Shown here: piece by piece, positions 1 to 64,000 of the stretch
Numbering within the stretch: the first letter of the stretch is position 1
Layout: each line of letters begins with the position of its first letter
From: Anthoceros angustus
Lineage: Eukaryota > Plantae > Anthocerotophyta
Assembly (NCBI GenBank): GCA_010909165.1
Contig: MU008225.1
Location: 99,440-163,439 of the forward strand
Length of the DNA stretch: 64,000 nucleotides
Direction: 5' to 3'
The notes under the pieces: model-generated
What the model was told of the DNA's origin: nothing
Databases searched by the model: none
What the model saw: the letters and a program-made list of their open reading frames with translations, nothing else
Translations under genes and position numbers: made by a program

Positions 1-771
1 TCAAGGCCATGTCCAGCTCATAATAGCCGCGACACCATTCTACTCCGCAGCGCAAACCCTGTTGTGACCCCATCCACTCACCAGCTGTGACAAACCGCCG
101 GTTGTACTGCATTCTTTTATGTGCCCTCCCCTTGGGCTTCTTTTTCTTGTCCTGCTTCGCCACCTTCGGTGTCTGACCTCGCACCTTCCCGGCACGGGCC
201 AACGATCCGTGAACCTTACCTGCACACCAAACACTACCGTCAGCAAAAACCACACAAGGCGGCACAGGCACGGGATTTCCTGTCACGAATAAAGAGTCCA
301 GAACGCCAAGGGAAGGGAACGCACTCATAGCTACCGCCTGCAGATGCGATTTCCGGGAGAAGCAGCGCGAGCTCTAGGGACAGACAGTGCAAGAATAACG
401 GAAGGAGTGAAAGACTGTCCAAAGAGGCCACCGCCGACTCATACAGACCAAACCTAAGCCCTGGACCAAGGAGTTCATAAGTAGGTACCGACCTAGATAG
501 GTAAAATACTAAGTATATAAACTAAACGGACATTTGTTGTGTTATTATTTTTAGGTGAATCGGTAGAAAATTATTTTTATTTATTTTAAATATGATAAAT
601 GATCTATATTTAGAAAATAAAAAATAATATTATACTCACTCTACGCTCGAGGTGTTAAGACTCAGGGGTCCCTTTTTCCTCTACCTCAATAGCAAACTCA
701 AGAGTTTCTAATATTAGTCTTTGATCCTTAGTTTAGCTTAATTCGATATATATTTATTTAACATTCCTGAT

Positions 772-1125
772 TACCGTACCGGAGGGGTGGTTCAACAGGA
801 TAATGCAGAAATAATCATTTTTTGAAAAAAATAAGGTTCAACATACATATTTATATTTTTCAAAATTTCAATATTTACAAAAAATAATTTTTATTAAATT
901 TCAATATTTATTAAAATACATAGGTATATATATATAACTAATGGATATGTATAGACCTCCCCTAAACAGGCCCTAAGTTTCCACAAAAACCCTAATTTCC
1001 TTGTTTTCGGCATCATAAACTCATAAATTTTTACCTATTCAACATTTTAAGTATAATAATTTCTGGATTTTCAAATTTTGCTAATTTTAATTAATTAACG
1101 CCGAATCACCCCTTGGAGTACGGTA
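772..1125. mobile_element. Candidate MITE (~350 bp, AT-rich) with imperfect ~25-bp terminal inverted repeats and TA flanks; Tc1/mariner-pogo-like CCGTA termini
   Basis: Left end TA|CCGTACCGGAGGGGTGGTTC (772-793). Reverse complement of the right end (1101-1125) is TA|CCGTACTCCAAGGGGTGATTCGG. The interior is non-coding and very AT-rich. Confidence 0.5.
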
Positions 1126-1686
1126 CATATAAGTTTGAGAGTTTCAAGCATTCACATTATGGAACTTAGTTAAGTGCCAAGGTCTATTTAGTTAGGTGCC
1201 GATATGCAAAGCGCTTCTCCAACCTACTCATACGCTCGCATGTTGCAGGGGCGAGTGCGAGGCCAAGGGCGACAACGATGGACAGGGACTGGTGACACTC
1301 TACCATGTAAGGATGATTTGCAGCCATCAGCCTCGCCCCCATATTATGAGCCGTCGGGCAAGATGGAGAAGGTGACAGTCATGGTTACTACTCTGGATTA
1401 TGCGCTTCAACAAAGGGTGACTGTCATGGACAGAACTTCAATTGAGTTCGAGGTTGGGAAACAGATAGAAGGTAGGCCAACCATCTTGGATACCACGCCC
1501 ATCCTTCGGATTGGCAAGGAGGAAGAAGATGCCACGAGACAACGGCAATGGTTTCTTGATGGGTCTGTTGTGCAGGAAGGGGATGATCAATTTGAAAGAA
1601 GCAGGAACGAGGATGCGGGTGCAGATGATCACAACGCAAGCTTCTAGTCCAAGCCTTTATCAAAGTCTTTGATTGAGCCAAGCCCA

Positions 1687-4336
1687 ATGAAGCGTAGGCA
1701 GTATCCGAGCCAAAAAATGAGAGGGACTATGAAGTTGTATTGCATTGAGCAAATACAGAACGCATGGTCTTCACATTGCTGTGGCAACGGATGTTTGCTG
1801 AAATTGGGAAAGAAGAATATAGAGAGCCTGAGACACTACTTCTTGGGAATGCCACGAGAGCAACATGAACTAAATTTGGAAGGATTGCTTGAGGTAGAAC
1901 AAGTGAACTCCACTCGCAGTAAGGTGCTCAATTTCTTTTTGGGAGACGTCAGGACCCAATGTTGGGATCGAAGTTTTCGAAAAGTGTTCTGTATTGGATG
2001 GCGAAGATATCAGCATCTGAAAGACAGAGTCCTCAGGAACACACCTTGGTCATAGGAGTTTCAAGGACGCCCAAAGGGAGATCATGTTCTAGAATGCATT
2101 GCTTGGATGAAATAGTTTTTCAAGCTTACAGCTGAACGAATTCCCAATGTTCCCATTTTCAACTTGCTTGATTCATACACCAAAGGAGAGATTTCCAAGA
2201 CTATAAACGCGAGGTTTTAAGAGCTGATTTGATTAACGTCTCTCACTCTCACTTCTGTGCTTTGTGAAAGAAACATTTCCCAAAGTCAAGATACTAAAGT
2301 GTAGCCGTTTTGTCTTCTATTTGGCTTCTATGACTTGAGTGCACGCACTCCAGTGGACGGGGCTGGAGTGTGCGCATTTATGCGCGCATTTGTGCAGCTA
2401 ACGTTCTATTTGCGCCCACGGATGTCCAAACTTCTTTTTGGCAAATTCTGCATGGTGCATATTAACATGAACCTGACGGCAGTCTTGCCAATGTGCATTT
2501 GTGGTGATAGAGGTCCATGAGCAGCACCTCCGTGCACATCGATTGGCGATCAAGCAGGAGCGGCTCAAACTTGCAAAACACCATTTGAAGTGTAAGGGAC
2601 AACCTAGCAAATACATCGGCATTGCGATAGACGGAATGGATCAAAGCAAGACGGAGCTATCACATTTTACTGGCCCCCCGAAGAATTTTGCAGATGGGCT
2701 TATTCGTGTTCATGTAGTGGGTTGTTTGTTGTACAACAACATTATGAGGACCAAGGTATTTGTCAACTTCTCGAATATTCGAAACAATGCCAATTTAACT
2801 ATATATATCATCCAGGATATTATTCTCAACTATGACAAAGTTCTACCGAAGACGTTTTACTTGCAACTTGACAACATGGTCAGAGAAAACAAAAATATGT
2901 TGTTGTTTGCATACTTAAGTATGCTTGTCAAGAAGCGGGTCTTCGATAAAATGAAAGTTGGATTTCTTCTTGTCGCGCATACGCATGATACAGTTGATCA
3001 AATGTTCTCATGCTTTTCTAAAAGTCTCAAGCACAAAAAGGCAATGTCACTAGAAACCCTTATGACTTTGATTGAATAGGAGTATACACCTAATCCAGAA
3101 GTAAAAATGGTTTCTGAGGTGGCCGATTTCAGGAGCATTGTTTGGCCCAATGGGATGGGTAAAAGGGGGGCACAAGATGCCGCATTTTGGATTTTGCACA
3201 ATCATAGTTATCAACATCAATTCAAAATTTCTAGAGAAGGAAGAGCTGGCGGAGCAACGGTAATAGTTCTTCGCGGAAAACCACATTCTACTAACTCACA
3301 TTGGGAACCTTTGGAGGGTTTGGAGTTCCTTCGTAGGATACCTAAAACAGAAATACTGGGAGCGCCTTTATGTCCTCTTCAAGTACATGGGAAACTTCCG
3401 GATGCAGACCCTCATAAAGCAAACCTGTTCCACCATACTTTGTCCTCGACAGAAAGGTACTTTTGCATCGGCTCTTCGAGAGCTTTCGTAATGGGAGTGG
3501 TACAACAATGAGCAGATTGAGCAAAACCCAAACCCCATCGCTGTTCCAGATGTCTTCGTTCTTCCTGCTCCAGTTTCACGAAACCTTGAACCTCGTCACA
3601 TGTATCTCGGGAATTATAGGCCACCGGGTGCCAGAGTCGTAGGGTTGGCGAGATTTGATGGAGATGTGTCCGAGAACAGACGAGGCCATATGATTGCAGT
3701 TCCATGTGAGACAGATGATCAAAATAGGCCTTTTTGGATCGCTGAAGTCTAGGACTTGGATTTACATGCGACGAGCCTTACCTAGTTGTCCAATGGTGGA
3801 TGATAGAGAATAGCAATGCGTTCAAAGGAAGGTACCTACCAGAGGAGATATTGGCTCCAAGCAACAGTGATAGAGAGGGATTGCGGGAACGGAGGAAGCA
3901 ACCGAAGCATCTGGATCATCTATTGATATATAAGACATTGATTTTAGCATACGGGTTCTCTTTTGCAAGGGATAACACTCTACAAATGCGAACGCAAGAG
4001 CTCATCAAGAGAAAGTTGTTTGATATTCAACATCTACTAGGAGTGCAAGAAGATCATACAAATGAGGAGATAAGTGCAAACCACCCATCAGAAGAAGAAT
4101 TCGGAATGGACCAAAATGTTGTTTCGGATCAAAACCCCGAAATTAAGAAGGGAGTAGAAGTGCAAGCAGGCGCCGATGATGATGTGCAACCGACTTGCAA
4201 TTCTGCTCCAATCACGACAAGGACCCGTGGCAGAGGCAATGGAATGGCGAGTGCTATTGGTGCTTTTGAAGGCATGTTTGAGGATAACCTGGTACCAAGT
4301 CACCACCGAAAGTGGTGGAAACATCTTAAAGGATAA
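1687..4336 (+). pseudogene. Decayed DNA-transposon transposase, Sola-like DDD (DUF7869-type); broken by stops and frameshifts
   Basis: ORF fragments carry an N-terminal HCCGNGC motif, then IAIDGMDQSK, LPKTFYLQLDNMVRENKN and KVGFLLVAHTHDTVDQMFS. These match the D..DN.xENKN..GHTH.D.DQ.FS catalytic pattern. In-frame stops occur at e.g. 2055, 3079 and 3511. Confidence 0.7.
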
Positions 4337-5970
4337 AAAGTAGATAGGGTGTTCTTCGTTACATTAGGGCATAGGATATATCTATGAGAGCGGTCTAGGT
4401 GAATTCGTGCCGTTGTCTGCAACTTGTGTTTTCAACGGGAGTTTTGGCACATCCGAAGACCTATGAAAGTCCATGTTTTCCCATTAAAATATCTTTTCCC
4501 CTGATCTTTCTCCATAGTGCGTGCACAAGTTTGCGTAGAGCCTTGTAGCGTGCGCGCAAGTGCGCGCCTAGGTCCTCCTGGAATACAAAATCATGGAGGA
4601 CCACACAAAATTAGGGAACCACAGACATGCGGAAATAATGGAACAAAGAGGTCACTGACCCTTCATCATGCCTACTAAATTGCCATGAACAAAATTTAAG
4701 AAGTGGCTAGCTTGGTGTAAATGACCTGACATGAAGTGGCACCGCAGTTGTGAATGCCAGAAACCGATGAATGAACACCCTTCAAAAACAATAAAAACTA
4801 AACCAATTTGAATTTTCGGCGGAAAAGGGTTGGGATTTTTACCAAAACCCCTTTTGGCAAGAGAAACCCCTTTCTACCCAGACGCGGTTTAACCACATCG
4901 TCCATATATCCTCGAATCGTACACTTTAGTATCTACTATTTTATGGAAACTGTGTTACCAAATCCTAGTTCTTAACGAAGGCCTACTCCACAATGAACAT
5001 CATTTCAACAATGTTCAAGCGGCGATTGAAATAAAAGTTACATGCGAGTTAACGAGACCAAACACAACAACAAAAAAACAATAACCTTTGAGGGAAGTAA
5101 ATGTAAGTAATCATACACATACAACAATTAGAGAATACGGTATAGCCTCCGGGGTATTAAGCATACATGGATTATAAGGTGATTGCGAAGATGATAATTT
5201 TTGTTTTTCAGACGTGATCCCAGAAATTAATCATACAACTTTGAGAGGATAGATCATAATTTAGGCAGTTTACAGGCCTTGAGACTCAGGTGCTCAACAT
5301 TTTCTAGATGGAGGGAGCATAGTTCTGATTTTGGGTGCCTAGCATGGTCTAGTTGGATGGAACATGGTTTTGATTTTGTTTGCTTGTGCAATCCTTTTGT
5401 TTTTTGCGTTGTAAGGACCGGTATATCTTTCTATATGAGTCTCGACGACATGCCAAGTTGAAACGTTGGCCATGACCCTCGACTGGCTTAACAAAAGAAA
5501 ATATTGTAGAGGAAAACCTCTAACAGTTTTTGTTATTTAGCTATCATCAACTTACACTAAGATAAATCATCAAATTACACTATGTGTGGCCATTCTGGGC
5601 TAAATAGTCTTTTCAGCTTCCAATTCATTGGAATAATTATATGGAACTATAAACACCTATCTAATTTTTACTCTTAACTTATCTTCAACTTACTTCGAAC
5701 TTATCACCTAATACGTAAGGGATCGATGTTGCTCCACTTTCTTTTGAACTACCTCAGTGAAAATAGAGCAAGATATGTTCAAGGTAGCCTCGTAAGACAG
5801 TTTTATAATAGACGACCCCGTAAGGCTTCTTACGGCAGGGGTGCATAACACCCCATCCCAGTAGTGATGGGACCGTGGAGTTCCAATGGACCCACATGTA
5901 GAGGTCCCTTATAGACGCCCCACTATTTCGTCCCTATGAACAAATTAGGCGGCGCTTGTTTTCGCGCCAA

Positions 5971-6428
5971 TGTAGCTATCTATCCACTTAGTAACAAAGC
6001 TGGCTTGAGTGCTTTGCAAGAAAGCTCCATGCAGAGGCATGTTTAGAAGAGCAGCTTACTAAGAGCATGTTAAGCATGCAGCCCTAGAAAGTGTATGGTA
6101 GTAAATAATAGCTTAAAGCTTAAGTAAGTAGTCACTAAGATTGTAGCCAGGGCTTGTGTATAAAAGGAGACCTAACCCTGGGCTAAAGATAGTTCAGCCT
6201 TGAGAGTTTGTTGCTTGGGCTGTGCCTTGAGAGCACTTGTTGCTAGGGTTGTAAGCACCTAAGGGGAGTGCTGTGAAGGAGCTTTGTGGAGGAGGTCAAG
6301 TGAAGGGAGAACTAAGCTCCTAGCTTAGGCAAAGATGGGGAGTTCTCTCTAGCCCTCAAAGATGGGGAGTTCTCTCTAGTGCTGTGTTTGGTGCTGATTT
6401 ATTACTCTAGTTTTGCTTCTAACTACGT
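5971..6428 (+). mobile_element. LTR-like remnant (possible solo LTR)
   Basis: Begins TGTAGCTA and ends TAACTACG (imperfect inverted match). Internal TATAAAAGG at ~6159 and a duplicated 22-mer AAAGATGGGGAGTTCTCTCTAG (6331-6379). No convincing target-site duplication and no coding region. Confidence 0.3.
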
Positions 6429-6516
6429 GATTTTCCCCACCCCGTTCAGGGGGTGTTACTTATTTGGTGAATATGCTACCAGAAAAATAATCGTTGAAAA
6501 ACAACTAGCGAGAAAA

Positions 6517-8793
6517 TTAGGTAGTGAATCCGTTGCCTTTGCCTTCCAATCGATAAATATGATGATGGGTAGATTTAGGTGGCGATGGGCATATCCAAGA
6601 TCCGCGTGCCTTTACGTCGAACGTATGTGGGAACGGCAAGCATGAGGGCGTGGGTGTAATAGCAACGGCTTGCCCAGGACTTAGACGATCGTCGACGGTT
6701 TGGCAAGCAAGCTTCTTATTCCCGACCAAGAAACTATGCACCAGCCCGTCCATGTCCGTCCAACAGCTCTGGCCTGGTTGCTTCCGTGCTTTGATTCTCT
6801 TTCTCATAGCGTGCATCTCCTGAGCCTGCTCCCACATCCGGGCACCGGTGTAAATGCTCGACATCAAGAGATATGTTGCGGCATCCCTCTCATCTAGCTT
6901 CACTGCTTCATCGAAGGCACGGCGTCCTACATCCACATTACTCCACTTTCGACAGGCACTCATGAGAGTGTGAAAAATTGAAGTATTAAGCTCTCCAGAC
7001 ATTCTGCGTATTAGTGCTAGAGCCTCGTCCAGTTGTCCTGAACGGCCCAGAAGATCCACCATGCAGGTGTGGTGGTCAGCTGTGGGCGTGATGCCATACA
7101 GCCTGCTCATAGCCTCAAAGTACTCCTGCCCCTTGTCCACTAGACCCGTATGACTGCACACTGTTAGGACACTAAGGAATACGACACCATCTGGCTGTAT
7201 ACCATCCTCTCCCATTTTGAGAAGCAAGTCGAAGACCTTTTTGCTGTCACCTTGGCGAGTGTATCCTGCAATCAGAGCATTCCACACGACAATGTCTCGT
7301 TCGGGCAGCGCCTCGAACACTTGCTGCGCTTCAAGCATGCTACCACATTTTCCGTACATGTTTATCAAACTACCAGCTACAAGCACATCATCTTGAAGGC
7401 CTTGTTCTTTGATCTGTATGTGAAGCTCCCTTCCGAGATGCAAAGCTGCCACACTTGCACATGCCTGGAGGAGGCACACAAATGTCACTGCATTGGGTGC
7501 AACCACGCCTTCTTCTTGCATAGCCCTGTAAAGACCAAGGGCGTCCTGTCCCATGCCCTGCTGGGAATATCCTGCTATCATGGCACTCCATGTCACCACA
7601 TTCTTTCTTTCAAGTCCGTCAAACACACCCTGGGCATCCTCCAGGCTGCCACACTTTGCATACATGTTAACCAGGCCGTTGGCTACAAACACATCACCCT
7701 GAAGCCCTCGTCGTGTAATTTGCCTGTGCAGTTGCCTCCCAGTCTCCAAACCTGAGGTTCCCGCACTAGCACAAGCCTGCAGGAGGCACACAAACGTCAC
7801 AGAATCAGGTGCAGCCATGCCATCGTCTAACATTTCCCTGTACAGACCAAGTGCTTCCTCCCCCATGCTCTGCTGGGAATAACCTGCTATCATGGCATTC
7901 CATGTCACCACATTCTTCTCCCGAAGCCCGTCAAACACTCTTTGAGCGTCTTCCAAGCTGCCGCACTTGGCATACATGTCCACCAAGCCACTACAGACGA
8001 ACACATCAGGCTCCACCCCACTAGCCAAGACATCAGCATGCACCTGCAGCCCAGATTCCAAGTCCTTTCCCCTCGCACAAGCCTGAAGAGCAGCCACAAA
8101 CACATGACCATCCGCCTTCACACCGGACCCTCGCATCTCGTGATACAGCTGTACGGCCCGCTCATCTTCCCCCTGCCTAACGTGTGCAGAAATGACAGAA
8201 GACCACATGAAAGCATCTGGCTCTGCACCCATCCTAAACACGTCCATAGCTTCCTGCAGCCTGCCATGAGAAGCATACATCCGCAGAATGTGGTTGCACA
8301 AGAACGCGTCCGACTCATACCCCTTCTTCACAGCGAGGGCATGCACACGGCGACCCAAAGCCAAATCCTTCTTCACCACACACTCTTTCAGAACCGCATA
8401 CACAAGAGCTTTGGAGACACGACACCCCCTGTAGCCCAGGACTCCCAGAGCTGTGACAGCCTCCGTCAGCTGCCCCTGCTCACATAGCTTGGTCACGCTT
8501 TCAGCCGTCACCCGCCTTTCGTATCCTGCAGGTTTTGCACTGCCACTGCCACTGCCAATGCCACTGCGACTTCCTGCTTCTGCCAGCTGCCCATCAACCC
8601 CGCCTGCCCTTCGTGCAGAGGTGCTGCACCTCCCGCCTTCCTTGTCCGTCAAGGCCTGATCCCTTGAGCTCAAGTGAACGGGAGCCTTCCCGGTCACCTC
8701 ATCAACAATAATCTGTCTGGTGCAGTAAACCCATCCCCGAGTGCGATCCTGTTGCCCTTTGCTCGACGCAATTGCAACGTTCCAAGCAACCAT
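6517..8793 (-). CDS. PLS-class pentatricopeptide repeat protein with E1/E2 and PG-box, no DYW domain (organellar RNA-editing factor type); single exon
   Basis: 758-aa uninterrupted ORF with repeated P/L/S motifs (LVDMYAKCGSLEDA..VF..NVVTWNAMIAGY), HHTCMVDLLGRSG, an E domain, and KQPGQSCWTDMDGLVHSFLVG followed by non-homologous sequence. Confidence 0.92.
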   Translation of the reverse strand: MVAWNVAIASSKGQQDRTRGWVYCTRQIIVDEVTGKAPVHLSSRDQALTDKEGGRCSTSARRAGGVDGQLAEAGSRSGIGSGSGSAKPAGYERRVTAESVTKLCEQGQLTEAVTALGVLGYRGCRVSKALVYAVLKECVVKKDLALGRRVHALAVKKGYESDAFLCNHILRMYASHGRLQEAMDVFRMGAEPDAFMWSSVISAHVRQGEDERAVQLYHEMRGSGVKADGHVFVAALQACARGKDLESGLQVHADVLASGVEPDVFVCSGLVDMYAKCGSLEDAQRVFDGLREKNVVTWNAMIAGYSQQSMGEEALGLYREMLDDGMAAPDSVTFVCLLQACASAGTSGLETGRQLHRQITRRGLQGDVFVANGLVNMYAKCGSLEDAQGVFDGLERKNVVTWSAMIAGYSQQGMGQDALGLYRAMQEEGVVAPNAVTFVCLLQACASVAALHLGRELHIQIKEQGLQDDVLVAGSLINMYGKCGSMLEAQQVFEALPERDIVVWNALIAGYTRQGDSKKVFDLLLKMGEDGIQPDGVVFLSVLTVCSHTGLVDKGQEYFEAMSRLYGITPTADHHTCMVDLLGRSGQLDEALALIRRMSGELNTSIFHTLMSACRKWSNVDVGRRAFDEAVKLDERDAATYLLMSSIYTGARMWEQAQEMHAMRKRIKARKQPGQSCWTDMDGLVHSFLVGNKKLACQTVDDRLSPGQAVAITPTPSCLPFPHTFDVKARGSWICPSPPKSTHHHIYRLEGKGNGFTT

Positions 8794-9339
8794 CGCTCGC
8801 AGGAGCAGGAGTAGGCGCAGAAAAACACACGATCATTTCTCCCAACGAGCACTTGCATCACATGAAAGCCAGGTTTCGATCCTGGGAGCTGTGGACCACG
8901 GGGCCGGTTGTCTTCCGCGGCGCCAGTTCGATGCTCTTCGCCGTAGGCCCACTGTGTTTCAGAATGTTCGTAGAGCGACAGCTCGGCGTGAAAGTAAAAT
9001 TTCAAAATGAAAGTTAAGTATCCAGTTAGTAACTAAGTTTAATAGTACATATACAGGTATTAGGTGCTTAAGTACAGATAAGATTGCCAGCATCTCGATT
9101 GTCGACTGCTGACGCACGTGACTCTCTGCTCGAGCCTGACAGAACTGTCCACGGTCAACCCGGGATTCTCCCGTGTCGCATCTCTGACGCAGCAGTGCAC
9201 TCGAGGAATGCGTTAATCTCTCGAACTTGTTGCCAGGAATCGAAGCTCCCATCACATTTGGCTTCTGAATTGTGCGTGACTAGCATCGTGGTAGCGCTGG
9301 TTCCGGTGAGAAATCAAGATTGCGATTTGAGACGTGGCG

Positions 9340-11511
9340 ATGGCGTTCCCTGATTCGGTGCCCGAGCTGCTGGATGCTTCATCTGCAACAGTTTTCACGG
9401 TTTTGTCCCTGGGTGTGGCAACGTTAATGTTGGTGGTGCTGTTAGCCATTGGGCGGCAGGGGAAGAAGCCGCCGCTTCCTCCAGGCCCTTTCAATTGGCC
9501 TGTTGTGGGCAGCTTGTTTCTCGTAGGCCCGGAGCCTCATGTGTCCATGGCCAGGCTGGCTGAACGGTACGGCCCACTTGTGTACATGAGGCTGGGATCG
9601 CGGTCCACGTTGGTGGTCTCCAATGCAGAGGTGTGAGGGACTCCGAGGAGAATTACATACACCAGCTAGTTCATGTTGGATCAACTTGAAGAAGTTCACG
9701 TTGCACTGTAAGCTAATGCTTGTGGCTGTGTTGCAGATGGCAAGGGAAATCTACCTGGTGCACGATGCTGAGTTCGGGTCCCGTCCACCCATGATCGCTG
9801 GAGAGTATTTGAACTTTGATAACAACGGGTTGAGCTTCTCCCCCACTTCGGAACAATTGAAGCTGAGGCGGAAGATTATCAACACTGAGCTCCTGAGTGC
9901 GCACCGGATCAAGGATTTTCGAGATGTTCGGGAAGAGGAAGCGGCTGCAGTGGTGAATAAAGTGTGGGTATTGGATGGCTCGGGTGAGCCTCCCTCTCAC
10001 CACCATGGCATTGTGGAATCGCCATGCTGGTCTTGTTGAATTCATGTCTAGGCTCGTTTCCGGCATTTTTCTGTGACGCCCTGTGGCATTCTAGGGAGAG
10101 GCTGAGCCTTGTGCGTTGGTCAGGGAAAACAGTGGATGTGCTGGAACTCACGATTGGACACACCACCAACAGTATGTTTCGGATGGTGTTCGGCAAGCAG
10201 TTTGATGGATCCGGGGAAGTGCTGCAGTTCTTCAAGGAGCTTGAGAGTCACCTTGTGGATGTCGTGGGGAGGTTCAACATTGGAGAGTACATACCCTGGC
10301 TGCGGTGCGAGCCTTGTCCTGTCCAGTTTTGAATTCCTTCCATGTCTATGTCCATGTCCGTGACCTGAGGTTGCAACTGTGTGACATGGTTTGGAACAAC
10401 AGGTGGTTGGATTTGCAAGGCTTGGAGAAGGAATTCAAGAAACTCGGTGAAAGCCGGAAGCAGGTAATGCAGCCGATTGTTGAGGGGCACAAAAGAAGGC
10501 GTCAGGAAGGGTCGAGTTACGAGAAGTGCTTCCTGGATGTGTTGATGTCCCTGGAAGGCGAGAAGAGGTTCTCAGAGGCTGCCAGTTTGGCGGTGTGTGC
10601 GGTAAGCATCCGAGGACACCTACAAGCACAGGCCATGGCTACTGTTCTGGAGATGTCTGCTTGTCGGCAGCCTTACCACTGTCTGGTCTTGGATACGCTT
10701 GGACAGGATCTCACTGGTGCTGGGACACACACAACGGCCACTGTAGCGGAATGGTGCCTGGCGTACCTAATCCGCTACCCCCACGTCCAGGCCAAAGCTC
10801 ACGAGGAACTGGACAGAGTGGTAGGCAAAGCAAGACGTGTGGAAGAGTCTGACCTCCCAAAGCTGCCCTATATAGAGGTGGGACGATGCGCTGCTCCACG
10901 CTGCAATCTGTCTTTCGCTTCAGACCTGAAGGAGTCGGGGTTTCTCACAATCGTGTTGGTGCAGGCAATTGTGAAAGAGAGCCAAAGAATGCGGCCTGCA
11001 ACACTATTAGGTGTTCCTCACTACAACAGCAAGGAAGTAGTGGTTGCCGGCTACAGAGTACCCGCCAACACTCAAGTCTTCATCAACCAGTGGACGCTCA
11101 TGTACGACGAATCTACGTGGGAGAATCCCTCTGAGTTCAGGCCAGAAAGGTTTTTTGAACAAGACATCAGGCCATTCGGACAGGACTTCCGCTACCTTCC
11201 CTTTGGGACTGGACGACGAGGGTAGGTGCCCCGTCTTTTCCACGCAAGCATAGTCGATGACCAGATTTCAAGAGCATGTCTGAGTATGAAAATTGGGCTG
11301 CAGCTGTCCTGGAATACACCTCGCCATGACTACTCTCCCCCTCAGCCTGGCGACCATGCTGCATGCCTTCGAATGGGGGCTTCCTCCTGGACAGGCCATC
11401 GAAGACATGGACTTCTCTCAAGCTTTTGGATTGGTTGCCCCAATGAAAAAACCGCTTATCGCAGTGGCCACTCCAAGACTCCCAGTGAACGTGTACAAGA
11501 CCCATCTGTAG
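9340..11511 (+). CDS. Cytochrome P450, CYP71-clan-like, multi-exon
   Basis: N-terminal TM anchor, PPGPFNWP hinge, I-helix AGTHTT, K-helix ESQR, PERF, and heme motif FGTGRRG|CPG split by a GT-AG intron (~11222-11303). Stop TAG at 11509-11511. Confidence 0.93.
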
Positions 11512-11860
11512 TAGCGGGGGCTAATAATCCCTTGTATCCCCAGCTACTACCGGTAATCCCAATGCATAGGTGAACCTATGTAGCTACTCGAGGTACCTAG
11601 ACTATGGAAATACGCTCTAAGTCCGTGTTGTGGACACATCAACCTGTCCATAACACGGATTCAGGTAGATGGAGAGTCTACTGAGCTCTCACTCAACTAT
11701 GTAGGTCATACAAGCTATCATTCCTTTGGATAGTAGACCCTACGAGGTTACTGGCCGAAGGACTGAATAGGACTTGATGCCGTGAAAGGCAAATGGTGGG
11801 TGCGAAAGTCAGGACTATTTCAGAAGAACACTACCTATGGAAACAGGGTCTGCAGTTCTT

Positions 11861-15063
<3,203 letters not shown>

Positions 15064-15458
15064 TCAAATCTAAACCATATGTACTGCCCACTATTCCTTC
15101 ATTCCAATGAACGAGTAATGTATGCCGCCCAGAACTGCTTGATCATTCCCCTCTACGTCCCTCTGCGCAATCCAATGTGGATAAAAGCGTTCAGCGTGTA
15201 TCACCTGCGTCGCCAATTGATTCGGGTGCTAACGAATTCTCTCCTGGCTGGCGGCGTCTTTGTGTCAGCCTGTTCCGCAGTGGCTCTCCTTGGTTGCCGC
15301 ATCCTCAAGGAACCCCGTTTTCTACTGTCGCTGGTAAAGGCCAACCTGAAGAACTGGATTGGGTGGAGCAGGCTTGCAGGTCCCGCGCCGCCTTTGAAGA
15401 GAGGATGTTTTGCTGGATGTCACTGACGCACGTCAGGGGCTGATAGGATTGTTCCGTC

Positions 15459-16853
15459 ATGGGGATGAGGCATCGTCTGCTGCTACCTGCACGCAGTAGA
15501 TCGGTTTCATCCATGGCACTCTCACGGCATGGGGGGCAGCTTGTCTACCCACAAATTTCCCGGGTTCCTTGCTGCGCGCTCTCCTCAGCTTCGACTCCCC
15601 AACCTGTGTCTAGAATCGCCTGGCGAGGCTCCCTTGTCTTCAGGCTGGTGGCGCTGTCGAGGAATTTCGCAGGGAGAGCCTCTAATAGAGCTAGGTCTAC
15701 GCAAATGCGGCTGTCACAAGTGCCTCTAGGAGTAGGAGAAGTAGCGCTGATCGGTGAAGAAAGCCTGGGGCTGAAGGAGAAAGCAGAGCTCGTTGCCCAG
15801 CAGCTGGAGACTTCCGGGGAAAGCAAATCTGAGGAAAGCAAGTCCGGAGAGGGTGATGACGACGCAGTTGTTTTTGCCAGAGATAAGGACCTGAAGCGCG
15901 GCCTGCGCAGGCTCGCTGGCAGCAACATCTTCGTAGGCTCCAGCCTCCGGAGCCTGCGCATCAAGAATGCGGAGTTCATCAAGAGCAGCCCCAAAGTTTC
16001 TGAATGCCCCAGAGAGGGTCTTCCGGAGTTTGCAGTTGTCGGGAGGTCCAACGTGGGCAAGTCTTCTCTCATCAACACCATGGTGAATCGCAAAGAGCTT
16101 GCTCAGACCTCGAAAAGGCCTGGTATCCTCCATTCCTTGCAGGGTTCAGGGTTTAAGCAGTTGGTTGCAAATGCATATGCATCCATACATGCGAATGAAT
16201 CCAGATAGCTCATACCCGACATTGTTGCAGGGAAAACGCAGCTCATCAATCACTTCAAGATAGACAACCGCTGGTACTTGGTGGATCTTCCAGGCTATGG
16301 GTAATTCACTGCACGGCAACCCAACCAGTGGCTGTTGCTCGCTGTGTTCTCGTTGCTCAATCCTTTTGTTTGCTGATAGGTTTGCCAAGGCTCCAACAGC
16401 TGTCCGGACTGACTGGAGTGCCTTCACCAAGGACTATTTTTTGAACCGGCAGAATCTGGTAGCCGTGTTTCTTCTCATCGATGCTAGCATTCCCCCGCAG
16501 AAAATCGACCTGGACTGTGCCAACTGGCTGGGGAGAAACAATGTAATGTGCTGTTTCGAGCGGACATTGTTGGGATGGAATTGTGAGTTCCTAATCGAAG
16601 TTGAGGGATAAATTTTGTGTCCCTCTGTGTGATGCAGATTCCAATGACCGTGGTGTTCACCAAGTGTGATAGGAAGAAGAAGAACAAGAATGGGGGCAGA
16701 AAGCCTGAAGAGAACATTCTCGACTTCGAAACGAGGTTAAAAGAGTCCTTCGCTGAGCTCCCTCCATGGGTGATGACCAGCTCTGCTACTGGGCAAGGCA
16801 AAGACGAACTCTTGACTCACATAGGAAACCTGTTGCAATATTGGAAAAGCTGA
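15459..16853 (+). CDS. engB: EngB/YihA-family ribosome-biogenesis GTPase with organellar transit-peptide-like extension
   Basis: [18 protein letters not shown] (G1), SKRPG|[14 protein letters not shown] (G3), LLIDAS, VFTKCD (G4) and [13 protein letters not shown], joined by short GT-AG introns. Confidence 0.9.
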
Positions 16854-17312
16854 GGCGAACATGTGTACCTATACAGGCACGAATCATGCTGCTGGAAGTG
16901 CTAGGCGCCGCTCGTGAATTGGAAACTTGTGTACCATGTGTATCTCAATTAACAAAACGCGATACATCGTTACGATTTGGCTACAAGATGATAAGGCGTA
17001 CCACAAGGAATGACTGCAAAGCGGAGCAGACCACCTACACAGGGTGCAAGATGTCCCTCGCGTAAATAATGCTCTCACCAGTCAGTCCTATCGCCCTCAG
17101 GTCCAGTACCTGCTTCAACACAAGCAAGCTATGTGCTTTCCTGAAAGCTGATGCGACGATCAGAGGATTCGATATGAACCTCAACTACGCCCGATTAAAT
17201 ACGTCTAGTGATGCTGAGTTGACGAGATAGGGCTCGATGACTACCAGACAAGCACACAAAGTATAAATATCTAGAGTGTACCTATTCACATTGTGTCGAT
17301 GCCAAGCAGGGT

Positions 17313-18360
17313 TCAGGAAGCTGGCACTTCATCCTCATGGTACAGGTACAGGCCAAGACCAAATCGAGCACATGCTCGACGGAAGGCCATCCCTTCTGCT
17401 TTTTGCACAGGATCACCATACTCGACATCATCCAGTGACGCCGTCCCCGTGGATTCACGCCAAGCCTGTGCAGAATCAAAACATGTGAGGCCATACAGTT
17501 GCACCTTGACGATTCAAGTAAGAAAATTTTCACACAATTAACAAGAGGACAAATTACCTCCCCATCAGTTCCACGAAGAGTTATGCGGTACACAACAGAT
17601 ACTGACTTGCCATCTGGAGAAAGCAGTACGTTCCGCACCTCTCCACTCCAGCCTGCCACACATTTGCCATACAGATGAAGCTGTGTAACTAGCAGAACGA
17701 AAGCTAAGGTGCTGTAGAGCATGCAATACTCATCCTAGACCATCTAGCAAACTGAAGCCAAAGAAACGTGAGTGAATGATGCAGTGCATCGGCTATAATA
17801 TGTACCAACAGATTTTCCACTGAAGTTGGAGGAAGAAAATCAACCTGGCGCATAGAAACTAAGCATACGATTCGCATGGTACCTGCACAACCGTGACACC
17901 CAGTAAGAATTCCCAGTCCAAACAGCCAGAGAAAACGTTGAAACCTAATTTCTCGTCTCCCGTGTGAGGCCTAAATCAAACCTGCATACCAGGGAATGTA
18001 CTTGAGCTCGTGGCCGTCCTCATCCACCTTGACTTTGAGCACCTTGTCAGGTACTCTCTTGTTCATGTCTCTGAGGATCTCAGCCAGAGGCCGTGTGATG
18101 AAGGAGCTCTGCGGTTGTGCATCAATGGGGACGGCGTAGTGGCCGAACGCCTGGCCAATCTTGGAAGCCGCATCCTTGGTGGCCTTGACCGACAGGTGCC
18201 TAGCCTGCTCCTGGAAGGAAGCCCGGGTGAACATAGTCCTAGGCACCGCAGTGCCCCACAGACTGCACGACAGACCCCCGGTGCCGCTAGAAGAGGGAGG
18301 CAGGGGCTTCACCCCCGCGCTCACCACAGACACAGGAGAGACGAGCCCCAACGCCTCCAT
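17313..18360 (-). CDS. RAD52: Plant organellar RAD52-like / ODB single-strand DNA-annealing protein
   Basis: ITRPLAEILRDMNKRVPD, KYIPW, HANRMLSFYAP, GWSGEVR, VVYRITLRGTDGE, RESTGT and AEGMAFRRACARFGLGLYLYHE across four exons. Confidence 0.9.
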
Positions 18361-18807
18361 CGGTTTCGTGTGCTTTCGAATGCGTGGCTACAGGGTGGAG
18401 CAATTTGTCACCCGAGTGTCGGACAGGCCTCAGAATCGTGTGCAAGCCAATTCATGCCGATTGGCAGCGCAAGTGCAAGAAGCCCGGCAGATCTAGAGAG
18501 AGACGATTGCTTTTAGATTGACTGTGCTTGTTCGCACACTTGCCACGCCAATTCCGTAGTATTCACTAATTGCTCGTATTTGCATCAAACAAATGCGGCA
18601 ATGAACAATTCGAGCTACGTGTTGTCACCAATCGCATCTCATTTTCGAGTTACGTATGTTCATGGCAAGCCGTACAGACGCCGCTAAGACCAATATGAGC
18701 TGGGAGCTAAAATAAATGAAATATACTGAATTGGTGATGACGAATACGAGCGGGCCCGATCCGGCCAAGCCACAATACATACTCTGCGAATGTATCTGAA
18801 TCACGGC

Positions 18808-21800
18808 TTACTTTAAGTCAGTGGGAGCTCGTCTGTCTGGATCTGCGGGAGCGCTTGGGAAGATGAAAAGCTGGCTGCTGAGAGAAGAAGTGTGGAAAGT
18901 GGAGGAGAACCGGGAGGAAGTAAGTTTCACTTGGGGAAGCTGGTGCATACCTGAAGCAATGGGGACAAACCTATATGACAGGAGGTACGTGGAAAGGGGA
19001 AGAACAGAGAGCGAGTCAGTGTGAGGACCAGAGAATATGAAGCTCTGTGCATCTGTGACGGAGAAGCCAATGCCCTGAAGGGCAGTTGTCTGATTTTGGA
19101 TTTTCAGGGACAAGGTGAATGGGACACCTAGCAGGGCGAAGGGAGGGCAATCCAAGGAGACGAGCAGGGGGGGAGATTCCACAAGGACGGGGGCTAGCTG
19201 AACACTCTTTGCAACTGGTTTTGGGACAGGCTCCAAGGCTCCCGAGCTCACTGGCTCCCTTTTCCAGGTCACTACAATCTTGCCAGGATGGAGTCCTGGA
19301 GAGCACTCAAGTGGATGTACCCAGAAGAGTTGCGTGTACGTCTCCCCAGAATGTAGGAGCACACCAGAAGAGGCATCCTCAGACGACCCTTCTCCAGGTT
19401 CTGATGCGGATTGATTTGATGATCTTGACTTCCTAACCAGGCAACATCTGGAGTCCCTCTCTTCCACCTCTATCGACAGCAGCCTTACTGGAAATGAACC
19501 TGAACTTTCGGCAGTTACCACCAAGATACTCCTCTCCTTCCAGGGGAGAGAGACTCTGGATGTACTGCTTACATCATCTTGCAAGCCCTGGGGCATCAAT
19601 GCATCACGCCTAAATGCACCCACATATCGGTAGCTGATTGACAAGGGGTCCTCACAAATGATAGATAACGTCCTGTTCAATCTGATAGTTTGAGATGTCC
19701 CCTCAGCTGCATCTGACGCCTGTGCCTGATATTTTAAGGACACGTTCAACCCAAGATTTCTGGCCTCAAGGGACCTCAGCAATAGAACCGTTGACCATGA
19801 TGCATTCACTTGAACAGGAGGAACAGTCAGAGACCCAGGGAAATTTTCAATCTTCCCAATCTTCTCAGCAGCACCCAAGGATTGGCTGTCATGACTTTCC
19901 CTTGACGATGAAGCAGGATCATGTTCAATCAGAACCTCAGCCGGAACAACACTCTGGTTAGAGGCGTCAGGTGATAGCCTTGTATTTCCAGACGATGGCA
20001 ATGTAGTAAGGTAGACCTCCAACGCTCCAGAGAAGATAGCATGCCCTGTTGATTTGAGGCTGACATGAACAGGAAACTCCTCTCGGACCATAGAGGGACC
20101 CGAGGAAACACCGAAGTCCATCTGTACTAGAGGTTCAGGTTCCTCAACCTGGATAACCTTCTGCCCAAAAAATGCCAAAGTACTGTCCTTGATAGGCAAA
20201 ACTTCCACTCCAGGCTCATAAATCCAAAGAGGCACTTCCTCCCTACTAGCAGCACTCTCCACCTGGCACCGGATGCGTGCATGTGGTCCGACATAAGCAA
20301 TAACTGCCAACAATTCAAGCTTGCCGCTTGTACCTGAAAACAAAGCATTCCAACCAAAAATAAGTTTCTGCGGTAAATGGAGAATGTGAAGACAACGTGA
20401 TACAAACTACTAAACCAGCCCACTTGGCATGAGAATGAACCACACTTACTTGGAGAGACAGAGACTACAAGTCTTTTCCACTTGTTTGGCTCCAATGCTA
20501 GATTGTACACTTCCTCCTTAAACACATCTTGAACCTGCACCTCTGAATTCCCAGAAATCCCAGATGCTGGACTGGAACTGGCCGAAGTCCGAAGAACAAA
20601 ATTACACTCTGATTGATTAAATTGCACCTCCAGCCTCTCCACTTCAACCACCAGGGGCAGGTGGGTAAGCAAACAAAGTGTAAACTGTGTTGATTTTCCT
20701 GGTTTCACGCTTGACTCCTGAAATGCTGCACAAGCAGAGAGAACAGCTCTCAATGGGCTCACCAAATCAATTTCAAGATTGACAGGCTTAGACTGATTCA
20801 CAGCCAATCCGCTCTCTCCATCCCGAGCTGGGAGAACTGAGCTTTCCCCCCCCAAGAGACTAAAAACTTGTTTGTGAATTTGCACCCGCTGAAGATCAGT
20901 AAGTGGCCCTGCTGGGCCAACCTGGGGCCCAGATACAATCCTATGGCCTTCACCGGGTGAGCTCTTCGGAATCGGCAAGGATGCCAACTCAAGTGCATAT
21001 TCCACATACTCCTTCAGCAAGCCAAGTTGGCGTGCACACTCTTGCAAGTACCCCAGGCTTGCCCCAAGAAGAGCAACCCAAGCCTCCTTTCGATACATTC
21101 CTGCCACACTATTGAAAAGTCTTATGGCATTTTCGTGATCTCTGGCATTAAAGTACTCTCTGCCCATCTCACTCCCAAGCTGATAGATCATCCTACTCGC
21201 TTGGATCAGCTTGTACTGCTCATGAGCTTTGGTGAGAAGGTCAATTGCTGCATGAGTGTGGGCAAATTTCTTCTCCACTGCTACTGCATGCCTCATGAAC
21301 TCAGCTCCTGTAGGTCTGCACCACAAAGATATGACATACATGAAATAAGACCTAAAGACTCAGCCTTCACATTAAGCTGCTAGAACAGTTCAAGCCACAA
21401 GACCTATGTTTCACCACATTCTCACATTTGAGTGTCAAGAGTGTTGCCACGTCGCAGAAGACGAGGAGCCTGTCCAACATAGAGAGGAGTGCCTATATCT
21501 TCTCGTGGACCTGCTAAGTAGTCCACAGCATTTGCCTCATCGAATGCCTCAAAAGTTGCAATAATGGAGTCAAAACTCCGTTTTCTTTGTGACATGTAGG
21601 CTGCTGCCAGCTGTACCATGAAAGTCAGAAAACGTTGAGACCAGTGAGTTGTCAGAGCCTCAATATATAGCGAATGCGAGTCCACAAAAGTCGATCAACC
21701 ATAAAAACACCGAGGGCATGAACAGACAAGTATAGATACCTGGTAGTAGTAGCCAGCTTGTAACTCACGCTCTGTAATAGGCGGCCCAGGTACTGTTGTG

Positions 21801-23629
21801 TTAGGAGCAGCTGCAGGACCAGCTGTGGAAAAGCTGTTCAGCAAAAGTTCTGCAAATACAAGGTACTGCTTGCTAACCCATGCCCAGTGCAAAAAAGCAC
21901 CTTCGGGAGGTCCTACTAAGCGCTTGTACCAGGTCATATGCTGCTTAAACCACTTCACAGCCTCAGTCTCTTTGCCACTATGCAACAGTAAAGTAGAAAC
22001 TTTGAAGTGGAGTTGCTCGGCAACAGCCTTCAACTCAACAATCCTTTGAACAGGCTGCAGCTCCATGGGCGTGGTTACCACCTGGGATCAAAATCCAGGA
22101 TAAATTCTAGAATAAGTTGCTTGCAGACACGCAGCTGAAAATGGTCAGCACCCAATAACAACTAGTTCACTGTGGATGAAACAAACAACAACTCAATGAA
22201 AACGCCAGCATTGACCAGTCACGTGCCAGAACTATGACAAATGATCTTGCTTGGCTACAATTCCTAGTGTACATGAGGCCACATGGTAACCGTTTTCTTG
22301 TTCTGAAAAAATGAGGACTGCAAATTTGCCTGCTCACAGGGGGACTAAAGAACAGACCATAGATTCTTAACCTTAAATGATAGAGAAGCAGCACCTCCTG
22401 CAGGAGACTGTAGGCAGTTTCGTAGAACTTAAGGGCTGCCACCCAATCCCTCCTAAACTCAGCATATACAGCCACCTGATTGGGATATGCACTGTGAGGA
22501 CATCGGAGAGAGAGAGCAAGACATTGAAAGTCATCATACTGTATCTCAAGAGACATCTCCTGTGCCTAGCAAACGCATCATTTATACCTTAAAGTTATAG
22601 CGTACACTGAGTTCCATAGAGCTGTAGGTCTTCTTTTCAATCCGCAATTTAACTCGTCGACCTTCATCTCTATAGTAGCTTGACGCAAGTTCAGCCAACA
22701 CGCTACCCAATCTGAAAGTTGTCACAAGAAGGGGCAACAAAATGAGACAGTAGATCCCACAGGGACAAACCACAGCAAGAAGCCCGAACATGCGTATAAG
22801 ACCTGCCCAGTGACCGCTTGAGTTCATTGGGATCGTGACTGATGAAGGTGAGACAGTTCTTTGCATCCACTTCTGCTCTCTTCCTGAAAGCAGTCAACCG
22901 GTCCTCATTCACCTCACCTGCATAGGATAGGCCATTGCTGCAACAAGCATAAGCCCTCATGTTCACGCTAATCAAACTGCGAGGTTGAAAATGCTTTCAA
23001 CGGAATTCACGAACCTTGATTCAAGTTGGGCTGAACAATTACCGCCAGCAGCTTGATATTCCTCCCTCGTATGACATTCCTGGAGATGGATGGACAACAG
23101 GACTTAGATGCGGCAGACTGTCAATAGCCCAGCAGCCTGCTGAACTCCTAGGACACATCACTTATAGGATCTACACAAAAAAAAAGAGGCAGCGACCAGG
23201 AATTCTCTGCTGCACACCAGAGACTCGTTCCCTGGATAGGAATGAGCTCGTTCAACGAAATGACCTGCCTGGTCTAGACACATACTTGATGCTGTCAAGG
23301 CTCGTGCAGACTTGCAGCCACTGAGTCGGATCTCCATACACGTGTTCGCGATCGAACAACGCTGCCAACACGGCTGGAGTTCTCGTCCGGTGTTTGAGCA
23401 ACCAATCAGCTTTCAGAATTCCCACGGGTGGTGGCAGCCTGGCATCGACGGATTTCCTCTCCTTTCCTCCGATGAGGGACACCTTGGAGAACTCCGGAAT
23501 TGCCAAGGTGTTGATGGGCGGCTGCTCCGTGTGCAGAAACAAGGAAATCGTGGAGTGCAGCTCAGGCACGCCAACCAGTGCTACTAGCGCCACAGGAGGC
23601 GTTCGCAGCTCGTCCGGGAACTCCTCCAT
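18808..23629 (-). CDS. TRAPPC11: Trafficking protein particle complex subunit 11 (foie gras/gryzun domains), multi-exon
   Basis: MEEFPDELRTPP, GILKADWLLKHRTRTP, RYNFK|VAVYAEFRRDW, AEQLHFKVSTLLLH, YRKEAW and the C-terminal FSGPH..PIASGMHQLPQV. Confidence 0.9.
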
Positions 23630-23876
23630 CGCGAATCCAACACTGCGCTCTGAGGAGTCCGACACTTCTGAGCAACCGCACTTTAACCTGATGCTGTTGG
23701 GACCCCAAAAGCTCGCTCTCTCCTTAGGGTTTGTCCAAAACATGGAAATTTTGCAACACTACTTCAAACAGTCTCTGACCTAAGCAGCTGCATCTCATTC
23801 TTGCAGCTTGCGGCAGTCCAATCCTCCCCCTCCCTGTCGTGCACGCCATTGCGTTCTTCTCTTCCCGGCAGGCACG

Positions 23877-24763
23877 ATGGTGGAATACACGTTCATCATG
23901 ATCAAGCCCGATGGTGTGCAAAGAGGCCTGGTAGGCTGTCAGTGCAAGCCCCTGATCTTTGTTGTCTTCGGGCTGTTTCTGTTCACTGCTGCTTCCTCCT
24001 CACTCCGAAGATCTGCATGGATCTGGAACATTGAGTTTCCCTTGGATGTGGGAAGCTCGATGTCCCCTTAGATGTAGGAAGCTCAATGTTCCCTTGGGTG
24101 TAGAAAGCTCTAATTTCTATACCTTGATGTCCTGAAGCTTTTTCTATGCTGCTCTTGTTACGTACTGCAGGTCGGCGAGATCATCGCCAGATTCGAGAAG
24201 AAAGGCTTTTCTCTGAAAGGTGTGGCCTCTGCTGACAGTTTCAGGCACTGAAGCTGCTCAAACAAGGTGATTGCATGTTGACATGGCTTACTAGAGGTGC
24301 TAACAGTCCGATTCGTGTTCGCAGCCTTGAAGTTGGTGAAAGTTGAGCGAGCTTTCGCCGAGAAGCATTATGCTGACTTGTCTGCCAAGCCTTTCTTCAA
24401 GGGTCTCGTGGACTACATCATCTCTGGTGTGGTGGTGGCCATGGTCTGGGAAGGCAAGGGCGTTGTTGCCACTGGCCGTAAGATCATCGGAGCTACTAAC
24501 CCTGCGGAGTCCGCTCCTGGTACAATCCGAGGCGACTTCGCCATCGACATCGGAAGGTGAGCGATCAACTTTATTTTGTTGCATTTGTGGCAGCTGGATC
24601 ATTTTCTCTTCAGTCCAACGAGACTCAGATTTCTCCACCTCCCCGCAGAAACGTGATCCATGGCAGCGACGCCGTCGAGAGCGCCAAGAAGGAAATCGCC
24701 TTGTGGTTCCCTGATGGAGTGACAGAATGGCAGAGCGCATTGCACCCTTGGATCTACGAGTAG
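23877..24763 (+). CDS. NDK1: Cytosolic nucleoside diphosphate kinase 1 (four exons)
   Basis: [44 protein letters not shown]|RNVIHGSD (catalytic His) and terminal HPWIYE. Confidence 0.95.
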
Positions 24764-25456
24764 ATTAGGTAGCTGCAATACTTTTACTCTACTACAGTCG
24801 TGATCCTCCTGCCTGGTCGACTGGCTGACGGTCGTGAGATCTCTTCTGTACCGGGAAAATGCAGTTTTGCTTGGTGCACATCCCACCTTTTGGGTACGAG
24901 GATTGCCTTGAGTTCAAGTGACAGAAATTCCAAATCACTGTCCATCATTTCCTATTTCCTTCATTTCCTTCCATCCCTCAAATTTGTATTACCCACTATT
25001 CCCGTATTACCAACCTGAACTTCCTTGACAGGCAGTCGAAATTTTTTTGGGGCAGGACTGTAGGAGTGGAGACTGGCGAGGGTATGTGTGTCATGCGGTA
25101 AAGCATAACTGACGTATTATTTGATGTAGGACAATGCATCAACCGGATTTGAAGACATGACGTGATAGCACGCATGGCGAAAGTTTTATGCAGTGACGAG
25201 TGGATAACTGACTGCGGAATTTATTGTGGTGGATATTATTCTGACAGGTTTTCCAGTCCGTTCGTTTTCAGGCCCGATGACCTTGTCTGCTTCTATCCAG
25301 GCATCTATGGCAGCTCCACGCGTGCTCAACGTCCCGGCAGCTCCAACATTCTGCTAAAGTTGGTGAGACACGCTGTGTGGTGTGGTGAAGAATTGTGTCG
25401 GCGAGCCCATAGCGAGAAATGTGGGCGCGTTCTAGTTCACTTGAATGTAGCATTCC

Positions 25457-26731
25457 ATGCAGGCACTGAGATTGTTCAGCCTTGGTGTGGCGAGGGACAT
25501 CAGAGGCCTGGGAGCTGCAGCGGTGTCGCGAGAGGAGGGGGAAGCTATGGCGGGGTACGGGCGGCAGCTTGCGACGGAGGTGCACAATGCCGGGGGGAAG
25601 TTGAGGGTGGTGAGCACGAAGCCGATGCCGGGGAGCCGGTGGATTCGGGAGCTGGTGAATGCGGGATGTCGGGTGGAGGTTTGCACGGAGGACAAGACGA
25701 TTCTGAGCGTGGAGGACGTGCTGCAGCTGATAGGCACGAAGTGTGACGGCGTGATCGGGCAATTGACGGAGGACTGGGGGGAGACGCTCTTCTCCGCGCT
25801 GAGGAGGGCTGGAGGCCACGCCTTCAGCAACATGGCGGTCGGATACAACAATGTGGATGTGGAGGCTGCAACCAGGAACGGGATCTCGGTGGGCAACACC
25901 CCGGGCGTGCTGACCGAGACGACGGCGGAGCTGGCGGCAGCGCTCACTCTGGCCGCGGCCCGGAGGGTGGTGGCGGCAGACAGCTTCATGCGCGCGGGGA
26001 AGTACAAGGGATGGCTGCCATCGCTCTTCGTCGGCAACCTGCTCAAGGGCCAGACTGTGGGGATCATCGGGGCCGGGAGGATCGGGACCGCGTATGCCAG
26101 GATGATGGTGGAGGGATTCAAGATGAACGTGGTCTACTACGACCTCTACCAGTCCACCCGGCTAGAGAACTTCGTGACAGCCTACGGGAGCTTCCTCAAG
26201 AGCCAGGGGGAGGAGGCCGTGACATGGAAGCGCGCCAGCAATGTGGAGCAGGTGCTGCAGGAGGCGGACGTGGTGAGCCTGCACCCGGTGCTGGACAAGT
26301 CAACCTACCACCTCATCAACAAGCAGCGGCTGAGCCTGATGAAGAAGGAGGCGGTGCTGGTGAACGCCAGCCGGGGGCCCGTGATAGACGAGGCGGCTCT
26401 GGTGGAGCACCTGAAGGCTAACCCCATGTTCCGTGTGGGGCTGGACGTGTTTGAAGACGAGCCGCTGATGAAGCCGGGGCTGGCGGAGCTGGAGAACGCC
26501 GTGGTGGTGCCGCATATTGCTTCTGCGTCGAAGTGGACCAGGGAAGGCATGGCCACTCTCGCCGCGCAGAACGTGGCCGCCAAGCTCCGGGGGTTTCCGG
26601 TTTGGCCCAATTCCAATGATGTTGCTCCCTTCTTGGACCCATTGTCTCCCGCGCCTACTGCCTGTCCCAGCATTGTGAATGCCAAGGCGCTCAACCTTCC
26701 CATTGGCACCGCAACTTCTGCTAAGCTTTGA
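25457..26731 (+). CDS. HPR1: Peroxisomal NADH-dependent hydroxypyruvate reductase / glycerate dehydrogenase (HPR1); intronless; C-terminal PTS1 -AKL
   Basis: RVVSTKPMPG, FSNMAVGYNNVDV, GNTPGVLTETTAELA, GIIGAGRIG, LVNASRGPVIDE, GLDVFEDEP and VPHIASASKWTREGMA; ends SAKL. Confidence 0.95.
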   Translation: MQALRLFSLGVARDIRGLGAAAVSREEGEAMAGYGRQLATEVHNAGGKLRVVSTKPMPGSRWIRELVNAGCRVEVCTEDKTILSVEDVLQLIGTKCDGVIGQLTEDWGETLFSALRRAGGHAFSNMAVGYNNVDVEAATRNGISVGNTPGVLTETTAELAAALTLAAARRVVAADSFMRAGKYKGWLPSLFVGNLLKGQTVGIIGAGRIGTAYARMMVEGFKMNVVYYDLYQSTRLENFVTAYGSFLKSQGEEAVTWKRASNVEQVLQEADVVSLHPVLDKSTYHLINKQRLSLMKKEAVLVNASRGPVIDEAALVEHLKANPMFRVGLDVFEDEPLMKPGLAELENAVVVPHIASASKWTREGMATLAAQNVAAKLRGFPVWPNSNDVAPFLDPLSPAPTACPSIVNAKALNLPIGTATSAKL

Positions 26732-26947
26732 GTTTGCCTCATGCAATCCTTTGCATCCGTGTGATGCCATCCCTGTAAATCGATAGCTGAATTTTTGGTT
26801 TCCAATACATCTTGGGTTTTGAACGGGCGACAATGCCTAGGGTGGCTTCCAGTTACATGTACAGGTTCGTCAAATGAGTAAGAATAGGAGTTGTACCAGA
26901 GTCCAGACCATCAAGATCTGAGCCGCGAGAAAAGACTACCTGCCTAA

Positions 26948-29191
26948 TTAATCGAGAGTCACTACCCAACCTAACTTGTCCTCTGCTTTGCCAGTCTGAA
27001 TGTCAGTCAGATCCTTGTACAGCTCCTGAGAAACCTTGCCTACTTCTCCACCACTGAACTCGACCCTGGCACAAACATAAAGCGCACAAAACTTAGGATC
27101 ATACAGAAGAGACAAGCCAACGTCTTCAGAGCCAACAGTATGAGGAGCAACCTTCTGTCTCCGTAAGTAATAGACCCGACAGGAGAGATCACCACGGCTG
27201 TCCCTGAGCAAAACACCTCATCTGCCTCAAGCAATTCTTCTACTTGTAGAGGCCGTTCATCAACCTGTTCATACAAAATGATGCACTGCAAATTAGATGC
27301 ACTGGAAATTAGGTGTTGCCAATAAGGTTCACATACTACTTTCTCAACAGTTCTTCAAGCAACATAGTTTGCTAGGTGAAGTACCTGGTAGCCACGGCTG
27401 CGAGCTAACTCGATTATGCTTTTCCGGGTAACGCCCGAGAGAATCGTACCACGCAATGCTGGAGTGACAATTGCACCATTCTGCAGTGTAACTAGGGCAT
27501 CAGAGTCATGAGCTCCACAGAGCAAAAGTACCTCCACAACCATGCTGCTAAACTTCACCCCTCACCTTGAACATGAAGATGTTGCACGACGACACCTCTT
27601 CCACGTACTTGTTTTCCACAGCATCGAGGTAGAGTACGTCAGAATACCCTTTCCCTTTTGCTGCCAACTGTGTCTTCAAAACCTGTAAGATTAGGGCGAT
27701 AAGTGAGGCACTAAACATATCAGGGGACTGTCGCACTACCACGAGCGGTTCGGATGAAATCTTACAGGAGCATAGTTGCCTATCGTTTTCACCCCACCAG
27801 TTCCTCCAGGTGCGGCTCGATGGTAGAATTCTTCCACCTTGAGTGAAATCGGTGCCAGACCTTCCTAACATAAGGTGTAAAGAAGACAGTATTAAGCTAT
27901 GCAGGCAGACTTTAGTGCAGAAGGTGACTTCCTTCTCAAAGAATCGACCAAGTGAACCCGGCAGTCCAAGGAATGGATATGCCACCAAAGGGGCCTAAAG
28001 CTTACCTTGAAATAATTGCCAACTGGAGACACGTAAATGACGAAGGTGTACTCGCTTGCGGGAGCCAACCCCAGAACAGCTCCAGTTCCAAGAAGAAGGG
28101 GTCTAATGTACAAAGAGCCTTTGCCTGTGGGAGGAATCTGTTCAACAGCGCAAGCCCACTAATTACCATCAATCAGGAGCAATGGCCTCACCATTGAGAA
28201 ATGCCACATTATATAAGAAGATTAACATACCCAGCGCTTATTTGCGAGCACGGCCTCCTTCACCCCGTTCACAAAGGCATCCACTGAAGGTGCGGGCATA
28301 CTGAGTCTGTCAGCACCAAGTTGCATGCGAAGAGCATTTTCCTCTGGCCTGAACAATAGAATCTGCCCACTCTCAGTCCTGTAGGCTTTCAGGCCCTCAA
28401 ACAAACCCTGCAGTCAAGAAAAGCGCCATAGTCGATTCAGGCTCAAGGATTACAAGCCGAAACCCTTCCATACCATTAGAAAAACGACACTGTGCGGGAA
28501 AAAGACCAAATCAACCACACAAGTACAGTCCAGGACGCTGCCCGTAATACCTGCCCGTAATTCAACACTGCTGCTGACGGACTCATTTCCAAATTACCGA
28601 AAGGCAACAATTCACCCTTCTGCCAATGCCCGTTAGCATCATACTTCATAACGTACATGCGATCAGTCGGTCGGATTCCAAACCCTAGATTGTCCACATC
28701 AATGCCTGAAAACGCATCCAGGTCACTGGAATAGGCCACACATCCCTCAGGGCACATCAACGGATGCAGCAAACCAAAACTGTATGACGTGAACAACCAA
28801 CACTATCCATCCAGCTGCTGACAACAAAGGCAGCAACGGGGCACTAACTTCAACGACTTTGCAAGTGCAGCCTCAGATGCAGTAGAGTGCAACCTAGAGC
28901 TCCTCAGACAAACACCATTCCGTCCCCACTCCACCTGCCAACCACTCACCGGGATAAGAACTCTATTGCAGGGAAAATTTCACTGTAGCAAAATCAGCTA
29001 CAGAACCACTTCAATCCAAAATTCCATACCGCAGACAAATTCTGACGAGACTGGAGCAACAAACAATCCCGACTAAAACCGCGGAATGAGCTCCTCAATC
29101 CAACTCCCTGCTGCCGGGCAAAAACATCCGGCAGCGTCGCGCTTTCGTGCCAACGCGGCAAGAGCAGCTTACGACCGCACAGCAACGCCAT
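26948..29191 (-). CDS. BCAT: Branched-chain amino acid aminotransferase (PLP fold IV), organellar-type, multi-exon; start codon uncertain (29191 or 29236)
   Basis: LNYGQ|[32 protein letters not shown] (PLP lysine), [36 protein letters not shown] and [10 protein letters not shown]-stop. Confidence 0.92.
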
Positions 29192-29833
29192 CCTCCGGGT
29201 CCCTATTTTGACAGACTGCAGACCTGCCCGGGGCATAATTCTCTCCAGCAGCAGTAGGCTCCGCACCCGAGGCCAAACAAGGAAAGAAGCCTATCTTCAG
29301 TTGCTCTCCAGCTCATCACCCGTCCGTGCGGAAAGCGCATGCAAGAAACGGCTTGCGCGGCAAATTTCGCTTCATTCGCATTCTGCTTCCGCCATGCGCA
29401 TTGCCAAGTGCGAAACAACGCTGCTCCAGCAGGGAACGACTCGGAGACGTCTCATCAGGTGCTGATATTTCGGCCTTCCACGCCGACTTGCCAAGACCGT
29501 GGCGAGAGATAATCTTTAGAATCCACGGGAGCCTGGAGCAACATAAACTGCATACCATAAGACCGCCATGTTCTACATATCTAGCCTTCTGGAAGTCGAT
29601 TCCGACAACGCCTGGCGATGCTGCTGAAAATACTGCCGATGTTCGGATCACAGTAGGTGCCTATTCTTGTTCATTTCCTCATAGCTACCTGGGTGTCGAA
29701 AGAATTTTCCAGTTTCTGTGTCTAATTTTAATTTTTTTATGTAGTTTCCCGAATAGTGAAGGAAGTCCCCTGTCTCAGGGCTACTTGATTCAATTTCAAA
29801 CACGGTCATCCTGGAATGCCAAGCTTGATTCAA

Positions 29834-31320
29834 TTCCTGAGACGACTCATTTCATGGATGTGAAGCTCCGAGCCGACCGCGCCCAGGGCGTGTGCTGCAT
29901 GTGAATCGCTCTTGCTGCATGCATATGCTGAGTGCCCAGAAGCACCACATGTAGTGCAGGTGCTACAATTTCGGAATCGGCCCTGCCCAATTTCAGTGAT
30001 CGCTCAGGAGATCGATCACGTCTGTCCGTTTGCTCAAGGTTTGCCATCTACAGTTTGTGATACAAAAAGCTGAGGCACCTGACAGGAAGAGCTGTTGTAC
30101 AGCACAGCTCCAGCACAGTATGAGAGGGGATGGTAGTGCAGGTAGAGACGGCAGCAGAGGAGGAAGACCTGTTGCCAGGAGGGGCGCCAGAGCTTTAGGC
30201 GGGGCTAGCCCAGCCGGGGATCCTTTGCCAGAATCCTCACTGCCTCCCCTGCTGAGAGCCCGGCATCCCCTGCCACCGAGTACCTGGCCTCGTCCCCTGC
30301 CGAGTACCTGGCCTCCTCCCCTGCTGAGTATCCGGCCTCGAACTCTCCCCCTGCGGAGTACGTACCGGCCCCCCCCCGCAGAGTGCCCGGCCTCCAGGCA
30401 ATTCTGGCAGGGGGGCCTCCACATCAGGCAGGCGGATGTGGAGGGCCTGTGCCCGTCCAGCCGGATTACCTGTCGGATGACGAACCTCACACACCAACAG
30501 CAGAAGAGCTCCGCAGGGTGATGGCGCAGGCGTGGGAGACGCTTCTTCAGAGCAGTCGCACTCCGCAGCGCTGGTCCGTGGCATCGGGCAGGGCCAACTC
30601 GGAGGAGTCCGACTCCGACTTGGGGGAGATTTTGATTGCGTTCACGAGGGCCATGGAGATCAGGGACACTCGGCGTGCGCCCAATATGAGCATGACGGCT
30701 CCGACGCCGCCCAGTAACATCATGCCGCGGCCCATCGTGAGCTCAGATACAAATCGGCACGCCGGCCCTCAGGTTGCAGGCACATTGATGCAACCTTACG
30801 GACGATCGCGAGGAGGAGCTGGACGAGGTAACGTCATGCCGCGGCCCACCGTGAGCCCAGGTGGAGACCGGCACGCCCGCCCTCAGGTTGCAGCCACATT
30901 GATGCACCCTCAGGTTGCAGCCACATTGATGCACCCTCAGGTTGCAGCCACATTGATGCACCCTCAGGTTGCAGCCACATTGATGCACCCTCAGGTTGCA
31001 GCCGCACTGATGCACCCTCAGGTCGCAGCCACATTGATGCACCCTCACGGGCGAGGAGGAGCTGGGCGAGGTTATGTCATACCGGGGCTTATCGCGAGCC
31101 CTGGTGCAGGTCGGCACGCCGGCCCTCAGGTTGCAGCCACACCGATGCAACCTCACGGGCGAGGAGGAGCTCGACGACGTCCAGACTCAACGATAGATAA
31201 CTCTGTCCATGTTAACCACGTCCTGTGCATGAGATTGATTTGTTTTGCAGCAGCAGCTTGTTCCACTGCAAGGGCACTGCATAAAGTCGGATGCCAATAA
31301 CGCTAGGAAACATCATTGAT
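29834..31320 (+). other. Orphan low-complexity unit A (possible spliced or frameshifted gene); paralogous to 32007-32900
   Basis: Shares ATTCCTGAGACGACTCAT..., TTTGCTCAAGGTTTGCC...AAAGCTGAGGCACCTG... and CTCTGTCC.TGTTAAC...TTGCAGCAG blocks with unit B. Contains a 305-aa Pro/Arg/Gly-rich ORF with no recognised domain. Confidence 0.45.
30881..31047 (+). repeat. 27-bp minisatellite CCTCAGGTTGCAGCCACATTGATGCAC x6 (encodes HPQVAATLM), with flanking single copies at ~30766 and ~31123
   Basis: Directly visible tandem copies; the ORF track shows (HPQVAATLM)n. Confidence 0.9.
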
Positions 31321-31559
31321 AGCAGTTTGATCAATCTCAATCACGACTTGTCCTTCTGAGGAGATAGGGCAAACAAGGGAGATGCATATGGACCTTTTTA
31401 GGAGGAATTGTCTTCTGTGCACCAATTTGCACTATGTACCTAGATAGCTACACAGTCTTGCAAGTGCCAGTGCTTTGGTGGAAGCACAAGAGTGTTCGAT
31501 GCATCGTCCAAGACAACCGTGGGGGTTTGGAATGCTACTTTCGGGGGTATGCTGACCTG

Positions 31560-31890
31560 ATCGTTTTGCAGCTCTACTCGGCAGGGGTGCAGCCAGATTG
31601 TTGGACATTTCCCAGCTTACTCCGAGCATGCATAAGCCTGTTAGAAAGTGATGAGGCTATTGTTTGTTCATGGATCGCTCACACCAGATACCGGCAGACA
31701 GGCAAGGAAATCCATGCCCAAATTCTCAAGGAGAGGTACGAGTCAGACATCGTGGTTGGCAATGCTCGGGTGCAAATGTATGCCAAATGTGGGAACATGG
31801 TAGATGCTCAAATGGTTATCGATTCATTGTCCCAGCGTGATGCGGTGTCATGGAAAGCAATGGCAGCACGGTATGGCCAGCAAGGGCCGA
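31560..31890 (+). pseudogene. PLS-PPR gene relic (2-3 degenerate motifs)
   Basis: GVQPDCWTFPSLLRAC...GKEIHAQILKERYESDIVVGNARVQMYAKCGNMVDAQMVIDSLSQRDAVSWKAMAARYGQQG, flanked by non-PPR sequence. Confidence 0.75.
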
Positions 31891-32006
31891 CTGAAAATGT
31901 AGCTCTTCAATCCTGGACCAGGCGGACGGGACCAGCTAGGGTTAGGAAGATATATCAGTACAGCGACCCTTCCACCCTCCACATGTTGCGCTGTAATGCA
32001 GAGACA

Positions 32007-32900
32007 TTCCTGAGACGACTCATGGGATGGATTTGACGCTCCAAGCCGATCGCCCCGGGCGTGTGCTGCATACGAATCGCCTTGCTGCTTGCATATGCTG
32101 AGTGCCCAGTTGCTACTCCAGACAGTTTAGATGCTGCAATGAGTGTCCCAGAGACTAGATCCATCTTGAATCGGAATCGGCCTTGCCCATTTTCAGTGAT
32201 TCGCTCATGAGATCACGTCTGAGCGTTTGCTCAAGGTTTGCCTTCTACAGGTCGTCATACGTAAAGCTGAGGCACCTGGTAAGAGGAGGTGCTGTACAGT
32301 ACAGCTTCAGCATAGTATGGTGACGGATCGCAGTGCAGCCAGAGGCGGCAGCAGAGAAGGAACACCTCCCAGAGAAATTGCTCACAGGAGGCGCTCCGAG
32401 GTAGCAGCCGCGCTTCGTTTGCAGACATCCGCACTGCCTCTTCAGCCGGATCGCAGGCCTCCCACAAATGCCGCCGGGGGGGGCCTCCACGGCATCGGCG
32501 GCCGTTTTTCTTTCCTGCTGGATCTCGATCCTTTCCAGCCAATAGAGCAGGCGGGGCCGCATCCGCGGATCCTTGCCGGAATCTCCTCAGCCTGTCTTGC
32601 GGGGTGATCCTCCCGATAATGCTGCCAGGGGGCCCTCCAGTGACATCACGGATGCTCCGCAGCGTGCAGCGGAGGCTCCGGAGCCGCCGCCGGCCATGTG
32701 AGCCCAACTAGAGATGGGCACGCCGGAAGGGGGCTGCAACCTCCCGGGCGAGGAGAAGCGAGGGAGGGGCCAGGAAGAGCTCCACCAAGTTCAGAATCGA
32801 CGGTCGGTACCTCTGTCCGTGTTAACAACGCCCTGTGTGTGAAATTAATTTGTGTTGCAGCAGGAATTTGTTCCACCAAGTGATCCTTGCAACTCTGTTT
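32007..32900 (+). other. Orphan unit B, diverged paralog of unit A
   Basis: Homologous 5' blocks and putative acceptor region shared with 29834-31270; the GC-rich middle differs. Confidence 0.45.
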
Positions 32901-33408
32901 CTCAGATTCGTTGCCCACCATTACCACAAATTCGAAAGCGCGGATCCGGAGAAGGCCATGTAGATGAGGCTGATTCAGGTTTGCCTCCGAGCACTCCCAA
33001 GAGGAGCCGACTGTAATGCGATCGGAACTGAGCTCTGCGCCTTTCCTGCATGCGCAGAAATTTGTACACCATGTCGGGCGAGCGAACGACGTGCGTGATA
33101 TGTAAAAGTAGTGGGCGCAGGAGCGGTATGCAGCAGGAATTTGTTCCACCAAGTGATCCTTGCAACTCTGTTTCTCAGATTCGTTGCCCACCATTACCAC
33201 AAATTCGAAAGCGCGGATCCGGAGAAGGCCATGTAGATGAGGCTGATTCAGGTTTGCCTCCGAGCACTCCCAAGAGGAGCCGACTGTAATGCGATCGGAA
33301 CTGAGCTCTGCGCCTTTCCTGCATGCGCAGAAATTTGTACACCATGTCGGGCGAGCGAACGACGTGCGTGATATGTAAAAAGTAGTGGGCGCAGGAGCGG
33401 TATGCAGC
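32856..33408 (+). repeat. Near-perfect 273/274-bp tandem duplication (2 copies)
   Basis: TGCAGCAGGAATTTGTTCCACCAAG...GGAGCGGTA occurs at 32856 and 33129. The only difference noticed is one A in an A-run. Confidence 0.92.
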
Positions 33409-34685
33409 GGGATATCATACCTTCATATTTGATAATCAAACTCGTAACAGATTTGGCTTCTCCTATCAGCAACAGGCGACAAATAGAGGTGTTCTTCATA
33501 CTTGGAGCCCAACATATAAGCAAAGCGAAGTGACAGCTCTAGCTGGGTGTTCTCCAATATGCTTAGATGGCTAGTTGAAGGTCATGGCTCCATTTTAAAG
33601 CGTAGATCCAGTTATTTCCAAGTTTGTTCTCCAGTTTACCGACCGGTTTGAGGTGTGAGAATCTTGTATGTTAGATCATTCATCGTACTATGCATGAAGT
33701 TTGGACTAGCCCTATACATAGAATTAGAGCTTGCTTGATGTAGAAGGTGAAGCTAAAAACGCTGGTCCACAATGGAAGGGATTATGCAAGTGTCGGAGAC
33801 TCGGATGCCTAGGAGGCTAACAAACATCATTGATAGCATTTTTGATAAATCACAGCTTGCCCTTGAAGAAGGCGTCTTCATTGCACCTACATGCATACAC
33901 GGTTTTGCCGCCATTTCCAGTAAGTGTGAAGGAGCCTGCAGGTCAGATTATATCTACTGGTTCGCACAACTGCAGTGGAGTAGATGTTGTAAACTTAAGA
34001 GAAACTCTGCGGAATGTCCATTTCGTTGATGGAGATTTTTCAAGGACGTCACAGTGTTAGCATTGCTGATCCTATCCCTGGCGTCCGGGTTGGTGGAAAC
34101 AACCAGCGATGTCCATCATTAACAGGAACAGAAAGCTGGAAGTGGATTAAACACCTAGGCAACCAGCTGGCCTCTTTCAATCCTGGTAGACACTTTGTCG
34201 ATGACCTGTTTCGGCCCGCCATTCGTCAAAAACTGCCAGAAGGAAGGCGTGGAATGTAAACCATGGGAATAATGATCCAGCAGTGCAGCGGGTGACAGTG
34301 CGTGTAGCACAAGTTTCCTTGTCAGCGGTGGAGAGATGCGGATGTCGAGCGATATGCAGACCAGTTCGCTTAAATGCAGGTGGGTGGCTACTGTATGTAC
34401 ATACGGTACTTGGTGTTGTTCCGTTGCCAAATGGAAATGGAAGCAATTGCTGTAAACGACTGCCATTGGAAGCGCATTGAGCATTAACCAACTTCTTCGC
34501 GTTTCCGTTGATGAACACCAGCCGGGTTTTGAAAGTGAGGCGGGCTGCACTGCAACTTCTGTGTCTCAACTCCATCCAGGAAAACACATCCAGGAAACAA
34601 ATCCAGGAGACACTTGCTGGGCATGAGCTTGCGTCCCAAGGGTTCTATATCCCCTTCCCAGGCGTTTCTCATCGGACTGGGACTT

Positions 34686-36136
34686 GGTGAAGTACCTGGT
34701 AGCCACGGCTGCGAGCTAACTCGATTATGCTTTTCCGGGTAACGCCCGAGAGAATCGTACCACGCAATGCTGGAGTGACAATTGCACCATTCTGCAGTGT
34801 AACTAGGGCATCAGAGTCATGAGCTCCACAGAGCAAAAGTACCTCCACAACCATGCTGCTAAACTTCACCCTCACCTTGAACATGAAGATGTTGCACGAC
34901 GACACCTCTTCCACGTACTTGTTTTCCACAGCATCGAGGTAGAGTACGTCAGAATACCCTTTCCCTTTGCTGCCAACTGTGTCTTCAAAACCTGTAAGAT
35001 TAGGGCGATAAGTGAGGCACTAAACATATCAGGGGACTGTCGCACTACCACGAGCGGTTCGGATGAAATCTTACAGGAGCATAGTTGCCTATCGTTTTCA
35101 CCCCACCAGTTCCTCCAGGTGCGGCTCGATGGTAGAATTCTTCCACCTTGAGTGAAATCGGTGCCAGACCTTCCTAACATAAGGTGTAAAGAAGACAGTA
35201 TTAAGCTATGCAGGCAGACTTTAGTGCAGAAGGTGACTTCCTTCTCAAAGAATCGACCAAGTGAACCCGGCAGTCCAAGGAATGGATATGCCACCAAAGG
35301 GCCTAAAGCTTACCTTGAAATAATTGCCAACTGGAGACACGTAAATGACGAAGGTGTACTCGCTTGCGGAGCCAACCCCAGAACAGCTCCAGTTCCAAGA
35401 AGAAGGGGTCTAATGTACAAAGAGCCTTTGCCTGTGGGAGGAATCTGTTCAACAGCGCAAGCCCACTAATTACCATCAATCAGGCAATGGCCTCACCATT
35501 GAGAAATGCCACATTATATAAGAAGATTAACATACCCAGCGCTTATTTGCGAGCACGGCCTCCTTCACCCCGTTCACAAAGGCATCCACTGAAGGTGCGG
35601 GCATACTGAGTCTGTCAGCACCAAGTTGCATGCGAAGAGCATTTTCCTCTGGCCTGAACAATAGAATCTGCCCACTCTCAGTCCTGTAGGCTTTCAGGCC
35701 CTCAAACAAACCCTGCAGTCAAGAAAAGCGCCATAGTCGATTCAGGCTCAAGGATTACAAGCCGAAACCCTTCCATACCATTAGAAAAACGACACTGTGC
35801 GGGAAAAAGACCAAATCAACCACACAAGTACAGTCCAGGACGCTGCCCGTAATACCTGCCCGTAATTCAACACTGCTGCTGACGGACTCATTTCCAAATT
35901 ACCGAAAGGCAACAATTCACCCTTCTGCCAATGCCCGTTAGCATCATACTTCATAACGTACATGCGATCAGTCGGTCGGATTCCAAACCCTAGATTGTCC
36001 ACATCAATGCCTGAAAACGCATCCAGGTCACTGGAATAGGCCACACATCCCTCAGGGCACATCAACGGATGCAGCAAACCAAAACTGTATGACGTGAACA
36101 ACCAACACTATCCATCCAGCTGCTGACAACAAAGGC
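34686..36136 (-). pseudogene. BCAT: Internal, intron-containing duplicate of BCAT (copy of 27375-28831), lacking both ends
   Basis: Co-linear with 27375-28831. Five small deletions (6 nt total, four in homopolymers) were seen and no substitutions were noticed. Confidence 0.88.
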
Positions 36137-36300
36137 TGGGGCCCTTTCCTCACCATTGACGGCCAGCACCATACCCAAGTAGCGCAAGCAACCACGGCCC
36201 CAAAAGAACACCACTATTAAGCGCCCTCGCCCTCGATCAGACCTGGGATGGGTGTCCTTACATCATCTACTACATAGTACAAAGCCTTAGCCTTAGCCTT
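36137..36300 (+). mobile_element. 5S-rRNA-derived element (SINE3/Cassandra-like Pol III internal promoter), inverted relative to the array; copy 1
   Basis: 36199-36258 aligns ungapped to the 5S internal control region (46/60): TTAAGCGCCCT A-box, GATCAG, CTGGGATGGGTG C-box. 3' tail AAAGCCTTAGCCTTAGCCTTGG. Confidence 0.6.
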
Positions 36301-36900
36301 GGCTGCCGGCAGCCCGGCCCCGAGTCATTCTTTGTGACGGCGTGTGTGTGACGCTTTTGTGGGGCCCGGGTCATTCTTTGTGACGGCGTGTGTGACGCTT
36401 TTGTTGAGGGTGATAAAAGTGGAGGGCGCAGAAATGCCTTGAAGAAAGGGTGATAAAAGTGGAGGGTGGGGCAGAAATGCCTTGAATAAAGAAAGGGTGA
36501 TACAAGTGGAGGGTGGGGCAGGAAATGCCTTGAATAAAGGGTGATAAAAGTGGAGGCAGGACATGAAATACTTTGAATAAAGGGTGATAAAAGTGGAGGG
36601 TGATTGGATTATGTAGGCAATAAACGGGTGATTGGATTATGTAGGCAATAAATGGGTGATTGAATTATGTAGGCAGCAAAAGGTACTTCAATTCTCTAGG
36701 ATCAGCAAATGGTGATTCAATTCTAGGAATGAGCTGGGTTTGGGTGCCATATAGTGTGTGATGTAGGGAAGTAGGAGTTGGGTTTCATTTTATTTATTCA
36801 TAGGCATGGATTTTATTCATAGAGGTGTGAGGTGTGTGATGTGGGCAGGACATGGGAGTTGGGTTTTGTTTTATCCATGAAGCTTTCAAAGAGGAGAGAA

Positions 36901-36994
36901 AGGGTGCAGCACCGGACTTCCGGAGGTCACCCATCCAGTACTGATCCGCCCAAGGGCGCTTAACTGCGGAGTTCGATGGGATCTCGACCGCACC
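36901..36994 (-). rRNA. 5S rRNA: 5S rRNA copy with apparent internal deletion near the 5' end
   Basis: Matches the 38671-38788 copy but lacks most of the CATACCAGGGCTACTACACC segment. Confidence 0.7.
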
Positions 36995-37669
36995 ACGTGT
37001 ACCAAGGGCGTCCACGTGGAGCAACACGTGCTGGCATCCGCCTTGGCCGCCGGCAGCCTGCCCCGAGGTCATTCTTTGTGACGGCGTGTGTGTGACGCTT
37101 TTGTGGGGCCCGGGGTCATTCTTTGTGACGGCGTGTGTGTGTGACGTTTTCTTTTGTTGAGGGTGATAAAAAGTGGAGGGCGCGGCAAGAAATGCCTTGA
37201 AGAAAGGGTGATAAAAGTGGAGGGTGGGGCAGGAAATGCCTTGAATAAAGAAAGGGTGATACAAGTGGAGGGTGGGGCGGGAAATGCCTTGAATAAAGGG
37301 TGATAAAAGTGGAGGGCAGGACATGAAATACTTTGAATAAAGGGTGATAAAAGTGGAGGGTGATTGGATTATGTAGGCAATAAACGGGTGATTGGATTAT
37401 GTAGGCAATAAATGGGTGATTGAATTATGTAGGCAGCAAAAGGTACTTCAATTCTCTAGGATCAGCAAATGGTGATTCAATTCTCTAGGAATGAGCTGGG
37501 TTTGGGTGCCATATAGTGTGATGTAGGGAGGAAGTAGGAGTTGGGTTTGGGTTTCATTTTATTTATTCATAGGCATGGATTTTATTCATAGAGGTGTGAG
37601 GTGTGTGATGTGGGCAGGACATGGGAGTTGGGTTTTGTTTTATCCATGAAGCTTTCAAAGAGGAGAGAA

Positions 37670-37780
37670 AGGGTGCAGCACCGGACTTCCGGAGGTCACC
37701 CATCCAGTACTGATCCGGCCCAAGGGCGCTTAACTGCGGAGTTCGATGGGATCCGTGTAGTAGCCTGGTATGACCGCACC
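37670..37780 (-). rRNA. 5S rRNA: 5S rRNA copy (single-base indels)
   Basis: Co-linear with the intact copy; differs by 1-nt deletions, mostly in homopolymers. Confidence 0.85.
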
Positions 37781-37864
37781 ACGTGTACCAAGGCGTCCAC
37801 GTGGAGCAACACGTGCTGGCATCCGCCTTGGCCGCCGGCAGCCCGGCCCCGAGGGTCATTCTTT

Positions 37865-38009
37865 ATTGACGGCCAGCACCATACCCAAGTAGCGCAAGCA
37901 ACCACGGCCCCAAAGAACACCACTATTAAGCGCCCTCGCCCTCGATCAGACCTGGGATGGGTGTCCTTACATCATCTACTACATAGTACAAAGCCTTAGC
38001 CTTAGCCTT
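37865..38009 (+). mobile_element. 5S-derived inverted element, copy 2 (5'-truncated)
   Basis: Matches 36155-36300 except one A; flanked by a ~40-bp direct repeat of spacer sequence. Confidence 0.5.
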
Positions 38010-38670
38010 GGCCGCCGGCAGCCCGGGCCCCCGAGGGGTCATTCTTTGTGACGGCGTGTGTGTGTGACGTTTTGTGGGGCCCGGGGTCATTCTTTGTGAC
38101 GGCGTGTGTGTGACGCTTTTGTTGAGGGTGATAAAAAGTGGAGGGCGCGGCAGGAAATGCCTTGAAGAAAGGGTGATAAAAGTGGAGGGTGGGGCAGGAA
38201 ATGCCTTGAATAAAGAAAGGGTGATACAAGTGGAGGGTGGGGCGGGAAATGCCTTGAATAAAGGGTGATAAAAGTGGAGGCGGGGACATGAAATACTTTG
38301 AATAAAGGGTGATAAAAGTGGAGGGTGATTGGATTATGTAGGCAATAAGCGGGTGATTGGATTATGTAGGCAATAAATGGGTGATTGAATTATGTAGGCA
38401 GCAAAAGGTACTTCAATTCTCTAGGATCAGCAAATGGTGATTCAATTCTCTAGGAATGAGCTGGGTTTGGGTGCCATATAGTGTGTGATGTAGGGAGGGA
38501 AGTAGGAGTTGGGTTTGGGTTTCATTTTATTTATTCATAGAGGTGTGATGTAGGGAGGGAAGTAGGAGTTGGGTTTTGTTTTATTCATAGAGGTGTGAGG
38601 TGTGTGATGTGGGCAGGGACATGGGAGTTGGGTTTTGTTTTATCCATGAAGCTTTCAAAGAGGAGAGAAA

Positions 38671-38788
38671 AGGGTGCAGCACCGGGACTTCCCGGGAGGT
38701 CACCCATCCCAGTACTGATCCGGCCCAAGGGCGCTTAACTGCGGAGTTCTGATGGGATCCGGTGTAGTAGCCCTGGTATGACCGCACC
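38671..38788 (-). rRNA. 5S rRNA: 5S rRNA, best-preserved copy (118 nt) followed by a TTTT Pol III terminator
   Basis: Reverse complement reads GGTGCGGTCATACCAGGGCTACTACACCGGATCCCATCAGAACTCCGCAGTTAAGCGCCCTTGGGCCGGATCAGTACTGGGATGGGTGACCTCCCGGGAAGTCCCGGTGCTGCACCCT. Helix I (GGTGCGG/CTGCACC), A-box and C-box are intact. Confidence 0.95.
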
Positions 38789-38824
38789 ACGTGTACCAAG
38801 GGCGTCCACGTGGACCAACACGTG
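38788..38824 (-). promoter_or_regulatory. 5S upstream flank with three CACGTG motifs and no TATA-like element (repeated in most units)
   Basis: CACGTG at 38788-38793, 38807-38812 (inside palindrome GTCCACGTGGAC) and 38819-38824. Confidence 0.5.
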
Positions 38825-39463
38825 CTGGCATCCGCCTTGGCCGCCGGCAGCCCGGGCCCCCGAGGGGTCATTCTTTGTGACGGCGTGTGTGTGTGACGTT
38901 TTGTGGGGCCCGGGGTCATTCTTTGTGACGGCGTGTGTGTGTGACGTTTTGTTGAGGGTGATAAAAAGTGGAGGGCGCGGCAGGAAATGCCTTGAAGAAA
39001 GGGTGATAAAAGTGGAGGGTGGGGCAGGAAATGCCTTGAATAAAGAAAGGGTGATACAAGTGGAGGGTGGGCGGAAATGCCTTGAATAAAGGGTGATAAA
39101 AGTGGAGGCGGGGACATGAAATACTTTGAATAAAGGGTGATAAAAGTGGAGGGTGATTGGATTATGTAGGCAATAACGGGTGATTGGATTATGTAGGCAA
39201 TAAATGGGTGATTGAATTATGTAGGCAGCAAAAGGTACTTCAATTCTCTAGGATCAGCAAATGGTGATTCAATTCTCTAGAATGAGCTGGGTTTGGGTGC
39301 CATATAGTGTGTGTGATGTAGGGAGGAAGTAGGAGTTGGGTTTGGGTTTCATTTTATTTATTCATAGGCATGGATTTTATTCATAGAGGTGTGAGGTGTG
39401 TGATGTGGGCAGGGACATGGAGTTGGGTTTTGTTTTATCCATGAAGCTTTCAAGAGGAGAGAA

Positions 39464-39572
39464 AGGGTGCAGCACCGGACTTCCGGAGGTCACCCATCCC
39501 AAGATCCGGCCCAAGGGCGCTTAACTGCGGAGTTCTGATGGGATCCGTGTAGTAGCCTGGTATGACCGCACC
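39464..39572 (-). rRNA. 5S rRNA: 5S rRNA copy
   Basis: Co-linear with the intact copy; small indels around CAGTACTG. Confidence 0.8.
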
Positions 39573-40236
39573 ACGTGTACCAAGGGCGTCCACGTGGAGC
39601 AACACGTGCTGGCATCCGCCTTGGCCGCCGGCAGCCCGGGCCCCCGAGGGGTCATTCTTTGTGACGGCGTGTGTGTGTGACGTTTTGTGGGGCCCGGGGT
39701 CATTCTTTGTGACGGCGTGTGTGTGTGACGTTTTGTTGAGGGTGATAAAAGTGGAGGCGGAAATGCCTTGAAGAAAGGGTGATAAAAGTGGAGGGTGGGG
39801 CAGAAATGCCTTGAATAAAGAAAGGTGATACAAGTGGAGGGTGGGGCGGAAATGCCTTGAATAAAGGGTGATAAAAGTGGAGGCGGGACATGAAATACTT
39901 TGAATAAAGGGTGATAAAAGTGGAGGGTGATTGGATTATGTAGGCAATAAACGGGTGATTGGATTATGTAGGCAATAAATGGGTGATTGAATTATGTAGG
40001 CAGCAAAAGGTACTTCAATTCTCTAGGATCAGCAAATGGTGATTCAATTCTCTAGGAATGAGCTGGGTTTGGGTGCCATATAGTGTGTGATGTAGGGAGG
40101 AAGTAGGAGTTGGGTTTGGGTTTCATTTTATTTATTCATAGGCATGGATTTTATTCATAGAGGTGAGGTGTGTGATGTGGGCAGGGACATGGGAGTTGGG
40201 TTTTGTTTTATCCATGAAGCTTCAAAGAGGAGAGAA

Positions 40237-40349
40237 AGGGTGCAGCACCGGACTTCCGGAGGTCACCCATCCCAAGACTGATCCGCCCAAGGGCGCTTAA
40301 CTGCGGAGTTCTGATGGGATCCGGTGTAGTAGCCTGGTATGACCGCACC
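40237..40349 (-). rRNA. 5S rRNA: 5S rRNA copy
   Basis: Co-linear with the intact copy; small indels. Confidence 0.8.
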
Positions 40350-41004
40350 ACGTGTACCAAGGGCGTCCACGTGGACCAACACGTGCTGGCATCCGCCTTG
40401 GCCGGCAGCCGGCCCCGAGGGTCATTCTTTGTGACGGCGTGTGTGTGACGTTTGTGGGGCCCGGGTCATTCTTTGTGACGGCGTGTGTGTGTGGCTTTGT
40501 TGAGGGTGATAAAAGTGGAGGCGCGCAGAAATGCCTTGAAGAAAGGGTGATAAAAGTGGAGGGTGGGCAGGAAATGCCTTGAATAAAGAAAGGGTGATAC
40601 AAGTGGAGGGTGGGGCGGAAATGCCTTGAATAAAGGGTGATAAAAGTGGAGGCGGGACATGAAATACTTTGAATAAAGGGTGATAAAAGTGGAGGGTGAT
40701 TGGATTATGTAGGCAATAAACGGGTGATTGGATTATGTAGGCAATAAATGGGTGATTGAATTATGTAGGCAGCAAAAGGTACTTCAATTCTCTAGGATCA
40801 GCAAATGGTGATTCAATTCTCTAGGAATGAGCTGGGTTTGGGTGCCATATAGTGTGTGATGTAGGGAGGGAAGTAGGAGTTGGGTTTGGGTTTCATTTTA
40901 TTCATAGGCATGGATTTTATTCATAGAGGTGTGAGGTGTGTGATGTGGCAGGGACATGGGAGTTGGGTTTTGTTTTATCCATGAAGCTTTCAAAGAGGAG
41001 AGAA

Positions 41005-41117
41005 AGGGTGCAAAGACCGGACTTCCGGAGGTCACCCATCCCAAGATCGATCCGCCCAAGGGCGCTTAACTGCGGAGTTCGATGGGATCCGGTGTAGTAG
41101 CCTGGTATGACCGCACC
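41005..41117 (-). rRNA. 5S rRNA: 5S rRNA copy
   Basis: Co-linear with the intact copy; small indels and substitutions. Confidence 0.8.
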
Positions 41118-41758
41118 ACGTGTACCAAGGGCGTCCACGTGGAGCAACACGTGCTGGCATCCGCCTTGGCCGGCAGCCGCCCCGAGGGTCATTCTTTGTG
41201 ACAGGCGTGTGTGTGTGACGTTTGTGGGGCCGGGTCATTCTTTGTGACGGCGTGTGTGTGTGACGTTTTGTTGAGGTGATAAAAGTGGAGGGTGATAAAA
41301 GTGGAGGGTGATAAAAGTGGAGGGTGGGGCAGAAATGCCTTGAATAAAGAAAGGTGATACAAGTGGAGGTGGGGCGAAATGCCTTGAATAAAGGGTGATA
41401 AAAGTGGAGGCAGGACATGAAATACTTTGAATAAAGGGTGATAAAAGTGGAGGTGATTGGATTATAGGCAATAAGCGGGTGATTGGATTATGTAGGCAAT
41501 AAATGGGTGATTGAATTATGTAGGCAAAAGGTACTTCAATTCTCTAGGATCAGCAAATGGTGATTCAATTCTCTAGGAATGAGCCGGGTTTGGGTGCCAT
41601 ATAGTGTGTGATGTAGGGAGGAAGTAGGAGTTGGTTTGGGTTTCATTTTATTTATTCATAGGCATGGATTTTATTCATAGAGGTGTGAGGTGTGTGATGT
41701 GGGCGGGACATGGGAGTTGGGTTTTGTTTTATCCATGAAGCTTTCAAAGAGGAGAGAA

Positions 41759-41867
41759 AGGGTGCAGACCGGACTTCCGGAGGTCACCATCCCAGACTGA
41801 TCCGGCCCAAGGGCGCTTAACTGCGGAGTTGATGGGATCCGGTGTAGTAGCCTGGTATGACCGCACC
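41759..41867 (-). rRNA. 5S rRNA: 5S rRNA copy (about 30 further, increasingly noisy copies follow at ~0.73-kb spacing from ~43180 to ~63720)
   Basis: Co-linear with the intact copy; small indels. Confidence 0.8.
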
Positions 41868-42432
41868 ACGTGTACCAAGGCGTCCACGTGGACCAACACG
41901 TGCTGGCATCCGCCTTGGCAGCCCGGCCCCGAGGTCATTCTTGTGACGGTGTGTGTGACGTGTGTGTGTGACGTTTTGTTGAGGTGATAAAAGTGGAGGT
42001 GTGTGTGACGCTTTGTTGAGGGTGATAAAAGTGGAGGCGGGACATGAAATACTTTGAATAAAGGGTGATAAAAGTGGAGGGTGGGGCGAAATGCCTTGAA
42101 TAAAGAAAGGGTGATACAAGTGGAGGGTGGGGAAATGCCTTGAATAAAGGTGATAAAAGTGGAGGCGGGACATGAAATACTTTGAATAAAGGGTGATAAA
42201 AGTGGAGGGTGATTGGATTATGTAGGCAATAAACGGGTGATTGGATTATGTAGGCAATAAATGGGTGATTGAATTATGTAGGCAGCAAAAGGTACTTCAA
42301 TTCTCTAGGATCGGCTTTAGCCATCGCTGATTCCTATTCGTATCTGCAGTCTACATGGGGTGCGTATAGAAGAGGTCGTAATCCGACGACATAAGCGGTG
42401 GAATGCGTTCGCCCAATTGCGGAAACAAAGGC

Positions 42433-42596
42433 TGGGGCCCTTTCCTCACCATTGACGGCCAGCACCATACCCAAGTAGCGCAAGCAACCACGGCCCCAAA
42501 AGAACACCACTATTAAGCGCCCTCGCCCTCGATCAGACCTGGGATGGGTGTCCTTACATCATCTACTACATAGTACAAAGCCTTAGCCTTAGCCTT
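42433..42596 (+). mobile_element. 5S-derived inverted element, copy 3 (full length), preceded by ~110 bp of unique sequence that interrupts a spacer
   Basis: Matches 36137-36300. The upstream sequence 42313-42423 is not found elsewhere in the window. Confidence 0.55.
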
Positions 42597-45500
42597 GGCC
42601 GCCGGCAGCCGACCCCGGTCATTCTTTGTGACGCGTGTGTGTGTGACGTTTGTGGGGCCCGGGTCATTCTTTGTGACGGCGTGTGTGTGTGTGGCGTTTT
42701 GTTGAGGTGATAAAAGTGAGGCGGAAATGCCTTGAAGAAAGGGTGATAAAAGTGGAGGTGGGGCAGAAATGCCTTGAATAAAGGGTGATACAAGTGGAGG
42801 GTGGGCGGAAATGCCTTGAATAAAGGGTGATAAAAGTGGAGGCGGGACATGAAATACTTTGAATAAAGGTGATAAAAGTGGAGGGTGATTATGTAGGCAA
42901 TAAGCGGGTGATTGGATTATGTAGGCAATAAATGGGTGATTGAATTATGTAGGCAAAAGGTACTTCAATTCTCTAGGATCAGCAAATGGTGATTCAATTT
43001 CTAGGAATGAGCCGGGTTTGGGTGCCATATAGTGTGTGATGTAGGGAGGAAGTAGGAGTTGGGTTTGGGTTTCATTTTATTTATTCATAGGCATGGATTT
43101 TATTCATAGAGGTGTGAGGTGTGATGTGGGCGGGACATGGAGTTGGGTTTTGTTTTATCCATGAAGCTTTCAAAGAGGAGAGAAAGGGTGCAGACCGGAC
43201 TTCCCGGAGGTCACCCATCCCAGACTGATCCGCCCAAGGGCGCTTAACTGCGGAGTTCTGATGGGATCCCACAGTATGACCGCACCACGTACCAAGGGCG
43301 TCCACGTGAGCAACACGTCGGCATCCGCCTGCCCCGAGGTCATTCTTTGTGACGCGTGTGTGTGTGGCTTGTGGGGCCCGGGTCATTCTTTGACGGCGTG
43401 TGTGTGTGACGCTTGTTGAGGGTGATAAAAGTGGAGGGCGGCAGAAATGCCTTGAAGAAAGGGTGATAAAAGTGGAGGGTGGGGCAGAAATGCCTTGAAT
43501 AAAGAAAGGGTGATACAAGTGGAGGGTGGGGCGAAATGCCTTGAATAAAGGGTGATAAAAGTGGAGGCGACATGAAATACTTTGAATAAAGGGTGATAAA
43601 AGTGGAGGGTGATTGGATTATGTAGGCAATAAACGGGTGATTGGATTATGTAGGCAATAAATGGGTGATTGAATTATGTAGGCAGCAAAAGGTACTTCAA
43701 TTCTCTAGGATCAGCAAATGGTGATTCAATTTCTAGGAATGAGCTGGGTTTGGGTGCCATATAGTGTGTGATGTAGGGAGGAAGTAGGAGTTGGGTTTGG
43801 GTTTCATTTTATTTATTCATAGGCATGGATTTTATTCATAGAGGTGTGAGGTGTGTGATGTGGGCAGGGACATGGGAGTTGGGTTTTGTTTTATCCATGA
43901 AGCTTTCAAAGAGGAGAAAGGGTGCACCGGACTTCCGGAGGTCACCCATCCCAAGATCGATCCGCCAAGGGCGCTTAACTGAGTTCTGATGGGATCCGGT
44001 GTAGTAGCCCGGTATGACCGCACCACGTGTACCAAGGCGTCCACGTGGAGCAACACGTCTTGGCATCCGCCTTGGCCGCCGGCAGCCGGTCATTCTTTGT
44101 GACGCGTGTGTGTGTGGCTTGTGGGGCCCGGGTCATTCTTTGACGGCGTGTGTGTGTGACGCTTGTTGAGGGTGATAAAAGTGGAGGGCGGCAGAAATGC
44201 CTTGAAGAAAGGGTGATAAAAGTGGAGGGTGGGGCAGAAATGCCTTGAATAAAGAAAGGGTGATACAAGTGGAGGGTGGGGCGAAATGCCTTGAATAAAG
44301 GGTGATAAAAGTGGAGGCGACATGAAATACTTTGAATAAAGGGTGATAAAAGTGGAGGGTGATTGGATTATGTAGGCAATAAACGGGTGATTGGATTATG
44401 TAGGCAATAAATGGGTGATTGAATTATGTAGGCAGCAAAAGGTACTTCAATTCTCTAGGATCAGCAAATGGTGATTCAATTTCTAGGAATGAGCTGGGTT
44501 TGGGTGCCATATAGTGTGTGATGTAGGGAGGAAGTAGGAGTTGGGTTTGGGTTTCATTTTATTTATTCATAGGCATGGATTTTATTCATAGAGGTGTGAG
44601 GTGTGTGATGTGGGCAGGGACATGGGAGTTGGGTTTTGTTTTATCCATGAAGCTTTCAAAGAGGAGAGAAAGGGTGCAGACCGGACTTCCGGAGGTCACC
44701 CATCCCAAGATCGATCCGGCCCAAGGGCGCTTAACTGCGGAGTTCGATGGGATCCGGTATGACCGCACCACGTGTACCAAGGGCGTCCACGTGGAGCAAC
44801 ACGTCTTGTATGTAACGCATAAGCCCCAGTCATTCTTTGTGACGTGTGTGACGTTTTGTGGGGCCGGTCATTCTTTGTGACGCGTGTGTGTGTGACGCTT
44901 GTTGAGGGTGATAAAAGTGGAGGCGCAGAAATGCCTTGAAGAAAGGGTGATAAAAGTGGAGGTGGGCAGGAAATGCCTTGAATAAAGAAAGGGTGATACA
45001 AGTGGAGGGTGGGGCGGAAATGCCTTGAATAAAGGGTGATAAAAGTGAGGGCGCAGAAATGCCTTGAATAAAGGGTGATAAAAGTGAGGTGATTGGATTA
45101 TGTAGGCAATAAACGGGTGATTGATTATGTAGGCAATAAATGGGTGATTGAATTATGTAGGCAGCAAAAGGTACTTCAATTTCTAGGATCAGCAAATGGT
45201 GATTCAATTTCTAGGAATGAGCCGGGTTTGGGTGCCATAGTGTGTGATGTAGGGAGGAAGTAGAGTTGGGTTTCATTTTATTTATTCATAGCATGGATTT
45301 TATTCATAGAGGTGAGGTGTGTGATGTGGCAGACATGGGAGTTGGGTTTTGTTTTATCCATGAAGCTTCAAAGAGGAGAGAAAGGGTGCAGGGACTTCCC
45401 GGAGGTCACCCATCCCAACTGATCCGCCCAAGGGCGCTTAACTGCGGAGTTCTGATGGGATCCGGTGTAGTAGCGTGACCGCACCACGTACCAAGGGCGC

Positions 45501-48500
45501 CCACGTGGAGCAACACGTCGGCATCCGCCTTGGCCGCCGGCAGCCTGCCCCGAGGGTCATTCTTTGTGACGCGTGTGTGTGACGTTTTGTGGGGCCCGGT
45601 CATTCTTTGTGACGGCGTGTGTGTGTGGCTTTGTTGAGGGTGATAAAAGTGATAAAAGTGGAGGGCGAAATGCCTTGAAGAAAGGGTGATAAAAGTGGAG
45701 GGTGGGGCAGAAATGCCTTGAATAAAGAAAGGGTGATACAAGTGGAGGGTGGGGCGGAAATGCCTTGAATAAAGGGTGATAAAAGTGGAGGCGGGACATG
45801 AAATACTTTGAATAAAGGGTGATAAAAGTGGAGGGTGATTGGATTATGTAGGCAATAAACGGTGATTGGATTATGTAGGCAATAAATGGGTGATTGAATT
45901 ATGTAGGCAGCAAAAGGTACTTCAATTCTCTAGGATCAGCAAATGGTGATTCAATTCTCTAGGAATGAGCTGGGTTTGGGTGCCATAGTGTGTGATGTGG
46001 GAGGAAGTAGGAGTTGGGTTTGGGTTTCATTTTATTTATTCATAGGCATGGATTTTATTCATAGTGTGTGTGTGTGATGTGGGGACATGGGAGTTGGGTT
46101 TTGTTTTATCCATGAAGCTTTCAAAGAGGAGAAAGGGTGCAGACCGGACTTCCCGGAGGTCACCCATCCCAACTGATCCGCCCAAGGGCGCTTAACTGCG
46201 GAGTTCTGATGGGATCCCACAGTATGACCGCACCACGTGTACCAAGGGCGCCCACGTGGAGCAACACGTCGGCATCCGCCTTGGCCGGCAGCCCGGCCCC
46301 GAGGGTCATTCTTGTGACGTGTGTGTGACGTTTTGTGGGGCCGGGTCATTCTTTGTGACGTGTGTGTGTGGCTTTGTTGAGGGTGATAAAAGTGGAGGCG
46401 CAGAAATGCCTTGAAGAAAGGGTGATAAAAGTGGAGGTGGGGCAGAAATGCCTTGAATAAAGAAAGGGTGATACAAGTGGAGGGTGGGGCGGAAATGCCT
46501 TGAATAAAGGGTGATAAAAGTGGAGGCGGACATGAAATACTTTGAATAAAGGGTGATAAAAGTGGAGGGTGATTGGATTATGTAGGCAATAAACGGGTGA
46601 TTGGATTATGTAGGCAATAAATGGGTGATTGAATTATGTAGGCAAAAGGTACTTCAATTCTCTAGGATCAGCAAATGGTGATTCAATTCTCTAGGAATGA
46701 GCCGGGTTTGGGTGCCATATAGTGTGTGATGTAGGGAGGAAGTAGGAGTTGGGTTTGGGTTTCATTTTATTTATTCATAGGCATGGATTTTATTCATAGA
46801 GGTGTGAGGTGTGTGATGTGGGGACATGGGAGTTGGGTTTTGTTTTATCCATGAAGCTTTCAAGAGAAAGGGTGCAGACCGGACTTCGGAGGTCACCCAT
46901 CCCAAGATCGATCCGCCCAAGGCGCTTAACTGGAGTTCGATGGGATCCGTGTAGTAGCCTGGTGACCGCACCACGTGTACCAAGGGCGTCCACGTGGACC
47001 AACACGTGCTGGCATCCGCCTTGGCCGGCAGCCTGCCCCGAGGGTCATTCTTTGTGACGCGTGTGTGTGTGGCGTTTTGTGGGGCCCGGTCATTCTTGTG
47101 ACGGCGTGTGTGTGTGACGCTTTGTTGAGGTGATAAAAGTGGAGGCGCAGAAATGCCTTGAAGAAGGGTGATAAAAGTGGAGGGTGGGGGAAATGCCTTG
47201 AATAAAGAAAGGGTGATACAAGTGGAGGGTGGGGCGGAAATGCCTTGAATAAAGGGTGATAAAAGTGGAGGCAGGACATGAAATACTTTGAATAAAGGGT
47301 GATAAAAGTGGAGGTGATTGGATTATGTAGGCAATAAATGGGTGATTGGATTATGTAGGCAAAAGGTACTTCAATTCTCTAGGATCAGCAAATGGTGATT
47401 CAATTCTCTAGGAATGAGCTGGGTTTGGGTGCCATATAGTGTGTGATGTGGGAGGAAGTAGGAGTTGGGTTTGGGTTTCATTTTATTTATTCAGGCATGG
47501 ATTTTATTCATAGAGGTGTGAGGTGTGTGATGTGGGCGGGACATGGGAGTTGGGTTTTGTTTTATCCATGAAGCTTCAAAGAGGAGAAAGGGTGCAGACC
47601 GGACTTCCGGAGGTCACCCATCCCAACTGATCCGCCCAAGGGCGCTTAACTGCGGAGTTCTGATGGGATCCGGTGTAGTAGCCTGGTGACCGCACCACGT
47701 ACCAAGGGCGCCCACGTGTACCAAGGGCGTCACGTGACGGCGTGTGTGTGTGGCTTTGTGGGGCCCGGGTCATTCTTTGTGACGCGTGTGTGTGACGCTT
47801 TGTTGAGGGTGATAAAAGTGGAGGCGCAGAAATGCCTTGAAGAAAGGGTGATAAAAGTGGAGGTGGGGCAGAAATGCCTTGAATAAAGAAAGGGTGATAC
47901 AAGTGGAGGGTGGGGGAAATGCCTTGAATAAAGGGTGATAAAAGTGGAGGCGACATGAAATACTTTGAATAAAGGGTGATAAAAGTGGAGGGTGATTGGA
48001 TTATGTAGGCAATAAACGGTGATTGGATTATGTAGGCAATAAATGGGTGATTGAATTATGTAGGCAGCAAAAGGTACTTCAATTCTCTAGGATCAAATGG
48101 TGATTCAATTCTCTAGGAATGAGCTGGGTTTGGGTGCCATAGTGTGTGATGTAGGGAGGAAGTAGGAGTTGGGTTTGGGTTTCATTTTATTTATTCATAG
48201 GCATGGATTTTATTCATAGAGGTGTGAGGTGTGTGATGTGGGCAGGGACATGGGAGTTGGGTTTTGTTTTATCCATGAAGCTTTCAAAGAGGAGAGAAAG
48301 GGTGCAGCACCGACTTCCGGAGGTCACCCATCCCAAGATCGATCCGCCGGGCGCTTAACTGGAGTTCTGATGGGATCCGGTGTAGTAGCCCTGGTATGAC
48401 CGCACCACGTGTACCAAGGGCGTCCACGTGGACCAACACGTCGGCATCCTTGGCCGGCAGCCCGAGGTCATTCTTTGTGACGGCGTGTGTGGCGTTTGTG

Positions 48501-51500
48501 GGGCCCGGGTCATTCTTTGTGACGCGTGTGTGTGTGGCTTTGTTGAGGGTGATAAAAGTGGAGGCGGACATGAAATACTTTGAATAAAGGGTGATAAAAG
48601 TGGAGGGTGGGGCGAAATGCCTTGAATAAAGAAAGGGTGATACAAGTGGAGGTGGGGAAGGAAATGCCTTGAATAAAGGGTGATAAAAGTGGAGGCGGAC
48701 ATGAAATACTTTGAATAAAGGTGATAAAAGTGGAGGGTGATTGGATTATGTAGGCAATAAACGGGTGATTGGATTATGTAGGCAATAAATGGGTGATTGA
48801 ATTATGTAGGCAAAAGGTACTTCAATTTCTAGGATCAGCAAATGGTGATTCAATTTCTAGGAATGAAATGGGTTTGGGTGCCATATAGTGTGTGATGTAG
48901 GGAGGAAGTAGGAGTTGGGTTTGGGTTTCATTTTATTTATTCATAGGCATGGATTTTATTCATAGAGGTGTGAGGTGTGTGATGTGGGGGACATGGGAGT
49001 TGGGTTTTGTTTTATCCATGAAGCTTTCAAGAGGAGAGAAAAGGGTGCAAGGACTTCGGAGGTCACCCATCCCGATCGATCCGCCCAAAATGCTGAGTTC
49101 GATGGGATCCGGTGTAGTAGCCCTGCGTGTGCAAGAGCACGTGGAGCAACACGTCGGCATCCTTGGCCGCCGGCAGCCCGAGGGTCATTCTTTGTGACGT
49201 GTGTGTGGCGTTTGTGGGGCCGGGTCATTCTTTGTGACGTGTGTGTGTGACGTTTTGTTGAGGGTGATAAAAGTGGAGGCGCAGAAATGCCTTGAAGAAA
49301 GGGTGATAAAAGTGGAGGGTGGGGCGAAATGCCTTGAATAAAGAAAGGGTGATACAAGTGGAGGGTGGGGCGAAATGCCTTGAATAAAGGGTGATAAAAG
49401 TGGGCGGACATGAAATACTTTGAATAAAGGGTGATAAAAGTGGAGGGTGATTGGATTATGTAGGCAATAAGGGTGATTGGATTATGTAGGCAATAAATGG
49501 GTGATTGAATTATGTAGGCAGCAAAAGGTACTTCTCTAGGATCAGCAAATGGTGATTCAATTCTCTAGGAATGAGCTGGGTTTGGTGCCATATAGTGTGT
49601 GTGATGTAGGGAGGAAGTAGGAGTTGGGTTTGGGTTTCATTTTATTTATTCATAGCGATTTATTCATAGAGGTGTGAGGTGTGTGATGTGGCAGGACATG
49701 GGAGTTGGGTTTGTTTTATCCATGAAGCTTTCAAAGAGGAGAGAAAAGGGTGCAGCACCGGACTTCCGGAGGTCACCCATCGATCGATCCGCCCAAGGGC
49801 GCTTAACTGAGTTGATGGGATCCGGTATGACCGCACCACGTGTACCAAGGGCGTCCACGTGGAGCAACACGTCGGCATCCGCCTTGGCCGCGGCCGAGAC
49901 TAGAGGTCATTCTTTGTACGGCGTGTGTGTGTGGCGTTTGTGGGGCCCGGGTCATTCTTTGTGACGGCGTGTGTGTGTGGCGTTTTGTTGAGGTGATAAA
50001 AGTGGAGGGGCGGAAATGCCTTGAAGAAAGGTGATAAAAGTGGGGTGGGGCGGAAATGCCTTGAATAAAGAAAGGGTGATACAAGTGGAGGGTGGGGGAA
50101 ATGCCTTGAATAAAGGGTGATAAAAGTGGAGGCGGACATGAAATACTTTGAATAAAGGGTGATAAAAGTGGAGGGTGATTGGATTATGTAGGCAATAAAC
50201 GGGTGATTGGATTATGTAGGCAATAAATGGGTGATTGAATTATGTAGGCAGCAAAAGGTACTTCAATTCTCTAGGATCAACAAATGGTGATTCAATTCTC
50301 TAGGAATGAGGGTTTGGGTGCCATAGTGTGTGATGTAGGGAGGAAGTAGGAGTTGGGTTTGGGTTTCATTTTATTTATTCATAGGCATGGATTTTATTCA
50401 TAGAGGTGAGGTGTGTGATGTGGGCAGGGACATGGAGTTGGGTTTGTTTTATCCATGAAGCTTCAAAGAGGAGAGAAAAGGCAGACCGGACTCCGGAGGT
50501 CACCCATCCCAAGACTGATCCGGCCCAAGGGCGCTTAACTGCGGAGTTCGATGGGATCCGTGGTAGCCCAGATGACCGCACCACGTACCAAGGGCGTCCA
50601 CGTGACCACGCGCCGGCATCCGCTTCGCCGGCAGCCTGCCCCGAGGGTCATTCGACTGTGTGTGACGTTTTGTGGGGCCCGGTCATTCTTTGTGACTGTG
50701 TGTGACGTTTTGTTGAGGGTGATAAAAGTGGGGCGCTTGCCTTGAAGAAAGGTGATAAAAGTGGAGCAGAATGCCTTGAATAAAGAAAGGTGATACAAGT
50801 GGAGTGGGCGAAATGCCTTGAATAAAGGTGATAAAAGTGGAGGCAGGACATGAAATACTTTGAATAAAGGGTGATAAAAGTGGAGGGTGATTGGATTATG
50901 TAGGCAATAACGGTGATTGGATTATGTAGGCAATAAATGGGTGATTGAATTATGTAGGCAGCAAAAGGTACTTCAATCTAGGATCAAATGGTGATTCAAT
51001 TCTCTAGGAATGATGGGTTTGGTGCCATAGGTGTGATGTAGGGAGGAAGTAGGAGTTGGGTTTGGGTTTCATTTTATTTATTCATAGGCATGGATTTTAT
51101 TCATAGAGGTGAGGTGTGTGATGTGGGCAGGGACATGGGAGTTGGGTTTTGTTTTATCCATGAAGCAAAGAGGAGAGAAAGGGTGCAGACCGGACTTGAG
51201 GTCACCCATCCAAGATCGATCCGCCCAAGGGCGCTTAATCTTAAGGGGATCCGGTGAAGATGCCGCACCACGTGTACCAAGGGCGTCCACGTGAGCAACA
51301 CGTCGGCATCCGCCTTGCCGCCGGTGGCCCGAGGGTCATTCTGGCGTGTGTGTGTGTGACGCTTAGGGGCCCGGGTCATTCTGTGACGGCGCAGTGTGTG
51401 ACGCTTTGTTGAGGGTGATAAAAGTGGAGGGCGCGCAGAAATGCCTTGAAGAAAGGGTGATAAAAGTGGAGGGTGGGGCAGAAATGCCTTGAATAAAGAA

Positions 51501-54500
51501 AGGGTGATACAAGTGGAGGGTGGGGCGGAAATGCCTTGAATAAAGGGTGATAAAAGTGAGGGCAGACATGAAATACTTTGAATAAAGGGTGATAAAAGTG
51601 AGGGTGATTGGATTATGTAGGCAATAAACGGGTGATTGGATTATGTAGGCAATAAATGGGTGATTGAATTATGTAGGCAGCAAAAGGTACTTCAATTTCT
51701 AGGATCAGCAAATGGTGATTCAATTTCTAGGAATGAGCTGGGTTTGCGCCATAGTGTGTGATGTAGGGAGGAAGTAGGAGTTTTTGGGTTTCATTTTATT
51801 TATTCAAATGGATTTTATTCATAGAGGTGTGAGGTGTGTGATGTGGGCAGGGACATGGGAGTTGGGTTTTGTTTTATCCATGAAGCTTTCAAAGAGGAGA
51901 GAAAGGGTGCAGACCGGACTTGGAGGTCACCCATCCCGATCGATCCGGCCCAAGGGCGCTTAACTGCGGAGTTCTGATGGGATCCGGTAGTAGCCTGGTA
52001 TGACCGCACCACGTGTACCAAGGGCGTCCACGTGGAGCAACACGTCTTGGCATCCTTGGCCATGACCCAGATAGAGGTCATTCTTTGTGACGTGTGTGTG
52101 TGTGACGTTTTGTGGGGCCCGGTCATTCTTTGTGACGGCGTGTGTGTGTGGCTTTGTTGAGGTGATAAAAGTGGAGGCGCAGAAATGCCTTGAAGAAAGG
52201 GTGATAAAAGTGGAGGAGGTGGGGCAGAAATGCCTTGAATAAAGAAAGGGTGATACAAGTGGAGGGTGGGCGGGGCCAGATAAAGGGTGATAAGTGGAGG
52301 CGGACATGAAATACTTTGAAAGGGTGATAAAAGTGGAGGGTGATTAATGTAGGCAAACGGGTGATTGGATTATGTAAATAAATGGGTGATTGAATTATGT
52401 AGGCAGAAAAGGTACAATTTCTAGGATCAGAAATGGTGATTCAATTTAGGAATGAGCTGGTTTGCCATAGTGTGTGATGTAGGGAGGAAGTAGGAGTTGG
52501 GTTTCATTTTATTTATTCATAGGCATGGATTTTATTCATAGAGGTGAGGTGTGATGTGGGAGGACATGGGAGTTGGGTTTTGTTTTATCCATGAAGCAAA
52601 GAGGAGAGAAAAGGTGCACGGACTTCGGAGGTCACCCATCCCAAGACTGATCCGCCCAAGGGCGCTTAACTGCGGAGTTCTGATGGGATCCGTGTAGCTG
52701 AAACCGCACCACGTACCAAGGCGTCCACGTGAGCAACACGTCGGCATCCGCCTTGCCGGCAGCCGGCCCCGAGGGGTCGACGCAGGTGACGCTTGTGGGT
52801 CATTCTTGTGACGCAGGTGTGTGACGTTTTGTTGAGGGTGAAAAGTGGAGGCACAGAAATGCCTTGAAGAAAGGGTGATAAAAGTGGAGGGTGGGGCAGG
52901 AAATGCCTTGAATAAAGAAAGGGTGATACAAGTGGAGGGGAAGGAAATGCCTGAATAAAGGGTGATAAAAGTGGAGGGTGACATGAAATACTTTGAATAA
53001 AGGGTGATAAAAGTGAGGGTGATTGATTATGTAGGCAAACGGGTGATTGGATTATGTAGGCAATAAATGGGTGATTGAATTATGTAGCAGAAAAGGTACT
53101 TCAATTCTAGGATCAGCAAATGGTGATTCAATTTCTAGGAATGAGCTGGGTTTGGTGCCATATAGTGTGATGTAGGGAGGAAGTAGGAGTTGGGTTTGGG
53201 TTTCATTTTATTTATTCAGGCATGGATTTTATTCAGAGGTGGAGGTGATGCAGAGGACATGGAGTTGGGTTTTGTTTTATCCATGAAGCTTAAAGAGGAG
53301 AGAAAGGGTGCAAGACCGATTTCCCGGAGGTCACCCATCCAGACCGATCCGCCCAAGGCGCCAAGATGAGTTCTGATGGGATCCCATGACCGCACCACGT
53401 ACCAAGCCCACGTGAGCAACACGTCGGCATCCGCCTGGCCGGAGAGCTTGCCCAGGGGCCCAGACGGCGTGTGTGACGCAGGGGCCCGGGTCATTTTGTG
53501 ACGGCGTGTGTGACGCTTGTTGAGGTGATAAAAGTGAGGCGCGGCAGAAATGCCTTGAAGAAAGGGTGATAAAAGTGGAGGTGGGGCAGAAATGCCTTGA
53601 ATAAAGAAAGGGTGACAAGTGAGGTGGGCGAAATGCCTTGAATAAAGGGTGATAAAAGTGAGGCGTGACATGAAATACTTGAATAAAGGTGATAAAAGTG
53701 GAGGGTGATTGATTATGTAGGCAATAAACGGTGATTGGATTATGTAAATGGGTGATTGAATTATGTAGGCAAAAGGTACTTCAATTTCTAGGATCAGCAA
53801 ATGGTGATTCAATTCTCTAGGAATGAGGGTTTGGGTGCCATATAGTGTGTGATGTAGGGAGGAAGTAGGAGTTGGGTTTGGGTTTCATTTTATTTATTCA
53901 TAGGCATGGATTTTATTCATAGAGGTGTGAGGTGTGTGATGTGGGCAGGGACATGGGAGTTGGGTTTTGTTTTATCCATGAAGCTTTCAAAGAGGAGAGA
54001 AAGGGTGCAGACCGGACTTCCCGGAGGTCACCATCCAAGATCGATCCGCCCAAGGCGCCGCTGGAGTTGATGGGATCCCACGCCTGGCCGCACCACGTGT
54101 ACAAGGCGTCCACGTGGAGCAACACGTCGGCATCCGCCTTGGCCGGCGGCCGGGCCCCGAGGGTCATTCTTTGTGACAATTGTGACGCGTGTGTGTGTGG
54201 CTTTGTGGGGCCCGGGTCATTCTTTGTGACGTGTGTGTGACGTTTTGTTGAGGGTGATAAAAGTGGGGCGCGGCGAAATGCCTTGAAGAAAGGGTGATAA
54301 AAGTGGAGGGTGGGGCGAAATGCCTTGAATAAAGAAAGGGTGATACAAGTGGAGGGTGGAAATGCCTTGAATAAAGGGTGATAAAAGTGAGGGCGGGGAC
54401 ATGAAATACTTTGAATAAAGGGTGATAAAAGTGGAGGGTGATTGGATTATAGGCAATAAACGGTGATTGGATTATGTAGGCAATAAATGGGTGATTGAAT

Positions 54501-57500
54501 TATGTAGGCAGCAAAAGGTACTTCAATTTCTAGGATCAGCAAATGGTGATTCAATTTCTAGGAATGAGCCGGGTTTGGGTGCCATATAGTGTGTGATGTA
54601 GGGAGGGAGGAGTTGGTTGGGTTTCATTTATTTATTCATAGGCATGGATTTTATTCATAGAGGTGTGAGGTGTGTGATGTGGGCAGGACATGGAGTTGGG
54701 TTTTGTTTTATCCATGAAGCTTTCAAAGAGGAGAGAAAAGGTGCGACCGGACTTCCGGAGGTCACCATCCCAAGATCGATCCGCCCAAGGGCGCAATCGG
54801 AGTTGATGGGATCTGGTATGGCCGCACCACGTGTACAAGGCGTCCGTGAGCAACACGTCGGCATCCGCCAACCGCCGGCCCCAGGGTCATTCTTGTGTGG
54901 CGTGTGTGTGTGGCTTTTAGGGGCCCGGTCATTCTTTGTGACTGTGTGTGTGGCTTTGTTGAGGGTGATAAAAGTGGAGGCGCAGAAATGCCTTGAAGAA
55001 AGGGTGATAAAAGTGGAGGTGGGGCAGAAATGCCTTGAATAAAGAAAGGGTGATACAAGTGGAGGGTGGAAATGCCTTGAATAAAGGGTGATAAAAGTGG
55101 AGGCAGGACATGAAATACTTTGAATAAAGGGTGATAAAAGTGGAGGGTGATTGGATTATGTAGGCAATAAACGGTGATTGGATTATAGGCAATAAATGGG
55201 TGATTGAATTATGTAGGCAAAAACAATTTCTAGGATCAGCAAATGGTGATTCAATTTCTAGGAATGAGGGTTTGGGTGCCATATAGTGTGTGATGTAGGG
55301 AGAGTAGGAGTTGGGTTTGGGTTTCATTTATTTATTCATAGGCATGGATTTTATTCATGAGGTGTGAGGTGTGTGATGTGGGCGGGGACATGGAGTTGGG
55401 TTTTGTTTTATCCATGAAGCTTCAAAGAGGAGAGAAAGGGTGCAGACCGGACTTCCGGAGGTCACCCATCCCGATCTTGATCCGCCCAAGGGCGCTTAAC
55501 TGCGGAGTTGATGGGATCCGGTATGGCCGCACCACGTGTACCAAGGCGTCCGTGAGCAACACGTCGGCATCCGCCTTGCCGGCAGCCGAGAGGTCATTCT
55601 TTTGAAGATGTGTGTGTGGTTTTGTGGGGCCGGTCATTCTGTGACGGCGTGTGTGTGGCTTTGTTGAGGTGATAAAAGTGGAGGCGGCCTTGAAGAAAGG
55701 GTGATAAAAGTGGATGAATGCCTTGAATAAAGAAAGGGTGATACAAGTGGAGGTGGGGCAAATGCCTTGAATAAAGGGTGATACAAGTGGAGGGTGGGAA
55801 ATGCCTTGAATAAAGGGTGATAAAAGTGGAGGCAGGACATGAAATACTTTGAATAAAGGGTGATAAAAGTGGAGGGTGATTGGATTATGTAGGCAATAAC
55901 GGGTGATTGGATTATGTAGGCAATAAATGGGTGATTGAATTATGTAGGCAGCAAAAGGTACTTCAATTCTCTAGGATCAGCAAATGGTGATTCAATTCTC
56001 TAGGAATGAGCTGGGTTTGGTGCCATATAATGTGTGATGTAGGGAGGAAGTAGGAGTTGGGTTTGGGTTTCATTTTATTTATTCAAGGCATGGATTTTAT
56101 TCATAGAGGTGTGAGGTGTGTGATGTAAGGACATGGAGTTGGGTTTTGTTTTATCCATGAAGCTTTCAAGAGAGAAAGGGTGCAGACCGGACTTCCGGAG
56201 GTCACCCTCAATCGATCCGCCCAAGGGCGCAATCACTCGAGTTGATGGGATCCGGTATGGCCGCACCACGTGTACCAAGGCACGAGCAACACGTCGGCAT
56301 CCGCCTTGGCAGCCCTCCGAGGGTCATTCTGACGGCGTGTGTGTGTGACGCTTGTGGGGCCGGTCATTCACGGCGTGTGTGTGTGGCTTTGTTGAGGGTG
56401 ATAAAAGTGGAGGAGAAATGCCTTGAAGAAAGGGTGATAAAAGTGGGTGGGGCAGAAATGCCTTGAATAAAGAAAGGTGACCGGACTTCGGGAGGTCACC
56501 CATCCCAAGATCGATCCGCCCAAGGGCGCTTAACTGCGGAGTTCGATGGGATCCGGTATGGCCGCACCACGTGTACCAAGGCGTCCACGTGGAGCAACAC
56601 GTCTTGGCATCCGCCTTGGCAGCTGACCAGACCCCAGGGTCATTCTTTGACGGCGTGTGTGTGTGACGTTTTGTGGGGCCCTCATTCTTTGTGGCCAGGC
56701 GTGTGTGGCGTTTGTTGAGGGTGATAAAAGTGGGCGCGGTGCCTTGAAGAAAGGGTGATAAAAGTGGAGGCGGTGAAATGCCTTGAATAAAGAAAGGGTG
56801 ATAAAAGTGGAGGGTGGGGCGAAATGCCTTGAATAAAGGGTGATAAAAGTGGAGGCGACATGAAATACTTTGAATAAAGGTGATAAAAGTGGAGGGTGAT
56901 TGGATTATGTAGGCAATAAACGATTGGATTATGTAGGCAATAAATGGGTGATTGAATTATGTAGCAAAAGGTACTTCAATTCTCTAGGATCAAAAATGGT
57001 GATTCAATTCTCTAGGAATGAGGGTTTGGGTGCCATATAGTGTGTGTGATGTAGGGAGGAAGTAGGAGTTGGGTTTGGGTTTCATTTTATTTATTCATAG
57101 GCATGGATTTTATTCATAGAGGTGTGATGTGGGCGGGGACATGGGAGTTGGGTTTTGTTTTATCCATGAAGCTTTCAAAGAGGAGAGAAAAGTTACTCGG
57201 ACTTCGGAGGTCAATCTTGATCCGCCCAAGGGCGCTTAACTGCGGAGTTCGATGGGATCCGGTATGGCCGCACCACGTGTACCAAGGGCGCCCACGTGAG
57301 CAACACGTCCGGCATCCGCCTTGGCCGGCAGCCTGCCCCGAGGGGTCATTCTTGTGACGGTGTGTGTGTGACGTTTTGTGGGGCCCGGGTCATTCTTTGT
57401 GACGTGTGTGGCTTTGTGGGGCCCGGGTCATTCTTTGTGACGGCGTGTGTGTGGCTTTGTTGAGGTGATAAAAGTGGGCGAAATGCCTAAAGGGTGATAA

Positions 57501-60500
57501 AAGTGGAGGGTGGGGAAATGCCTTGAATAAAGAAAGGGTGATACAAGTGGAGGGTGGGGAAATGCCTTGAATAAAGGGTGATAAAAGTGGAGGGCGGACA
57601 TGAAATACTTTGAATAAAGGGTGATAAAAGTGGAGGGTGATTGGATTATGTAGGCAATAAACGGGTGATTGGATTATGTAGGCAATAAATGGGTGATTGA
57701 ATTATGTAGGCAGAAAGGTACTAATTTCTAGGATCAAAGAATGGTGATTCAATTCTAGGAATGAGCGGGTTTGCCATATAGTGTGTGATGTAGGGAGGAG
57801 TTGGGTTTTGTTTCATTTATTTATTCATAGCATGGATTTTATTCATAGAGGTGAGGTGTGTGATGGGCGGGGACATGGGAGTTGGGTTTTGTTTTATCCA
57901 TGAAGCTTCAAAGAGGAGAGAAATGCAGACCGGATTCCGGAGGTCACCCATCCCAAGATCGATCCGCCCAAGGGCGCTTAACTGGAGTTCGATGATCGTA
58001 TGACCGCACCACGGTACCAAGGGCGCCCACGTGAGCAACACGTGGGCATCCGCTTACGGCAGCCCCGAGGTCATTGACGCGGTGTGTGACGCTTAGGGGC
58101 CCGGGTCATTCTTTGTGACGGCGTGTGACGCTTTGTTGAGGGTGATAAAAGTGGAGGGCGCGCAGAAATGCCTTGAAGAAAGGGTGATAAAAGTGGAGGG
58201 TGGGGAAATGCCTTGAATAAAGAAAGGGTGATACAAGTGGAGGGTGGGGAAATGCCTTGAATAAAGGGTGATAAAAGTGGAGGGCAGACAAATACTTTGA
58301 ATAAAGGGTGATAAAAGTGGAGGGTGATTGGATTATGTAGGCACAAACGGGTGATTGGATTATGTAGGCAATAAATGGGTGATTGAATTATGTAGGCAAA
58401 AGGTACTTCAATTCTCTAGGATCAGCAAATGGTGATTCAATTCTCTAGAATGAGCCGGGTTTGCCATATAGTGTGATGTAGGGAAGTAGGAGTTGGGTTT
58501 GGTGCCATATAGTGTGTGTGATGGGGAGAAGTGGAGTTGGTTTGGGTTTCATTTATTTATTCATAGCATGGATATTCCAGAAATTGTGAGGTGTGTGATG
58601 TGGGCGGACATGGGAGTTGGGTTTTGTTTTATCCATGAAGCTTTCAAGAGGAGAAAGGGTGCAGACCGGACTTCGGAGGTCACCCATCCGATCGATCCGC
58701 CAAGGGCGCTTAACTGGAGTTCGATGGGATCTCGGCGACCGCACCACGTGTACCAAGGCGTCCACGTGGAGCAACACGCGGCATCCGCCCCCGGCGGCAG
58801 CCAGCTCATTCTTTGTGACGGCGTGTGTGACGCTCCGGGTCATTCTTTAATGACGTGTGTGTGACGTTTTGTTGAGGTGATAAAAGTGGAGGCGCAAATG
58901 CCTTGAAGAAAGTGATAAAAGTGGAGGGTGGGGCAAAATGCCTTGAATAAAGAAAGGGAGTGATACAAGTGGAGGTGGGGGCAAAATGCCTTGAATAAAG
59001 GGTGATAAAAGTGGAGGCAGGACATGAAATACTTTGAATAAAGGGTGATAAAAGTGGAGGTGATTGGATTATGTAGGCAATAACGGTGATTGGATTATGT
59101 AGGCAATAAATGGGTGATTGAATTATGTAGGCAAAAGGTACTTCAATTCTCTAGGATCAGCAAATGGTGATTCAATTCTCTAGAATGAGCGGTTTGGTGC
59201 CATATAGTGTGATGTAGGGAGGAAGTAGGAGTTGGGTTTGGGTTTCATTTATTTATTCATAGGCATGGATTTTATTCATAGAGGTGTGAGGGTGATGTGG
59301 GCGGGGACATGGGAGTTGGGTTTTGTTTTATCCATGAAGCTTTCAAAGAGGAGAGAGAAAAGGTGCGGCACCGGGACCGAGGTCACCCATCCGATCGATC
59401 CGCCCAAGGGCGCTTAACTGGAGTTCGATGGGATCCGTGTAGCCCAACACCCTTCCCACGTGTACCAAGGCGTCCACGTGACCAACACGTCGGCATCCGC
59501 TTTACGCCGGCAGCCCGAGGGGTCATTCTTTGTGACGTGTGTGGCGTTTGTGGGGCCCGGGTCATTCTTTGTGACGGTGTGTGTGTGTGGCTTTGTTGAG
59601 GGTGATAAAAGTGGAGGCGCGGAAATGCCTTGAAGAAAGGGTGATAAAAGTGGAGGGTGGGGAAATGCCTTGAATAAAGAAAGGGTGATACAAGTGGAGG
59701 GTGGGGCGAAATGCCTTGAATAAAGGGTGATAAAAGTGGGCGGACATGAAATACTTTGAATAAAGGGTGATAAAAGTGGAGGGTGATTGGATTATGTAGG
59801 CAATAAACGGGTGATTGGATTATGTAGGCAAATGGGTGATTGAATTATGTAGGCAGCAAAAGGTACTTCAATTTCTAGGATCAGAAATGGTGATTCACCC
59901 TAGGAATGAGCCGGGTTTGCATATAGTGTGTGATGTAGGGAGGAAGTAGGAGTTGGGTTTCATTTTATTCATAGAGGTGTGAGGTGTGTGATGTAGGAAA
60001 GCATGGATTTTATTCATAGAGGTGTGAGGTGTGATGTGGGCGGGACATGGAGTTGGGTTTTGTTTTATCCATGAAGCTTTCAAAGAGGAGAAAGGGTGCA
60101 GACCGGACTTCCGGAGGTCACCCATCCAAGATTGATCCGCCCAAGGGCGCTTAACTGCGGAGTTCTGATGGGATCCGTGTAGCCCAACACCCTTCCCACG
60201 TGTACCAAGGCGTCCACGTGACCAACACGTGCTGGCATCCATGTAGCTTGACGCCGGCTGAGGGGTCATTCTTTGTGACGTGTGTGGCTTTGTGGGGCCC
60301 GGGTCATTCTTTGTGACGGTGTGTGTGTGTGGCTTTGTTGAGGGTGATAAAAGTGGAGGCGCGGAAATGCCTTGAAGAAAGGGTGATAAAAGTGGAGGGT
60401 GGGAAATGCCTTGAATAAAGAAAGGGTGATACAAGTGGAGGGTGGGGCGAAATGCCTTGAATAAAGGGTGATAAAAGTGGGGCGGACATGAAATACTTTG

Positions 60501-63500
60501 AATAAAGGGTGATAAAAGTGGAGGGTGATTGGATTATGTAGGCAATAAACGGGTGATTGGATTATGTAGGCAATAAATGGGTGATTGAATTATGTAGGCA
60601 GAAAGGTACTTCAATTCTCTAGGATCAGCAAATGGTGATTCAATTCTCTAGGAATGAGCGGGTTTGGGTGCCATATAGTGTGTGATGTAGGGAGGAAGTA
60701 GGAGTTGGGTTTGGGTTTCATTTTATTTATTCATAGCATGGATTTTATTCATAGAATTTGAGGTGTGTGATGTGGCAGGACATGGGAGTTGGGTTTTGTT
60801 TTATCCATGAAGCTTTCAAAGAGGAGAGAAAGATGCGGCAAGGTTCCGGAGGTCACCCATCCCGATCTTGATCCGGCCCAAGGGCGCTTAATCGGAGTTC
60901 GATGGGATCCGGTATGACCGCACCACGGTACCAAGGCGTCCACGTGGAGCAACACGTCGGCATCCGCCTTGGCAGCCTGCCCCGAGGGGTCATTCTTTGA
61001 CGTGTGTGTGACGCTTTGTGGGGCCCGGGTCATTCTTTGTGACGTGTGTGTGACGCTTTGTTGAGGGTGATAAAAGTGGAGGCGCAGAAATGCCTTGAAG
61101 AAAGGGTGATAAAAGTGGAGGGTGGGGCAGGAAATGCCTTGAATAAAGAAAGGGTGATACAAGTGGAGGGTGGGGCGGGAAATGCCTTGAATAAAGGGTG
61201 ATAAAAGTGGAGGGCAGGACATGAAATACTTTGAATAAAGGGTGATAAAAGTGGAGGGGTGATTGGATTATGTAGGCAATAAACGGGTGATTGGATTATG
61301 TAGGCAATAAATGGGTGATTGAATTATGTAGGCAGCAAAAGGTACTTCAATTCTCTAGGATCAGCAAATGGTGATTCAATTCTCTAGGAATGAGCTGGGT
61401 TTGGGTGCCATAGTGTGTGTGATGTAGGGAGGAAGTAGGAGTTGGGTTTGGGTTTCATTTTATTTATTCATAGCATGGATTTTATTCATAGAGGTGTGAG
61501 GTGTGTGATGTGGGCGGACATGGGAGTTGGGTTTTGTATCCATGAAGCTTCAAAGAGGAGAGAAAGGGTGCAGCACCGGACTTCGGAGGTCTGCAATCGA
61601 TCCGCCCAAGGGCGCTTAACTGCGGAGTTCGATGGGATCCGGTGTAGTAGCCGGTATGACCGCACCACGTGTACCAAGGGTGTCCACGTGACCAACACGT
61701 GCTGGCATCTACCGCCGAGGCAGGAGGGTCATTCTTTGTGACGGCGTGTGTGTGTGACGTTTGTGGGGCCCGGGTCATTCTTTGTGACGTGTGTGTGTGG
61801 CTTGTTGAGGGTGATAAAAGTGGAGGGCGCAGAAATGCCTTGAAGAAAGGTGATAAAAGTGGAGGGTGGGGCGAAATGCCTTGAATAAAGGGTGATAAAA
61901 GTGGAGGCGGGACATGAAATACTTTGAATAAAGGGTGATAAAAGTGGAGGGTGATTGGATTATGTAGGCAATAAACGGGTGATTGGATTATGTAGGCAAT
62001 AAATGGGTGATTGAATTATGTAGGCAGCAAAAGGTACTTCAATTCTCTAGGATCAGCAAATGGTGATTCAATTTCTAGGAATGAAGGTTTGGGTGCCATA
62101 GTGTGTGATGTAGGGAGGAAGTAGGAGTTGGGTTTGGGTTTCATTTTATTTATTCATAGATGGATTTTATTCATAGAGGTGTGTGTGTGATGTGGGCAGG
62201 ACATGGGAGTTGGGTTTTGTTTTATCCATGAAGCTTCAAAGAGAGAGAAAGGGTGCAGCAGGACTTCCGGAGGTCACCCATCCCAGATCGATCCGCCCAA
62301 GGGCGCTTAACTGCGGAGTTCTGATGGGATCCGGGTAGCCCCGCGTGTACCAAGGGCGTCCACGTGGAGCAACACGTCGGCATCCGCCGGCCAGCACCGA
62401 GGGTCATTCTTTGACGGCGTGTGTGTGTGGCTTTGTGGGGCCCGGGTCATTCTTTGTGGCGTGTGTGTGTGACGCTTTGTTGAGGGTGATAAAAGTGGAG
62501 GGCGGCAGAAATGCCTTGAAGAAAGGGTGATAAAAGTGGAGGGTGGGGCAGAAATGCCTTGAATAAAGAAAGGGTGATACAAGTGGAGGGTGGGAAATGC
62601 CTTGAATAAAGGGTGATAAAAGTGGAGGGCAGGACATGAAATACTTTGAATAAAGGGTGATAAAAGTGGAGGGTGATTGGATTATGTAGGCAATAACGGG
62701 TGATTGGATTATGTAGGCAATAAATGGGTGATTGAATTATGTAGGCAGCAAAAATCAATTCTCTAGGATCAGCAAATGGTGATTCAATTCTCTAGGAATG
62801 AGCTGGGTTTGGGTGCCATATAGTGTGTGATGTAGGGAGGAAGTAGGAGTTGGGTTTGGGTTTCATTTTATTTATTCATGATGGATTTTATTCATAGAGG
62901 TGTGAGGTGTGTGATGTGGGCAGGACATGGGAGTTGGGTTTTGTTTTATCCATGAAGCTTTCAAAGAGGAGAGAAAGGGTGCAGACCGGACTTCCGGAGG
63001 TCACCCATCCATCGATCCGCCCAAGGGCGCTTAACTGCGGAGTTCGATGGGATCCGGTGTAGTAGCCCAGTGACCGCACCACGTGTACCAAGGGCGCCCA
63101 CGTGACCAACACGTGCTGGCATCCGCCTTGGCCGCCGCCAGCCCCAGTCATTCTTTGTGACACGTGTGTGTGTGACGTTTTGTGGGGCTCATTCTTTGTG
63201 GCCGCGTGTGTGTGACGCTTTGTTGAGGGTGATAAAAGTGGGCGCGAAATGCCTTGAAGAAAGTGATAAAAGTGGAGGTGGGGCGAAATGCCTTGAATAA
63301 AGAAAGGGTGATACAAGTGGAGGTGGGGCGAAATGCCTTGAATAAAGGTGATAAAAGTGGAGGCAGACATGAAATACTTTGAATAAAGTGATAAAAGTGG
63401 AGGTGATTGGATTATGTAGGCAGCAAAAGGTACTTCAATCTAGGATCAGCAAATGGTGATTCAATTCTCTAGGAATGAGTGGGTTTGGGTGCCATATAGT

Positions 63501-64000
63501 GTGTGATGTAGGAGGAAGTAGGAGTTGGGTTTGGGTTTCATTTGACATAGGCATGGATTTTATTCATAGAGGTGTGAGGTGTGTGATGTGGGACATGGGA
63601 GTTGGGTTTTGTTTTATCCATGAAGCTTTCAAGAGGAGAAAGGGTGCGACCGGACTTCCGGAGGTCACCATCCCGATCGATCCGCCCAAGGGCGCTTAAC
63701 TGCGGAGTTCGATGGGATCCTAGATGAAGCACCACGGTACGACGAATGGAGGAAAGAGGACGGCCCTCCGAAATTCCGCAGAGATCCTCGACATGATGGA
63801 CGGAGGAGTGAAGGCCCATGCCAAGAATGGGGCAGAAATGCCTTGAATAAAGGGTGATACAAGTGGAGGCGGGACATGGAGTTGGGTTTTGTTTTATCCA
63901 TGAAGCTTTCAAAGACCAACTTCCTCCGCTTTGTTGAGGGTGATACAAGTGGAGGCGGGACATGGGAGTTGGGTTTGGGTGCCATATAGTGTGTGAGGCC

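Follow-up and report, generated by a model that had tools for sequence, protein, structure and literature searches.

The window, that is, the whole stretch of 64,000 nucleotides analysed here, spans the left edge of a tandem array of 5S rRNA genes in the hornwort Anthoceros angustus. Left of the array lie ordinary genes, among them a 2-hydroxyacid dehydrogenase gene, a TRAPPC11/Gryzun-like gene and a class IV aminotransferase gene, part of which recurs as a duplicate nearer the array:

~27355-29400, minus strand: class IV aminotransferase gene, left of the array
34683-36136, minus strand: partial aminotransferase duplicate of 1.46 kb, made of exon pieces, 99.5% identical to 27372-28831
36296-64000, minus strand: 5S rDNA array, unit of ~784 bp, ~36 units within the window

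The duplicate breaks off exactly at the start of the first copy of the element described below. Together with its source it forms 1.46-kb direct repeats, a candidate LTR retrotransposon that we rejected; the repeats consist of aminotransferase exons and do not have TG..CA ends.

Searches of the whole window with Rfam, in both gathering and E-value modes, place 5S genes on the minus strand only, and a clean 5S score is reached only by 38671-38789 (108.9 bits). The other 5S genes and the deeper units differ from it mostly in the lengths of single-base runs, with unit identity down to 85-90% deeper in the array. Short-read contigs of run X1 (below) disagree with the window by 1-nt indels. Given these run-length differences and indels, we read the weak-scoring 5S genes as long-read consensus noise, not as pseudogenes. 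The genuine 5S genes of the host have CACGTG motifs upstream, which are absent upstream of the element. A further 5S-like stretch at ~5740-5960 on the minus strand is a different sequence from the element.

Three copies of a foreign segment are present in the window, in or at the edge of the array. All lie on the plus strand, and each carries a block resembling part of the 5S gene:

36137-36295, plus strand: copy 1, 159 nt, at the array edge
36199-36258, plus strand: 5S-like block of copy 1, counterpart of the block in copy 3
36284-36302, plus strand: tail and fixed right junction, GCCTTA GCCTTA and then spacer GCCTTGG; counterparts at 37993 and 42580
37825-37864, plus strand: left copy of the spacer duplication flanking copy 2, 40 nt
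37865-38004, plus strand: copy 2, 140 nt, extra DNA within an otherwise complete unit
~37908-37966, plus strand: 5S-like block of copy 2, counterpart of the block in copy 3
38005-38047, plus strand: right copy of the spacer duplication flanking copy 2, 43 nt
42313-42591, plus strand: copy 3, 279 nt, the longest form in the window
42495-42554, plus strand: 5S-like block of copy 3, 5S nt 34-93, 46/60 identical, with most of the A box, the intermediate element (IE) and part of the C box

The shared motif ATTGACGG opens at 36155, 37865 and 42451, and the cores of the three copies are identical bar the length of one A-run. At the right all copies end alike. Two 6-nt units of the tail run into the spacer's own GCCTTGG at 36296, 38005 and 42592, 44 nt upstream of the 5S gene start, and the tail overlaps this target by GCCTT. 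The fixed site at which a preliminary description had seen three copies merge into the spacer is thereby borne out. The left ends differ and are nested, leaving 279, 159 and 140 nt in copies 3, 1 and 2, respectively. The earlier left boundary at 36129 does not hold, since copy 3 reaches 112 nt further left (to 42313) and a short-read contig continues for at least 3.7 kb. The imperfect 9-bp direct repeat that had been noted around the core (ACAAAGGCT and ACAAAGCCT) is at chance level, with ~1.5 such 8/9 pairs expected by our estimate, and is not a target duplication. Its left member also occurs in the source of the gene duplicate (28823-28831) and in copy 3 (42425), and it is absent from copy 2.

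Each copy meets its surroundings differently at the left. Copy 3 substitutes for ~360 nt of its array unit, 5S gene included, and its left junction falls in an 8-nt overlap, CTAGGATC (42305-42312), common to the spacer. The left junction of copy 1 is a 9-nt overlap, AACAAAGGC (36128-36136), common to the end of the aminotransferase duplicate; the same nonamer closes the source segment of that duplicate (28823-28831) and recurs within copy 3 (42424-42432). On either side of copy 2 stand duplicates of the first 40-43 nt of the spacer, which differ from each other only in single-base run lengths. This arrangement is also derivable from a copy-3-like unit through one deletion of ~515 nt. The copies are confined to the first 8 of ~36 units (56/7140, p ~0.008 under random placement), although the assembly may have dropped rare variants in the noisy array interior. 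A comparison of the units flanking the copies, to see how they are related, gave no information on descent, as they differ mostly by run-length noise. Dispersed copies, for which the preliminary description had proposed a BLASTN search, are absent by blastn and nhmmer from the part of the window outside the array (36 kb).

The 5S-like block of copy 1 (36199-36258) gives an ungapped alignment with the reverse complement of 38697-38756, which corresponds to 5S nt 34-93, with 46 of 60 positions identical. It sits on the plus strand, opposite to the array. The alignment, its conserved runs and its orientation are as first described. The local alignment score is 50, whereas across 2000 dinucleotide shuffles it was 16.3 +/- 2.35 and never as high as 50 (z ~14); the antisense score is 14. 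Beyond these limits the likeness ends. The 64-nt left flank resembles 5S nt 1-33 no better than chance (p=0.77), and the CATACC hexamer, earlier listed as a conserved upstream block, makes up that entire alignment. The 86-nt right flank shows no likeness to 5S nt 94-119 and the downstream spacer (p=0.95), in keeping with the earlier observation that everything after the C box has been replaced; nothing past 5S nt 93 resembles 5S or spacer.

With the A box taken as 5S nt 50-64, the IE as 67-72 and the C box as 80-93, 29 of the 35 box positions are kept, and the stretch from A box through IE to C box is 77% kept; C box positions 94-97 are lost. Mismatches number 6/35 within the boxes and 8/25 outside them, so that the claim that only the promoter boxes were spared lacks statistical backing (one-sided Fisher p=0.15; the depletion is not significant). 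Among the 14 differences from the host gene, 10 are transversions and 4 are transitions, an excess that is unusual for simple decay of a host gene. The expected partial, low-scoring hit to the Rfam 5S model did not appear: no 5S match was returned at E up to 10 for 36100-36330, nor for the plus strand of 34000-64000. The element alone gave a single 16-bit match, to the archaeal snoRNA sR30 on the minus strand, which we take as chance. Because the 5S likeness is confined to nt 34-93, and because the unit that holds copy 2 retains its own gene and spacer, the 5S piece came in with the insert and is not a decayed gene of the array. On the explanation favoured below it would be cargo in the 3′ region of the element, neither a Pol III head nor a degenerate array member.

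To look beyond the window, contigs of four runs were placed on 42150-42750 (601 letters). Two runs come from organism A: X1, which is DNA (share 0.53), and X2, from the same sample and guessed to be RNA. The other two, X10 (DNA) and X12 (guessed RNA), come from organism B, which is represented by many runs with small shares. One X1 contig of 3878 nt ends in 179 nt that equal 42305-42483 with zero mismatches and runs leftward for at least 3.7 kb as non-spacer sequence. Its depth is 15.4, against 200-3200 for spacers. From this contig and its low depth, a low-copy sequence of at least 3.9 kb must include the left part of the element. There is no X1 contig over 42486-42611, and such gaps carry no evidential weight; none of the three in-array left junctions (0/3) is seen in X1 contigs.

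The right half of the element is represented in organism B. An X10 contig of 106 nt at depth 82 contains the C-box-like motif CCTGGGATGGGG, followed by ~15 nt and then by 44 nt that are ~91% like 42567-42610. These 44 nt comprise the element end, the tail and the first 19 nt of spacer, after which unrelated AT-rich sequence takes over. The order of C-box-like motif, short spacer, tail and then GCCTTGGCCGCC is thus the one seen in the window, and here too the 5S likeness ends near nt 93. Chance would hardly place the motif at the correct spacing, so the second organism has a homologous right half. The 30-mers at the loose ends of the X1 and X10 contigs are not present in the window. In the long form one reading frame is free of stops for 39 codons as far as 42392, no more than chance allows, and its edge ORFs (exact look-up) and a 58-aa ORF (word search) had no protein match. 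A metagenome scan with an exact 38-mer from the core gave no match, and four matches to a 22-mer covering tail and junction were rejected as unrelated Ala/Lys-rich coding repeats.

Taken together, the copies are best explained as left-truncated right (3′) ends of one longer low-copy sequence, most likely a LINE associated with the 5S array and known here from its 3′ end, which has in part been reshaped by microhomology-mediated rearrangement. We give this explanation about an even chance. What favours the LINE reading is the constant 3′ end, the tandem tail overlapping the target, the nested 5′ ends, the duplication at copy 2, the deletion at copy 3, the longer parent and the 3′ part conserved in a second organism. 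Three traits of LINEs are seen here: a constant 3′ end with variable 5′ truncation; target-site duplication (copy 2, 40-43 nt) or deletion (copy 3, ~360 nt), with the reservation that copy 2 is also derivable by deletion; and a short tandem-repeat 3′ tail, two GCCTTA units leading into GCCTTGG. No reverse transcriptase or endonuclease sequence is seen in the window, outside which the body of the long form lies. The preliminary description had taken the tail and the fixed spacer target as signs of retroelement insertion, and this part gains from the duplication around copy 2 and from the nested left ends; its SINE-like unit of ~170 bp does not stand. We infer from these features the LINE nature of the long sequence, its RNA-mediated insertion and the number of independent insertions as against local copies.

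In the proposed mechanism, target-primed reverse transcription would insert the element at a single position in the spacer, which lies 44 nt upstream of a 5S gene, with the element oriented against that gene. The bottom strand would be nicked just left of GCCTTGG, and the 3′ end so exposed (...CCAAGGC) could pair with the GCCUUA repeats of the element RNA and prime cDNA synthesis. An early stop of synthesis, or joining of the cDNA end through microhomology, would yield the nested 5′ ends of 279, 159 and 140 nt. At copy 2 a second-strand break 40-43 nt downstream would produce the flanking duplication, and at copy 3 a break ~360 nt upstream would delete the 5S gene. The left junction of copy 1 with the gene-duplicate fragment looks like the product of a microhomology-mediated rearrangement, either during insertion or afterwards. 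A single retro-insertion may well have been succeeded by rearrangements at the locus, and such a mixed history forms part of this explanation.

Our confidence stays near even because the left-junction overlaps, and the coincidence of copy 1 with the end of the gene duplicate, point to microhomology-mediated template switching or deletion, and because the clustering of copies fits local copying as well as it fits poor purging at array edges. Overlaps of 8 and 9 nt are longer than usual for LINE 5′ junctions and are typical of template switching. Accordingly, the strongest rival is non-mobile: microhomology-mediated template switching brought into the array edge a piece of a unique locus, either an array flank or some other site, in which an old 5S fragment was already present, and this piece was then spread and trimmed by unequal crossing-over and deletions, with the fixed right junction inherited from one event. 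We regard this as unlikely, yet as deserving real weight. Every junction lies in or next to short shared sequence (CTAGGATC, 8 nt; AACAAAGGC, 9 nt; TGACGGC near copy 2; GCCTT at the right), the junction of copy 1 coincides with the end of the 1.46-kb gene duplicate, the copies are identical and crowded into the first 8 of ~36 units, and X1 shows the long form as one path of low depth. Against this, such a history requires two independent deletions, each with an end point within the 140-nt left part of the element; it also leaves unexplained the short tandem tail and the fact that the second organism has the same order of C-box-like motif, tail and junction despite diverged sequence between them. 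Were the copies a rearrangement scar of this kind, they would document microhomology-driven turnover at the edge of a 5S array, an ordinary phenomenon.

Returning to the LINE, its 5S fragment may have a use. We can imagine, as a speculative and rather improbable extension, a plant LINE that homes to one 5S spacer site and whose own 3′ region includes part of the 5S internal control region. By recruiting TFIIIA/TFIIIC this fragment could steer integration to 5S chromatin, or it could fire Pol III within the LINE 3′ end and give rise to short RNAs with the LINE recognition tail. Copy 2 would then be such a product, a SINE at birth. The plus strand has no T4 inside the element, and because the first T4 lies at 36355, a transcript from the internal promoter is predicted to measure ~190 nt. 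Neither X2 nor X12, the runs guessed to be RNA, gave a contig over the element, which is weak evidence either way.

The same boxes underlie the SINE-like reading of the preliminary description, a short retroposon of ~170 bp with a 5S promoter, transcribed by Pol III from its internal boxes and targeting the 5S spacer. 5S-derived SINEs such as SINE3 and AmnSINE1 are short, dispersed elements whose Pol III start coincides with the beginning of a 5S head. They contain the internal control region of 5S, of which the element here has most of the A box, the IE and part of the C box, and as in them the sequence that follows is unrelated to 5S and ends in a short-repeat tail of LINE type; unlike them, it has no 5S nt 1-33, extends far upstream and has copies only in the array within the window. 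The 77% retention across the boxes would suit such a retroposon, as would the absence of T4 inside the element (in copies 1 and 2 the first T4 follows 205 nt behind ATTGACGG, the motif with which copy 2 opens) and the start of copy 2, with its flanking duplication, just 11 nt upstream of the expected +1. We placed this +1 ~50 nt upstream of the A box, as in a type-1 promoter, which here means 36166 or 42462 (the equivalent of 5S nt 1). Measured from it, copies 2, 1 and 3 start 11, 29-38 and 149 nt upstream, so that copy 1, copy 3 and the X1 contig reach 29-38, 149 and at least 3800 nt beyond the point where a Pol III-driven unit should begin. The 5S head is missing (p=0.77), the sparing of the boxes is not significant (p=0.15), the CACGTG motifs of genuine host 5S upstream regions are lacking, the RNA-guess runs gave 0 contigs on the element, and the window holds no dispersed copies. 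We therefore consider a SINE improbable. A 2024 review records no 5S-derived SINE in plants (PMC10946416).

Still less probable is a domesticated boundary element, whose retained TFIIIA/TFIIIC-type boxes would serve as a barrier in chromatin or, at the array edge, promote an antisense RNA reading into the spacer. The copies do lie at or near that edge, and the C-box-like motif and tail are kept in the second organism, but such conservation is equally expected of the 3′ end of a mobile element. No transcript was found in the RNA-guess runs X2 and X12, and in RNA folding of 42312-42596 (285 nt) z values of +0.41 and +0.88 show neither strand to fold better than its shuffles. It is just as improbable that the noisy long-read array was assembled wrongly and the element is an artefact: the array consensus is error-rich, with unit identity of 85-90% deeper in and 1-nt indels between X1 and the window, and the in-array junctions are not seen in X1 contigs, but three precise junctions in short overlaps are unlike mis-joins, the left half matches X1 base for base, the right half and junction match a contig of the other organism, and the three copies agree among themselves.

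If the long form is a LINE, plants have an element that targets a fixed site in the 5S spacer and bears a piece of the 5S promoter in its 3′ end; once confirmed, it would bear on the origin of 5S-headed SINEs and on how rDNA-specific elements find their targets. R2 and other LINEs of the RLE type have a fixed target in a tandem rRNA array, frequent 5′-truncated copies and small target duplications or deletions. The copies described here are R2-like in their fixed rRNA-array target, in 5′ truncation with variable 5′ junctions and in target duplication or deletion. The target of R2 lies in the 28S gene, whereas the present element sits in the 5S spacer.

Inverted or truncated 5S pseudogenes also occur within 5S arrays, for example in tilapia. 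As in that case, an inverse 5S-like piece lies inside a 5S array here. It differs from such pseudogenes in comprising 60 nt within a longer foreign segment, in belonging to an insert with a target duplication and in its ratio of 10 transversions to 4 transitions.

Closer in target are the Mutsu elements, 5S rRNA gene-specific LINEs of zebrafish that belong to the Tx1 group of the L1 superfamily (PMC5340908). Site-specific 5S retroelements are thus known from animals (PMC5340908), and the 2024 review records no plant case (PMC10946416). Like the LINE proposed here, Mutsu is a non-LTR element of 5S arrays that integrates at a specific sequence and leaves interrupted or variant units behind (PMC5340908). 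The insertion site of Mutsu is within the 5S gene, in its 5′ half, and its tail is poly(A); the present element lies in the spacer, 44 nt upstream of the gene and in opposite orientation, and ends in a (GCCTTA)2 tail. It further differs from Mutsu in the 5S fragment of its 3′ region and in its plant host.

Insertions of transposable elements in plant 5S spacers are on record (PMC10946416), as is a plant retroelement with a 5S promoter-like segment, the Cassandra TRIM, which sometimes occurs in tandem arrays (PMC10946416). We rejected Cassandra as an identity for the element. In Cassandra the 5S piece lies in paired LTRs around a PBS and a PPT. The paired-LTR structure suggested for checking at the outset is not found near the copies, and no tRNA-Met PBS matches within 5 kb of any of them. 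The copies seen here are instead separated by whole units of the array.

A duplicated gene segment lies left of the array. This 1.46 kb direct duplication, with 99.5% identity between its copies, consists of parts of exons from a minus-strand gene for a class IV (branched-chain type) aminotransferase:

27372-28831, minus strand, first copy of the aminotransferase gene segment
34683-36136, minus strand, second copy, a partial gene duplicate

PF01063 was found on one exon of the duplicated segment, and the second copy ends exactly at the edge of the 5S array. Between the two aminotransferase segments lies a short, non-coding tandem duplication with a period of ~273 bp (32856-33412).

Within the array (36296-64000), the scores of the 5S genes drop from 109 to below 40 bits going deeper into the array, and the lengths of single-base runs are the main difference among the array units. 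Comparison of the window with short-read contigs also reveals 1-nt indels at 42632-42648. The weak 5S genes in the array look like long-read consensus noise rather than real pseudogenes. The 44 nt upstream of a minus-strand 5S gene (38790-38833) contain the motifs CACGTG and CCACGTGG and lack a TATA-like box around −28, an arrangement that differs from the upstream region of Arabidopsis 5S genes as described.

The 22-mer spanning the tail of the element and its junction with the spacer is also present in four metagenome contigs (L001-L004), where it falls within Ala/Lys-rich coding repeats. These matches were rejected as relatives of the element, being chance occurrences in unrelated coding sequence. 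A different 5S-like stretch lies in the window at 5740-5960 on the minus strand. It reads GGAACTCCAC ... CTACTGGGATGGGG and then passes into unrelated sequence, and it shows no alignment to the element beyond the C-box motif.

Where the spacer begins, other array units have two GTCATTCTTTGTGACGG(GT)n sub-repeats; the unit left of copy 3, the longest form of the element in the window, is missing one of them (41911-42312).
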